A stretch of 51,616 nt of DNA, taken from contig JAMDHS010000120.1 of NCBI GenBank assembly GCA_029717555.1, positions 1 to 51,616 on the forward strand, in the 5' to 3' direction. How positions within the stretch are numbered: position 1 is the first letter of the stretch; the number at the start of each line of letters is the position of its first letter. A program made the translations under genes and the position numbers. This document shows, one piece after another, positions 1-51,616 of this stretch. The notes below the pieces were generated by a model. The model ran no database searches. It was not told the origin of the DNA and worked only from the letters and a program-made list of their open reading frames with translations. Source of the stretch: Peribolospora baueri (taxonomy: Eukaryota).

Positions 1-50
1 TGCTTCTCCCCCCCCCCCCCCCCGGCGGCCTCCATCATCTCTGTCCGCAG

Positions 51-1449
51 CGATGGGGATCATCACAGTCATCTATGGCATCTGCGTTGTCTTCTGGGGA
101 AGCGCCATCGTGCTTTTTCTGCTCAGATGGATCAACCTGCACAATAAGCACGAACAGGATGTAAGGGCGCGCTTTCTGCAGTCTCGTTTCGTCTCCATTC
201 GATTCGGCGCTGCCTCTTCCGTTTCATTGCCTCTTCGTCGATCGACTCGGCCCTTTCTCTCCCTTTTCTGCCGTGCGCCCGGCATCTCTGGCTCGACAGT
301 GGATCGAAATCTCTTGCCAAGTTGTCAACGGCCTGTTCACCGTCACTGGCGTCGGTTTGATCCCTTGGCGAGCCATGGATACATACTGTGAGCGGACGGA
401 CTAGCATCCCGTCGTGCGTTGTCTTACCTTCTCCGCTCATTGCAAACTCTGTTTCTTTGCTCGCTTTCCTCTTGCCCATCCTCTACATCAGACATCATCC
501 GCATAGTACACTATCAACACTTATCCTGGCGACTTCGTCGCGAGCGCCAGCTCCCTAAACTCGAGGACCCTAACGACCTCCCGAGGACGGAAGAGGACAT
601 GATGGACGAGTAGTACAAGAAGGTGGAGGTGCTTAGCCCAAGGCAGCAGGCGACGCTGTTGGACATTCAAAAGAAGTTTAAGAACAGTCAAAGTTGGTAT
701 CGGGCGATGAGACTAGTACGCATAGAGTGAGTCGAACCTTTCATGATTAGATCGCCGGAGCGTCGGAGAGTGAATACATTGCGCGGATATATTGAGCTCT
801 GTCCGTCCATTTTGCGTGCCTTGTTGGAACCTGTTCGCTTGTCTATCGCCTCCCTTCACTCACGACGCTGTGTCTGCTGTCTTGCCTGCTCATCTACTCC
901 CTCTAATCGCTTTTGTAGGCCTTCCCCATCTCATACGCTCTCGCCATTCGCCTTCTCACCGATGGAAACTCATTCTTCCAGTGAGTGTTTGTTCATCGTA
1001 TCCAAGATAGCGATCCAAACCTGCATACGGGACTTCGGCTCCGTTAACATTTCTTCTTGCACCCATTTTTGCAACCTGGTTCTGCCCTCAACCCCCTATT
1101 ATCTGATTTTCCTCTTGCCTCAACCACCATCAGGTGCATTCTCTGTGGAGTGATGTGGGGCCTTCGCTACTATAATCGGCCTGCCTGGACGACAGGCAGC
1201 CTCATCCCTCTCTCCTTCCTCTGCGGGATCGGAGCGGCCGTGCTTATTTGGAAGGGAGGGGAGAAGACTAAGAAAAAGGAGGAGGTTGAGCAGATGTTGC
1301 TCGACGCGTTCGATGCTGATCAGATGGAGCAGCAGCACCGACGGCAACAAGAGCAGGAGGGAGAAGGCGCGAGTTCGAACGGGACTGAAGGACGCGATTG
1401 CGGCGACAAAGCGGCCGACGATGGTCGACAAGAGAAGGGTAAACGATGA
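51..1449 (+). pseudogene. DUF2985-family fungal integral membrane protein, 5'-truncated by the window edge; carries an in-frame TAG and a 1-nt frameshift (pseudogene or sequence error)
   Basis: Spliced reading PMGIITVIYGICVVFWGSAIVLFLL / WIEISCQVVNGLFTVTGVGLIPWR / LEDPNDLP / SQSWYR..ETSTHR / AFPISYAL..DGNSFFQ / CILCGVMWG..RPAWTTGSLIPLSFLCGIGAAVLIWKGG matches the family pattern as I recall it. GT-AG introns at about 160-299, 389-490, 727-918 and 981-1132. TAG at 611-613; frame slip at about 704-708. Confidence 0.75.
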
Positions 1450-1971
1450 ATGAATGCGTATTGTGGGAGCCACCCACCCTTCTCCCGCGCTGCGCGACGC
1501 ACGGACGAGCGACTGCTTTCTGCTTAGCCGTCTTCCATCTTTTCACCACCTTCGCATCGTCCTCACCCCTTACGTTCCTTGCCCGCGCGCTTTCTTTCCA
1601 AACCGCTCACTGCCGGCGTCTACATGGTGTCGCGTAGCTGCAGATTATAGAGGGACATTTCCTGCTAGCTTCTGTTCTGGATGTAGGGCTTTTTCTCGTG
1701 TTTCGTTCTTGCCTTTTGTATGCTTATAGTAGTCGGACGCTTCTTGGATGTCTATGGAATAGACAATGGCTCACGTCGGGCCCCCGCTCGTCACACCTCC
1801 ATCTTATCTGCCGCAGCGAGAAGGTACGATCGAAATGAATTACCTGTTCGCGCTGGGTTGCGCATGGCCGGCGACGCCGACGACTGAACATTCCATCTCC
1901 TCGTCCTGACGCCAGCCGTCATCCTCGCTCCTCTCCTCGCTCTTGCGTGCCCTCGCCCGCCGAATCTCATC

Positions 1972-4900
1972 ATGGCGGGCGAAGCACACCCGGCCCCGCT
2001 CCGGCACCTCCCTCTGCTTCTCAATACGCTCGTCTCTCTCCTCCTCCTGCGGGCTATCTCTCGTTCTTTTCTCGAGACCCAGTCACTTTTGTCACAAGAG
2101 AAAGGATGTAGGATGAGTTGGATGAGCCCCAGCTACGTGAGGCAGGTGTACTTTGATCACAGGTGGACGAGATTGAGCGGAAAGTATAGCCTCTGGCTGT
2201 ACAGGGAGGTGGGATACGATAGAGGGCAGGAGGTGAGTGGAGACGTCGGACGGAGCTCGACGCTCCATTCGGCTTCTTCGTCGACCACACTGAACGACTC
2301 CGATTTGTATTTTGGGTCACAGCCCACAGGAACACCGGCCCTCTTCATCCCCGGCAACGCGGGCTCGTATGCCCAAGTACGATCCATTGCCTCGTCCTCT
2401 GCGCGGCAATTCTACAGCTTACATGACGGCAGGCAAGAGATCGCCAACCCAGCTATCGTAGCGAAAGGAGTCAAGAATGTTGATTGGTTTACCGGTTCGT
2501 GACGGGTCCCTTTCTCGTGGAGTACAGTCCGTGGTCAAGAGCGTGGATCCGACCTTTCCTCCGTCGTCTTTCTGATCGTCGCTCTTTCTTCTCTTGCGAA
2601 CGAACGATCAGTTGACTTCAATGAGGACTTCTCCGCTTTTCATGGCCCAACGCTTCAGGAGCAAGCCGAGTACCTGAACGATGCTATACGCTATGTCCGT
2701 TCGCTCTACCCGTCCTCATCGAACCTCACCGTCCCATTGGTGGGCCACTCCATGGGCGGACTTGTGGCGAGGCTCATGCCCCTTTCGACCAATTACGAGC
2801 CAGGGAGCGTGAGTTCAATTGTCACGCTCAGCACGCCGCACGTCGTGCCCCCAGTGCCGTTCGATAGGCGCATAGAGCGCATCTATTCCACTGTCAACCG
2901 TGCTTGGCAGAGTTTGGCCAAATCCGACCCCGCCGAAGAGCAGGGAGCGGCACCGCATCCCTTGAAGAACACGTTGCTAGTGAGCATTGCTGGCGGAGCG
3001 TCTGACACGCAAATCAACTCAGATCCTACGACGCTCTACACGATTGCGCCGGCGTCGCACTCGCTCAGCTTGTTCACAACCAACATTCCGAGGCTATGGA
3101 GCTGCGTGGATCACCTTGCGATGGCGTGGTGCGATCAGCTCAGGGAGAGGGTCGCGAGAGGCGTTTTGGAGGGACAGGCTTGGGGGCCCGGTGGGGTCGG
3201 CGTCAGTGGAAGGACGGGAGAGGAATTGCTGCGGAGGCGAAGAGAAGGATGGCGGAGACTATTGCTCGCAGGCGTGGGGGACAAGCTGGAAGACTCGGAC
3301 AGGGATCGGAAACACGAAGGCATTCAAACCGTCCACGTCGACGGGGACACGGTGACGGTACCATTCAAAAGTCAGTTCTCTTGGCCTTCTCCTTCGCATG
3401 CCGCTCCAGACCCCTCAAAGTCGTATGTCTTCCCGTTTGACGCGAGTCGGCCCGCCCACTTCACCCTGTTGACCAACGTTAACATTGAAGAGCCGAGCGA
3501 CTTGCTCGTTCAACTTTGCGCGTCGGTGCACAAGCCGACCGCTTCACCTTCAGTCGATGGCCCGCAGCTGACCAACAATCAAGAAGTGCTCGAGTGTCAA
3601 CGCGTTTCTCCACACACTTTCACTGTCCTCCCACCCACTCGCTCAGACGCTAGCAGAATGCGGCCTTTTCCATCGCCCGATGAACACTACATTGGACGCG
3701 AGGTGGACCGATGGCTGGACCTATCATTGGAGGACGTGCTTCGCGGCCGCACAGATAAGAACGCCACAACCTTTGTACGCGTCAAGTTCCTGCAGGGGAT
3801 TGAAGGAATGATCGGTTCCTTTGTTAGGGCTGGTTGGACGCTGGAGGAGGAGAGGAGGACAGTCGTATCTGCAAGCAAGCTCGGTGAGTCTCTCGGCCCA
3901 TCGAAAATTTTCCGCCTGGAGCCAATGATTGTAACCATCCTTCTGGAATCGCCTTGCGTTTGCTACTCTGTCCACCAAAGGTATGGCCATACGTGGAGTG
4001 AGTCTCACGCCAACAATGGCAGGCAAGTCTTCCGTCTTCACGGAATTCGAGGTACCAGCGATGGACAGCTCTCTCTTGGCGTACAACCTCCACATCGAGC
4101 GGTCCTCCTGCGGTCTCGACCACAGAGCCTTCCGTTCCCTCCTGCGCCACTTCACCCCTTCGACGAACGACGCACGCTACTTCCCGCTCTTCGACAACAC
4201 CGACGTCGAGGACATCCCCATCGGCTTTCACGCTTCCTCGCCTTTCTTGCCTCGTCGCTCGTCCATGTGGTCAGACAACGCCCTCCGGTTACAGGTGTGG
4301 AGGCACCCAGACGCAGATCCTTTATGCGTCCCAGAATTCGATAAGGCGGAAATCCGAATAAATTGGTTCGCTACTGCAGGGAGGATGGTAATGCGTTATA
4401 GGATCGCGGGCGTGGCGCTGCCTATCGCCATAGTCGGTTTGACGGCGAGGAAGCAGTGGGCGGAGTTTGGAAGTACCGGTACGTGTGTGTCTCCCTCGTC
4501 TCATCAGTCCTTCGAGCTAGAGCACTCCGAATGGTTTAGAGGTAGGCGCGATTGATCTTCCTGATATCTGTTGCACTGGTGGACCTCGTCGCTCCCCACA
4601 GGCCATTTTCCTCCCTTTTTCGGAGCCTTGTCGGCCGTCGCACGCGAGACGCTACCGCTCTTCCTTGCAGCGAGCTCCGTGCTCCCCATCCTGCAAGCCT
4701 GGCTTCTCTCCGGACCCCTTTCGGACCGATCCTCCACTTCGCTCACTTCAAGTATATTTGAAGACATGCTGCTTGGCAACGACGACGCCTTCTTCTGGTG
4801 GCTCGTCCCACTTGGCGTTCTCCTCGCCGTCGGCATCGTCGCATGCGTGGGAGCGGCGTTGGAGGCCTTGGTGTGGTGCGCAGCGCGGTTAATGAGGCTC

Positions 4901-5851
4901 GTTCGCGCTGTCGGATGGTGAGATGTGTTCGCTCAATTGTCCGCTCGTCCCCTGACGTTGTTATCGTCGTCCTTCGCTCACTACCTCACCTATCCCCTCA
5001 TTACTCAGGCCAAGAGATAGCGTCGACCTCCGCCGCCCGCAGCAGTGGGCATCGATGGCGCTGCTCTTCCTCCTCGTAGCCACGTATCTCCCCTATCAAT
5101 TTGCCTTCCTCTCCGCATTCCTCCTCCACCTCGTCACCTGCGCCCGCTCGAGCCCTGCCAAATATTCTCTCTCCCCATCGCCTTCCTCCACTCCTGCACA
5201 TCCTTGTTCACCCTTCGCCGTCCGCCAAGCGACGAACCGCGCGCATTACCACGCCTCTCTCCTTCATCTCATGCTCTGGCTTCTTCCAATTGTGGCACCA
5301 GTATTAGTGGTCTGGGTCCGAAACCTCATGGTCAACTGGAGAGAGCCATTCTCATCGGATCACAACGTGCTGCAGATTGCTCCCGTGCTTTTGCTCATTC
5401 ACTTGACTGGCGCCGGGAGAGGACCCGTGCGGCTCTCTGGACTGTGAGTATCCCTCTAGTCTCCCACGTCTTCTTTCCGTCAGTTCGTATGCCCTTCTGG
5501 ACGTACGATGGACGTGAGCATACCGTGTGCGAGACCCCAGAGTTGACCACAACTTCTGTGCGCCCCAACTTCACCTTCTCTCTTGGCAGACGAACGATGA
5601 ATTTGGCCCTGACTGGCCTTCTCTTGGCCATCTCCCTCTTTGCCCTCCTCTTTGGCGTCCGGCACACTTACCTCCTTTACTACCTTGTCAACCTCTTCTT
5701 TTCGCTCCTCATCTTCTCCCATTGGAGAGGTTCGCCTTCTTCGTCCTCGACCTTCTCATATGCGGGCCTGGCGGGTGAGGAAGACGACGACTCAGAAGGG
5801 CCAGCGGCAGGTGCGGCTGGGGATGGGGTTGTGGACGAGGAGCTGAAATGA
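1972..5851 (+). CDS. BST1: GPI inositol-deacylase (PGAP1/Bst1 family), multi-exon
   Basis: CRMSWMSPSY, LFIPGNAGSYAQVRSIAS, DFNEDFSAFHGPTL-EQAEY, lipase nucleophile motif VGHSMGG, TLSTPH, VDHLAMAWCDQ, and multiple C-terminal TM segments (PYQFAF, WVRNL, PFSSDHN). Confidence 0.93.
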
Positions 5852-6394
5852 GGATGGACTCGAGATTATGGACGGCGTGACATTAGAAGATGCGCTATCG
5901 TTTTTGTTTGGTCCGAGTGCAAATTCAAGGTCGCTGATAGTGCCCCCGGATATGCCTTGTCGTCCCCGCCCTATCTATCTCGCTTCTTTTGACCGAACGC
6001 CATCGTCGTCGAGCCGTCTTCGGAAGGGATTCCTGTCAAGAGTTTCCAGTCCCAGAGACCACATCCCGGCTTCATGCGCCTGCGATTTCTTGAGAAGATC
6101 TTATTATTGTCTCTCAAGGTCTCTCATGAAAATGAAGGCACCGCTTGCTCGCCACGTGGCCTCCCACCCTCCGCCGCGTGGCTTCGATCGCAGCGCGACG
6201 TTGCGCGACTGCGTCGACAGCGGAGAAGAACGTCGTCGTTAACTCCACCACGCTCGACGACCGCTTCATACCCTCGGCTGGTTTGATCACCTTCCGATAC
6301 CCAACGAAGCCATCGTCTACTCCAGTCTTCCGGCCAACTCATATAACCATCGCAGCCGGCACGTAATCCCAGAGCACTCGCGCACGAGGATACC

Positions 6395-9300
6395 ATGTCC
6401 TCAACGGCCGTTGGCGGGCCTCGCCATCCGCCCTCCCCCTCGGCCTCCGTCGGCAGCGTCAAAAGCCGCGCCGCCTTCTTTGAGAATGTGGCCGTCTCTA
6501 CCTCTCCCTCCTCCTCCGCGTCTCCTGCCGTCGTTGCTGGCCCTGGTCCGGCGGGCTTTGCGTCGTCGAGGTCCATGTCTAATGCTAGTATTCGGAGCAG
6601 CGAGTCAGGCCAACCCGGAGGCGAAGGTGGAGAGCGAGGTGACGGAGGAGAGCAGGAACCATACCAGCGCACTCGCGCCGATCACCGACTGTCGCTCAAC
6701 AGTGTAGGCAGTAACGTTTCCGGATCTGGCAGCTCTCGCGTGCCGCCGACGGCGGTCACTCCTGTCTTTCCTCGTCGGTCCAGCATCCCTACGGGGCCCA
6801 CTCATCGGCAGAGCTTTATACCCATGCCTACCTCGTCTGGAACGGTCTTCTCCGCGAGGAGAGACAGCGTCGACTCGCCTACGACGCCCAAGCCTGCTGG
6901 TAACGGCAAGGCCACCGGAATCACGGAAAGGCAGCCGCAAGTGCCGCGCTCCGCTTCTCCTTCCGGCTCGACGGGCACCGAGAAGGATCTCAACTTGGCC
7001 GAAATGAAAAACATGAGTGGGACTTCTCATCCCAGTGGCGGTGCGCACGTCGCCCGTTCGGTTTCCGTCGGCGGCGGAAGGGTGAACAGTATGGTAGGCG
7101 CCTTGAACCGTCGTGTCACATCGGACTCGGTCTCTGTAGCCCTCTCTGCCTCTTCAAAGGAAAGAGAAGGCAAAGGAAAACCCCTTTCGATGGACTTTGG
7201 GAGCAACAAGGGCGGGAGGGGATCGGGTTCCGTAGTGGGGATCGGATTGCCAGGTATTCAGGATGAGGGGATGGGAGACGATGATGATGTCTTTGATGAA
7301 ATGACGGAGATTGAGGCAGAGGACGTGGATGAGGATGTGAGTGTCTTCTGCCTTGCTTGGCCCTGTGCTTTCTCGGCCATTTCTGCGGACCGAGCTGAGC
7401 ATTCATCTTTCCTCCCCTTTCCCTGTCCGTTCGGCTGGCGCCTCCGCACACTCCTTCTCGCCGTAGGTCCAAGCGGCCTTGACGACGGTCCGCTCAACCT
7501 ACTCCTCCCGCCTAACGAAATACAAGCGCCTCTTAGAGGCCACTCAAGTCAACTACGCAAGCCAGCTTCATGCGCTCCAGGCTGAGAACAGGGAACTCAA
7601 GGCTGCGAGGGGCAAGGAGAGACGGGAGTGGGAGGAGAGAATGGCGAGGATGACTGGGTTGGAGGGCGTGGAGAAGGGGAGAGTCGGGAGGAGGGTGGTG
7701 AGTTCTCGTCCATGTTTAGACGAAGGAGGACGCGCAAGTGTGTGTACATGCGTGACATCCCTGCCGACCGTTCTTCCTTTTTATCTGGCCCCGGTAGTCC
7801 CTCCTTTCCAGCTCAAGTTCAGGAGACGTTTCAAGCGCTGTGCCCCTCTTTGATGCCTCCGTGCTTACGCTCCGCAATGGTACTTTCGACGAGGCAGCCA
7901 TAAAAACCCAGGTGCGCAAGCTCGGTCCGGGAGCGAGATTGAAACTGTGAGTGGAAGGACCCACTTTCTTCTGTGAATGCGGTGTCCTCCCCTTCCATCT
8001 TCGAACCGTTCCTCTACGCTTCGCCCCAAATTCGCTCACCTCAGTAAATTCCTTCTCTCTTCCTGATTAGCGTCCACATCATCCTGGATGCCTGCATGCC
8101 CGGCGACATCCCTGCCATGCAAGCCCTCCTCTCTCGCTATGTCCGCTCCACTTTCGATATCATCGGAAACATGCCCGACGATGTGGCCGCAAAGGTGCTC
8201 GAGAGGCTCGAGGTTCGAGAGTTGCTCAAATGTCGGCTGGTGAGCTAGCGAAGTATTTTGGTTTCGTCGTCGGTAGTTCGGATTTACGCTCCTTCCGAAA
8301 GTTGGCCGACCATCCCTCCTGTCTCACGCGGTCTCCCTTTCAGGTCTCCCAAAAGTGGAAGGTTTTAACGCAAAATCCCTCGATCTGGCGCTCATACTGC
8401 CTCTCCCTCACCGCTACTGACCCAGTGCCCTGCCCCTCGCCAGCCTCGCCACAAGGCTGGGAACCACTGTACCGAGGTCTGTACTACCGCGAGAGAAACT
8501 GGTCCCGCGGCCTTGCTCAGCGCATAGACCTTCTCAACGGCCATACCAACTTCGTCACGAGCATGCAGCTCAAAGATAATCACACACTCGTAACCGGCAG
8601 CTATGACGAGAGCATCAGGCTGTGGGACTTGAGGACGTTGGAGTGCAGGAAAGTGCTCAAAGCGAAAGCTATTTCTTGCCTTGATTTCTTACCCGAAGGT
8701 GAGCGAACGATGCGGTCCTGCTTTACGGCTTGCTTCGTTTCTTTTTCCTTCCGCACTCGTCTGAGTCCTGGCTCAATGACATTGTATTCGGCCACGTGTC
8801 TGCCTACGGCGGCGATTCCTGCTTCCTTGCAGCTGGCGTCCTCTGTGCCGGGTTATATGACAGCGGCCGGGTGATGGTCTGGTCCAGCAAGAACTGGCAG
8901 CTGCTTAATACGCTTTCAGGACATAATCGTGGCATCCGATCTGTCGCCATTAACAGACATTACCTTGTTTCTGTTGGGCAGGTGAGTGAATCGTCGTGGG
9001 AACAAAGACCTTTTGCGTGTGGCGTCAGCCTTGACTTGAACTCACGCGTCCAACTTCCCGCCCCCCCCCCTCCCATTTGTTTACTGGCTGCCACTGATCG
9101 TACAGGACAAAGCCATCGTCGCGTGGGATTGGCAGCGTGGAACCAAAGTCGTACGTTTCGGCCAGCAAACCAATCTGAGCTTGGGCGTCAGCATCGTGGA
9201 CCGGGATAAGATCGTGGCCGTCACCGTCGATGGCGTCATTCGTACCTTTAGCATCGCCAAACGGGCCATGATTGGCGAGTATCGACTCACGAAGTTTGGG

Positions 9301-11107
9301 GGCGACGATCGATTCCTGTCGTCGAAGCTCGAGGGCATAGGGACCAGCTCGACGATGCTGCAGTGAGTCGCGTTACGTGGCCACGTAATCATGGATCGCA
9401 TCGATACTCATGAGGAGCTCTGTACCTGCTCAGATGGTTCGCTGCACACTCGAACACGATGACCGTTGCGTCCAAGAACCTCGTCGTCCACCTCGAATGG
9501 CAGGAAACTGTCGTGCCTGAAGACGAAGGCGCTCCGACGGCCGGGAGGGAGAAATCGGGAACGAAGGGCCTGGCGGAGAGGCAGGCATCGCGTTCCGGGA
9601 CGCCTGTCGGTCGTCGTACGTCCACGGGCCGACCGACGTCGATGGTCGCTCCTTCCAGTACTCCCCCTGCTCGGAGTCGTACCCTCAGCACGGCCTCGTC
9701 GGCGTCAGCACGCTCGAGTATCGTCCGGTCTACCACTATGACCCGCGAAGGCAGCATCAAGGGCAGCACCGGTAGTCCTCGCGTATCCAGCTTTGCTGAG
9801 TCGCCTGGCGGTCCTCTGAATCAAGGCCAGCAGCAGCGGAGCGATGTTGGCGGTGGGGACGCACCGCTGAGCCCCTCAGCCTCCATATCCGCTCTGCCGA
9901 GTCCGGGCCTTCCGCGGACGCGTATCGCGCCAAACCTGGCGCAGCCTCCTAAGCTCGTGAGCCTTCTCCAAACGCCGGACATGGCCACGGGTTGCACTGA
10001 TTCGGGTAAGCGAAGGGTGGTAAGCGCTACGAGATTCTCCAGTAGGACGGGCGCCGATCGGAGGCTGTTTTGCAGCACGTTCGATATCGAGGTTGAATCG
10101 AGGAGAAGAAGTGGTGGTGGTGCCAACTCGAGTGGTCATGGAGACGGTGCGGAGGCTGGCGAGGATGAGAGTGGCACCGGAGAAGGAGGCGCGGAGCGAA
10201 CCGGTGACGAAAATGATAACCATGAGAGCGTCGTTCCCGTTCGTGGTGCATGGAGGGCCATGGCGGGCCAGCTGGCGGTGCCCACGAAAAACCCGATGGC
10301 AATGGTTTTGGATCATGAGAAGGTGAGCTTCTTCGAGGTGGTGCGGATGAGCGGACAAAAGCGCGAACCACTCGATCTAATCCGCTATTCCATGCGCTCT
10401 TTGCCCATTATGATTGTTCGTAGGTCATCGTCGGCTGCGCCGATGGAACGGTGTACAGCATGAACTTTGTTGGCGATACGTACGGCCCCAAAGACGACTT
10501 TTCGGAATCGGAGGAGGGGGACGAGGCGGTGGGGGACGTGTCCCTGGATCCGAACGAGGTATCGCGCGACCTGCCTCCGCCGGCTTCGGTCACGGGCTCT
10601 GATGAAGAAGATGTTGACGAAGAGGAGGCGGCAGAAGACGCTGACTACCTCGACGACCTGCCCGAAGGCTACAGCGCGGACGGCAACGATGCCGTGATCG
10701 AAGCGCTAATGCTCGCAAAGCGGGCCGAGGAGCATTCCGCGGCTGACGACGGCTCGAGCGTTCAAGGCTCGCCGAGGAGCGTGACGGGGGCGGCGAGGCG
10801 CAAGAAGTCGGCGGCGACGTCTGGCCTTCTAACGCCCACCAAGTCGACCCTGCGACGTTCGTCCACGCCCAGCGGCACCGGCGGTTTAACCTTGCCGACG
10901 AGCCCCAGTCCGAGCTCCGCTGGCTCTCGACCGGGTGGTGAAAGATCGGATTTGACATCCAGCGTCGGCACCCGTTCGTCCGTCTCTCCTTCGCTGTCGC
11001 CCAACGCGGCTCGGTCGCCTAACGCGCGCACGATCCGGGGGGCTAGTCCAAGCGTAAAGGTGACCGCGTCAACGCCGCTACGGACTAGGAAACAGAGTGG
11101 CGCCTGA
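6395..11107 (+). CDS. F-box and WD40-repeat protein with low-complexity termini, multi-exon
   Basis: Coiled coil (KYKRLLEATQVNYASQLHALQAENREL). F-box DIIGNMPDDVAAKVLERLEVRELLKCRL/VSQKWKVLTQNPSIW. WD repeats LNGHTNFVTS..LVTGSYDESIRLWD and LSGHNRGIRSVA..LVSVGQDKAIVAWDW. Confidence 0.85.
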
Positions 11108-11640
11108 GCCCCCGGGGGGGGATAGTTTTTTCGTTCGTTTTCTCGTTCATCCTTCCAGGCAGGCAAGGCAGGTCCCAGTTTCCCACCTCGTCCGTCCTCA
11201 TTCAACTCTTTTCTTTTCCCTGTCGCATATCTTTCCCTCGGCGGACCGGAGTTATATCCCTCCCCTTCCCTCCCCTTCTCTGAGCAATGCAATTCTTCCG
11301 TCCCCTTTGCGAAAAATCCATGTGGAACCGAAAAGAAGCGAGCGAGGACGAGTGGGGTAAGCTAAGGGTCGAAAAGCGGAAATCCAGCCGAAGAAAGCTG
11401 CCCGGCTGGGCCGACATCACGTCACATCACATCATATCGCGCGCGCGCGCCAAGGAGGAAGAAAAGGAGGAGGAGGCGGAGGGGGGATCGGTTCGGATCG
11501 GTTCGGTTCGGATGGATGGATGGACGGTCCGGCTTGCCCTTCCTCGCCCTCGCCCTCGCCCCGCCCTGCCGGCCGGCCATACCTATATAGACGCCGCCGC
11601 TCGCTCTTGGCCCGCCTACGAGGAGCCAGCCATCCAGCCA

Positions 11641-11668
11641 GCAAGCAAGCAAGCAAGCAAGCAAGCAA
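11641..11668. repeat. (GCAA)n microsatellite
   Basis: About 7 tandem GCAA units, in the gap between convergent genes. Confidence 0.9.
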
Positions 11669-12417
11669 GGCGGGCGGGGCGAGCCTCTTCCGTTCCGAGC
11701 CGAGGCGATACGAGTAAAGCCAGTGGGAACTTTGATATGGATAGATGGGAAGGGATGGGATGAACAGCTCGGCTCGTTCGGCAGTCGTGATTTGCATTCG
11801 TTCGTTCGTTGCGGAAAGAAAAAAGAAAACGCTTCCTCTCCGCCTCCGCTGGATGTACGAGGACGAGGGGTGGAGAGGAACAAGGCGTAGGCAGGGGGGA
11901 AAGCAAAGGAAGCGACGGAGCTGGAGACTGAGAACTGACCAAGACGAAAGAGAAGAAAAGATGATATGCGTACAGGGATGGAGAGAAGAGAGAAGGAGAC
12001 GGACGGAACGGTGCCGGTGACGAGGTGACGGACGAACGAAGAGCGGTGAAGAAACCGTAACGCGAGAAGGGAGAGGGCTCGACCAAACAAGACACACAAA
12101 CCAACACCCAAACACGGCGGAGCAGGACGAAGAAAAAAAAAGGGGCGCAGAAAAATGACAAGACGGGGACAAAGATGCGACGTACGGCCGGCCGACAACC
12201 ACCCAACTCGCTGCCCGCGCGTTCGTGTTTGTTTGAACGGGCCGAGGGCCGTCTATGGTGGTGGCGAGGCGGGGCGAAGGGGTGTGTCCGGTCGTCATTC
12301 GAGTGGCGCGGCGCGGCGGTGGGAAGGACGAATGCGCACAGGCGAACGATGCGATGGAGATGTGCGGGGAACGGACGGACGGACGGACGGGCGGACGGCG
12401 ATGCTGTGCAACTCGAA

Positions 12418-15400
12418 TCAGTGCGAATTGACGTAGACGCCGGCCGGCGTCGGCGTCGGCGTCGGCGTCGACCGTCCGCTAGCTGGCGGAGTCACGCTGA
12501 ACGCCGCAGCGGCGGCGGCGGCGGCGGTGGCGGTGGCGCCCGCGCTGGTGAAGAACGAGTTCGAGTCGAGCTCCCCGCCGCCGAAAGGGGAGTAGACGTG
12601 TTGAGGGGCGCCGCCGGTGGCGAGGACGGGAGAGGGCACGCCAAACGCGCCCGCGCCCCCTCCGGGCCCAGCAGCACCCTGGAAGAAGCAAAACCGGTCG
12701 ACAAAGTCGGCATAGCTCGTCGAACCGATCGACGCCCGCACCTCGTGCTCCTCGCCGGCGGCGGCGGCGGCGGCGAAAGCGGTGAAGGCTGCGGGGCTGA
12801 TCGAGGGCAAAAACGGCTGATGAGCGTTGTTGGGGCGCGGGGTGTGGGGCGATTCGGAGATGTTTCCTTCTGTGGAGTCGTCCTCGATCGACGTCGTCGG
12901 CGTGGTGATGACGCTCGAGTTGAGCGAGTCGAGAGAAGAGATGGAACCGGAGGGCGAGAATTGCGCACGGGGCGATGACTCGTCCGGCGAGGGCGTGCCA
13001 GCTTCGATCTCCGTCACCGTCGCCGGCGCACTTGACGTCGTCCCGGTCGTCGCCGCCTGGCCGGCACCCAAACCGTCATCTCGCAAGGCCACGGACGTCG
13101 CGGGCATACTCCCTCTGTCGGCTCTCTCCCCGTCTCCTCTCGCTGTGACGAGCCCTTCCGGAGCACCCTGGACAGGCGACTGGACAAAGCTGCCAGAGAT
13201 GCGATCAAACACCGCCTGCGACCAGGCCGCAGCGGCCGACTGGGTTGTCGAAGGGAGGCGATTGGGAGGGAAAGAGTTGAAACGCTGAGACGGAGACGAG
13301 TGTCTGGGGAGGGAAGGCGAGCTGGACGGGATGAAGAGGTCCGTAGCCGCGCCGGCGACTGCGCCCGCGGACCGGGGAGGAGGCAGCGACGGGAGTGGGG
13401 CAGCGACGACGGTCGGCGAACTGGACGCCGGCGAGCCGGTGGCGGGCGTGCCGCCGGATGAGGGGGAGGGCGAAAGGGAGGGCGATGGCTCTCCGGGTCT
13501 GTGGGCGACCACTTCGCCCAAGCCGGGACTGAGTGCGCCGCGAGCGAAGAAGCCGGGAGGGAGGGGGACGTCGGTCGACGACGGCGGGCCGGTGGGACCG
13601 CCGGCGTTGGCGTCGAACGTGGGACTGTCGAAAGCGGCACTGCCCTGGTAGCCTCGAGTGAAGGGTCCGGTGGAGGTGTTGGGATTCGGGGTAAAATACG
13701 AGTCGACGGTCTTGTGCAGCTGAAGCGGAGCGGTGCTAAAGTCGTACCGGGCGGACCAGATGCGGTTTTCCGCGCTCGACCCTGAGCCTGATGACTCTGT
13801 CGCGGTCGATGATCTTCCGGGCCGAACAGCACCCGATCCGGCAAGCTTGGCGGCGTCCTTGGCCAGACTGCGGAACCGAGGGAGCGGACGGCCGTCGTCA
13901 TCGTCGTCGTCGTCGTCATCGCGGGCGAGCCGATCCAGTTCTCTCCGTAGCTCGGCCATCGGGAAGCCTCGAGAGCCGCGATGGAGGCCAACGAAAGCCG
14001 AAGCGGGAACAGACTGGGCTCGACTGACGGCGGCGGCGGCGGAGGAAGAGGACGAGGACGAGAAGGGGGTCGCCGCGATCGGGCTGACCGATAGTGAAGT
14101 GGGCGTGGAGGGCCGCTTGATGAAGGGAACGCGACGGAATTCGACACGGTAGTTCTGGCCGTCGTTGTTGTCCCAGAACTCACGGCCGCTGGAGGTGTAG
14201 CGGACGCAGAGAGACATGGTCTTCACCTCGTCCCGTCCGAGTGCAGCGCTGCCCTTCCAGACGAGAAGCTCGTGGAGCTTGACGCTGAACTGGAACCGAT
14301 CCTCCTTTCCGCCCCTCAGGCTCTCGGCGTGCTCGGCGCTGACCTCGCTGACGGTGTTCCACCGATCAAAGGTGAACCGAACGGCGACCCACTTCTCGAA
14401 CGCCAGGTTGCGCACGCGTACGACGCCCTTGATGGCGCGCTTGTCGTCAGAGAAGCCGATCCTCTCCAGATAAACGTCCTTGTCCCCGTCGAGGTTGGGC
14501 CGAAGGGGAAAGTTGGGCAGGCTGAGCTGCAGCTCGTCTTCCTGGGCGACGACGGTGCTGGAGGAGGAGCCTTTGCCGCCACCGGCAGGTGAACCGAGGG
14601 AACGGCGTCTGCGGATATAGAAGGGAAACTCGTCATCCTCGGTCTCCGTCTCGTTGACGGGGCTGCCGGTCCGGCTGACGGCGGCGGGGCGTTGCTGAGC
14701 GAGGAAGAGCTTGACGTGTTCGAGCTGGGTGTCAAAGTGGACGGCCTTGGAGGAGAGGCAAGGCGTGGTGGGGGCGGACTTGCTCATGCCGTTGGCAAAG
14801 GCGAAGGGCTGCACAGCGTCGGCCGAGCCGAGGGCGGGGTGCCAGTCTCCGCGGCAGCTTCCGCGCCATGAACCGCTCTTGAGCGAGCTCTTGACGGGCT
14901 CGCCGGACTTTTTGCGAACGACGGGGCCGGCGTGCGTGGTGGGCGGGGGAGACTGGACGACGGAGGCGAGGTCAAGGTGAAGGGCGGAGATGGTGCCGTC
15001 GGCGGCCTTGATATGCATCGCCCTGCGAGAGCCGGCGTGCAGAGGCTGTGTGGAGTGAGCCGACGCGGCACCGGTGCCGGTAGGACAAGGGAACTCGACG
15101 GAAGACGTCTCCGAGGCGGGCGGCCCAGAAGCCGGGGAGGTGGGGAGGACATGTGCGGGCGACGGTGGGGAAGACGGAGGGGGAGACACCGTTCGTACCG
15201 TTCGCGGTGCGGTGGCGCTCGTGGTGGGCGGAGGCGACACGGACGCACTCTCCTTCCGCGCTCGGCGGTGGTGGTGGTCGGCCGCGTCCGCTTTCGACAG
15301 CAGCGGAGCGGTTAGCGGGGTGTGGTTCGAGGTCTTCTTGGGACGAACGCCGCCGTCGTTCCTCCGGGGGAGTTGGTGGGCGGGAGTGAAGCCCATGAGG

Positions 15401-15729
15401 CGGGGTCGGCGCATGAGCGGGAGGGGGGCGGACGCGGACGTTGACCCGTCGCGGCTGTTCCGGCGAGCGTTGAGGGACATGGCCTTGGCGGGGCTGATCT
15501 GGAGAGAGGAGCGAGCGGAGGCGTACATGCCGGCCGCGGACGGGACGTCATCAGAGGAATGGCTGCGGGAGTGATGGCGTAGGGGCCGGGGACCGTCCCT
15601 GTCGCGGGTCACGGTGGTGGCCGGGAGGGTGTAGGTGGTGGCGACGGCGGTGGGCATGGTGGCTTGGGAGACGGTGTGGGGGGGCGAAAGGGAAGCGGCG
15701 TTGGAGGGAGAGGCAGATGGCGAGGCCAT
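12418..15729 (-). CDS. Protein phosphatase 1 glycogen-targeting regulatory subunit (CBM21 domain; Gac1/Gip2-like), intronless ORF
   Basis: 1103-aa ORF containing RKKSGEPVKSSLK, RVxF-type motif KAVHFD, and CBM21 signature GVVRVRNLAFEKWVAVRFTFDRW...DRFQFSV...CVRYTSSGREFWDNNDGQNYRVEF. Confidence 0.92.
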   Translation of the reverse strand: MASPSASPSNAASLSPPHTVSQATMPTAVATTYTLPATTVTRDRDGPRPLRHHSRSHSSDDVPSAAGMYASARSSLQISPAKAMSLNARRNSRDGSTSASAPLPLMRRPRLMGFTPAHQLPRRNDGGVRPKKTSNHTPLTAPLLSKADAADHHHRRARKESASVSPPPTTSATAPRTVRTVSPPPSSPPSPAHVLPTSPASGPPASETSSVEFPCPTGTGAASAHSTQPLHAGSRRAMHIKAADGTISALHLDLASVVQSPPPTTHAGPVVRKKSGEPVKSSLKSGSWRGSCRGDWHPALGSADAVQPFAFANGMSKSAPTTPCLSSKAVHFDTQLEHVKLFLAQQRPAAVSRTGSPVNETETEDDEFPFYIRRRRSLGSPAGGGKGSSSSTVVAQEDELQLSLPNFPLRPNLDGDKDVYLERIGFSDDKRAIKGVVRVRNLAFEKWVAVRFTFDRWNTVSEVSAEHAESLRGGKEDRFQFSVKLHELLVWKGSAALGRDEVKTMSLCVRYTSSGREFWDNNDGQNYRVEFRRVPFIKRPSTPTSLSVSPIAATPFSSSSSSSAAAAVSRAQSVPASAFVGLHRGSRGFPMAELRRELDRLARDDDDDDDDDGRPLPRFRSLAKDAAKLAGSGAVRPGRSSTATESSGSGSSAENRIWSARYDFSTAPLQLHKTVDSYFTPNPNTSTGPFTRGYQGSAAFDSPTFDANAGGPTGPPSSTDVPLPPGFFARGALSPGLGEVVAHRPGEPSPSLSPSPSSGGTPATGSPASSSPTVVAAPLPSLPPPRSAGAVAGAATDLFIPSSSPSLPRHSSPSQRFNSFPPNRLPSTTQSAAAAWSQAVFDRISGSFVQSPVQGAPEGLVTARGDGERADRGSMPATSVALRDDGLGAGQAATTGTTSSAPATVTEIEAGTPSPDESSPRAQFSPSGSISSLDSLNSSVITTPTTSIEDDSTEGNISESPHTPRPNNAHQPFLPSISPAAFTAFAAAAAAGEEHEVRASIGSTSYADFVDRFCFFQGAAGPGGGAGAFGVPSPVLATGGAPQHVYSPFGGGELDSNSFFTSAGATATAAAAAAAAFSVTPPASGRSTPTPTPTPAGVYVNSH

Positions 15730-15955
15730 CGACTCGGAGAGGGGAGGCGACGTCGACGTCGATGTCGATGGGTACGATGGGCGAGGTCGCCGTCGTCGTG
15801 TCAGCCCGTCTCGTCGTTGTCGTTTCCTTACTCGATCGAATCGAGGTGGCGAGGGTGGGGAAGGGTCGACGTCGTCAGGTGGTCGTCATTCTAGCGGAGG
15901 AGATAAGAAAGCGGGGGGAGAATCGAGGGGAAGAGAATACAGAAGAGGGAGGAGG

Positions 15956-16015
15956 AGAGAAGAGAAGAGAAGAGAAGAGAAGAGAAGAGAAGAGAAGAGA
16001 AGAGAAGAGAGAAGA
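15956..16015. repeat. (GAGAA)n pentanucleotide microsatellite
   Basis: About 11 tandem units; produces the spurious EKRRE and LFSSL ORFs. Confidence 0.95.
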
Positions 16016-17903
16016 GGTGAGCAGAGAGAGGAGGAAGACCAGAAAGAAAAGAGATGAAACAAAAAAAGGTGGCGATGGTAGAGAAAGGGAAGAAAAGAGA
16101 TGAGGAGTAGAACGAGAGAAGGACATGGACGGGGCCCGTTCGCCGTTCGTTCGCGTGGCTGTTGCCGCAGCAGCCGTCTAAAAGCGGGCGATCGCGAAAT
16201 TTGGGCGCCGTCGACGATCGGGACGGACAACCGCGGAGGTGGCTTAGCTTGGCCTGGCTCGGAAGGGCAGGCCGACGCTGCATCGCCTCGCATCCCTCGG
16301 ACGGTATTTTCTTGGGGAAGCAGGAGCAGAACAAGCAGAAAGAAAGAAAGAAAGGAAAAAAACGAACAAGGGAGACAAGAGAGACAAGCGACAACAATCC
16401 CATTCGCCCATCCCCTTGCGCCCACCGTGCCCGTGCCCATCTGAGACCGGCGCGACTCGGCCGTGCCCATCCCATCCCATCCATCTTCCCCAGAGTGCCC
16501 GCCACCGCGGACGGGGGTGAGACAAGACGAGACGCATGCGTGGAGACGTTGACTGCCCGACGAGCCAGCAAAGGAACGAGAGAGAGGGCGGGCACGGATA
16601 ATAACTGGCACTCACCAGATTCGTTCGTTCGTACGCAGACAGACAGACGGGAGGGGCGTGTGTGAGAAGGGTATGTGCGGATGTGGCACGCAGAGAGAAA
16701 GCGGAGAGGGAGGAGAGGGATGAAAAGGAGGAGGGAGAGAGAGCGCCCGTCCGCTCGTCCCGGGCGGTCTGGTCTGGGTGGTGCGGGGGAGGGAAGGGCA
16801 AGGAAGAAGGGAAGCCGACGACGCGGGTTTATCAACCTCGTCCATCGTCCGTTCGCTGCACAACCGACAACCGACAACCGCCAACCGCGGGGCACGGAGG
16901 GAGACGGGGACGTGCGGGTGCGGGTGCGGATGCGGGGGCGGGGGCCGAGCGAGGCGGGGACCACAGACCTTAACTCTAGTGTGCTCTGTGCTCTGTGCTC
17001 TGTTCGCAGTCAAGCTTGCTTAACCAGCCTTGGCGGGCTGGTTGGCCTGGCCGGAGAGAGAGGAATGGGAACGTTGGGGAAGAGAAAGACGACGGAGGAG
17101 GAGACGAAGACGGCGAAGGAAAGGGCAGGAAGGGCAGGAAGGAGGTGCCGACCGAGCGAACGACGCTCGTCTGTGAATGTCTGACTGACTGTCTAGACGA
17201 CAGCCTGCCTTGCCGGTCTCAGTCAGTCAAGTCAGTCTCTCCCTGTCTGTCTGTCGTCCTTGACCGCCAGCCAGGCCGACAGGACAAGCGAAGGGGGCGC
17301 GTAGGTAGAGTTCGTTGGTGGGTCGGCGGCCGAGCGATGCCAGTTTTTTGGGGGCAGCCGCCGAAGGACACATAGACAGACAGAGAGAAGACGCGGTGTC
17401 GTCGACGATCCGACCTTGGTGCCCTGCTGGAGACAGACAGACACACACACCACGGGTACACCGACACATATGGGCGCACACATACACACCGCGGCACGAC
17501 TTGCCCGCCCCGAACCGCTTTTTTTATGTACTGTGCCTATCGTGTGTGTGTGTGTACCACCTGCCTTCCTAACCCCTTGCCTTCGTCCGCCTCCCGATCG
17601 CGACGACGACGTTAGCTTATTACACTAGCTTGCCTATTACACCAACTAACGCCCGAACACTGCTTCCTTCCGCCTTTCTTGTCACTTCCTGTCCACACAT
17701 ACGCATCCGTACCTCTACCGAGCCCTCGCCTCGCCTCGCCTCGCCGTCGGCCCCTCTCTTCGCCTCCACCCAAAAGAAGAAGAAGAAGGAGAAAAAGAAG
17801 AAAAAAAAAAAAAAGACGGTGGCGATCGATCGACGCGACGCGGATCCATCGACCCACTCGCATGTCACTCCACTCCACCCACCGCCTTGACCTCCTAGTC
17901 GTG

Positions 17904-19224
17904 TATCTATCTATCTATCTATCTAATCATCTATCTATCCATCGATCCTTCCGCACAAAACACAAAAGCGGTACCCTCGGCCCGCCCGACCTGAGCGAGC
18001 GCGTGGCGAGCAGATGACCCTCGGCCCCATCCCTATCCATGCAAGGCACCCCACCCACCCAACTCACCTGCCTTCCTGCCTTCCTGCCTTCCTGCCTTCC
18101 TGCCTGCCTGCCTGCCTGCCCGCCTGCCTGTCTGTCTGTCTGCGCATAAAAAAAAACTTCGAATCTCGCCTCGCCTCGTTTCGCTTCGCCGGTGTACCGA
18201 CCCAACCGACCGGCCGTATGTGCATACACCACCACCACACACTAAACTCATACCACACCTCCACGCTGCGCCACGCCACGCCACGCTACGCCGTGCCTGC
18301 TCTGTTCTGTTCTGTTCTGCTCGCTGGACGTGGACGTGGACGTCGCTATCGATCGATCGATCGATCCATCCATCCATCCATCCAGTCCGTCCTCGGACTC
18401 CACCCGGCCAAGGTGATGGGCGAAGGGCGATGGGCGACGGCCGCGTGATCCGTTCCTCCTCCTTCATCGCCCTCCCAAAACGCAAACGCCACGCCACACC
18501 CCGCCGCACACACCGGCCAAGATCCGAAGCGCCCCGGCGGCACACACACACTCTCTCTCGATCATCGATCTGCCAGACCTTCTTCCTTCTGCCTCACGTT
18601 CACGTTGACGTTGACGCACACGCAGACGTAGACGGCCGAACGCGCGAGATTGGATGGGGTGGTGGGGCGTGGCCGCCCCGTGGGGATCGATGGATGAATG
18701 GATGGAGGGGAAAGCGGGTCCTCCTTCCATCTCGTCTCGTCTCATCCGCCGAACCGTCAGAGAGAGAAAGCAAGGAACCAAACCGTCGAACCAACCCCAA
18801 CCGCATGTCGACCTATCTATTCCTTCCGCTCTCGGATCCCTTCCTCCCTCCCTTTCATCGGCACCACGTGGCCGATGCGACGCGGTGCCGCAGTTGTCCT
18901 GTCATGCGCTTATCGCGTACCCCCCATCTTCGACGATCGAAGGATGGCCACAGCGATGGCCATCGACGACGGACGGACGAGGTGTATAAAGAGACGGCCG
19001 AACTTGGAGCGAGCGTCGTCCCGCCTCGTCTCGTCTCCCTCGTCCGAGCTCGAGATCAAAGACGACCATACGTAAGGAAGTAAGCACGCGCACCACGCCC
19101 CATCTATTCTCCATGCCCGTCCCCGCTGCCCACACGCGTCGCCGGACGGACGTTCGTCCGATCGATCGACTCCCACGACACGACGAGACGAGATGAGATG
19201 AATCAATCAATCAATCAATCAATC
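17904..19224. repeat. Cluster of short simple repeats: (TATC)n ~17904-17940, (CCTG/CCTT)n ~18067-18140, (ATCG/CATC)n ~18348-18383, (AATC)n ~19201-19224
   Basis: Read directly from the sequence; non-coding context. Confidence 0.85.
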
Positions 19225-19728
19225 CTTCCTTCTCTTTACCCACGCCTCCGTACGACGTCAACGTGAACGAACGAACGGCCGGCGCTCTGCGTGTGTGTGT
19301 CCCTGATTTGACGGACCGAGCGAGGCATACCACTCTCTTATCTCGTCCCCGTCCGTCCCCACCGTCGTCAACCGTCCGTCCGTCTCCCTCCGAGCCGGAC
19401 GGCCGCTGCGTGTGCCTCTCTCTCCTTTCCCACTCCCCGCTCCAATAATGGCCGTGACGATCCCCGCGGCCATTCGCCGACTCGTCTCCAATTCTACCCC
19501 TCCTCCCCACTCGCACCCCGCCTTCGACGACGCGCAACGACGTCCATCTGTCCTCCGCCCTGCCCTGCTTGGATAACCTAACCTGTATTATTACGAGCTC
19601 GCATGACCAGCGTCCCATCAGAGTGTCCCGACGGGACCGCAAAGCAAAGCAAACAGGAAGGAGAGACGTCTCTTGCGGTGCAGATCTGATCTGGTATACC
19701 TCCTTTCTCCTCCTCCGTCGCCGTCGTC

Positions 19729-20910
19729 TTAATAACCTTCAGCCTTGGCCTTTTCTAGACGCGTCACCTTGGCGTCTGCATCGGAGAGAAGCGAGTTCCA
19801 CGAGATGAAGACGCCCGACACCGTGTCGACCTGACGGCGGGGGGAGCGGCGAAAGGACGACATAACAAAGAGCGTGAGTAACACCAAACCGCACGGCCGG
19901 ATCGCGGCGACTCACGTAGTCGTTGTACCGCTGCAACAGGCCCTCCACGGCCTTTTCCAGTTTCTCGTACTCCTCCACGTTCTTTGCGTGGCGCTGCCAT
20001 TCCTCCTCCAGCTTTGGCACCAGCGGTTCGTACTCTGATGACCAGGCGAGCAAAGCGACAACGACGCGGGTCAGTCAAGTCAAGTCCGTGTCCTCGTCAT
20101 CCGCCGCACCGACGTCCCTCACCGCTCAGTTTCCCCGCGGCGGCAGCCCCCCTAACGTCCAGCCCATCCAGCTCTCTCAGATCCTTCTCCAGCTGCTTCA
20201 TCTCCCTCTCCGCCTCCAGCACGACGATCGCTTTTGCCTGCGGCGTGAGCGTGGAGGAAAGAAGGGACAGGTCGTCGTCTCCTGGCGTTGCCGACAAAGG
20301 CAGAGAAGACGAGCTCGGGAGAGCAAGAGGTTGATCGACGGAGATGGGGAACGGTAGCGAGGTGGATGAGAGGGCGAAGGAGGCGGAGAGGAGCGGTGCG
20401 TTGGCGTCGTCTACCGACCGACCGACCGACCGACCGGCGTATGGGCGTGCGAGACGAACACGAGTGAGGAAGCGAATCAAAACGTCGGCAACGTCCGCTA
20501 CAGGTCCACTCACAAGTGGCCACGAACCTCCTCAGCCCCTCGTTCCCCTCCACCGCCTTGTCCAACGCCGCCTTGACCAGCGCCGCCCTCCGGGAGATGC
20601 TCGCCCTGGCCAACTCGTCCGCCTTCCTGTCCTCCTCCTCGTCCTCTCTACTCGAGCCGTCCACAACGCCATCAGCAGCAGCGGCGGTCATACGCTTGCT
20701 TCTCCTTTCCCTCGCTCGCACCCTGTCCCGCTCCATGCGCTCCCGCTGCGAAGACGGTGTCTCGCCCGGGCCACACACCAGAGCCTCGACCCATCGCAGG
20801 CGGAGGCCATGCGCGAGGAGAGGATCGAGCGAGGCGGCCTTGGATTGAGAAGAAGAGGAGGAGGAATAGGAGAACGCGTACGTCGGCGCCGTGGGCTCTG
20901 TCGTCGTCAT
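19729..20910 (-). CDS. Dynactin subunit p22/p24 (DCTN3/Ro10-like), multi-exon
   Basis: LAHGLRLRWVEALVCG, NEGLRRFVATY, PQAKAIVVLEAEREMKQLEKDLRELDGL..AGKL, LLQRYNDY/VDTVSGVFISWNSLLSDADAKVTRLEK. Small coiled-coil protein with a C-terminal S-x-x-F-x-x-W pattern typical of p24. Confidence 0.7.
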
Positions 20911-21295
20911 CGCCGGTGCGTTGGTGGGTCCTGTTTGCGCCGCGTTCTCCTCGCCGCCCGCTCACGTCGGCTCCTCTTCGGCGATGGCTGACTAAGCACG
21001 CCGAGCTCGCGTGTGTAGGAAGGGACCAGAAGACGCGTCGATGCGGCGAACGTCGTCGGTCTCTTCACCAAGACCAAGTGCACACCCTCGTCAGCAACGC
21101 CCCGCTCTTTTCCGGGGCTGGAAAGTATGAAGACGCCGTTCGATGGAGAGGGGGTATATAATATATCCAGGACAAGCGGAGCGTGACTTTGTGTTTCTTC
21201 CTCCGACCTCGTTACCGCTCTCCGAATTCTACGCTCGCCGAGACTGCTCATCCACTGCGCTACCCGTCTACCTTGACGCTTGACCAGCTCGTCTC

Positions 21296-22548
21296 TCACG
21301 GCAATCCGGCCGCCTGCTGTCCTTCTCGCAGCGCCGCCGTCACCGGTCCCGTCCCCGTTCCCGTCGCCGGAGCCTCGCCGCCATCAACCCGGCTAATCAC
21401 CTGCCCCTCGCCCATGATTCCCGCCAGGTCTATCCCCTCGCTCCCGGCCACCCAACCGTTCCGAACCGCTGTCTTGAGCAGCACCTGAGTGAGCGCCGCT
21501 AGCCTTCGCACCTCCTCCCACTCCTCCTCCGTCATCGCCCTCTTCACCTTTCCGCCGCCTCTGCCCGCCTCCGTCTCCTCGGCCGCATCCTGCGAAGCTC
21601 CACCCGAGCCGCTCTTCTCGAGCAGGCCTCGGAGCTCCTTGATCTGCTCTTCCAGATCCTGGAGGCTCTCCAGCGTGCCCGTACGTTCGTTCTTGCGTGA
21701 CCGGCTCGAGCGCCACGTCTCGCCCAGGATGAGAGCCGCGGCGACGGCAAAGAGGAAGCCTTCTGAGATGGCGTTCGCGCCGTTCGCTATGGCTCTGCCG
21801 ACGACAGGGACGACGGTGGGAGAAGGGATATGGGCAGATGGGACGAGGAGAGAATGAAGGGAGACAATTCCGGCGTAAGCAAGCGAACCGGCACGGAGCC
21901 TTAAAGCTGCATCACGCAGGCGACAACGAGATACCCACTTAGTATCGTTCAATGGCCTGATCTTCTGCGCCGGCTCTCCCAGAAGCCCGGTGCGCAACTT
22001 CATTTCGCTTCGGTGCATGTACTTGAAATTGAAGCGAGAAAGAAGACGGGATAGGTAGGCCGATGAAAGGATAAGGGTCAGTTGTTCTCCCTCTCGGTGG
22101 CTCTGGAGATCAAGATCAAGTGCTGGCCGTCGACCGCCGAAAAGGCCGACAGGCGAACCCCGGGCGAAACTCACCTGCGCCAGGTTGATGCATATCCGTC
22201 GAAACGAATCGTGCTCGCCCGCTTGTTTCTTGAGTGACGTCGCAATAGGTTTCGCTAGCGTCCTGTAGACCTCGGCAGGGGTGGTCGTTCGAAGAGAGGA
22301 GAGGGGAAATTGGAAGAAACGAGCAAGGTTAGCTGTGAGTGGGAGCTTCGGTGGTCTTGTTTCGAGCGGCGTCCCCTTCCTGTCAACGACCAGTGTCTGC
22401 CGGAGACCTTTCAAACACAGTCCACCCGTCTGGTCCGTTCGCCCTTCAACCGATGACGGCAGGCGGCAGAACGAGGGAGAAAGGGAGTGGTGCGCCGTCT
22501 CGTCTCATCTTACCTTATGGCCAGCGAGACGATCTTGGCCGTCGCCAT
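21296..22548 (-). CDS. OPA3: OPA3-like mitochondrial protein, multi-exon
   Basis: MATAKIVSLAI/RTLAKPIATSLKKQAGEHDSFRRICINLAQ/YMHRSEMKLR..IRPLNDTK/AIANGANAISEGFLFAVAAALILGETWRS. First exon 22548-22514 ends in a GTAAG donor. Confidence 0.92.
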
Positions 22549-23000
22549 TCTCGTTTAGTTAAACGTGTCTCGTCCGACGGTCGTTCGTTCGCTCGCTCGA
22601 AGAAGGGGGCCTCTGCCTTTGTCACGATAACGAAGAAGGGATGGGAAGGAGGCCTGGCAAGCAGCGAAGATTTCAGTGATCGTCCCGACGCTCGCGAGAT
22701 GAAAGCCTGCCGGGCGCCAACGATCGTCCCGTCCCGGCTGCGGCCGACGGAAGTCGGTTTGTTCTTGGTCTTTGCAGTGGTCAAGCTCAAATTAAGGAAT
22801 TAGAGTGGCGGTGCGCCGCCGTCCTACTTCTCAAAGATTGTGCACTCTATCGATCCAACGGTCAGAGGAGCCTTCTTTCCTTCGTCCTCCAAGGCTTGTC
22901 AAAGACTCAGATCAACCCTCGTCCTTCGCTTCTTATCAGATTTGCATCGTCAGAGCTTTGATGTTGGAAACACGAGCCGCTCCGACCCTTCCCGAGAAGC

Positions 23001-25647
23001 TCAACCGCCACCCACAACTTGACCCCCTACCCCCGCATCTCGCCACCCCTTCTCACCCTTCAGCCCCTCATACCACTCCTTCTCCAACCCGGCTTTCCGT
23101 CGATCCGCAGCGTTGAAAGGCCCCTTGAGCGCGCCGCTAAAGTGGGTTCGCACTTCATCGCGGAACACTTTCACCGGATCCAAAGGGGGCACCGCGGACG
23201 AGCAGAGGTAGAGAAGCCAGCGGTGGCCTGTTGCAACGTGCTGAGGAGGGGGAAGAAGAGATCGCGCGAGTTTGTATTAGACCCTCGGAGAAACGCTGGT
23301 GAGCCAGCGTTTGACTTGCACGGAGTTCCGTCCTGCTCACCGTTACTTCGTCGTTGTGGACGATGTTTAGGATTCTGTCGAGAAGGAACAAAAAGTGGGC
23401 CGATCAGGCACATTATTCCGAACGTCCCAGGAAAAGAATGTCGTCGTACGCGAGCGGCGGAGACAGGGACGACCAATGCTGAATACCCATACATACCTAA
23501 CACTCTCCGCGTCCCCAGCCGCCTCGAACTTCTTGATCGTCACTGGGTTGACCTGCATAGCAAAAGGAAATGAAATGAACGGGAATGACCAAGTCGGTCA
23601 GTTCGAACGAAGCGGCGGAGCCTCCACAGCCACCTCTCACGAAAAGAAAGGGAGAAAAGGACGCACATCGAGGCCCCGAGCCTCGTGAACCAGATGTATT
23701 ATACACAGTCTAGACAGCAACGAGTGCGCCGTCGTTCTTGCAGACTCCCAGAGGCCATGATGAACGGGCAAGGCGCCAAAGTGGGAGCCCATCTCTTCTA
23801 GTCGCTTCGAGAGGAGGGAAAAGTGCTTCGCTTCGTCTTCCGCTACCTGGGTTTAGTCCGTTTCGTACGGTCAGAAGTGAGTGAAGAAGATCAGTCTGGG
23901 CGGCCGCTGTGCTCTTTTACCTCGGCACCCCTCCGTATCCCAACTCACCTTTGCAAAGTCGGCGAAGAATTGGACAGGCAGCGGCCGGCCCTGACCTTCT
24001 CCTCCCCACTCCTTGCCCCCGACGCGAACATGAGCGAACCGGGCTATGATGTCCCAGCTGTGAAAGGAAGGCCGTCGTTGTTCAGTGTAGGTGAAGGATT
24101 CCATTTTGTCTCCTCCTTCAAGCGCTCACCTGAGGTCGATGGCCCATTGTTCGATGTTCGCTAGTGAGTCTATGAACCAAACGGAGATGGTAGGACGTCA
24201 CCGAGTTAGCCAAACCAGAGTACGCGGCCGATCCCAACGAACACAGCGAGGAATGAGATGAAGAAGAAGTTTTCCTTCGATCCGACTCGACTCACGAAGC
24301 AAAGCGATCCGGCTTTTCTCGCTTCCTCCCTTCCCCCTCCTCCCCATTTTTCCGGGTTCGACCTTCACTTCGCTCTCATCCCTCTCCGGCACGTCCGGAG
24401 GTCTTTCTTCCTCCTTCTCCAGAAGACCTCGAACGCGTGTGATCCGCCCCGACCGGAATGCTGATACAGCTTGACGTGTCAGGGCAACTTTGGCAGCCGG
24501 AGAGGGTGTGCGGAGGATGAGCGAGGCGAAAGATGTGAGCGTGCGCGGGAGGGCATCGTCAGGTATTGGGGTTGGCCTTGGTACGTCGTTGGATGAGGTT
24601 AGGACTGATGGCGCAGACGACGTTTCAAAGTTTTCGGCTGAGTGCGCTGCAGGCTTTGATTTCGGTAAGGTGGGAAAGGCTGCAATACAGGAAGAGAGAA
24701 ATAAGAATGTACACGGGCTACCTAGGAGAAGCAGCGAGAGACGCCAGAGCCTCAAACAAGGCGCCAGCTCACCTTCGCTAACAGGCCGCACCTCCACCAC
24801 TTCCCAATCAGAGCCCATTCCTCTTGTCCCGCCCACACCATCACCATCCTCCTGCGTCACATCGTTTCCCGAGGAACCACCCTCAAGCTCCCTGCCCCCC
24901 AGCGACGGCGTCTCCACCCACACCATCCCGTCGATCTGACGGACCTCGTACACACATGTTCGCATGCCCGTCGAAGACTCGCCGGTGGAGAGAGAAAAGT
25001 CGCTAAATAACGCGAGAATGTCGAAAGAAACGGGTGAGGATACAAGACAGGGTCGGCCATGACAGTGAGGAAAGTGTGAGAGCTCACTATTCATGCCAAG
25101 GACATCTGTGGGCACGTACGTTTACAGCGCCAGAGGGTAAGCGGCAGGAAGTCAGTCGTTCAGGAGTGCGAGTGACGGCCGGCCGCGAGAGGCTCAGAGA
25201 AAGGAGAAGCAAGGCTCACACCGCTACGATGTCGTCCATGCCCTCCTCGATTTCCACCTCCTCCAACGAGGCGTTTTCCATCGGCCCTCCAGCGTGCGGA
25301 CATGTTGCTTCCATACAGTACCATCTCCCTCTATCGGCCTCGTCTGGGGTCTCGCGGGTGCCTTCTGCACCGTCAATCTCTCCGTCCTCGTGTCTCTCCT
25401 CTCCTGTTCGAACCTCCGGTGGGGGAGAGACGAAGCGGTAAAGGACGAGGGAATGATACGTCCGGCTGGCGTCCTTGGACCGTAAGGTAAGGACGTGGCG
25501 CGCGGAGCTGGAGAATGAAGTGCTCGCGATGGGCACGAATGCGGAGAGCGGTTTCTTCAAGCCGGCCTTGTACGAGGAGGACTGTCTTAGACCTGAGTGA
25601 CGCATATTGGGGAGCGATGCGCCCAGCGAGGCGACGTCGATGGCCAT
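23001..25647 (-). CDS. Rieske [2Fe-2S] domain fused to a DUF455 ferritin-like domain, multi-exon
   Basis: Rieske ligands CPHAGGP...CPWH..DFSLSTGES. DUF455 motifs SRIALLHSLANIEQWAIDLSWDIIARF, VAEDEAKHF, LPVHHGLWE, IIHLVHEARGLD, HNDEVT/HVATGHRW and LKGPFN..DR.KAGL. Confidence 0.88.
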
Positions 25648-25955
25648 CTTGGTCTTTGTTTGTCGCCAGACGATGGCGAGTCGAGGCGATCGTATGAAAT
25701 GCTGCGGGCGTGATTGTGATGTGATAAACGACAGCGGCGACGACTCTTTCGTCTCATCTCCTCGCACACCTCTACGCCCTGTATGTTGTTATCTTCTACT
25801 TCCACGTCAACCTGACTCGCCCTATCCTCGCCCGTTCCTTCGCCCTAGCGTCCTCGCGAAGGCCCGCTCTCCTCGTTCCTCTTCAAACCGTCCATCCCCA
25901 CTGGCTGTCCGTCCCGCTCACACAGGCCACCTTCGCCCTTTCCCCGCGCCCAACC

Positions 25956-27933
<1,978 letters not shown>

Positions 27934-28203
27934 CTCTTCCCTTCCCTTTCTCTTTCGGACTGGAGCAACCTTGTCATCGCGACTGATCGAATCGATCTCC
28001 ATGGCCGTACGTGCGTACGTGCATGTGAACAAATATCACTTTCCTGCTTTGAAGTTGCGGAGTAGAGCAAGCGCAGATCCCGCATCGGATTCCTGGAGAG
28101 TATACGGGCAAGTACACTCGAAGAGCCATTGAGAGGAGGCACAGGTCCGCCATCAGTTCGACGGCCAGAACTGGTATCGAGGCGAACTCCCGGCGCGTCG
28201 CGT

Positions 28204-30382
28204 TCACTCGTTGATCACGAGCCTGACGTCGCAAGCACAGGAGCGCGCATCAGAGGATCGAACGTTAGTCAGCCTTTGTCCGCTCTCATTCTGCCGCCCA
28301 TCCTGTTCCTCGTCCACGTTCTGCTCCCCCGTACGACGGAGACGGGCAGACAGACAGCGGCAGCGTTGGGCGGAGCGATGGACTCACTCGAACGAGCTGA
28401 AGTAAACCTTCTGGTCAGTGGGTGTTTGATAGGTGGAATCGGAGCCTCCGAAAAAGGTGGAAAAGAAGATACCGGCGCTGCGCGGGGAGGGGTAGGGTTT
28501 GTTCGTGCGCAGAGAGCGACGTATTGTGAGCGTCAGTTGCGTTATGAACGACAGAGGGAAAGAGGATGTACGGGGACAGGGTGCGATAAGACATGACACT
28601 CACAAGCCTGCGCCAGAGGTATAATAGACTTGATCGAACGTGGCTACCATCTCGTTCTCGAACCACACTGTGGGGGCACGACAATGTTTGAAACCATCAG
28701 CCCTCTTCCTTCGCCGTCTCCTCTTATCGAGCTAAACAGAGATTGCCCGCATCGGGCGGCTCACGGTTGAATGCCCCATCAGCTTTATCGGGCGAGGAAT
28801 TGAGCTTGATGTCCTGCCTGACGCTGCTCCACGAACCGTTATTGAACGTCCACGAGCCGCGGGCGATGCTGTCGCCATAGGACGGGTCGCAGACCGTCTT
28901 GGGCTGGGAGGGGAGGAAAGCCAGACGGGAGGCCCGACAAGGGTGGAGAGAAAACGGACGGCGCTTGGGTGAGCGATATCCGAAAAGTTTTGGAAAAGTG
29001 GGAACGATCAATCTAATTCGTCCGCTCACCGGCACATCGCAAAGGGCCGGAACTTGCTTGCTTTGGTCTGCGAGCAGACATCGACCGTTCGAGAAGGGAA
29101 GACGATAAGACGAGGAACGACAGGATTCGATCAGTGAAGTGAGTGACCCCGAGTCGTTCGAGTCTATCACCAGCACGTAAGCTCTAAACTGGTCCTCGTT
29201 CAAAATATCAGGCTTACCAGCATACAAATAGAGCTCGCCGGCACCGTCTTGTCTCCACATCAGGCGCGTGCTGAAGCAGTCTGTGGCAGCGTTTCCGCCT
29301 GAGCAGCCCTGTTCCGGGTGAAAAAGCGAATTGAACGCACGTCAATCGAGGGAACTTTGCTGCGCAGACCCAAGGAGGGATCATGCCATAACTGACCTTA
29401 GCTCCACCGCTGTATGGAGAGAAGATGACCGGGGACATACAGTGTCATGTCAACAGTCTTACTTCTTAATGCTCACACGGCCTTCAAGGAAGTCCATGGA
29501 AGAGGCCAATCTCCTAAGAGTGGAAACGTTCGCTCACTAAAGTCCAGGCAGCTTTCCACCTTTGACCCTGTGTGATAGGAGATGGCATCCGATGGAATGG
29601 TAAGCACGGCATACGTTAAGGCTTGCGACGCCAGAGTCCTAGAGGGAATTGCCGACTCGCCAATTGAAGCCCTGATAGTAGCCATCGAGCCAAGGAGAGG
29701 AAAAAAAAAGTGAGTGATGGGTCGTCTACGTCAATCATACACCATGACACCCCCCAGCTGCGAATTCAACCCTATCACACACATTAGGGAAGAAGACGTC
29801 ATAGGAGAAGGTGACGTTCTTGGCCGTGCTGAGGTCGATGGGACTGGCGTAGAACTGGGAGCCTCCTATGGGAGAGTGTTGGGGATTACGGGAGCCTGTT
29901 AGAAAGAGAAAGATGGACTGTGTGAGCGAGCAGGAGAGTACGTTCATCCGCGGGGACGGGATCTTGCTTACTCACCGGCGGGGTAGTCAATCTAGACAGC
30001 GGCCACAGCCAACCAAAGGAAAGAAAGGAACGGGAGGAGTTAAGCAAAGATACAGCGACCAAGGCAGATGCGCATCCTTGCTAACCTGGATAACCGAGCC
30101 ATTCGTTTTATTCGAAGACGGACCGTAAGCGCTGTCGGGCACTCCGGACGTCAAGATCTGCACATTGTTCTTGCCAGAGGACCAAGACAGTGTGCTTCCC
30201 CAGGGCGACCAGTCTGTGAAATTGGCGGGGAGAGACCAACTGTTCGCGGCGGGCTTGGAGGACATGAGGTCGCGATAGCGGGGAAGGGAGCCATGCAGGC
30301 GGGCCTCTGCAGCGGGTGCTGGAGAGAAGAGAGGAAGAAGGGAAAAAGCCACGAAGGAAGGGACGGTCAGCTTGAGATGCAT
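28204..30382 (-). CDS. Secreted polysaccharide lyase family 14 (alginate/glucuronan lyase-like), many exons including micro-exons
   Basis: N-terminal signal peptide. Spliced IDYPAGSRNP..GGSQFYA..FSYDVFFPN/GFNW/VKGGKLPGLY/GGAK/GCSGG..CFSTRLMWRQDGAGELYLYA..YGDSIARGSWTF..GIFFSTFFGGSD. Confidence 0.9.
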
Positions 30383-30957
30383 GGTGGGGCTAGGGAGCTG
30401 TGGATGGTGAAGAGAAGAGGCGGGTTACTGAGCGGGCGGGAGCGAGGCGAGAGGAGAAGACGAGAACGCCAGTCGGTCCCTTCTGTCTGATATGTACTCT
30501 ACAAGGTCAGAAAGCGGTTGCTCACCTACCCACCTACACGGCGAGACGGAGCGATCGCTCCGCCCTCGTGATTACCGGCGGCTCGCAAGCGCACGATCGG
30601 TCGCACATTCACCTTGTCGTTCACACTATCGTCACCGGCCCTGCAGCAAATGGATACGTGAGGTGAAAGCAAGGCGGATATTCTTGACCCAGTCGGAGGA
30701 GGACAGTTTGGGAAACGCCGGTCGCGCCTCCATCACGCGATTACTAAGTCGGCTAATGCACGCCGTCGATCAGCCGTCGGCCCGCAAATGACATTGCCAA
30801 TGTGGGCTAGCCCGGTCATCCCCGCTTTTCCATTTCCTCTTCCGTAGAGATTGCCCTAGACGTGGCGCCATCGCTCCACCGTTTTACCTCTCTTCCTTTT
30901 TACTCTCCCACCGTATAACCCTGCTCCACTTCTTCCTGTTTCTCTGACTCACTCACA

Positions 30958-31070
30958 TGTTGAGTCATACTCGTGTGTCCTGTACTATAAAAGGGGTCAC
31001 TCATCGGGTTCCGAATGTGGGACAAGATCGTCCTCACGTACGCGGCTGAGACAGCACGTGAGCGCTCACA
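30958..31070. mobile_element. Possible solo LTR or LTR fragment of a second family
   Basis: 113-bp segment starting TGTTGAG and ending CTCACA, with an internal TATAAAAGGGG, abutting the copia LTR; no clear TSD. Confidence 0.3.
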
Positions 31071-31071
31071 A

Positions 31072-31188
31072 TGTTGGAACTAGCGGTGGATGGACGGAAG
31101 TCGATGCTATTGGTTCATAAGAGAAGAGAACATGCAAAAAGGAAAGCCGCAGAGGTAGAGGAAAGACGGCAGTACTAGGGTTATACCA
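31072..31188 (-). repeat. 3' (left) LTR
   Basis: Direct repeat of 33147-33264 (roughly 90% identical by eye); TG...CA termini. Confidence 0.88.
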
Positions 31189-31455
31189 AGTATATCTCTG
31201 CGGCCCTCGCGGCTAGGGAGGCGATCTGGCTCAAGCGGCTTGACGCTGGCGCAGATAGGAAAGGGGAAAAGGAAGCGAATCGTTTTCGCCGGATGGCGTA
31301 GCCGACGAAGAAAAGGCCCTGTTACCAGTTGATACAGGAAAGATCGGGAAACGTGCTGGAAGCGATATGATGGTAGTAATTGTCTGTCTTTTCATCCAGC
31401 GTCAAGCCGCTTGAGCCAGATCGCCTCCCTAGCCGCGAGGGCGGAAAGATATACT
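31189..31455. repeat. Inverted repeat with arms 31189-31249 and 31396-31455 (47-bp perfect core), derived from copia RNase H coding sequence
   Basis: gccctcgcggctagggaggcgatctggctcaagcggcttgacgctgg (31203-31249) is the exact reverse complement of 31396-31442. The left arm reads YISAALAAREAIWLKRL. Confidence 0.95.
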
Positions 31456-33010
31456 CCGCCTCCACAGTGGAAGAAGCGACTGCGCTTTGGCGTCTGCTAC
31501 TCCAGCTCACCGAGCCGCCGTTGCCCAGACTGAACGTGAATATGAGCTGCCGTCTTCAACGTGTTGCTAGCGATGTGACCAAGGCGCCTATGCCACGCCT
31601 GAGATCGCTAAGGCCTGCCGTCACCGGGGATCGTTCGTTCGCGTCCCCGACGTTGGGGAGTTGCGTCTCCGCGTCGTCGTCGGAGCTAAAGTCGCTTGCA
31701 TCCGAGTCGCCGTCACCCTCCGCCACCACCGGCTCTGCCGTTTCCTGGGCGTTGAGTGCCTGTGCGGGTGGCCTTTTGTTGAGAGGCGCGAGGTTAAGAA
31801 CGTAGAGCCCATTCCGAACGCGTCCTTTGGTGACCTCTTCCCTTTTTTGCTCTTGATCCTGGCCTCCTCATCACGCGCCTCAACGATGAAGCCGCGCTTG
31901 GTCAGCTGAGGGACCGAGAGAAGGTTCGCGACCAGTCCTGGTGCATAGAGGACGTCCCTGATCGATTCAGAGCTGCCGTCAGGGAAGACGAGGCGAACGA
32001 CGCCAGAGCCTGGGGCGTTCAGAGTCGCGTTGTTGCCCATGGTGACGCGGTGAGGAGTGCTGAAGGCATTATACTCCCCAAACTACTTCTTGTCGTTGGT
32101 CATGTGCTTACTAGCACCGCTGTCGAGCACCCAGTCATTCTTCTGAGCGTCGGCGTTGAAGTGAGCTTGCGCGGCAACGGCGGAGAAGGTCCAAGCGAAG
32201 GCGGCCCAGTCGTTCTTTTCGCCTTCCTTTTTCTTCTTCTCTTCCTCCATCCTCAGCGTTCGGCATTCGACCTTCTTGTGCCCAACCTTCCCGCAGTGAT
32301 GGCACTTGCCCTTGAACTTGTATTTCTTGAGTCGCGGCCATAGCAGTCTCAGCAGACGACGTCGGAGCATTTTAGGCAACTGTCTGCATCATCTCCTTCT
32401 CGATCTGCTTGACCTCGTGCATCAACTCGTCGGATGGTAGAGTCTCCGTGTGAAAGCGCCAGACTGCTTTGTGAACTTCAAAGGAGGAGGGCAGTCGCTC
32501 GAGGAGCATATAGGTGAAGTCCTCGTCAGCCAACGTCTCTCCTGCCTCGCGGAAGTTGTCTCGCAGGTCCATCATGCGCGCGAAGAAGGCGTTCATAGAC
32601 TCTTTTGGCTCCGGGTGCGTCTTTTTGAGCTCCGAACGCAAATTGAACCTAGTCGCCTTAGACTCGCCCGCGTGAATGTGCTCCAGGTCTGCCCACAGTT
32701 GCTTAGCCGACCTTCTCTCATTGATCTGGCTCAACTGGGTCCTTTCGAGCGTATCGATGATCGCCAGCCTGGCAATAGCGAGAACCCGCCGAAGGGTTTC
32801 GTGCGCCTGGTCCAGTTCGATCCAGTTGGAGTGATAGCTTACTGCCTCCTCCATATCGATGTCGGGCCCATTGGGGTCGATGAAGAACCAGAGCCCCGTC
32901 GACTCTAGGATGTTCGTCATCCTCCTTCTCCATCCGATGTAGTTCGGAGAGCTCAACTTCTGAGCTCCCTGCCAAGAGACAGCAGCGTTGTCCTTGACGC
33001 CCTTGACCAT
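31396..33010 (-). pseudogene. Copia gag-pol remnant (gag, zinc knuckle, protease, GAG-pre-integrase region, RNase H fragment)
   Basis: gag KLSSPNYIGWRRRMTNILESTGLW..LLERLPSSF; TAA at 32372-32374; frameshift near 32330; CHHCGKVGHKKVEC; WVLDSGASKHMT; TAG at 32083-32085; DVLYAPGLVANLLSV; SWSSRRQSAVASSTVEAEYI. Confidence 0.9.
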
Positions 33011-33132
33011 GTTCGCAATCTTGGCCTGCCTTCGGGACGGCTCACTGACCCTAGCTTGGGTGCGTCTGGCTCAGGATCGCCTCTTTCCGACTGAGGCGTC
33101 CCGGCCCTTCTGCCACCTCTACGAAGTCGATG

Positions 33133-33146
33133 CTGGGCTCATAACC
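33133..33146 (-). promoter_or_regulatory. Primer-binding site GGTTATGAGCCCAG (copia-type, internal initiator tRNA-Met fragment priming)
   Basis: Immediately follows the CA end of the 5' LTR; one mismatch from the Drosophila copia PBS GGTTATGGGCCCAG as I recall it. Confidence 0.85.
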
Positions 33147-33264
33147 TGTTGGAACTAGCGGTGGATGGACGGAAGTCGATGCTATTGGCTCATAAGAGAA
33201 GAGTGCATACAAAAAGGAAGACCGCAGAGGTAGAGGAAGACGGCAGTACTAGGCCGCAGTAACA
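33147..33264 (-). repeat. 5' (right) LTR
   Basis: TGTTACTG...TTCCAACA on the minus strand, followed by the PBS and gag. Confidence 0.9.
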
Positions 33265-33536
33265 CAGTTGCCTACATAATCAGCCGCGTAACCACGGTGC
33301 TCGTCGCCGATCTCCAACTCACCAATTGGAGCACGTGATCCGTCGACGGCTAGAATGACGCGGCTCCCGGCCAAAGGTTAGGGTTACGTCCACGCGTACC
33401 CCGCCGAGCCCGCTGATCGGGGTACACGTCACCACATTTCTATTTCTAGGCGGAGACCCTCGGTGTATGACCACGTAGACAGCCTTGCACCACCATCCCT
33501 TCCATCTCAGCGAACCTCCTAGCAGCCACAACCACA

Positions 33537-34140
33537 ATGTTCAACCTCGCTCGCAGCGTCCCTCGTGCCACCATCTCCCTCGCCCCGCGGGCATCGGCGG
33601 TCGCAGGCACCACCATCTTCTCGCGCGGCTACGCCCTCGGCGACGATCGGAGGGAGGGCAGCACCGCTACGTCTAAGGGTTGGAGCGAGAAGGAGAGGGT
33701 GAGTTCGTGGCGCGGGCCGGGGAGCGATGCTCCATCCCCCAGCATGTGGACGGAGTGTACTTCTCGGGTATGATCGGAGACGGCCGATCGAATTCAGCCA
33801 ACGCGACTTACCACCGCTCGTGTGTGTATCACGCCCATCCTCCCCGTTCTCTTCAAATCCCCCTCCCCGCACGTCTTTCCCCCATCCTCGTTCTCCCTTC
33901 ACAGGCCGACGAGACTCGTTACGCTCGCCAGCAGGAGGAGGAGAAGATCAAGAAGAGTGGGTCACTTTGGCCTGGCTTCGTTCTCATCACTCTTTCCACG
34001 CTCATCTGTTTCTCCTTGCCCTCCTCCCTTCCCGCCCGCCCGCAGTCAAGGAGAGCATCAAGAAGCAGCGCGAAAGCCTCGACAACCTCGAGAAGGACCT
34101 CAACGAGCTCGGCGGGGGCTCTTCGTCCCAGAAGAAGTGA
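33537..34140 (+). CDS. INH1: Mitochondrial F1Fo-ATPase inhibitor (IF1/IATP), 3 exons
   Basis: Mitochondrial presequence MFNLARSVPRATISLAPR, then REGSTATSKGWSEKER/ADETRYARQQEEEKIKK/IKESIKKQRESLDNLEKDL coiled coil. Confidence 0.85.
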
Positions 34141-35062
34141 TCCCCCTTCCCCTGTCGCAAAGACGTCTAGAGCGTGATCGGTGGCCACGAGGCTCGCTCT
34201 TACCTCTCCTCGCCGGCATCCCGCAATCTCTACCTTTCCCTCCCTTCATCTGCATCTCACTGTTATGTAGCGTTGGCTGTAAGTCCAAACATTAATGTTC
34301 AAGTCATGTCAGGAAATCTGTGTTCGATCCTTTTGATCAGCGTTCGGTGTGGTATCGTGGCCTTTTACGTCCTGGACAGCGATCACTATCCGCGCTCGGC
34401 AGTATCCTGCGAGTCATGAAAGGATCGGCTGCTCTCACTCTGTTCATGCTCCTTTGCGCCGCCTTCGTGCTCTGCTCTGTCGCTCACGACTTCTACTCTA
34501 GCCATTGACCAGTCACAACCAGTCACAAGCTGTAATGGATCTGCGCCAGCCTTCGCCTCATCACTTCACATACCGGTACAGATCCGCTTCCACTTGAGAA
34601 ATGAGAACTTGAGGGCGATCTCTTTGCTCCGGTTTCCAAGGCGTTTGGGTCTCTTATTGGTACCCTGTCTCTATCCCACTCTTTAGTAAACTTCTGGTAG
34701 AATCGTGGGCGAAAAGGAGGCAGCGCCTGTCGGAGCAAGGTTCCCGATCAGATCGAGAGCATCGATGGGAACGAGTAAACGGGAAGGGTACATGTGCAGG
34801 CTGCTGTGGGGGAGCCTCCTAGTCCACGTGCGTGAAACTCTACTCACCAATTCCCATACCAACATGCAACGACCGCCCTCTAGGCCGCTCGTTGCCCTGC
34901 CTTCCCTAGTGACACGAAAAACGCAAGGTTGATGTGTTGCGACACCGAGAAAAAGCACAAGTACATTCAAAAAACATTCTGTTGTACAAAAGGGAACAGA
35001 CGTCCATCTAAGCCATCATCGTCTGTCTCCAACCGAATCATTGCGTGCAAGCGGAGCGATCG

Positions 35063-36327
35063 TCATGTAAACCGTCTGACCACGAGAACGGCCAAAAGGC
35101 CAGCGACAAGGATCATCGCTCGGTCTACCCAAGTGGCGAGCGGCGTAGACAGCATGGTTACAGAGTTTCCGCGCGGTCTATGGTCTGTAGGAGTGTCCGG
35201 GCCTGACGAGGAGTTCCGAGCCGGACGATGAGAATGTCCAGGACTGGGACCCTGCGCCGGTGGCAATGAGGGCGGCGAGGTGGCCGCTTCATCTGTCTCA
35301 GCCCGAGACGCAGGTTGAGCAGCGTCATGAGAAGTCTCGGAGCGCAGCCCGCCAGACATGTCCACAGTAAGCCCGTCTGGAAGGGTCGGCTTGACGGCAG
35401 GTGCAGAGGAGTGCGATGGATTGGGCAGCAGCTCGAGGTTGGTGCATTCGCAAACGGGACAGCGCCAGTGATGAGACCTGCAGGGGAAGCCGGTCGACAT
35501 ATGAAGAAAAGACTTCCTTTCAGCGTGCGCCTGACAGGAACGGAGTAACATGAGAACTGGTAAAACGACACAGAGCTGATGACTCACGCCTTTGCCAGCC
35601 TCCTTCTCTCCTCTTCCGGATAGTCCAAACTGCCCACGCCAACGCCCTTCTCGCCTTTCGCGCTCATGAACGCCTGCACGCCGAGCAATGCAGTCCTAAC
35701 TCCCCATGCAGGTTGCCACATCTCTTCGTGGAAGCCGGTGAACGTGAGACAGATCTGTCAAGGGGAAACATAGCTCTGTGAGCCCCAGAACGTAAAAGAA
35801 AGCATGCGTGCCAATACGTCATGCTAGAAACTATCCGCACTCGCCTTCTTATTCAACTCCCACCTTCCGTTGGGAGTAAGCATCATCACGTTCGGCGGTC
35901 GGAAAGGGTATTCAGCGGGGAGACTTATACGGCCATGGTAGAGACCGTTTTCAAACTCTGTCTTCTCGGGACCACCTATAATGCAGAAAGAAAGAAGGAC
36001 AACGGTGAAAAGGGCGAGAAGATGCTTGGCAAGGACGATTTCACGAACCCTCCTCTGTAGACTCACGGAAAGTGAAGTGCCACTCGAAGATGTTATCCTC
36101 CAATGGAGCCGCGTGGTATTCCGTGCTCTTGTCCTCCTCCATCTCCCTAGCTTCAGACAGAATGCGCTTGACGGCTACGTCGGGGAAACGACACATACGA
36201 ACATGGACCGAACTCGTTAGTCTATTCGCGCCCCTTGAGCCGTGCCGCCACTCCAAAGCGCCAGTATGGTTCGTGCAGCCGCTCACTCACAAGCGCTCTT
36301 CCGGTTGTAGGAGGTTTTGGTGGCCAT
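35063..36327 (-). CDS. UBC6: Tail-anchored ubiquitin-conjugating enzyme E2 (UBE2J1/Ubc6 class), multi-exon
   Basis: MATKTSYNRKSAS/VKRILSEAREM..APLEDNIFEWHFT..YHGRISLPAEYPFRPP..TPNGRWELNKK/ICLTFTGFHEEMWQPAWGVRTAL; C-terminal TM helix. Confidence 0.92.
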
Positions 36328-36581
36328 ATTACTGGCGAGTTACCGGGTCCGCTCGTCGCCTCAGGCTCTGGAGCCGTTCAACAAGGTGGTGGTGAGAGAA
36401 GAACGTCACCAGTTGCGGTGGGACGATTCGAGCGTGCCAGCCTGGCCAGCCACGTGCGGCTACCCCACCCCTCGGTTGTTCGGCCGGCTTCTCGGATTGT
36501 GAGCGCCGCAGCAAGTTGGATTGCCTGGAAGTTCGCTACTCCCCTTTTTCTGACCAGCCCAGAACTGAACCCTTCACGACC

Positions 36582-38090
36582 ATGACCGACAATCCCGATG
36601 TTGCCCACAACGACGGCTTCACGACGGTGACCAAGTTTAAGTACAAGTCATCCTCGTCTAAAAAGCGCAAAGGCAAGCGTGGAGGCGCGTCGGGAACTCA
36701 GGGATGGGGTGAGAGGCCGGAAGGCGATGTCCAGACGGAGCCGGAAAGGACAGTGGACATCATTCGGGATAGGGAAAAGGTGATGCAGGAGACGGAGTGG
36801 TTTAAAGAATGGAAAGGTACTCCTTTATCTCTCAAGCACACCATGCTATAACGACTTCATTTACCCTTCTATCACGTCAACGCTTATCATCCCTGTGCTC
36901 AACATTCGTTCCAGACCTCTGCGAGCAAGTCCTCAAACACGCTGATTCTTCCTCATCACCTGAGATGAAGACGGAAGATGGCGGGAGACCACTCCCGCAA
37001 TATTCGATATCCCAAGTTGTCTCGTTTGGTCTTGGAAGTGTCAAGGACGCTCGGATACCTCAATTCCAACTGGTTTTGCTTCTTGATCTCATGCGCAGAT
37101 TAGGTGTGGGTATCGTTCGGAGTTCTGTTCGTTGATACAGAGTCTGCAAACAGTCTGTTTTGGCATACGCGTAGAGTTTGACTACAACCGGTGGTTGTTT
37201 TCAGTCGTCGGTCAAAGTCTCCTGCTACGATCCCGTCTTCACGGCGCGGGATGCCGAGCTGCTCCAGCGGTTTGGCATTGAGGTGATGGACCGGAACGAC
37301 GTGAGTGGTCCTTCTCCGGTTATAATAGTTTCTTTCGATTGCATTCGAATTTAGAGCTAGACGGCCGCATTATTGCCTTTACGCTTTGATGCGTTCCTCA
37401 CAGCAAGCACGGTTCACCATCCACGCCATGGACGAGCAGCCGCCGCCTTCTCCGACGCTCTCTTCATCCTCCTTTTACACGCCCCCAGCCTCCCCGTCAT
37501 CATCAGACATTGAAGAACCGCTCTCTCATCTGTCACTTTCCGATCGACCCGCTGCCTCCACCTCCACTTCTTCCCCTTTCCAGGACACGTCATCCAAGGC
37601 ACCTCCAGCATTAGACGAGGAACTCCCAGTCACTCTCTTCTACATGCCCCACTGCGGTCGAGGCATGTATGAAAACCTCCTTAGGTCGAACTGGGACCGG
37701 CATAGACTTGGCAAAATGATCTTGCTCTGCAACGACCTGGCCTCATACGGAGAACGGGTCAGCGATCGAAAGCTTGAGAAGGAGTCTCCTTGTATTTTTC
37801 GTCTGAGTGAGTGCGGTCCGTCGGCCTGTCGTAGCTCGTCTCCAGCCATCGTTTAAACCATATCGCCGAGCTCATGTCAGTCCTCGATCCGTATCCCTCA
37901 TTCAGTACCCCACCTTAGGAGTTTACCCTTACCGGCTGCTTTTCTGGCCAACGACATCTTCAACGACCTCGCCCTCCAGTGGGTACCCGCGGAGGCATTG
38001 GACCGGTTGTGCAAGGACGGTGATGAGGCTGCCGAATTTTGGCAGCTGCCAGCCGAAAGCAACGCTGGCCTTGATCCCGAGATGCGTTGA
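36582..38090 (+). CDS. SRR1-like protein (sensitivity to red light reduced 1; yeast Ber1 family), multi-exon
   Basis: VVSFGLGS..QFQLVLL, YDPVFTARD, TLFYMPHCGRGMYENLLRSNW, FNDLALQW. Confidence 0.88.
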
Positions 38091-38260
38091 ATGAAGTCCT
38101 TCATTGCAACGAACCCAAGCTCCGTCGGCGAGGAGGTGATTCGATAGATTGGCGAGAATGGTTAGTCTACAGTTAGCGTCGAGAAAGGGTCGGTTTTCCG
38201 GAAAGAGTCGGAAATAGGCATATACACAATTCCAGACAACAAAGAATACGACGACGAGGC

Positions 38261-39681
38261 TCAAAGGGCGGTACCGCGCTCGAAGTTTTCGCGGATCTCG
38301 GCGGTATACTTGTCGTAGAACTGCACGGAGAAAAAGGAGGAAACAAGTGAGTGTCAGATCGGAATGTCCAGAAATGGATAGGCAACAATTAGGAAGCCGT
38401 GCAAGCGAGAAGAATAAGCCGCGCTTACCCTTGCGATCTTCTTGTTGAAGTGCTTGTTGCGGTCATTGATATACGTGACATCTCCGTCCTCGTCGTCGCG
38501 CTTACGGGAGCGCTTTGCTCGGCGGTGAGCGCTGAGGTGCAGGGCGTGGGGAGGTTGGGGGAAGACATAGTGAGGAATTAGCATGGCTCATTCGTCTCCG
38601 CTGCAACACAGAGCGAGAAAACACGCACTCCAAGTTAAGGTGCTTAATGACCCGATCGATGCCTTCTTCGCTAGGTTTATGGTCCCCGTAGACCAATGTG
38701 TTCGCGTCCCGGTACAAGTCCTCTCTTCGCACTACCGCTGCATCCCCGCGAGCAGAGCCCGAAGCAATAAGAGCGCCGCTGCTACCGGCACTCTCGGCTG
38801 AGGAAGAGGAGAGACCGGCGATGGCGGAGCGTTGCATTTTGTAGGCGACAATATCCGGTTTCATATCTGAAACGAGGCGCTGGTACTTGCGCTCTGCCGC
38901 TTCGCTAAAGTCTGTTCATGTCAACAAGGTATAGCCGTCAGAGGTCAGATGCACAATTTCCCTGTGATATATGGAGTGAAGCCAAGGATGGGCAAAAGCA
39001 GCCAAACTTACCTCCGAGACCTTTGTCCTTCCTCGCTTCCTTCTCCTCCAATTTCTTCTCCCACCGCTCGTTATCCTCAATCGAGTACTCCCAGTTCTTC
39101 TTGCGCTCCCAGTCCTCTCCAGCTTCCCTAGCATCCCGCTCCTCCAGCAGTTCCTCCGCCTGTCGGAGCTTGCGTTCCAAGCGCGCGTTCTCCCTCGCCG
39201 ACGTCTTGTTCCGGTTGTGCTCTTCTACCAAGTCTTTTCGGTTAGCAATAGAGGACTGGTTCTATAAACGAACAAAAAGAGATTGATATATACCCTTATC
39301 AGTATGGAAAGACACGTTCTGTCCCATGATCAACGTAGTCAAGATAATGACACTCACCATCCGCAGCCTGAGCTGGCGAAGCCGTTCCGCGCGTTCATCC
39401 ATGGTCATCTTCACTGCCGGAGACTGGTCTCCTCCATTCTCCTCAGCTACAACCTCCTTCGCCTTCCCTTTGGAATTTCCGGCAGACGAAGTCTGGTCGC
39501 CTGATGCCTCGTCCACGTTCGCGGGGATTACATCCTTCTCGTCGCCGGAGGCTTCGCTGGACCGCTCTACAGGCTGCTGCACGTCCGAAGCCTCTAAAAC
39601 ATCCTCCTCCTTGGCCTCTACCTTCTCTTCTTCCTTCTTCGAGCCGCGCTTGGCGGCTGCCTTGGTCTTGCGAGGAGGCAT
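38261..39681 (-). CDS. SYF2: Pre-mRNA splicing factor SYF2, multi-exon
   Basis: AGEDWERKKNWEYSIEDNERWEKK, YGDHKPSEEGIDRV, DVTYINDRNKHFNKKIAR/FYDKYTAEIRENFERGTAL*. Confidence 0.96.
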
Positions 39682-39819
39682 GTTTGCGGCGGTGGCGGTG
39701 GTCGATAGGATAGGATGTGTTGCTTTTCGCCCGTCGACAGTGAGGCGATCACAGCCCTGCTGCGGCAAGTTGGCTCAACAGGTCAGCCATTCCTTTCGTT
39801 TTGCCTTCCCTCATCGCCG

Positions 39820-41632
39820 ATGTCGACGAGAACGAGGACGAGGACGATGGCGCCCGATGGTACGCCTTCGGGGACCAGCAAGAAGAAGTCTAAGCCCGCC
39901 AAGTCCAAGACTCCTAAGGAGCCCAAGGAGCCCAAGGCGCCCAAGCTCCGCACCAAAGTCATCGTCCGGCGCCTGCCGCCGCATGTACCCGAAGACGTCT
40001 TCTGGAACAGCGTCTCACCCTGGGTGAACGAGGAGACTGCTGACTGGAAAAAGTTCATCCCGGGCAAGTTTCGAACGAGGTGAGAAAACGAGACAGGCGG
40101 CGCCTTGTTTATTTCTTTCTCTGTTCCCCTTGTTGATTTCACTCTTGCTTTCTGTCCAGCGTCAACAAGGAGAACGTCAGTTCCCGAGCATACGTGCATT
40201 TCAAGAAGCCCGAGAGCGTAGTCGAATTCCATCAAGGGTACGATGGCCACTTGCTTAGAGATAGCAAGGGTGAGAGAGCTATTGCGAGGAATGGGTGGGG
40301 GAATGCATGTGTGCGACTGTTCGCTAACTGTCTGGCTGAACTCTGACCTTTGCCCCTCCAAGGCCATGAAAGCGTCGCAGTCGTGGAGTTTGCGCCGTTC
40401 CAGAAGGTGCCTCAGGAGCGCAAGAAGTCCGATGCGCGGAAAGGTACCATAGACGATGGTGAGGGCTACGTACATATGTGTAGACCATGTTCCGTACTCG
40501 CTGTTCTCATGCTCCTGTGGTTTGTGTTTGCAGATCCGGATTTCATCGACTTTATCGAGAACCTGAACAAGCCTAAAGAGCCGGTTGGAGACGACAAGGA
40601 TGTTTTGGAGGCACAGAGCTTATTAGGTGCGTTCCGAATTCTTCTTTTACATTGTATATGTGAGTCGCTTGCTCATGCAATGCCAGATGCGTGGCATCTT
40701 GCATCCACTCAGGTGGCCTTAACACGAACCCTTCTGTCGAGCCAAAAAAGGTGTCGACACCTCTGCTGGATCACCTTCGCGCAGCCAAATCTGCCGCTGC
40801 GGAGAGCTCTGCCCTGGCCGCCGCAAGGCAATACCAAAATCCCTACTCTTACCGCTACCCTGCGCAGCCGGGTGTGCCAACCTCCGGACGTGGAGGTCGA
40901 GGTGGTAGTCGATCCGGCAGGGGAGGAGGTGGCGGTGGCAAGGCCACGACGTCATCTACCAAGAATAAAGTTAAGGAGGTGGCGAAGGCGGCTGCTTCTG
41001 GCCCCGCCTCCTCGGGCGAGGCGAGCTCGGAAAAGAAGAAGAAGAAGGGTCACTCGACGGCCACAACGGATCGAGTCGCACAGAACAGGCACTTCACTGC
41101 CGCCCTAGGGGCCGCGCTGGGAGCGCCTGGCAAGAAAGGTGGGAAGGAAGGAAGGGAGAAGGAGAAGGCTAAGGGGAAGGAGACGGACGGGCGCAACGCT
41201 ACGGTCCAGACTTCCGGCAAGGTACCGGAAGAGACTGAGAAGGATGGAGAAGTGAAGAAGAACAGGCGGAATAAGGGTGGCAAAGAGGCGCGCGACCCTT
41301 CAAGCCAAGAATCCCCCTTGAAGACTGACAAGAAGGATCGCGGACAGCCTTCGCGCCGCCAGCAGTCGCAACAACCGGCGCCAGCACGAGTGCCACCAAC
41401 TCAGAAGGTGGTCATTCTCCAGCGGGACAACGCAACCCCTACGGCCGACGCTTCTTCTTTGCCTTCGACCAAACCCGCGGATGCCAAAACCCCTGACGTT
41501 CAGACTGGCGAGCAGGGACCCGCGAGAGGTGGAGCCGCTAGAGGTGGTGGACGTGGACGAGGTCGCGCCGGAGGCGGTGGACACAAAGGTCGCGGCGGTC
41601 TTCCGAAAGGCGCTGCCGAAGGCGCCGGTTGA
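39820..41632 (+). CDS. UPF3: Nonsense-mediated decay factor UPF3 (Smg-4/UPF3 family), multi-exon
   Basis: KVIVRRLPP, SSRAYVHFK, FHQGYDGHLLRDSKG, AVVEFAPFQKVP, DARKGTIDD/DPDFIDF, STPLLDHLR; RGG-rich C-terminus. Confidence 0.93.
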
Positions 41633-42073
41633 TCAAGCGCGTGCTTAGCCGGCTTTCCGAAATACGCTCCACCGCTGCCAGCGTTCGATTGCAACCGTCG
41701 ACGTCGCCCGGCGCTGCAAATGCCTGCATCATCTTTCCAGCCATATTCGCCTTTTGACTCGCTCCTTCCGGAAGTTGGCAGCGCAACTCTACAATCCTTC
41801 GCCCTAGCCCTAGGGAATGCTCTAATGCCCGCTTTTTGGCAGACCGCATTGGGACGTCGTGCACTCGGGGCCATTACACTGGGCGATTGTAACGCCTCGA
41901 TCGGCGCATGTTTATCCCATTGCTCCCTATTAGAGCACGGACGTGCGACGCGTCGACCGTTTCCGGTACGCGTTTTTCGCTTTCGCACAAGTGCAGGGCG
42001 CTTGCAATTATGCCGCCGAGTACGTGCAATGAATTTTCCCGCGCCGCAATTGGCGCGTGTGCTCTTCCGACTC

Positions 42074-42258
42074 CATATGTGCACATTTTAGATGTCTCAA
42101 GTTTTTCTTTCCCATTGCGAGCTCGCGCCGGATGTCCCCAGAAATCGACTTGAGAGCATTCCCAACATACGTGCCCATTTTATATGTCTCAAGTTCTTTC
42201 TCTCCCATTACGAGCACGCGCCGGATGACCCCAGAAATCGAGGGCATTCCCAACATAT
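42074..42258. repeat. Imperfect tandem duplication, 2 x ~90 bp, directly upstream of the 42362 secreted gene
   Basis: cata(t/c)gtgc(a/c)catttta(g/t)atgtctcaagtt...cccatt(g/a)cgagc(t/a)cgcgccggatg(t/a)ccccagaaatcga...gcattcccaacata occurs twice in tandem. Confidence 0.92.
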
Positions 42259-42361
42259 AATAGGAGAATCCACGGTCTGCTGCCCGCATAGCTCTTGAGC
42301 CGCTAACACAGCCTCCTTTTCGGCCACCTGACTGTACTCGTTCTCTTCACAGCATCAAATC

Positions 42362-43468
42362 ATGAAGATCGCCATCTTCTTGCCCTTCCTGGCCACTATC
42401 GGCGCCTCGGCCACGTCCACCTCGATCGACTGGCCTGAGCGGCGCGACGACCGGCGCATGTACAAGCTTGAGGCTCGACAACTCGTCACGGCACAGAACA
42501 ACCAAGTCCTATCGGGCCGTGCCCCTCTCGGCTCAATGGACATTCTGGGCGCGGCCCTCAAGCAAGCCGCGGCGGCAGAGAAAGAAGCGAAGAAGAACGG
42601 AAAGAAGAACGAGGGTCCCAAAGATGAGAAGGGACAGGCTGGCACTCAAGGTGGCGAGGCGAAGGACGTGGGTGATGGCGTTTCGGGAACTAAAGGCCTT
42701 AGCGCTCATACCGGCAACGGAGGCTCTGGCACAGGTGGCCAGGATGGTAATAGCGGGCCGGAGAACACCAACGGAAAGCCCAAGAAGAGTGACGTCAGTG
42801 CGTCGAACAAAGGTGGAGCAGTGCATAAGGCACACGGATACAAGGAGGGACCCAAGGGACATAAGTTTGGCAAGGGTGGCCATCATCGCCACCACGGTAT
42901 CTCCCGCCGCAAGTTCCGCCGTTCTTTCTTTGGCCGCCCTTTCTTGGGTCACGCCCACCGCCATGGCCATCACTACAAGGGGGGAAGAGACGGTGACAGG
43001 GATGATCTTGGGAGTGATATTGATGACGCAGAGAGCCAGCTTCAAGAGACACAGGACACTCTTGGCCAGTTCGGAAGCAAGAAGAACATGAAGAAGCTCT
43101 CGGCACTGATGACCAAGGCGGACGAGTTGAAAGAACAAGCTGCCAAGAAGTCAAGGGAAGATGACAAGAAAGACGACGACGACGGCGCTGCTCATCTTCA
43201 TCGTCCTCGCCATCTGTCGACTTCTCAAATGACAACGCGTTCGGAAGACATTCTCGGAGTTGCTCTGGACCAAGCCGAGGAGGCGCTGGAAAAGGCTGGC
43301 AAGTCGGTGGGCAACGGCAAAAAGGGCGAGCCCGGAGCTGCTGGCAAAGGCGGCAAGGACGGCGTGAACAGCGGCGAACGGGGCGGAAAGGGTGGGGAAG
43401 GCTGGGATGACTGGGATGACCACCACCGTCATTGGCATGGCCACCACCATGACTCTGGTTGGTTCTGA
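42362..43468 (+). CDS. Secreted Gly/Lys/His-rich protein with two internal repeats and dibasic sites; function unknown
   Basis: 368-aa intronless ORF. Signal peptide MKIAIFLPFLATIGASA. Repeats DILGAALKQAAAAEKEAKK..GQAGTQGG..DGVSG and DILGVALDQAEEALEKAGK..GAAGKGGKDGVNSG. Dibasic sites ERR, DRR and RRKFRR. His-rich patches; no Cys. Confidence 0.85.
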   Translation: MKIAIFLPFLATIGASATSTSIDWPERRDDRRMYKLEARQLVTAQNNQVLSGRAPLGSMDILGAALKQAAAAEKEAKKNGKKNEGPKDEKGQAGTQGGEAKDVGDGVSGTKGLSAHTGNGGSGTGGQDGNSGPENTNGKPKKSDVSASNKGGAVHKAHGYKEGPKGHKFGKGGHHRHHGISRRKFRRSFFGRPFLGHAHRHGHHYKGGRDGDRDDLGSDIDDAESQLQETQDTLGQFGSKKNMKKLSALMTKADELKEQAAKKSREDDKKDDDDGAAHLHRPRHLSTSQMTTRSEDILGVALDQAEEALEKAGKSVGNGKKGEPGAAGKGGKDGVNSGERGGKGGEGWDDWDDHHRHWHGHHHDSGWF

Positions 43469-43720
43469 ACCAGGGACTGCGCGTAGAACGGTCAAGATGG
43501 CAATATAGCTCATGGAGAAGAAAGAGGAGGAAGGGAGAGAGGATGGAATGGGAAAATAGTCAAGGAATGATATTGCTAGTCTAGACGCAGTCCGAATGGA
43601 AATCATTTGCACAACGAGAAATACACCAAGGGTCATGGAAAAGCGTCCTACCGGCTTTAGCGCGTACCACTCGACCCTACAGACCACTGTCGTACTGCTA
43701 CTGACGCCGAATGAGAAATG

Positions 43721-45004
43721 CTACGCTTTCCTCGGGCCGCTACCGACGATGCCCTTCCCGGTCTTAAAGTGTGTCTCCTCCCGTATACCGCTGCCGCTAC
43801 TGCTCCTGTGACCGCCGCTCTTCTCGCTCTTCTTCTCTCCAAACGCGCCCAGGACGTAGCCCGCGCCAAAGAGGCCCGCAAGGAAGTAGAGACCGGCGCG
43901 CTCCTCGTCCGTCAGTGGCCGGTTCGCGCTCGCGACAGAACCGCCAGAAGAGGAATTCTGGTAACTGGGTCCGGAGCCGGCGCCAGAACCGGAAGATGCG
44001 GGCGAAAGACCGGCGGCGTCCAAAGCGGCACTCCTGATCTGCTGCCATGCTCCGACTGAAGCAGTCTTGCCCTTCTCCGCCACCTCGCGCCCTTGCTCAG
44101 CCGCCTTCTGAGTAGAAACACCTCCGATTCCGAAATTAGAGAGCAAATCAGAAAGGAAGTCGCCTTGTGAATGATGCGGGTCCTGGGCAAGATCCGGGTT
44201 CTCGAACACGTGCGGATCCGAAGTCCTCGAGATGTTGTGTGACGGTCCCCCGCCGGGGTGAGTGAGAGGGGAAGCGACCGTGACGACCTTGGGTCCCTCA
44301 CCGGAAGGCTGAGGGGCAGCTGGAGAATGGAAGGCATAGTTGTCCGGAACGACCGGCTGATTGCGACGTAAAGACGGAACAGAAAAACCGTACGACCGCG
44401 ACGAGAGCAAAACATGTGAGCAAAGCCGACAAATCCGCCTTTATGCAATACACATATGTGTGCGACGAGGACTCACGATCGGCGCTCCTTCCTCCGTCTC
44501 AGGAGGGAAGTCAGGGATCTCGGCGAGATACGTAGGGGGAACTTGACGCAGTTTGTGAGGAGGGATGCCAGGCGGACCACCCGCCGAGGGCTGCTTGAGC
44601 TGGGGACTGCCGACGTTGGGAGCGACGGTGGACGCAACATCACGGTCAGTCTGTTTGGTCACGCCAGCACTGGTGATCTTGTCTTGCGACTTGACGAGGT
44701 CCTCGACTTGCGCATCGTTCTTCGTCGAAGTGGAAAAGTTGTTGGTAGCAGAGGCGGGACGAGGGGAATCTGCGGCCACTTTCCTCTTGTCGTCCTCAAG
44801 GAGGCGGCCGATGAGGTCCTTCCTTTTTCCGGCAGTCGACAGGCCGCGTAGCCTCGCCTCCGCCTTGAGATCGTTGAGCTTGGACGCCTCGTACTTGGCC
44901 GCGTCGCGCGAGAGGAGGACGGTGGAAACGAGCGTCCTCTGCGAGAGCGGAAGGCTGGGGACGGACCGTGGTGGCAGAGCGCGAGCGAGGCCAGTTCGGA
45001 GCAT
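43721..45004 (-). CDS. SAP-domain protein with mitochondrial presequence and C-terminal TM helix (Aim34-like), spliced
   Basis: MLRTGLARALPPRSV..RTLVSTVLL; SAP motif KLNDLKAEARLRGLSTAGKRKDLIGRLLEDD; PIVPVVPDNY; RPLTDEERAGLYFLAGLFGAGYVLG. Confidence 0.8.
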
Positions 45005-45831
45005 GACGAAGGTGGTGGGTGAGGAAAGGACGATCGGCGAGAAGAAAGGTCGGTGAACATCGGCCGGGTCCTCGCACGAGGACCCGATTGGTGCCGTGGG
45101 AGTTTCATCCGCCATAGAATGCGCCTGACTGGGCGACGACTTCGAGCACACCATTCGTCTTGGATGACTTTCATGTTCATCCACCGCGGCCAAGATCACT
45201 GCATTCTGTGCCCTTATTCGACGCATGCGCTGCTTACGCGTCCGTCCGGCCCTCCATTGGCCGTTGATCCTTTTGACAGATACAGCGCCCAGCGAAAAAG
45301 GTGCGACCACGTCTCGCTCCGGTGTGATCCGCGACCTCGGGCGAGAGAGGGATCGGCAAGAGACCTTCTAAAGCTCGCCTCGACGCCTGTCATTACTCAA
45401 AGCTTGCCGCCATGCCAGCTCAACTGACGCGGCCTTTGGACTACTTCCTCAGGCCTCACCTTTCCATTCGTAGCGTCCAAAACTGACTCGCGCATCTGAA
45501 TGTCTTGCATACCGCGGCGTCGCTCTCGACACTGCAGTGGCCGGGGATGACCACCGTCGCTCTTTCTTTTCCAGGTAGCAGCGACCGTCAGCTCACGTGC
45601 AGAAGCTCCCACCGACCCCGCGTACTTGAGCTCGGTCGCTCGGTCAGCCTTACGAAGCGCCGTGCGGCATCTGAGATGCACCAATGCCTTCCGTCGATGG
45701 GGGAGAGTAAGCGAGCGCCAGCGGCTTGACTGTGGAGCAAAAAGGTGTGCTCGTGCTTTGCTCGCTCACTCAGCTGAATCGGTCTCTGAAACATCGACAT
45801 ACCGTCTTAACGTATGCCAACAGAGCAAAGC

Positions 45832-45837
45832 TATAAA
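45832..45837 (+). promoter_or_regulatory. Candidate TATA box of the Trp/Gly peptide precursor gene; possible 5'UTR intron 45868-45918
   Basis: TATAAA about 105 nt upstream of the ATG at 45940; GTAACT...CCCTGCAG lies between them. Confidence 0.4.
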
Positions 45838-45939
45838 GACGCTCCGCTGCAGACTTGACTTCGCTCGGTAACTCTCAGCTCGAGCTGGTGCGTCCTCTGT
45901 CTCCTCCTGTCCCTGCAGTTGAAATCCCCGTTCGCAATC

Positions 45940-48094
45940 ATGAAGGTTTCCATCACGGTCGCTACCGTCTGTCTGGCTCTCTCCGTGGCCAAGGCGGCGC
46001 CCGTCAATTACGACGAGTCTTCGCCAGAAGCGCTTGATAAGAGGCAGTGGTGGGGCGGCCCTTGGGGCTTTGGCTGGTGGGTACTTCGCTTCTATCTTCA
46101 CCGCCAATCCTGACGTCTCATTCCATTTCATCTTTGCTCTTTTAGGGGAGACTGGTGGAAGGATCACCAGCAGCACCAGCAGCGTGACATCTCCTTTGAG
46201 CGCGACGTCCCGCTTCCGCCTGGCCTCGACAAGAGGCAGTGGGGCTGGGGTGGTTGGGGAGGTTGGGGGGGCTGGGGGGGCTGGAGAGACTGGTTGGTCG
46301 AGATCTCGATCATGAAAGTTTTTGTTCGAAGCTGAAGCTGATGTCAACCTGTGCTCATCTGCGCCTATCTTTCAGGGACTGGTGGAAGGAGCACCAGAAG
46401 GAACTTGAGCAGCGTGACATCTCCGATGACGAAGATGATTTGCAGAAGCGCCTCTGGTGGGGTGGTTGGGGTCCGTGAGTAGCTCTCGCCGTCCTGTTCC
46501 TGCTCCACTTGTCATTAACCTGACTTCAATACATTTATTTTTTTCGTCCAGTGGTTGGGGCTGGGGTGACTGGTGGAAAGAGCACCAGCGTCGTGAAGAT
46601 TTCACGGAGAACGACATTTTGAACGCGCGTGGCTACTCGGATGAAGAGCTCGACCGCCTCTTTGGCGAGCGTGCTGATGAGGGTGAGGATCTTGACAAGA
46701 GGCAGTGGGGCGGGGGCGGCTGGGGCGGCGGGGGCTGGGGGGGCCAGGGCGGCTGGGGCGGCGGGGGCTGGGGGGGCCAGGGCGGCTGGGGCGGCCGGGG
46801 CGGCTGGGGCGGCGGGGGCTGGGGGGGCCGGGGCGGCTGGGGCGGCGGGGGCGGCGGGGGCTGGGGGGGCCGGGGCGGTGGATGGGGTGGTGGTCGGTGA
46901 GTATTTCAAAACGTCCACTATCTCTCCTTTGGTGCATGTTGTCGGGTTGACCGACTGAAATCTATCACTCTGTCTGGCAGCGGTGGTGGGGGGGGAGGTT
47001 GGTCGAAGAAGCGTGACATTTTGAGCGCGCGCGGCCTTTCGGATGAGGAAATTGATAACTTTGCCAAGCGCAGCGATGGCGGCGAGGTGGACCTTGACAA
47101 GCGCCTCTGGTGGTGGGGGTCGCCGTGGGGCTGGTGAGTGGCCTGTCATTCTGTGCTGTGAAGCTTCATTGTCGACGATAATTGAAGCGTGTGGCTATGT
47201 CATTCATCTCCCGCTGCACCAGGAACTGGTGGCAGGATCACAAGCAGCAGAGGGACGAGATCTTTAGGAGGGATGGGACCTTGGACGACGAGAAGTGGTA
47301 AGTCAGCTGTCCACCTAGCTGCACCTCACCCACCGCTCCTCAACTGACTTCTGCCGCCAACATTGCAGGGACGACTTTTGGAAGAAGGACGGTCAGGAGC
47401 TGGTGAAGAATGGCCTACTCGAACCCGATGAGGAGGTTGCCAAACGCCAGTTTGGGTTCGGCAGCGGTGAGTACATGTAGAACTCTGAACCGAAATGTGA
47501 TGTATTACGAACAATCTATTAACTGAGACCATTGATAATTTGCGGGGACAGGCAACGCGCTCGCCTTCCAGGTCAGCCGACGATGAGATCCGTCTATAGT
47601 CTTCGAGCAAAGAACAGCAACTGATGCGAACATATTTGTTTTGCTGCTTTCCAGAGCGCCAACGGAGGCTGGGGAGGCCCTGGTGGCTGGGGGTTCAACT
47701 TCGGGGGATGGAAGCGCCAGGTGCCCGCGATGGTCATCCCACACGAAGAAGAGCGGGGGATGAACGAGGACCGTGGCTCTGATGATGATCCCTGGGAGGA
47801 AAGGGAGAAGAGACAGTTCGGGTTTGGTGGTATCGCCATCGGTGGTAATGGTGGACCCGGAGGCTGGGGAGGACCTGGGTGAGTAGGATTGGGGTAGAGA
47901 AGATGTGATGCGTCGGACGACGTGGACACTGATGTTCGTTCTCGCGACATATTCTGCATCGTACCATCAGAGGGCTCAACATCAACGCTGGCGGGCTGTA
48001 AGTCGCCCTGTACGCCGCTCGGTATCGACCTGAGCTGCCAGCTGAAGCCTGTGACGCTTGTTTTGCTTTTTCCAGAAATGGCTGGTGGTGGTAA
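45940..48094 (+). CDS. Secreted Kex2-processed repeat protein (KEP): precursor of Trp/Gly-rich peptides, 11 exons
   Basis: Exons 45940-46076, 46146-46292, 46376-46474, 46552-46896, 46981-47133, 47223-47297, 47369-47466, 47552-47571, 47655-47878, 47971-47997 and 48076-48094 all have GT-AG borders and splice into one open frame. The protein is a signal peptide followed by repeated acidic spacer-KR-core modules. Confidence 0.88.
46706..46896 (+). repeat. G-rich coding minisatellite (ggctgggg... units, 15/18 bp) encoding GGW/GGGGW/GGxGGW repeats
   Basis: Read directly; about 11 tggggg-containing units. Confidence 0.9.
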
Positions 48095-48276
48095 AAACGA
48101 GAACGATGGCGATTTCCTGTACCGTACAGACGTAACGCTCCACCGAACGTGGTCCAAAAGAGAATACGCCTCGTTTCTGTCGAAGGGAAGCTGACTAAGT
48201 ATGTCCCGTTGCTGCGGCTCGATCACCTTCGCCGATGACGGCGCATTCATCCATCCATCCACCGCATAGGTTTTGT

Positions 48277-49735
48277 TCAGATCGTCGAACGCATACGTCC
48301 GTTTGCGGAGAGCCTTCTCACTTTACCTTTGTCTTTGTCGACGCTTTCTGTTTGACCGACGTCAGGTGTAGGATCCAAGTCGACGCTTTCCGTCTGACCG
48401 ACGTCAGGTGTAGGATCCAAGTCGACGCTTTCCGTCTGACCGACGTCAGGTGTAGGATCCAAGTCGACGCTTTCCGTCTGACCGACGTCAGGCGTAGGAT
48501 CCAAGTCCGGCTCGCTCAACGCCGTCGTCGCACCGCCTTGGTTGAGATTCGTGCTGCCGTACCCTCCTCGTCCGCCGGAGCCTCCGTTCCCTCCGACTGC
48601 CGCCGCGGCGGCGGATCCCTGTCCCTGTCGCCCAGGTGCACTGCTCGTACCGCCCAAGTTGAGGGTACCGCCAGAACCCGAAGCGGTGTTATGGCCTAGT
48701 CCACCACCTCCGCCCGCGCCCCCGCTGTGCCAGGATGACACGGCGACGAAAAGGTCAGCCGACTGCTGTGGCCGTCGAGAGAAGGCCTCTGAACCCGGTA
48801 AAAAGGAGACGAGGGGGTATCAGGTCTCACCCTGCTGCTTGGTAGCCGTGCGCATTCCCGGAATCGTTTCCGCGATCGATCCCGTTGCCCTATTCGATCG
48901 TCGCGCCCAAAACAAAACGTTGAAGGTCACTTCAGCTGGGATCCGGATTCCCCAAAGCGAACAGCATACACCCAGCTTTAACGCCTTTTCCGAAAGCGAC
49001 GCAAAAGGGGCTCACATCGTTTATTGCCTGCTGGTTTCCGCTCCCTCCCAGGTCTCCTTGGTGAACCCGGTGCCGATGCCCGCCGCCACTGCCTTGGCGG
49101 CCTCGGCTCTTCCCGGACGAGTCGTGGAAGCCGAGCACGCCGAGCACGCCTTCGCTGGACAGGTCTCGCTTCGGGAGGTGCTTAAGCGGGTGGCTGAGTA
49201 CGTCGTCCAGCGAATGCGGCAAGACGGGAATGGACGGTAAAACAGGTTTGGGTCGCCGGTGAGTGTGGTGAGACCCGGGACGGGCAGCATGTCCACGATG
49301 GGATGCGAGGGCTTCGTGGTTTGAAACGGGCTGACGAATGCTAGGATAGTTTTCCGCTTTGGAGACAGGCGCCTTGGTATTATCCCCCGCTTGCGGCTTG
49401 CCGGCTTTGGCAACGCTCTCGGCGTTGTGGACGTTGGTACTGCTCACGCCAGGAGCGCCCGCCCTACCTGGCTGTCCGTCCAGACCAGACGGGAGCAGAG
49501 TGAGGTCTTGCCCGTTTTCGTACGACGTCAACTTGGTCCAAGCATCGTCGAGGGAGCTTTGAGCGTCTGCGATGTCGTCGGTGTAGGCCCGAGCTCGTAC
49601 GCTGTCGAATGAAGGTCTTGGCACGTTCTCGCGACGTTCGAGCGGATGGAGAGGGCAGGAAGCGCAAGCGAAAGCGGTGTGAAGGGCGAGAAGAGTGGAG
49701 ACTGAGAGCAGAGGAATCAACGCAAGCATCTTCAT
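48277..49735 (-). CDS. Secreted Gly-rich protein with dibasic sites and a 4 x 14-aa acidic repeat; 3 exons proposed, 3' end uncertain
   Basis: Signal peptide MKMLALIPLLSVSTLLALHTAFA; dibasic sites LERR, HRR and LPKR. Exons 49735-49016, about 48889-48831 (GNGIDRGNDSGNAHGYQAAG) and about 48725-48277 with GT-AG borders. Confidence 0.75.
48337..48504. repeat. 42-bp minisatellite x4, encoding DLDPTPDVGQTESV on the minus strand
   Basis: gtcgacgctttccgtctgaccgacgtcaggtgtaggatccaa at 48337, 48379, 48421 and 48463; no spacers. Confidence 0.97.
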
Positions 49736-50323
49736 ATCTGGAAGTGTGTGGGGAGGGGAAGCAAGACGTCAAGACTGGCCGGAGTCCGCGAGGCGTGGAA
49801 TCAGGCTTCGAAGCGGATCGACGCGACTGGACTGACGCGATCGGCAGATGTGCTTTTCGTTTGCGATCCTCCTCCTACGCCCTCCTTCACCCCCCTACCC
49901 CGCGCCCTCCTCTTTCCGCATTCTCAGCCCACTTCGCAGCAAAACATAAAGTCCATTTTATTCATAAGAGGCACTCGAAAAGTGCCCATCCAAATGTCCA
50001 TCGATAACCGGGGGGAAAAAGGGAAGAGAAGACGTTATGACATGGTCCATAAAAGAACCAGAACAGAGTAAGGATGTGCAGGAGAGACGATGGGCAAGAG
50101 GAACGTGGAGGTGAGCCTGGTCCACCTGCGTCCGCGTCCATCCATCCGGTCCAGTCCTCCCAAGGGTGGTGAACAGAACGAACGAGGGACGGGGAACAAA
50201 GGGCGTAGTAGTGGTGGTGGTGGTAATGGGCAAGAGAAGGGACGCAAGTACAATAGGATGGACGGACAAGTGGATGAACAAGAAGGAGTGATGCTGAGTC
50301 AGGCAGGTCTGCTGTCGCCGCCT

Positions 50324-51616
50324 TCACCAGCCGCCTTGCGCAACAGCGCCGCCGGCAGGAGAGAGGATAGGGACGTTAGCGCCGAGGCCAATCAGGTCAC
50401 CGCTGGCGCCGGCAGAGTTGGAGCCGCCGATGGCGGCGGCATTGCCGTTGTTGTGGTCGTCCTCGTGGTACCAGCGCTTGTACCCACGGAAAGGGAAACC
50501 GGCACCGTAGTTGCCGGGGGCGCCGTAAGCGCTAGCGCCACCGGCGGGCGAGGCGACAGGGACGTTGGCGGCAATGCCGATCAGGTCGTTGTTGGCCTGG
50601 GCAGAGTTGCAGCCACCCTTAGCGGCCGCGTTGCCATTGTCGTGGTTGTCGCGCTTCCGGCCACCCTGACCGACGGCGCCACCGGCGGGCGAGGCGATAG
50701 GGGCGTTGGCGGCAATGCCGATCAGGTCGTTGTTGGCCTGGGCAGAGTTGCAACCACCCACAGCGGCCGCGTTGCCGTCGTGGTGGCCGTCGTGGTGGTC
50801 GTCGTCCCAGCGCTTCCAGCCACCGTGAGCGACAGCGTTACCGGCGGGGGAGAGGATAGGGACGTTAGCGGCGAGGCCGATCAGGTCGCCGTTGGCGCTG
50901 GCAGAGTTGGAACCGCCAATAGCGGCGGCGTTGCCGTTGTCGTAGCCGTGGTCGTGGTCCCAGCGCTTCTTGAGGATGCCGCCGCCGTTGGCGTCAGCGC
51001 CGCCGGCAGGCGAGAGGATAGGAACGTTGAGTCCGAGGCCGACCAGGTCCCCATTGGCGCCCGCAGAGTTGGAGCCGCCGACAGCGCCGGCGTTACCGAC
51101 GCCGAGACCACCCCAGCGCTTCCAGCCTCCCTGAGCGCTAGCGCCACCCGCGGGCGAGGCGACAGGGACGTTGGCGGCAACACCGATCAAGTCGTTGTTC
51201 GCCTCGGCAGAGTTGGAGCCGCCAATCGCAGCGGCGTTGCCGTTGTTGTGGCCCTGGTAGTAGTCGTGATCATGGTGGTACCAGCGCTTCTTGAGGCCGC
51301 CGCCGTTGGCGACAGCGCTGCCGGCGGGGGAGAGGACGGGGACGTTGGCGGCAACGCCGATCAAGTCGCCGTTGGCCTGGGCAGAGTTGGAACCGCCAAT
51401 AGCGGCAGCGTTGCCGTTGTTGTGGCCCTGGTCGTAGTCGTGATCGTAGTGGTACCAGCGCTTCTTGAGGCCGCCGCCGTTGGCGACAGCGCTGCCGGCG
51501 GGGGAGAGGACGGGGACGTTGGCGGCAACGCCGATCAAGTCGCCGTTGGCCTGGGCAGAGTTGGAACCGCCAATAGCGGCAGCGTTGCCGTTGTTGTGGC
51601 CCTGGTCGTAGTCGTG
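50324..51616 (-). CDS. Kex2-processed repeat protein with at least 8 KR-separated ~50-58 aa units (repellent Rep1-like architecture); 5' end beyond the window
   Basis: Frame open from 51616 to the stop at 50324. Unit consensus KR-W(Y/D)H..DH..NGNAAAIGGSNSAxANxDLIGxAANVPxLSPAGxAxAxGG(W/GLK)KR. The outermost units are near-identical at DNA level with a 174-bp period. Confidence 0.92.
   Translation of the reverse strand, partial: HDYDQGHNNGNAAAIGGSNSAQANGDLIGVAANVPVLSPAGSAVANGGGLKKRWYHYDHDYDQGHNNGNAAAIGGSNSAQANGDLIGVAANVPVLSPAGSAVANGGGLKKRWYHHDHDYYQGHNNGNAAAIGGSNSAEANNDLIGVAANVPVASPAGGASAQGGWKRWGGLGVGNAGAVGGSNSAGANGDLVGLGLNVPILSPAGGADANGGGILKKRWDHDHGYDNGNAAAIGGSNSASANGDLIGLAANVPILSPAGNAVAHGGWKRWDDDHHDGHHDGNAAAVGGCNSAQANNDLIGIAANAPIASPAGGAVGQGGRKRDNHDNGNAAAKGGCNSAQANNDLIGIAANVPVASPAGGASAYGAPGNYGAGFPFRGYKRWYHEDDHNNGNAAAIGGSNSAGASGDLIGLGANVPILSPAGGAVAQGGW

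Follow-up and report, generated by a model that had tools for sequence, protein, structure and literature searches.

Two candidate Kex2-processed repeat proteins among neighbouring genes for low-complexity, secreted-type proteins in Peribolospora baueri

The window analysed here, a stretch of 51,616 nt of Peribolospora baueri (contig JAMDHS010000120.1), carries at its right end four genes for low-complexity proteins, which we call A to D. Gene A (42362..43468, forward strand) is a single exon encoding 368 aa. Gene B (45940..48094, forward) has 11 exons in a predicted splice model and encodes 447 aa, gene C (48277..49735, reverse) has three exons and encodes 408 aa, and gene D (50324..51616, reverse) runs off the window at its 5' end, leaving 430 aa visible and any signal peptide out of view. 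A reading made beforehand from the sequence only had placed four such frames at these starts, with just a SAP-domain gene intervening, and our check of open frames and Pfam agrees with it: this gene (43721..45004, reverse; PF02037, E 5e-7) separates A from B. It showed no secreted-type signal peptide and we treat it as an unrelated neighbour, so that low-complexity proteins of secreted type are encoded by four of five consecutive genes. The proteins are nearly devoid of cysteine, as had been claimed (0, 1, 2 and 2 residues in A, B, C and the visible part of D), and the three proposed signal peptides are matched, by hydropathy only, by a hydrophobic stretch at the N-terminus of A, of B and of C (Kyte-Doolittle means of 2.35-2.52 over the best 10 residues). 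Rfam gave no match.

It had also been stated that all four genes have KR or RR sites. This is literally true, but the sites are enriched in B and D only. B contains 10 KR where 1.48 are expected and the visible part of D contains 7 where 0.23 are expected, counts that none of 5000 shuffles reached in either case. A has no KR and 4 RR, against 3.42 expected (p 0.45, shuffles), and C has one KR and 3 RR (p 0.13, shuffles), i.e. what chance would give. Arginine followed by glutamine, taken as a candidate cut site in C, occurs 3 times for 0.97 expected (p 0.07). The suggested processing into linear peptides, as with Kex2-processed repeat proteins (KEPs), is well supported for B and D, but A and C are no clear repeat precursors. 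In the known pathway, Kex2 would cut on the C-terminal side of KR after entry into the endoplasmic reticulum and Kex1 would then trim the basic residues.

To give its 447-aa frame, B requires ten GT-AG introns, each 69-92 nt long and with phase 2 in all of the first six (predicted exons 45940-46076, 46146-46292, 46376-46474, 46552-46896, 46981-47133, 47223-47297, 47369-47466, 47552-47571, 47655-47878, 47971-47997 and 48076-48094, forward strand). Its Gly/Trp-rich cores (26% Gly, 11% Trp) alternate with acidic spacers, and a Trp-Trp-Lys/Gln motif occurs four times. Hydropathy alone points to a signal peptide and no membrane segment, with a 10-residue mean of 2.52 at aa 5 and no hydrophobic stretch of 19 residues past the N-terminus. 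Cut at any dibasic pair, B gives six core and three spacer fragments in similarity groups, where a KEP is expected to have three or more pieces of 8-100 aa that resemble one another between KR/RR sites. Leucine occupies P4 at five of the ten KR sites, in agreement with the Kex2 preference described in PMC8528282. Aspartate occupies P3 at four of the ten, a residue which the same review calls unfavourable for yeast Kex2, and this counts against cleavage of B. Six of the ten fragments start with glutamine, KR followed by Gln being found 6 times for 0.16 expected. Such fragments would acquire pyroglutamate caps and remain linear; pyroglutamate KEP peptides have been detected in Coprinopsis (PMC9769878). 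B would in this way release a mixed set of aromatic Gly-rich peptides and acidic spacers, probably also binding to surface or matrix.

The visible part of D consists of eight units of 48-57 aa (about 52), split by the 7 KR sites, and all eight fragments fall into one similarity group, well over the three similar fragments between KR sites that characterise KEPs. Six of seven fragments start with tryptophan. Each unit joins a variable head rich in Trp, His, Asp and Tyr to a 34-aa Gly/Ala/Asn core with two prolines and only one or two charged residues. The core is under purifying selection (pS 0.34, pN 0.125, dN/dS 0.30, with pN below pS in 27 of the 28 unit pairs). D would be expected to yield many near-identical peptides of 48-57 aa, charged in the head and uncharged in the core. 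The AlphaFold2 model of three units (pLDDT 39.6) is too weak to use.

Gene A has a signal-like N-terminus, no Cys, no KR, 4 RR and 8 KK. It contains two clear copies, or three under a loose definition, of a repeat in which an acidic helix precedes stretches rich in Gly/Lys and in His; 3 of 1000 shuffles match this internal repeat. Cutting at KR/RR yields no more than two pieces, both of them long (149 and 181 aa), and three similar fragments appear only when KK is counted as a site. We regard A as at best a borderline repeat protein and not as a clear KEP; it may be a separate, highly charged secreted protein undergoing at most removal of a pro-peptide and one internal cut.

Gene C lies tail to tail with B, their stops about 180 nt apart. 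Its exons (49735-49016, 48889-48831 and 48724-48277, reverse strand) are separated by two predicted introns of 126 and 106 nt, and the protein has a signal-like N-terminus, one KR and 3 RR. No two of its five dibasic pieces are similar, so it lacks the repeat layout of KEPs. Within its tail an acidic repeat of 42 nt (14 aa) occurs four times (48337..48507, reverse; period 42, 4.1 copies, 97% matches), and the copies are not separated by dibasic sites. Two stretches of C resemble the tail of B. The first is aa 351-373 of B (47463..47699, forward, across introns 7 and 8) and aa 250-272 of C (48688..48862, reverse, across intron 2), with 14 of 23 residues identical, of which 6 are not Gly (p 1e-5 when glycines are kept fixed, for a block chosen after inspection). 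The second is aa 419-441 of B (47835..47995, forward, across intron 9) and aa 302-324 of C (48532..48600, reverse), with 15 of 23 identical, 4 of them non-Gly (p 3e-4 with glycines fixed). C keeps the order that the two blocks have in B, but no KR separates them there. An AlphaFold2 model of exon 3 of C (pLDDT 55.3, pTM 0.14) is too weak to use.

Database searches returned little. A homologue search with D gave 0 hits in 7999 candidates of 236-753 aa, its unit profile matched none of 1.84 billion representatives, and none of the 35, 594 and 101 pattern matches in metagenome and prokaryote contigs was confirmed. Against PDB sequences D had only two weak matches (E 0.08 and 0.12), and the Atlas search gave no usable match for A or D. 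Pfam yielded no family for any of the eight D units at E up to 10, nor for A, the exons of C and two exons of B at E 0.001; in particular, no profile of chaplin, curlin or another repeat family matched the units and exons scanned. The eight-cysteine hydrophobin domain is absent, with 0-2 Cys per visible protein, the unseen part of D being N-terminal. Five short motifs of B and D do not occur in the supplements of PMC6339444, where motif logos may be images and so invisible to such a search. Yet orphan status says little here and we rejected it as evidence of novelty, because the databases contain no close relative of this lineage. Our search of the large protein database covered D, Upf3 and PGAP1; even the conserved PGAP1 domain shows only 45-55% identity to its best 120 matches, and Upf3 has four partial ones.

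Among described systems, known KEPs (Le Marquer 2019, PMC6339444; Umemura 2020, PMC7329392; Vogt 2022, PMC9769878) come closest. B and D share with them at least three similar units between KR sites and the lack of a modifying enzyme nearby in the frames scanned, and B also shares the predicted signal peptide and the Gln-initial peptides. They differ in the unit sequences of B and D, which are new, in the mixed array of B with its ten introns, the first six in phase 2, and in having a neighbour, C, that holds the module of B without KR sites. Identification of B and D as KEPs, well supported by their predicted proteins, would make them new unit sequences of a common and already catalogued type of gene. 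KEPs average about five per basidiomycete genome, unrelated neighbouring KEPs have been catalogued before, and about one third of catalogued KEPs (2560 of 7878) have no homologue. KEPs occur widely and what most of them do is unknown, so that two more sequence types add modestly to the picture. The reading that we prefer, with somewhat less than even confidence, is that this basidiomycete-type fungus has here a small island of genes for secreted proteins, with two independent KEPs (B and D) and two neighbours. Local duplication and the accumulation of fast-evolving secreted genes would have brought A to D together. Against this reading stands the lack of a phenotype in six kep knockouts of Coprinopsis.

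For D, the closest analogy is with the Rep1 repellents of Ustilago maydis, peptides of 34-53 aa without conserved Cys (PMC3133707, PMC4617103). Both, in basidiomycetes, line up imperfect units of about 35-55 aa in tandem, with Kex2 sites separating them, and the 48-57 aa of D compare with the 34-55 aa at Kex2 sites that we took as the Rep1 unit size. The likeness is one of layout; database searches with D returned no Rep1. D does have a charged head and an uncharged core, but the hydrophobic moments of the core do not exceed those of shuffles (reached by 17-83 of 200 for beta and 49-81 of 200 for alpha periodicity), and its two prolines also speak against amyloid or coat formation. By analogy with Rep1, D peptides most likely assemble as a cell-wall coat, repellent-like but probably not homologous to Rep1. 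U. maydis Hum3 and Rsp1 (PMC4617103) also have repeat units separated by putative Kex2 motifs, and Rsp1 is hydrophilic, as is A; but A lacks their regular alternation of unit and site, and the hydrophobin domain of Hum3 is absent from the visible parts of A to D. With eight conserved, synthesisable units under purifying selection, D offers an unusually clean test case, and it bears on the question of whether repellent-like coats evolved outside smuts.

The sequence-only reading went further and saw the four genes as one co-regulated locus, linked by shared motifs and producing a cocktail of peptides with a joint function. We consider this unlikely, if not without merit. Low-complexity proteins of secreted type do come from four of the five consecutive genes, the homology between B and C is real, and A gives its three similar fragments if KK counts. 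A rough sum puts the chance of two KEPs lying within two genes of each other, as B and D do, at about 0.5-3% under random placement, which leaves room for a functional cluster. Yet, A and C show no dibasic enrichment, and a SAP gene of housekeeping type sits inside. All seven motif pairs that had been listed are present in the translations, but for six of them between 38 and 400 of 400 global shuffles score as well, and shuffle and profile comparisons led us to reject the links A-C, A-D, B-D and C-D. The seventh pair, B with C, is real and larger than first described; the GNALAFQ motif of B had been paired with D when its true partner lies in C. D is unrelated to A, B and C by profile search. 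A profile of the three helices of A does find the acidic spacer of B (matched by 12 of 3000 global and 38 of 3000 local shuffles), but the reverse search does not recover this link (1592 of 3000), nor does a profile of only the two clear helices (117 of 3000). Upstream of A, B and C we saw no common 8-mer (0.73 expected), nor any word of 8 to 10 nt, and shared promoter words were rejected. Other basidiomycetes, too, already have KEPs that are unrelated yet carry near-consecutive accession numbers. That the four genes share motifs and form one co-regulated system finds no support, and A to D are not shown to be one regulon.

A soluble role in signalling or defence, the Trp-rich capped peptides of B acting on membranes or receptors and the His/Asp heads of D binding metal, is about as improbable. 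It would fit the varied cores of B, with up to 12 Trp and predicted capped N-termini, the 1-4 His in seven of eight D heads, and the presence of pheromones and toxins among KEPs (PMC7329392). Typical antimicrobial peptides are cationic, unlike the cores of B, most of which are acidic or neutral (a net charge of +4 is confined to the 73-aa glycine run), and unlike the units of D, which are all acidic. What is conserved in D is the uncharged core, the His head being variable and absent from one unit. Units are also longer than the 9-24 aa of the pheromone class (PMC6339444), and Coprinopsis KEP peptides showed no antibacterial activity. Judged from sequence, surface-active, amyloid, metal-binding and antimicrobial functions may all be options for the peptides of the locus.

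Could the match between B and C be convergence of glycine-rich sequence, all four genes being unrelated passengers? Synonymous sites of the second block are saturated (pS 0.82), intron positions differ between B and C, the blocks were chosen after inspection, and 39 of 300 shuffles do as well in a whole-protein local comparison. With the 73-aa glycine run of B kept, 14 of 1000 global and 76 of 1000 local shuffles reach the B-C score. Yet, once this run is removed, the tail of B scores 119 against C, for 68+/-10 in glycine-fixed shuffles, and none of 1000 does as well, globally or locally; the same control is unremarkable for A (877 of 1000) and D (341 of 1000). The two blocks occur in matching order and, even with glycines fixed, both are significant. 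An exact search for the block-2 consensus in the collections of prokaryotic genomes and of viruses, where a positive control was run, found nothing. Convergence is improbable. Two collinear blocks of 23 residues and the glycine-fixed shuffles identify C, on the evidence of the alignments, as a partial paralogue of the tail of B, a diverged copy of its last two units. C could have arisen by local duplication from this tail, or together with it, and would display the module of B inside a larger, little-cut protein.

Bacteria have two-component functional amyloids, such as curli CsgA/CsgB and the long and short chaplins. Here too, a module would be found both in short secreted form (the peptides of B) and inside a larger protein (C), but no unit scanned matched Pfam and no anchor was identified in C. 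One might speculate that B and C are subunit and nucleator, B freeing capped Gly-rich peptides whose assembly is seeded by C as a larger, little-cut wall protein with the two-block module, and D serving as a second coating peptide, in a fungal multi-gene locus for a functional-amyloid or polyglycine coat; we regard this as a long shot. In the literature searched we found no locus of this kind described. The pair nonetheless presents one module in a cut and in a largely uncut setting, making co-assembly directly testable; if true, fungal surface polymers would be seen to be organised in a new way.

That B and D are dikaritin-type RiPP precursors, with DUF3328 or tyrosinase genes beyond base 51616, is very improbable: the right flank lies outside the visible sequence and a DUF3328 gene accompanies 22% of KEPs, at a mean distance of 3 genes (PMC7329392), but the 51.6 kb on the left hold no such gene, in line with the earlier claim (none in 376 of 846 stop-to-stop frames, the longer ones, on the visible side), and the units of B and D are long and of low complexity, not short identical cores.

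Two minor features complete the locus. Antisense to D there is an open frame of 515 aa, in which pN exceeds pS and which we rejected as a shadow. Directly upstream of A lies an imperfect tandem duplication of about 93 nt (42074..42260, forward, 88% column identity), which ends at a TATAAT word located 106 nt ahead of the ATG.

The sequence-only reading had taken four neighbouring genes for secreted Kex2-type precursors, a description well supported for two of them. Gene A (42362-43468, plus strand; a single exon, 368 aa) is separated by a SAP-domain gene from gene B (45940-48094, plus strand; 447 aa, ten GT-AG introns of 69-92 nt). Gene C (49735-48277, minus strand) has three exons and 408 aa, and gene D (>51616-50324, minus strand) shows 430 aa before it leaves the window. 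The splice models are all predicted. Each of A, B and C begins with a hydrophobic stretch. Relative to 5000 residue shuffles, KR pairs are enriched in B (10 vs 1.48 expected) and D (7 vs 0.23), and not in A (0 vs 2.25) or C (1 vs 0.74), where KR and RR together are also at chance (p 0.45 and 0.13). We then cut the proteins in silico and grouped the fragments by similarity. All eight fragments of D formed one group and B gave six cores and three spacers; those of C fell into no group, and in A there were two long ones (three once KK counts as a site). By the definitions for repeat proteins processed by Kex2 (KEPs), as laid out in the methods portions of PMC6339444 and PMC7329392, B is a KEP, D is one in its visible part (its signal peptide would lie off-window), A is borderline and C is not one. 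KEP processing of B and D is very probable.

The 34-aa core of D has 21 invariant columns across eight units, variation is concentrated in third codon positions (10, 11 and 25 of 34 by position) and dN/dS is 0.30. In the long antisense frame pN exceeds pS. Hence, the D peptide is under selection and the antisense frame is its shadow, not a gene. The predicted products are acidic peptides of 48-57 aa, with 56-65% Gly/Ala/Asn/Ser and a nearly uncharged core. In size and layout they most resemble Rep1 repellents, described in PMC3133707 and PMC4617103 as Kex2 products of 34-53 aa that form amyloid on hyphae. Against this likeness, the hydrophobic moments of the D cores do not exceed those of shuffles, and two prolines occur in every unit. 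By this analogy D products might work as a Rep1-like coat, to which we give about an even chance. In two neighbouring units (50534-50776, minus strand) a single Cys occupies an identical place in the core, which could permit a disulfide-linked dimer. The two leftmost-read cores (51284-51616, minus strand) are identical in DNA (pS 0, pN 0), which reflects either a very recent duplication or an assembly repeat. The seventh visible unit is extended by an aromatic Gly/Pro tail (50480-50527, minus strand) with GAPG flanked by aromatic residues. This tail loosely resembles Qsp1, the 11-residue Cryptococcus quorum peptide as printed in 10.1101/191668, probably by chance.

The cores of B are neutral or acidic, aromatic and Gly-rich, more in keeping with binding to a surface or matrix than with the membrane attack typical of cationic peptides. 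B holds 54 WG or GW pairs, and its 73-aa Gly/Trp/Arg run (46700-46896 and 46981-47005, plus strand) is reminiscent of prion-protein octarepeats, RGG boxes and Argonaute-hook motifs. Introns 1-6 (within 46076-47369) are all in phase 2 and four of them interrupt a Trp codon that immediately precedes a repeated Trp-Trp or Phe-Trp motif, suggesting that B grew by exon duplication. Given this common phase, exons 2-6 could be skipped in frame, which would alter the peptide mix. Gln directly follows six of the ten KR sites (0.16 expected). Leu occupies P4 in five sites, which fits the Kex2 preference, and Asp occupies P3 in four, which is unfavourable, both according to the review PMC8528282. By the known pathway Kex2 would cut, Kex1 trim and pyroglutamate form, as detected for Coprinopsis KEPs (PMC9769878).

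Motifs had also been said to recur between genes. This survives for B with C; for six of the seven quoted pairs, 38-400 of 400 global shuffles equal or exceed the composition-adjusted score. Some whole-protein alignments beat global shuffles and none beats local ones (21-243 of 300 reach the score). Profile comparison, proposed with that reading, was negative for D units against A, B and C (117-431 of 500 shuffles) and for the B/C module against D (no alignment; probability 0.45, 28 of 100 column shuffles). Acidic helices gave a weak link between A and B (12 of 3000 shuffles), which failed in the reverse direction (1592 of 3000). C aligns with the last 102 residues of B, in two blocks of conserved order (aa 351-373 and 419-441 of B, 250-272 and 302-324 of C) with 14/23 and 15/23 identities. 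With glycine positions fixed, the other matches give p 1e-5 and 3e-4, and no shuffle in 1000 attains the gapped score of 119. The outcome is again 0 of 1000 when B lacks only its glycine run, and 14 (global) and 76 (local) of 1000 when the run is retained; all these values are optimistic because the blocks were located after inspection. The same test gave 877 of 1000 for the B tail against A and 341 of 1000 against D. Across all six frames of the window, nothing scores higher against the block of B than C's second block (84 vs 60 for the next), whose consensus had no exact match in prokaryotic or viral collections, in a search with a positive control. Three of the four blocks cross introns, so the match lends support to those predicted junctions. 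With saturation at synonymous sites (pS 0.82), the likeness would stem from either an old duplication or convergence. B and C might be a subunit-and-nucleator pair, a novel and cheaply tested possibility of low probability.

Our preferred reading, B and D as independent KEPs in a small island of secreted-protein genes with C a partial paralogue of B's tail, is tentative as a whole, a little short of an even chance. Co-regulation had been proposed; no 8-, 9- or 10-mer is common to the regions upstream of A, B and C, and six 7-mers are, against 8.9 expected. An imperfect 93-nt tandem duplication upstream of A (42074-42260) ends at a TATA-like word. B and C end tail to tail with only ~180 nt between them (48094-48277), which makes an overlap of their 3' untranslated regions probable. 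The D transcript likely ends at a minus-strand AATAAA at 49962, leaving ~225 nt (49736-49962) for the C promoter. In line with the reported lack of DUF3328 and tyrosinase genes, none was found among 376 of the 846 window frames of at least 40 aa (105/258, 150/271 and 121/317 by region), a scan of the longer frames on the visible side, nor with motif patterns.

KEPs themselves are known: PMC7329392 counts 7878, of which 2560 lack homologues, with 5.3 for each basidiomycete strain, and longer units tend to occur in basidiomycete yeasts (PMC6339444). B and D are two new ones. A search of open articles and text-readable supplements turned up neither the units themselves nor any pairing of a KEP with an uncut paralogue. 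Random placement would bring two KEPs this close, within two genes, with a chance of 0.5-3%. Yet, neighbouring KEPs are not new, since Umemura Table S2 (part 45 of 60) lists near-consecutive accessions, which we take as gene order, for unrelated KEPs of Meira (PWN31600/31602, PWN37123/37125) and Laccaria (EDR05986/05987), as well as for pairs of one type from Lentinula and Leucosporidium.

The window consists of fungal DNA rich in introns, carrying housekeeping genes (PGAP1, WD40, CBM21, OPA3, DUF455, PL14, UQ_con, SRR1, SYF2, Upf3) and a copia remnant. Its source is probably a basidiomycete without close database relatives, since the best 120 of 813 matches to the PGAP1 domain share no more than 45-55% identity with it (best named, Mixia osmundae) and the homologue search gave Upf3 only four partial matches; missing homologues are therefore expected for fast-evolving secreted genes. 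A long intergenic stretch without Pfam match (15900-19100) has simple-sequence repeats and strong GC-skew swings. The copia-type gag and pol fragments (31624-33070, minus strand) lie in differing frames, a broken retrotransposon ~9 kb from gene A.

What the first reader, a model, noticed from the sequence alone, without database searches (positions are those of the whole stretch)
45940..48094. Hidden 11-exon gene encoding a library of seven Trp/Gly-rich peptides released at KR sites
Seen: the ORF track shows only fragments, but manual splicing gives a signal peptide plus these cores after KR: QWWGGPWGFGWGDWWKDHQQHQQR; QWGWGGWGGWGGWGGWRDWDWWKEHQKELEQR; LWWGGWGPGWGWGDWWKEHQRR; QWGGGGWGGGGWGGQGGW...GGWSKKR; LWWWGSPWGWNWWQDHKQQR; QFGFGSGNALAFQSANGGWGGPGGWGFNFGGWKR; QFGFGGIAIGGNGGPGGWGGPGGLNINAGGLNGWWW-stop. 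Acidic spacers end in LDKR, LQKR, VAKR or REKR, and four cores end in a conserved (D/N)WW(K/Q)(D/E)H tail. Established: signal + acidic spacer + KR + core is the layout of KEP/RiPP precursors and of many antimicrobial propeptides, and Trp-rich peptides partition into membranes. Inference: a new family of membrane-active or self-assembling peptides; the Trp density is extreme for a fungal protein.
Basis: partly seen in the sequence, partly recalled or inferred. Interest (0 to 1): 0.87.

Follow-up and report, generated by a model that had tools for sequence, protein, structure and literature searches.

The report
Secreted tryptophan-glycine-rich multi-peptide precursor gene
An intron-rich, fungal-type gene appears to encode a secreted precursor cut at ten Lys-Arg sites into several unusual tryptophan- and glycine-rich peptides with no detectable relatives; the layout is a known kind of fungal peptide precursor, but expression and function are untested.

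Summary
ATG 45940 to TAA 48094 on the + strand, with 11 exons and 10 GT..AG introns of 69-92 nt, gives an open 447-aa frame with 25.7% Gly and 11.4% Trp. Splice-signal density, intron/exon GC contrast, codon bias, and one intron position recurring in four repeat modules all support a real gene. No RNA data could be obtained. The protein has a signal-peptide-like N-terminus and 10 KR sites, against 1.4 expected. Seven of these sit directly before [Q/L][W/F] cores. [quoted passage not shown] It is not a dikaritin-type RiPP locus: no DUF3328 gene was seen and the cores contain no Tyr. Six of seven products are neutral or anionic, which fits surface-active or self-assembling peptides (as with Ustilago repellents) better than classical cationic antimicrobials. 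No relatives were found in any search, but the organism itself is poorly sampled. A second, unrelated KEP-like gene and another secreted Gly-rich repeat gene lie immediately downstream. Verdict: a probable new KEP family of moderate interest.

The parts
45832..45837 (+). TATAAA box-like hexamer, 108 nt upstream of the ATG
   Evidence: Read directly. Its function is inferred.
45940..46076 (+). Exon 1 (ATG; signal peptide, pro-piece, head of module A1)
   Evidence: The first in-frame Met of ORF 45859-46113.
46077..46145 (+). Intron 1, 69 nt, GTGGGT..TAG, CTGAC branch-like site
46146..46292 (+). Exon 2 (147 nt, phase 2-2)
46293..46375 (+). Intron 2, 83 nt, GTTGGT..CAG (weak donor)
46376..46474 (+). 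Exon 3 (99 nt, phase 2-2)
46475..46551 (+). Intron 3, 77 nt, GTGAGT..CAG
46552..46896 (+). Exon 4 (345 nt, phase 2-2): tail of A3, acidic spacer, most of core 4
   Evidence: The AF2 fold of its translation has low confidence.
46706..46878 (+). G-rich minisatellite inside exon 4 (periods 9/33/42/51 nt, all multiples of 3) that encodes the (GGGGW/GGRGGW) run of core 4
46897..46980 (+). Intron 4, 84 nt, GTGAGT..CAG
46981..47133 (+). Exon 5 (153 nt, phase 2-2)
47134..47222 (+). Intron 5, 89 nt, GTGAGT..CAG
47223..47297 (+). Exon 6 (75 nt, phase 2-2)
47298..47368 (+). Intron 6, 71 nt, GTAAGT..CAG
47369..47466 (+). Exon 7 (98 nt)
47467..47551 (+). Intron 7, 85 nt, GTGAGT..CAG
47552..47571 (+). Exon 8, a 20-nt micro-exon and the least secure exon. 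It restores the frame and the spacing between the QFGFG and GGWGGPGG motifs seen in module B7.
   Evidence: Inference.
47572..47654 (+). Intron 8, 83 nt, GTCAGC..CAG (weak donor)
47655..47878 (+). Exon 9 (224 nt)
47879..47970 (+). Intron 9, 92 nt, GTGAGT..CAG. If retained, the protein ends 2 codons later.
47971..47997 (+). Exon 10 (27 nt)
47998..48075 (+). Intron 10, 78 nt, GTAAGT..CAG
48076..48094 (+). Exon 11 (19 nt, ends in three Trp codons and TAA)
45940..45996 (+). Predicted signal peptide, residues 1-19: basic N-end, about 13 uncharged residues, then small-x-small (AKA) before Ala-Pro
   Evidence: Judged by eye; no SignalP run.
45997..46044 (+). Acidic pro-piece, residues 20-35, ending LDKR
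46045..46236 (+). Module A1 (residues 36-76): Trp/Gly head, DWWKDH tail, spacer, LDKR. The span includes intron 1.
46237..46451 (+). Module A2 (residues 77-120), ends LQKR. The span includes intron 2.
46452..46702 (+). Module A3 (residues 121-178), internal RR, ends LDKR. The span includes intron 3.
46703..47014 (+). Module C4 (residues 179-254): Gly/Trp/Arg run, the only cationic product, ends KKR. The span includes intron 4.
47015..47104 (+). Two small acidic KR-ended pieces (residues 255-273 and 274-284). They are homologous to the spacer of A3.
   Evidence: (alignment S3/S4)
47105..47447 (+). Module A5 (residues 285-345) with a relic second tail (WDDFWKK), ends VAKR. The span includes introns 5 and 6.
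47448..47717 (+). Module B6 (residues 346-379), QFGFG..GGWGGPGG type, ends WKR. The span includes introns 7 and 8.
47718..47813 (+). Acidic spacer (residues 380-411), ends REKR
47814..48091 (+). Module B7 (residues 412-447), the C-terminal core ending in three Trp. The span includes introns 9 and 10.

Best explanation
This is a protein-coding gene (45940-48094, + strand, 11 exons) for a 447-aa secreted pre-pro-protein of the Kex2-processed repeat protein (KEP) type.

Inferred pathway:
- Signal peptidase removes about 19 residues.
- In the late secretory pathway a Kex2-type convertase cuts after the ten KR sites. Five have Leu at P4. It may also cut at RR, KK and one LxxR site.
- A Kex1-type carboxypeptidase trims the basic residues.
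- The six new N-termini that start with Gln can cyclise to pyroglutamate.

The result is a mixture rather than many copies of one peptide:
- four type-A block peptides, each with a 13-16-residue Trp/Gly head, a (D/N)WW(K/Q)(D/E)H polar tail and an acidic extension;
- one long cationic (Gly4-Trp)n/Arg peptide;
- two QFGFG..GGWGGPGG peptides;
- small acidic spacers.

Most likely mode of action (inference, about one chance in three): the peptides act outside the cell at interfaces, as surface-active or self-assembling coat material on the wall or at the air/water or host surface. The Trp-rich heads would drive interfacial partitioning and stacking, as the Rep1 repellents do in Ustilago.

The gene grew by tandem duplication of symmetric phase-2 exon-intron units. 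It is not part of a RiPP tailoring cluster.
For: Gene model:
- All 10 of 10 introns are GT..AG and 69-92 nt long. Seven carry GT[AG]AGT.
- There are 7 such donors on the + strand and 0 on the - strand inside the gene, against 35 and 26 in the whole window. Poisson P = 8e-4.
- 8 of 10 introns have a CTRAY-like site 16-38 nt from the 3' end.
- Introns are 48% GC, the CDS is 65%, and GC3 is 74%.
- GC3 without Gly/Trp/Met codons is 71.6% in frame (199 of 278), against 65.0% and 53.1% in the other frames. Codon preferences are AAG:AAA 20:2 and CAG:CAA 21:0.
- Retaining any intron gives a stop within 2-15 codons.
- Introns 1, 2, 5 and 6 all split a Trp codon (TG|G) directly before the tail motif. 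Exons 2-6 are all phase 2-2 with lengths that are multiples of 3.
- A TATAAA sits 108 nt upstream of the ATG.

KEP layout:
- The N-terminus looks like a signal peptide.
- There are four type-A and two type-B repeats.
- KR occurs 10 times against 1.41 expected. None of 100,000 shuffles reached 10.
- The P4-P1 contexts are LDKR x4, LQKR, VAKR, REKR, FAKR, GWKR and SKKR. Seven of the 10 sites are followed by [QL][WF].
- Kex2 prefers Arg at P1, Lys at P2 and Leu or another aliphatic residue at P4 (PMC8528282, passages).
- The KEP definition comes from PMC6339444 (passages).

Function:
- Trp-rich heads have strongly favourable interfacial free energy. The best 15-residue window scores -11.2 kcal/mol on recalled Wimley-White values.
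- Whole type-A fragments are net -1 to -8.
- Repellents are Kex2-released peptides of 34-53 aa that form amphipathic amyloid films (PMC3133707, passages).
- Two further secreted Gly-rich repeat genes lie directly downstream, and one is itself KR-punctuated.
Against: - No transcript evidence could be obtained.
- No homologue was found, so there is no conservation or selection evidence.
- Three donors are weak (GTGGGT, GTTGGT, GTCAGC).
- Exon 8 is only 20 nt, and the last two exons are 27 and 19 nt.
- Introns 5 and 10 lack a branch-like match.
- Asp at P3, present in the four LDKR sites, is described as kinetically unfavourable for Kex2. The same tetrapeptide is, from recall, the yeast alpha-factor site.
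- Whether the organism has Kex2 or Kex1 could not be checked, because no genome is held.
- The repeats are far less uniform than in typical KEPs.
- The functional step rests on analogy only: no sequence similarity to any characterised self-assembling peptide was shown.
- The neighbouring KEP-like gene shows no sequence similarity to this one (-0.9 bits).
- The AF2 model of exon 4 is low-confidence (pLDDT 53).
Confidence: 0.6

Rival explanations
1. The product is an antimicrobial or defence peptide cocktail. The released Trp/Gly-rich peptides would insert into membranes of competing microbes, as Trp-rich and Gly/aromatic-rich animal antimicrobial peptides do.
For: - Trp-rich heads score strongly on the interfacial scale.
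- Core 4 is cationic, at +7 with its KKR end and +4 after trimming.
- Several different peptides from one precursor would suit a broad spectrum.
- Secreted glycine- and tyrosine-rich peptides of the nematode NLP/CNC families are regarded as antimicrobial peptides (PMC2453101, passages).
Against: - Six of the seven core-bearing fragments are neutral or anionic, from 0 to -8 once the KR ends are included. Classical membrane-active antimicrobial peptides are cationic.
- The cores contain no Cys.
- No similarity to any known antimicrobial peptide family: Pfam none, PDB none at E<=1.
Confidence: 0.2
2. There is no functional gene here. A G-rich low-complexity or minisatellite tract happens to allow an open spliced frame, or the locus is an untranscribed or decaying relic.
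For: - No RNA evidence and no homologue.
- The database search with exon 4 did not return even a self-match, so no gene model for this stretch is in the protein collection.
- With flexible GT..AG choices, long open frames can be built in many sequences.
- The core-4 tract is a minisatellite.
Against: - Consensus donors are concentrated on one strand only (7 against 0, P = 8e-4).
- Intron lengths are uniform at 69-92 nt, with an intron/exon GC contrast of 48% against 65%.
- Codon bias is frame-specific outside Gly and Trp codons.
- There is a signal-peptide-like start and sevenfold KR enrichment, with KR placed before each core.
- The same intron position and phase recurs in four modules.
Confidence: 0.1
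3. The product is an unprocessed or partly processed glycine-rich wall or matrix protein. It would stay largely intact and act as a disordered, adhesive or phase-separating extracellular matrix component.
For: - Gly is 25.7% of the protein and the Gly/Trp run is modelled as low-confidence coil.
- The neighbouring gene 48277-49768 also encodes a secreted-looking Gly-rich repeat protein without regular KR punctuation.
Against: - KR sites are placed exactly at module borders with P4 Leu. That is hard to explain without processing.
- No GPI-type or wall-anchoring C-terminus is evident in the sequence (by eye).
Confidence: 0.07
4. The gene encodes a RiPP precursor (dikaritin or another class), or a pheromone-like or host-directed signalling peptide precursor. 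The host-directed option includes GW/WG Argonaute-hook mimicry.
For: - KEP layout is shared with ustiloxin-type precursors and alpha-factor-type pheromones (PMC7329392 and PMC6339444, passages).
- The dense GW/WG dipeptides resemble Argonaute-binding motifs (recalled, not from any call).
Against: - None of the 120 ORF translations in 35.8-51.6 kb or the 19 larger ORFs elsewhere hit DUF3328 or any tailoring enzyme. The neighbours are housekeeping genes.
- The cores contain no Tyr. The only two Tyr residues, 24 and 156, lie in the pro-piece and a spacer.
- None of the 10 KR sites is followed by an XA or XP Ste13 dipeptide.
- The cores are long and unlike each other.
- Kex2-cut secreted peptides have no evident route to host Argonaute.
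Confidence: 0.03

Closest known systems
Kex2-processed repeat proteins (KEPs) as defined by Le Marquer et al. 2019 (PMC6339444) and surveyed by Umemura 2020 (PMC7329392)
   Same: A signal peptide, at least 3 internal repeats, KR sites between repeats, and repeats covering more than 15% of the length. KEPs with two or three motif types exist (79 of 1193 in that survey). Motif lengths of 25-50 aa are common in yeast-like Basidiomycota.
   Different: The cores are not near-identical copies: there are three sequence classes with variable lengths of 20-75 aa. Trp content is extreme at 11.4%. The acidic extensions are bounded by a single Arg rather than a dibasic site. No sequence relative was found. 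The gene is split into 11 exons with introns at repeat-equivalent positions.
Rep1 repellent precursor of Ustilago maydis
   Same: A secreted pre-pro-protein cut at Kex2 sites into about ten peptides of 34-53 aa. These act extracellularly as amphipathic, self-assembling surface material (PMC3133707, passages; PMC8528282). Peptide sizes and the standalone, non-cluster gene context are similar.
   Different: No sequence similarity was shown. Self-assembly of the present peptides is untested. The composition here is Trp/Gly-dominated.
Alpha-factor-type pheromone precursors of Ascomycota
   Same: Signal peptide, pro-region, and KR-flanked Trp-containing peptides processed by Kex2 and Kex1. An LDKR-type site is shared (recalled).
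   Different: No Ste13 XA/XP dipeptides follow KR (0 of 10 sites). The cores are 2-7 times longer than the 9-24 aa pheromone class and are not repeated copies of one peptide.
Dikaritin / ust-RiPS precursors (ustiloxin, phomopsin, asperipin)
   Same: They are KEP-type precursors with KR-separated cores.
   Different: Those have short Tyr-containing identical cores and DUF3328 (UstYa) genes nearby. Here the cores contain no Tyr and no DUF3328 gene was seen.
Glycine/aromatic-rich secreted antimicrobial peptides of nematodes (NLP/CNC families)
   Same: They are secreted Gly plus aromatic low-complexity peptides (PMC2453101, passages). This is a functional analogy only.
   Different: They come from a different kingdom, are Tyr-rich rather than Trp-rich, and share no homology. 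Most of the present peptides are not cationic.

Membership tests
KEP (Kex2-processed repeat protein; Le Marquer 2019) | N-terminal signal peptide | tested here: met
   Residues 1-19 show a basic start, about 13 uncharged residues, and a small-x-small site before Ala-Pro. Judged by eye; no SignalP was available.
KEP (Kex2-processed repeat protein; Le Marquer 2019) | At least three internal repeated motifs | tested here: met
   Four type-A modules align with invariant W, WG and WW..H columns. Two type-B modules share QFGFG and GGWGGPGG. The repeats are degenerate compared with typical KEPs.
KEP (Kex2-processed repeat protein; Le Marquer 2019) | KR/RR/KK sites between the repeats | tested here: met
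   10 KR against 1.41 expected; none of 100,000 shuffles reached 10. Every core is preceded by KR.
KEP (Kex2-processed repeat protein; Le Marquer 2019) | Repeats occupy at least 15% of the protein | tested here: met
   The shortest type-A core (20 aa) times 4 gives 80 of 447 residues, or 18% (lengths).
KEP (Kex2-processed repeat protein; Le Marquer 2019) | Actual cleavage by Kex2, and presence of Kex2/Kex1 in the organism | not testable with these tools
   No genome is held and no proteomic data are available.
Dikaritin / ust-RiPS precursor | DUF3328 (UstYa) gene among the nearest neighbours | tested here: not met
   Pfam scans covered 120 ORF pieces of at least 70 aa in 35.8-51.6 kb and 19 larger ORFs across the window. 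None hit DUF3328. Only 3.5 kb downstream could be seen.
Dikaritin / ust-RiPS precursor | Short, near-identical Tyr-containing cores | tested here: not met
   The protein has two Tyr residues, at 24 and 156, and neither is in a core. The cores are 20-75 aa and dissimilar.
Alpha-factor-type pheromone precursor | Ste13 XA/XP dipeptides after KR, and repeated 9-24 aa peptide copies | tested here: not met
   The residues after KR are QW x3, LW x2, QF x2, QV, DI and SD.
Rep1-type repellents | Sequence homology to Rep1 | tested here: inconclusive
   phmmer with exon 4 against 1.84 billion representatives gave only 3 Gly-rich low-complexity hits at E of 2e-4 or weaker. Only one exon could be searched, and Rep1 itself could not be fetched. 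The primary papers are not held.
Rep1-type repellents | Peptides form amphipathic amyloid-like films at the cell surface | not testable with these tools
   This needs ThT/CD/surface-tension assays and a deletion strain.
Cationic Trp-rich antimicrobial peptides | Net positive charge of the mature peptide | tested here: not met
   Only core 4 is cationic. The other six core-bearing fragments range from +2 (including KR; 0 after trimming) to -8.

The most novel reading that the evidence does not exclude
In a poorly sampled fungal lineage, one small locus holds at least two unrelated Kex2-punctuated precursor genes plus a third secreted Gly-rich repeat gene. Together they would supply a new class of aromatic (Trp/Gly) block-amphiphile peptides. 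These would self-assemble into the cell's hydrophobic or adhesive surface layer, a third invention of that function beside hydrophobins and Ustilago repellents. The module library would have been built by duplication of symmetric exon-intron units.
Probability: 0.2. Interest if true: 0.75.

Novelty: new member of a known kind. Interest (0 to 1): 0.45.

Why it matters
KEPs are abundant in fungal genomes, yet their functions are described as largely unknown (abstract of PMC9769878, seen in the listing). A precursor whose products are 13-16-residue Trp/Gly blocks joined to polar tails would be an unusual natural design for interfacial or self-assembling peptides. It could be tested directly with synthetic peptides. 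The case also shows how such genes escape annotation: ten short introns break the frame into pieces that look like noise, and no model for this stretch is in the protein collections searched. If the surface-coat reading holds, it would add a new sequence solution to how fungi make hydrophobic or adhesive surfaces. If the antimicrobial reading holds, it would add non-cationic Trp-rich peptides to that field.

Tried and rejected
- RNA evidence: the look-up of sequencing runs (kind rna) listed no RNA holder, so none was listed. Read laying therefore could not be used.
- Whole genome: none is held. Paralogues, Kex2/Kex1 and genome-wide Trp statistics could not be checked.
- Homologue searches for the target, all blank:
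  - The word-index search of exon 4 residues 1-54 among proteins of 201-2000 aa gave 14 candidates, none at E<=0.01.
  - phmmer of exon 4 against 1.84 billion representatives gave 3 hits at E 2.3e-4 to 8.5e-4. All are Gly-rich low-complexity proteins.
  - Two metagenome scans, with exon 4 and exon 9, gave 597 and 598 pattern matches. None was confirmed.
  - The ESM Atlas gave no usable hit.
  - PDB sequences gave 0 hits at E<=1.
  - Pfam gave nothing at E<=0.01. At E<=10 the only hit was a spurious Peptidase_C37 match to exon 5, E = 0.034.
  - Only single exons could be queried, because the spliced protein was not passed to the search tools.
- Control on sampling: the neighbouring PGAP1 ORF finds 423 proteins at E<=1e-20, but the best identity is 51%. 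The organism has no close relative in the collection, so the blanks are weak evidence of rarity.
- KEP catalogues: motif strings were absent from the held supplements of PMC6339444 and PMC7329392. The positive control YAIG is also absent, and Table S2 of PMC6339444 is only a web link. These files hold no core sequences, so the blanks mean nothing.
- Literature: the motif-string search returned 12 papers, none on such peptides judging by title. The phrase search for glycine/tryptophan-rich returned 1 unrelated paper.
- Curlin-like impression of the type-B cores and the neighbouring gene: no Curlin or other family appeared in Pfam even at E<=10. Dropped.
- Kinship between the target and the neighbouring KEP-like gene: an HMM of its 8 units scores -0.9 bits on the target. 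Rejected. An HMM of type-A cores finds no further copy elsewhere in the window.
- Intron-intron similarity as a sign of recent duplication: z values of 2.6-4.8 are spread over 20 of 45 pairs without pattern, probably from shared splice signals. Not used.
- AF2 models: exon 4 scored pLDDT 53.2 and the neighbouring gene 35.4. Both are too poor for fold search.
- The bacterial promoter/terminator scan is irrelevant for a eukaryotic gene.
- An attempt to derive comparison introns from the SYF2 and UPF3 genes was not clean enough to use.
- The Rep1 primary papers are not held.
- Complex prediction was not used: no natural full-length core lies in a single exon, and filament-type assemblies are poorly served by it.
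Full report

The model is on the + strand, from the ATG at 45940 to the TAA ending at 48094. Ten GT..AG introns give a 1344-nt open frame of 447 codons. All seven cores, the spacer ends and the (D/N)WW(K/Q)(D/E)H motif appear as described. Composition is 25.7% Gly and 11.4% Trp, with 51 Trp in 447 residues. From recall, proteins average a little over 1% Trp.

**2. Is it more than chance?**

An open spliced frame alone is weak evidence, because GT..AG pairs are plentiful. The following points carry the weight.

- (a) Seven introns start with GT[AG]AGT. Inside the gene there are 7 such hexamers on the + strand and none on the - strand, against 35 and 26 in the whole 51,616-nt window. About 1.5 are expected, giving Poisson P = 8e-4, or 2.8e-4 when the gene is excluded from the background. 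Of the 9 looser donor matches on the + strand, 8 are used and the ninth lies inside intron 10.
- (b) Intron lengths are tight at 69-92 nt. Nine introns end in CAG and one in TAG. Eight of 10 have a CTRAY-like site 16-38 nt from the 3' end.
- (c) Introns are 48% GC, the CDS is 65% and the window is 58%.
- (d) Outside Gly, Trp and Met codons, GC3 is 71.6% in frame (199 of 278) against 65.0% and 53.1% in the shifted frames. AAG:AAA is 20:2, CAG:CAA is 21:0 and CAC:CAT is 6:0.
- (e) Retaining any one intron brings a stop within 2-15 codons.
- (f) Introns 1, 2, 5 and 6 each split a Trp codon (TG|G) immediately before the tail motif. Exons 2-6 are all phase 2-2 with lengths divisible by three. A wrong model would not be expected to produce that regularity. 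It is the signature of growth by duplication of exon-intron units.
- (g) A TATAAA lies 108 nt upstream of the ATG, and the ATG is the first Met of its ORF.

The weak points are three non-consensus donors, the 20-nt exon 8 and the two tiny terminal exons. Exon 8 is supported by more than frame restoration: it gives module B6 the same spacing between QFGFG and GGWGGPGG as module B7. No RNA run could be listed, so the junctions remain predictions.

**3. Anatomy of the protein**

Residues 1-19 look like a signal peptide (by eye). KR occurs 10 times in the mature part, against 1.41 expected from composition. The maximum in 100,000 shuffles was 8. The sites read LDKR x4, LQKR, VAKR, REKR, FAKR, GWKR and SKKR. 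Seven are followed by [QL][WF], and six new N-termini are Gln. Kex2 needs Arg at P1, prefers Lys at P2 and favours Leu or another aliphatic residue at P4. Asp at P3 is said to be kinetically unfavourable (PMC8528282, passages).

The modules fall into three classes:

- **Type A**, four modules (A1, A2, A3, A5): a Trp/Gly head, the WW-K/Q-D/E-H tail and an acidic extension. A5 carries a relic second tail.
- **Type C**, one module: a long Gly/Trp/Arg run encoded by a minisatellite at 46706-46878 whose periods are all multiples of three.
- **Type B**, two modules starting QFGFG.

The spacer after A3 and the two small pieces after core 4 are also homologous to each other.

Only the one in A2 fits the extended LxxR motif, and A3 has RR. 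Kex2 alone would therefore release type-A peptides with their acidic extensions attached. Their net charges would be -1 to -8.

**4. Surroundings**

Pfam scans covered 19 larger ORFs across the window and 120 ORF pieces of at least 70 aa in 35.8-51.6 kb on both strands. They show housekeeping neighbours: PGAP1, a CBM21 protein, OPA3, DUF455, PL14, a copia gag, an E2 enzyme, SRR1, SYF2, UPF3 and a SAP-domain protein. No DUF3328, tyrosinase, methyltransferase or P450 was seen. This is a standalone precursor, not a tailoring cluster.

Two further secreted-looking repeat genes lie directly downstream on the other strand.

- The gene at 48277-49768 has a signal-like start, Gly/Asn-rich tracts and four perfect 14-aa repeats from a 42-nt array.
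- The gene at 50324-51616 runs off the window. It has eight 49-59-aa units separated by KR/KKR. This second KEP-like gene shows no sequence similarity to the target (-0.9 bits) and has no relatives of its own.

**5. Relatives**

None was found for the target by any route. Two caveats limit what that means.

- Only single exons could be used as queries.
- The organism is poorly sampled. Its PGAP1 neighbour finds 423 fungal-type proteins, but none above 51% identity.

No fungal genome DNA collection was available. The exon-4 search did not return a self-match either, so this gene is not modelled in the collections searched.

**6. What it is and how it probably works**

The architecture meets each sequence criterion of the KEP definition: a signal peptide, at least 3 repeats, KR/RR/KK between them, and repeats covering at least 15% of the length (PMC6339444, passages). 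I therefore file it as a KEP-type precursor.

The steps of secretion, Kex2 cleavage, Kex1 trimming and pyroGlu formation are inferred from the motifs and from established knowledge of the pathway. None is shown here.

For the function I commit to extracellular interfacial or self-assembling peptides, at about one chance in three, for these reasons:

- The type-A products are block amphiphiles. Their heads reach -11.2 kcal/mol over 15 residues on the recalled Wimley-White interfacial scale, while the whole fragments are net unfavourable because of their tails.
- Six of the seven products are not cationic.
- Sizes of 32-74 aa resemble the 34-53-aa Rep1 repellents, which form amphipathic amyloid films on Ustilago hyphae (PMC3133707, passages).
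- The locus holds other secreted repeat genes.

The antimicrobial reading is the main rival at about 0.2. Core 4 is cationic, and Gly/aromatic secreted antimicrobial peptides exist in nematodes (PMC2453101, passages). A non-gene, an unprocessed matrix protein, and RiPP, pheromone or host-mimic readings are less likely.

The AF2 model of exon 4 is low-confidence (pLDDT 53). It shows helices in the tail and spacer and coil in the Gly/Trp run. I use it only as weak support for disorder.

**7. Novelty and verdict**

KEPs number in the thousands and most are of unknown function. A new KEP family is therefore a new member of a known kind. What is unusual is the Trp/Gly chemistry, the heterogeneous module library, the exon-intron duplication history and the adjacency of a second KEP-like gene.

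Literature searches by motif strings and by phrases for glycine/tryptophan-rich found nothing comparable. The held supplements of the two KEP surveys contain no core sequences (control), so they could not be checked.

Expression, processing and activity are all untested, and the absence of relatives is weakly informative for so poorly sampled an organism.

Noticed in passing
window 50324-51616 (- strand; N-terminus beyond the window end): A second KEP-like gene. It is a single open frame of 430 aa with eight units of 49-59 aa, rich in Gly, Asn, Ala and Ser with a His/Asp-rich start, separated by KR/KKR and ending in GGW-stop. It has no Pfam family and no relatives, shows no similarity to the target, and its AF2 model scores pLDDT 35.
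   Followed up: partly
window 48277-49768 (- strand): A probable secreted Gly/Asn-rich protein. The ORF 48932-49768 has a signal-like start (ATG at 49735). The ORF 48277-48819 has four perfect 14-aa repeats from a 42-nt tandem array at 48337-48507 (97% matches). A tentative single 229-nt intron (49015 to 48787) joins them into about 409 aa. No Pfam family.
   Followed up: partly
window 32375-33070 (- strand): A copia-type LTR retrotransposon gag fragment (Retrotran_gag_2, E = 6.6e-22).
   Followed up: no
window 2503-4341 (+ strand): The PGAP1/Bst1-like GPI inositol-deacylase ORF has best database identities of only 40-51%. The hits are spread over Basidiomycota (Mixia, Ceraceosorus, Testicularia), Taphrina and Dothideomycetes, so the source organism has no close sequenced relative in the collection.
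   Followed up: partly
window 46535-47194 and 46633-46905 (- strand): Long Pro/Ala-rich open frames lie antisense to the Gly/Trp run. They are a mirror effect of the G-rich coding strand, and there are no consensus donors on this strand inside the gene.
   Followed up: partly
window 35800-41100: A dense run of intron-split housekeeping genes (E2 ubiquitin-conjugating enzyme, SRR1, SYF2, UPF3) shows that the genome is generally intron-rich.
   Followed up: no

What the first reader, a model, noticed from the sequence alone, without database searches (positions are those of the whole stretch)
50324..51616. KR-separated array of at least 8 amphipathic ~50-58 aa peptides: repellent or chaplin-like functional amyloid candidate
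Seen: each unit has a variable W/Y/H/D-rich head and a conserved small-residue core GNAAAIGGSNSAxANxDLIGxAANVPxLSPAG with hydrophobic beta-strand-like patterning. Only two units carry a single Cys. The outermost units are near-identical in DNA (174-bp period) while the inner ones have diverged, suggesting polarised, ongoing expansion. Established: Ustilago maydis Rep1 is a Kex2-cleaved repeat protein whose peptides form surface-active amyloid-like fibrils and functionally replace hydrophobins. Inference: this is an analogous and possibly non-homologous system.
Basis: partly seen in the sequence, partly recalled or inferred. Interest (0 to 1): 0.78.

Follow-up and report, generated by a model that had tools for sequence, protein, structure and literature searches.

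The report
Fungal Kex2-cleaved repeat peptide precursor
The end of this fungal DNA window holds most of a gene for a precursor protein that is probably cut at Lys-Arg sites into nine or more related peptides of about 50 residues; this design is common in fungi, but these peptides match nothing on record and their job is untested.

Summary
The array is real. The minus-strand ORF 50324-51616 is open at the window edge. It encodes 8 tandem units (7 whole, 49-59 aa) joined by KR, KKR or RKR. The last unit ends GGW-stop, which is where the other units would end after basic-residue trimming.

Minus is the coding strand: unit differences by codon position are 286/195/401. The 32-aa core is under purifying selection, with mean dN/dS 0.27.

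Contigs from public read sets add a ninth, first unit. It is preceded by Glu-Lys-Arg and an apparent intron acceptor, so the signal-peptide exon lies outside the window.

The host is a poorly sampled Ustilaginomycotina fungus. A second KR-processed precursor with a clear signal peptide lies 2.4 kb away.

No homologue was found by Pfam, PDB, two word-index searches, an exhaustive HMMER search of 1.84 billion proteins, or metagenome and prokaryote scans.

[quoted passage not shown] The repellent/amyloid function is plausible but unsupported: structure models are disordered and beta-amphipathicity does not exceed shuffles.

The parts
50324..51616 (-). 3' part of the coding exon of the repeat-peptide precursor gene (430 codons plus stop). 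The 5' end lies beyond the window.
   Evidence: The ORF is open at the window edge. Differences between units by minus-frame codon position are 286/195/401. GC3 is 0.81. Core dN/dS is 0.27.
51458..51616 (-). Unit U1, cut by the window edge (53 aa seen); ends KKR
   Evidence: Identical in DNA to the matching 159 nt of U2. Contig word depth is about 1.4-1.75x that of the single-copy flank in runs X1 and X2.
51284..51457 (-). Unit U2, 58 aa; WYHYDHDYDQGHNN head, core, tail, KKR
51116..51283 (-). Unit U3, 56 aa; ends GGW-KR
50963..51115 (-). Unit U4, 51 aa. The most divergent unit, with a short Gly-rich head that has no His or Asp; ends KKR.
50810..50962 (-). Unit U5, 51 aa; ends GGW-KR
50651..50809 (-). 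Unit U6, 53 aa; one Cys; the head is encoded by a 12-bp micro-repeat (50774-50805); ends RKR
50474..50650 (-). Unit U7, 59 aa; one Cys; long aromatic tail; begins with D rather than W; ends KR
50327..50473 (-). Unit U8, the last unit, 49 aa. It ends GGW directly before the stop, with no KR.
50324..50326 (-). Stop codon
51458..51466 (-). Dibasic site KKR (U1|U2)
51284..51292 (-). Dibasic site KKR (U2|U3)
51116..51121 (-). Dibasic site KR (U3|U4)
50963..50971 (-). Dibasic site KKR (U4|U5)
50810..50815 (-). Dibasic site KR (U5|U6)
50651..50659 (-). Dibasic site RKR (U6|U7)
50474..50479 (-). Dibasic site KR (U7|U8)

Best explanation
This is the main exon of a gene for a Kex2-processed repeat protein (KEP) in an Ustilaginomycotina fungus.

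Proposed mechanism:
1. A pre-pro-protein enters the secretory pathway.
2. The Golgi protease Kex2 cuts after each KR.
3. A Kex1-type carboxypeptidase trims the basic residues.
4. Nine or more related peptides of 48-57 aa are released. Each has a Trp/Tyr/His/Asp-rich acidic head, a conserved Gly/Ala/Asn/Ser core with one hydrophobic stretch (DL-I/V-G...NVP..SPAG), and a GGW or GGGL end.

The peptides most likely act outside the cell at the wall or surface as self-associating, block-amphipathic coat peptides. That makes them functional analogues of Ustilago repellents without being detectable homologues.

Shown: the repeat array, the coding strand, selection on every unit, the restriction of K/R to unit boundaries, the last unit ending as a trimmed unit would, and a first unit preceded by EKR.

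Inferred: the signal peptide, actual cleavage, and every aspect of function.

My odds: about 0.8 that it is a processed KEP precursor, and about 0.35-0.4 that the peptides are repellent-like surface peptides. The confidence figure is for the whole statement.
For: KEP architecture
- 8 units in one ORF with KR/KKR/RKR at all 7 boundaries.
- 18 of the 20 K/R residues are at those boundaries.
- The final unit ends GGW-stop, as U3 and U5 would after cleavage and trimming.
- In all 4 runs laid, a contig carries another in-frame unit. It is preceded by codons for Gly-Glu-Lys-Arg and then by unique sequence ending in a pyrimidine tract plus CAG (tables 5, 5c, 7, 8). That matches the intron acceptors of the neighbouring gene.

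The gene is real and each unit matters
- Codon-position differences are 286/195/401.
- Core dN/dS averages 0.27 with dS up to about 1.
- In the related organism B, the 268 nt of coding sequence at 50324-50591 show 1 to 3 differences, against 33 to 35 in the 1313 nt downstream flank.

Context
- A second precursor at about 45940-47890 (+) has an evident signal peptide, acidic spacers ending in KR, and Gly/Trp-rich peptides.
- A further ORF with a signal-peptide-like start lies between the two genes.
- The host is in Ustilaginomycotina. In Ustilago maydis, Rep1 has the same design and forms wall amyloid (PMC3133707 and PMC4617103 passages), and 8 of 15 repeat effectors have Kex2-type sites (PMC5923269 passage).
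- Yeast-like Basidiomycota tend to have long KEP peptides (PMC6339444 passage).

Against an anchored or glycosylated wall protein
- There are no N-glycosylation sequons, no Thr, and no hydrophobic C-terminal GPI signal.

Composition
- G+A+N make up 217 of 430 residues. This is typical of self-associating, beta-prone low-complexity peptides; that comparison is my own knowledge, not a tool result.
Against: - The N-terminus, and so the signal peptide, is not in the window and could not be retrieved.
- Cleavage is not shown.
- The whole-core hydrophobic moment does not exceed shuffles.
- The peptides are acidic (net -1 to -5) and weakly hydrophobic. Their invariant prolines sit inside the hydrophobic stretch and would disfavour a simple cross-beta core.
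- AlphaFold2 gives mean pLDDT of 35 for the whole protein and 51 for a single unit, mostly coil.
- No similarity to Rep1-family, chaplin or any other protein was detected.
- 21 invariant positions across old duplicates could equally mean a specific binding function.
Confidence: 0.4

Rival explanations
1. It is a processed KEP, but the peptides are soluble bioactive products rather than a surface coat. They could be metal-binding peptides (the His/Asp/Tyr/Trp head as a Zn/Cu/Ni ligand cluster), anionic antimicrobial or competitor-directed peptides, host-directed effectors or signals.
For: - The heads carry 0-4 His and several Asp.
- 21 invariant core positions under purifying selection suggest a specific fold or partner.
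- The peptides are not very hydrophobic and lack periodic amphipathicity.
- Most KEP functions are unknown, and the known ones are mostly bioactive peptides (PMC9769878 abstract start in the listing; PMC7329392 background).
- The neighbouring KEP makes Gly/Trp-rich peptides.
Against: - Peptides of 48-57 aa are far longer than typical KEP signals of 9-24 aa (PMC6339444).
- Net negative charge is unusual for antimicrobial peptides (my own knowledge, not a tool result).
- U4 lacks the His/Asp head altogether yet keeps the core, so the core rather than the metal-type head is the constant feature.
Confidence: 0.25
2. It is a true but highly diverged orthologue of the Rep1 repellent gene of Ustilaginales: the same family and function, with the sequence drifted beyond detection.
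For: - The subphylum is the same.
- The design and peptide size range are the same.
- Rep1 is called 'core' among smuts (PMC6339444 supplement row). Putative orthologues are listed for Ustilaginales (PMC7409079 table) and for Tilletia (PMC9172201 table).
- Repeat proteins evolve fast.
Against: - The exhaustive profile search found 0 proteins at E<=0.001 among 1.84 billion representatives.
- Both word-index searches found nothing, even at E<=10 in the second.
- Units within this gene stay recognisable at dS about 1, so total loss of similarity to Rep1 would need much deeper divergence.
- No direct comparison was possible, because no tool gave me a Rep1 sequence.
Confidence: 0.12
3. It is a secreted or wall repeat protein that stays intact. 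The KR pairs would be part of the repeat without being cleaved.
For: Cleavage is not shown. Unprocessed repetitive wall proteins are common in fungi (PMC5923269 passage).
Against: - K/R occur almost only at unit boundaries.
- The last unit stops exactly where trimming would end the others.
- There is no GPI-type C-terminus, no Thr and no sequons.
- The first unit is itself preceded by KR.
Confidence: 0.08
4. It is a RiPP precursor of the ustiloxin/dikaritin type or a pheromone-type KEP, or else it is not a gene on this strand and the long plus-strand ORF 50090-51616 is the real one.
For: The KEP design is shared with RiPP and alpha-pheromone precursors (PMC7329392). The plus strand also has an open frame of 509 aa.
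Against: - Units are 49-59 aa, not short Tyr-containing cores.
- There is no XA/XP Ste13 signature after KR.
- None of the 93 ORFs (stop-to-stop, >=110 aa) examined on the visible side (22339-50375) matched DUF3328/UstYa, a tyrosinase or a methyltransferase.
- In the plus frame most differences between units would fall on codon position 1: 401, against 195 on position 2 and 286 on position 3.
Confidence: 0.04

Closest known systems
KEPs: Kex2-processed repeat proteins of fungi (Le Marquer et al. 2019, PMC6339444; Umemura 2020, PMC7329392)
   Same: Tandem related peptide units with dibasic Kex2 sites between them, and a pro-region ending in KR before the first unit. Long peptides are reported for yeast-like Basidiomycota. 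Orphan status is common: 2560 of 7878 KEPs had no homologue (abstract passage).
   Different: The signal peptide was not seen. None of six motifs from this unit occurs in the held text of the two catalogues' supplementary files; those files may be cut. At about 50 aa the peptides are at the long end of the range.
Ustilago maydis Rep1 repellent precursor (UMAG_03924)
   Same: The design: 12 amphipathic imperfect repeats of 34-55 aa separated by Kex2 sites, processed to peptides of 35-53 aa (PMC4617103). The fungal subphylum is the same. Most units lack Cys.
   Different: No detectable sequence similarity, tested only indirectly. No 228-aa C-terminal product is present here; the last unit is an ordinary one. 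Wall amyloid, surface activity and filament-specific expression are untested.
Ustilago maydis Hum3 and Rsp1 (other KR-separated repeat proteins)
   Same: Repeats separated by putative Kex2 motifs in secreted proteins of the same subphylum (PMC4617103 table rows).
   Different: Hum3 repeats are 31-36 aa and are followed by a hydrophobin domain. Rsp1 repeats are 18 or 21 aa and hydrophilic. This protein ends with a repeat unit and has no 8-Cys domain.
Streptomyces chaplins (Pfam PF03777) and E. coli curli CsgA
   Same: Small secreted peptides or repeats rich in Gly, Ala, Asn and Ser. From my own recall, not from any call: short chaplins are about 50-60 aa, and curli repeats carry a GxGN(S/G)A-type motif that locally resembles the GGSNSA of this unit.
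   Different: Both are bacterial. No Pfam match to chaplin, curlin or any family for the whole protein at E<=1 or for single units at E<=10. No relative in 185,579 prokaryote species genomes. The mode of production differs, since neither is made by Kex2 processing.

Membership tests
KEP (Kex2-processed repeat protein) | Internal tandem repeats of related peptide sequence | tested here: met
   8 units, 21 invariant columns, TRF scores 414-822
KEP (Kex2-processed repeat protein) | Kex2 dibasic sites (KR, RR or KK) between the repeats | tested here: met
   KR at 7 of 7 boundaries; 18 of 20 K/R residues lie there
KEP (Kex2-processed repeat protein) | N-terminal signal peptide | not testable with these tools
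   The 5' exon is outside the window. Read-set contigs show only 30 loose letters upstream of the first unit, and they look like an intron acceptor. No genome is held.
Rep1 repellent family | Sequence homology to Rep1 repeats | tested here: inconclusive
   0 hits in the exhaustive profile search and in 2 word-index searches. I could not confirm that Rep1 is in those libraries, and I could not align to it directly.
Rep1 repellent family | Kex2-separated amphipathic repeats of about 34-55 aa | tested here: met
   Units of 49-59 aa with a polar head and a mildly hydrophobic tail. The amphipathicity is block-type, not periodic.
Rep1 repellent family | [quoted passage not shown] | not testable with these tools
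   This needs bench work. The AlphaFold2 models are uninformative.
Chaplin (PF03777) | Match to the chaplin domain profile | tested here: not met
   No Pfam family for the whole protein at E<=1 except a sub-threshold 'Cytotoxic' match (12 bits against a cut-off of 22), and none for the 8 single units at E<=10
Hydrophobin | Eight-cysteine pattern | tested here: not met
   2 Cys in 430 aa, with 0 or 1 per unit
Ustiloxin/dikaritin-type RiPP KEP | Short Tyr-containing core peptides and DUF3328 (UstYa) genes nearby | tested here: not met
   Units are about 50 aa. None of the 93 ORFs examined in 22339-50375 matches DUF3328. The other flank is unseen.
Alpha-factor-type pheromone KEP | Peptides of 9-24 aa with a Ste13 XA/XP signature after KR | tested here: not met
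   P1' residues are W (6 of 7 sites) or D (1 of 7), followed by Y, G, D or N; there are no XA/XP dipeptides

The most novel reading that the evidence does not exclude
An unsampled Ustilaginomycotina lineage has independently evolved its own family of repellent-type wall peptides, unrelated in sequence to Rep1. A conserved Gly/Ala/Asn core would stack into a fibril. The variable His/Asp/aromatic head would act as a pH- or metal-sensitive switch, keeping the peptides soluble in the secretory pathway and triggering assembly at the cell surface. The adjacent Gly/Trp-peptide precursor would be part of the same surface-coat gene cluster.
Probability: 0.18. Interest if true: 0.65.

Novelty: new member of a known kind. 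Interest (0 to 1): 0.4.

Why it matters
If the peptides do coat the cell surface, this would be a second, sequence-unrelated case of Kex2-released repellents. That would show that basidiomycete lineages can replace hydrophobins in more than one way. It would also provide simple 50-residue, Cys-free peptides for studying switchable self-assembly.

As it stands, the finding adds one well-delimited orphan type to the large and mostly uncharacterised KEP class. It also shows two different KEP genes clustered within 6 kb in a poorly sampled fungal lineage.

Tried and rejected
Searches for relatives and for the missing 5' end
- No whole genome is held for the window, so the 5' end, hydrophobin content and paralogues could not be examined.
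- Pfam on the whole protein and on single units gave nothing usable.
- PDB sequence search with the protein and with the unit profile gave only chance-level rows, E 0.08 and 0.12.
- The ESM Atlas gave no usable hit.
- Word-index homologue searches, 'near' and 'longer', gave none, but in each about 8000 candidates crowded the list.
- The exhaustive HMMER search with the 51-position unit profile gave 0 hits. A short, compositionally biased profile has limited power against single-unit relatives.
- The search for related loci in metagenome contigs found 594 pattern matches and in prokaryote genomes 101. None was confirmed by tblastn.
- An exact 36-base search of metagenome contigs to recover the 5' end gave 0 matches.
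- Earlier findings of this scan by place, sequence and words gave nothing.

Structure and assembly
- AlphaFold2 on the whole protein gave pLDDT 35, and on one unit with the 8-row alignment gave pLDDT 51. Both are too poor for a fold search, so none was run.
- Complex prediction with 4 copies of a unit returned 'no answer'. It is evidence neither way.

Expression
- No RNA holder is listed among the sequencing runs, so expression is unknown.

Literature
- Six unit motifs were searched in the held supplementary text of the two KEP catalogues: 0 occurrences. The files may be truncated.
- PMC2666566, PMC452153 and PMC2757621 are not held, so I never saw a Rep1 peptide sequence.

Readings rejected
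- The plus-strand ORF 50090-51616, on the codon-position pattern.
- A RiPP cluster.
- A GPI-anchored or glycosylated wall protein.
- Other copies of the unit elsewhere in the window: the best outside hit in tblastn had E=0.08.
Full report
1. THE OBSERVATION

The minus strand of 50324-51616 is one open frame that runs off the window's last base and ends with a stop at 50324-50326. Splitting its 430 residues after each dibasic cluster gives eight units:
- U1, 51458-51616, cut by the window edge, 53 aa seen
- U2, 51284-51457, 58 aa
- U3, 51116-51283, 56 aa
- U4, 50963-51115, 51 aa
- U5, 50810-50962, 51 aa
- U6, 50651-50809, 53 aa
- U7, 50474-50650, 59 aa
- U8, 50327-50473, 49 aa

Tandem Repeats Finder reports periods of 174, 159 and 141 bp with scores of 822, 470 and 414.

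Of the 20 Lys/Arg residues, 18 lie in the seven boundary clusters KKR, KKR, KR, KKR, KR, RKR and KR. U6 and U7 each have one Cys in the same column. All of this confirms the core of the observation.

2. CODING STRAND AND SELECTION

The plus strand also has a long open frame, 50090-51616. Summed over all 28 unit pairs, the differences between units fall 286/195/401 on positions 1/2/3 of the minus frame. In the plus frame the same differences would fall mostly on position 1. GC3 of the minus frame is 0.81.

For the 32-aa core, Nei-Gojobori estimates over the 21 pairs of whole units give mean dN 0.148 and mean dS 0.554, a ratio of 0.27. Pairwise dS ranges from 0.04 (U6-U7) to about 1.1.

So the minus strand codes, each unit is kept by selection on its amino-acid sequence, and most duplications are old.

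U1 and U2 are identical over their shared 159 nt, while all other pairs are 65-86% identical. However, the nearest pairs are U1-U2, U6-U7, U5-U2 and U5-U8, which is not a gradient along the array.

Contigs from public read sets show that U1 is not the outermost unit (section 4). Word depth of the contigs lying on the U1/U2 sequence is 1.4-1.75 times the single-copy flank in runs X1 and X2 (organism A). It is 0.65-0.96 times the flank in run X3 (organism B) (table 8). This fits a real two-copy state in A and perhaps a single copy in B. It is a weak hint that this one duplication is recent.

The claimed beta-strand patterning did not hold. The hydrophobic moment of each core at 100, 170 and 180 degrees exceeded 95% of 2000 shuffles in only 1 of 21 tests. 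The peptides are amphipathic in blocks: a head with 7-residue hydropathy of about -2.5 and a tail of about +0.4 to +1.8.

4. THE MISSING 5' END

No genome is held for this window. Four coded DNA runs from one study hold the stretch: two of organism A (0.89 of the sampled words) and two of organism B (0.38).

When their contigs were laid on 49000-51616, the following appeared in each of the four runs (tables 5, 5c, 7, 8):
- One contig of 854 to 13,231 nt matches the core of U4, with 8-10 differing letters.
- It then has 14 letters of its own.
- It then matches the head of U3 and the last bases of the preceding KKR.
- It then runs on into unique sequence.

Read on the minus strand this is a further in-frame unit with a WYHH-type head. 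It is preceded by codons for Gly-Glu-Lys-Arg. Upstream of those lies a pyrimidine-rich tract ending in CAG.

The introns of the neighbouring gene end in the same way (T-rich tract, then CAG or TAG, then GG), with GTGAGT-type donors and CTGAC branch sites. I therefore read the 30 loose letters as an intron acceptor. On that reading the repeat exon starts just before a KR that precedes the first unit, and the signal-peptide exon lies beyond the window.

Organisms A and B differ at 3 of these 30 letters. One of the three is a synonymous change in the Glu codon.

A second odd junction contig (137 nt, 12 extra letters in a unit tail) points to at least one more unit outside the window (tables 4 and 8). 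The array therefore has at least 9 units and probably 10 or more. The signal peptide itself remains unseen.

5. HOST AND SURROUNDINGS

ORFs in the window match eukaryotic families: PGAP1, CBM21, OPA3, UPF3, SYF2, SRR1, a ubiquitin-conjugating enzyme, a SAP domain, polysaccharide lyase 14, and copia-type gag/pol fragments.

The 1103-aa CBM21 protein has its best matches in Ustilaginomycotina, among them Pseudozyma, Moesziomyces, Violaceomyces, Kalmanozyma, Tilletia, Sporisorium and Sympodiomycopsis. Identity is only 32-38% over about half to three quarters of the query. The host is therefore a member of that subphylum without a close annotated relative in the library. This partly explains why no orthologue of the repeat gene turned up.

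Two neighbours matter:
- From about 45940 to 47890 on the plus strand lies a multi-exon gene. It starts with an evident signal peptide and a pro-region ending in KR. It then repeats a module at least seven times: an acidic spacer, KR, and a Gly/Trp-rich or Gly/Phe-rich peptide that starts with Q or L. This is a second, different KEP.
- Between the two genes, on the minus strand, ORF 48932-49735 starts with a signal-peptide-like hydrophobic stretch. It seems to continue into a Gly-rich region with four 14-aa repeats.

The finding therefore sits in a small cluster of genes for secreted, Gly-rich, low-complexity products. None of the 93 ORFs (stop-to-stop, 110 aa or longer) between 22339 and 50375 matched DUF3328 or a tailoring enzyme.

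6. RELATIVES

No relative was found. The searches were:
- Pfam, whole protein at E<=1 and eight single units at E<=10
- PDB sequences
- ESM Atlas
- word-index searches at 'near' and 'longer' lengths
- exhaustive HMMER with the unit profile against 1,835,955,588 representatives, giving 0 hits at E<=0.001
- back-translated pattern scans of metagenome contigs and of 185,579 prokaryote genomes
- the rest of the window
- six unit motifs in the held supplementary text of the two KEP catalogues

Limits of these searches:
- The profile is short and compositionally biased.
- The word-index lists were crowded by low-complexity candidates.
- The supplementary files may be cut.
- I never had a Rep1 sequence to align directly, because the three papers that might print one are not held.

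7. HOW IT MOST LIKELY WORKS

The restriction of basic residues to the boundaries, the KR before the first unit, and a last unit that ends GGW-stop all point to processing rather than an intact repeat protein. U3 and U5 would end the same way once KR is cut and trimmed.

The sequence also argues against an anchored or glycosylated wall protein. It has no Thr, no N-glycosylation sequon and no hydrophobic C-terminal signal.

From established knowledge of the yeast alpha-factor pathway (recalled, not from a call), Kex2 cuts after KR in the late Golgi and Kex1 removes the C-terminal basic residues. The products would be peptides of 48-57 aa with these properties:
- no basic residue other than His, apart from one internal Lys and one internal Arg in U7
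- net charge of -1 to -5
- 0-4 His each
- W at the N-terminus in 6 of the 7 units whose start is seen
- GGW, GGGL or GGGIL at the C-terminus in most units

What the peptides do is inference only. In favour of a repellent-like coat:
- The design and size are those of Rep1 (PMC4617103 table row; PMC3133707 introduction).
- The subphylum is the same.
- 50% of residues are Gly, Ala or Asn.
- The peptides have a surfactant-like head-and-tail layout.

Against it:
- hydrophobicity is weak
- invariant prolines sit inside the only hydrophobic stretch
- there is no periodic amphipathicity
- the structure models are uninformative

I put the KEP reading at about 0.8 and the repellent-like role at about 0.35-0.4. 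Soluble bioactive or metal-binding peptides are the main rival.

8. COMPARISON WITH WHAT IS KNOWN, AND NOVELTY

The class is established. KEPs are defined by a signal peptide, internal repeats and Kex2 sites between them (PMC6339444, background passage). A survey found 7878 KEPs in 1345 strains, of which 2560 had no homologue (PMC7329392, abstract passage). Ustilago maydis alone has eight repeat effectors with Kex2-type sites (PMC5923269, introduction passage).

Two of the three defining features are met here, and the third could not be tested. Membership in the Rep1 family is unproven. Membership in the chaplin, hydrophobin, RiPP-type KEP and pheromone-type KEP families was tested and not met.

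This is a new, orphan member of a known kind. It is well delimited and under selection, with an interesting but untested functional analogy.

9. VERDICT

Interest is moderate, at 0.4.

Noticed in passing
window 45940-47890 (+): A second, different KR-processed precursor gene. It has a clear signal peptide and a pro-region ending in KR, followed by at least 7 modules, each an acidic spacer (DWWKEHQ...), then KR, then a Gly/Trp- or Gly/Phe-rich peptide starting with Q or L. The modules lie in shifting frames and are separated by short introns with GTGAGT donors, CTGAC branch sites and YAG acceptors. Tandem repeats of period 9/33/42/51 lie at 46706-46878.
   Followed up: partly
window 48277-49735 (-): An ORF with a signal-peptide-like start (48932-49735) appears to continue, after a probable intron, into a Gly-rich region with four exact 14-aa repeats (42-bp tandem repeat at 48337-48507, 97% matches). 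There are no KR sites between these repeats and no Pfam match.
   Followed up: partly
window 12418-15729 (-): A 1103-aa CBM21 (GAC1-type phosphatase regulatory subunit) ORF. Its best matches are Ustilaginomycotina proteins at only 32-38% identity, so the window comes from a lineage of that subphylum without a close annotated relative.
   Followed up: partly
window 31624-33070 (-): Fragments of a copia-type LTR retrotransposon (Retrotran_gag_2 and the Pol beta-barrel domain) among housekeeping genes.
   Followed up: no
window 49011 and 49171: In organism B (runs X3 and X4) the contig over the neighbouring secreted-protein gene departs from the window before 49011. Run X4 also lacks 3 bases at 49171. 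This indicates a structural difference between the two related organisms in that gene (tables 4 and 7).
   Followed up: no
window 28727-29341 (-): An ORF fragment matching polysaccharide lyase family 14 (E 8.5e-25), another likely secreted product in the region.
   Followed up: no
window 15952-16038: A GAGAA pentanucleotide microsatellite, 11.8 copies.
   Followed up: no
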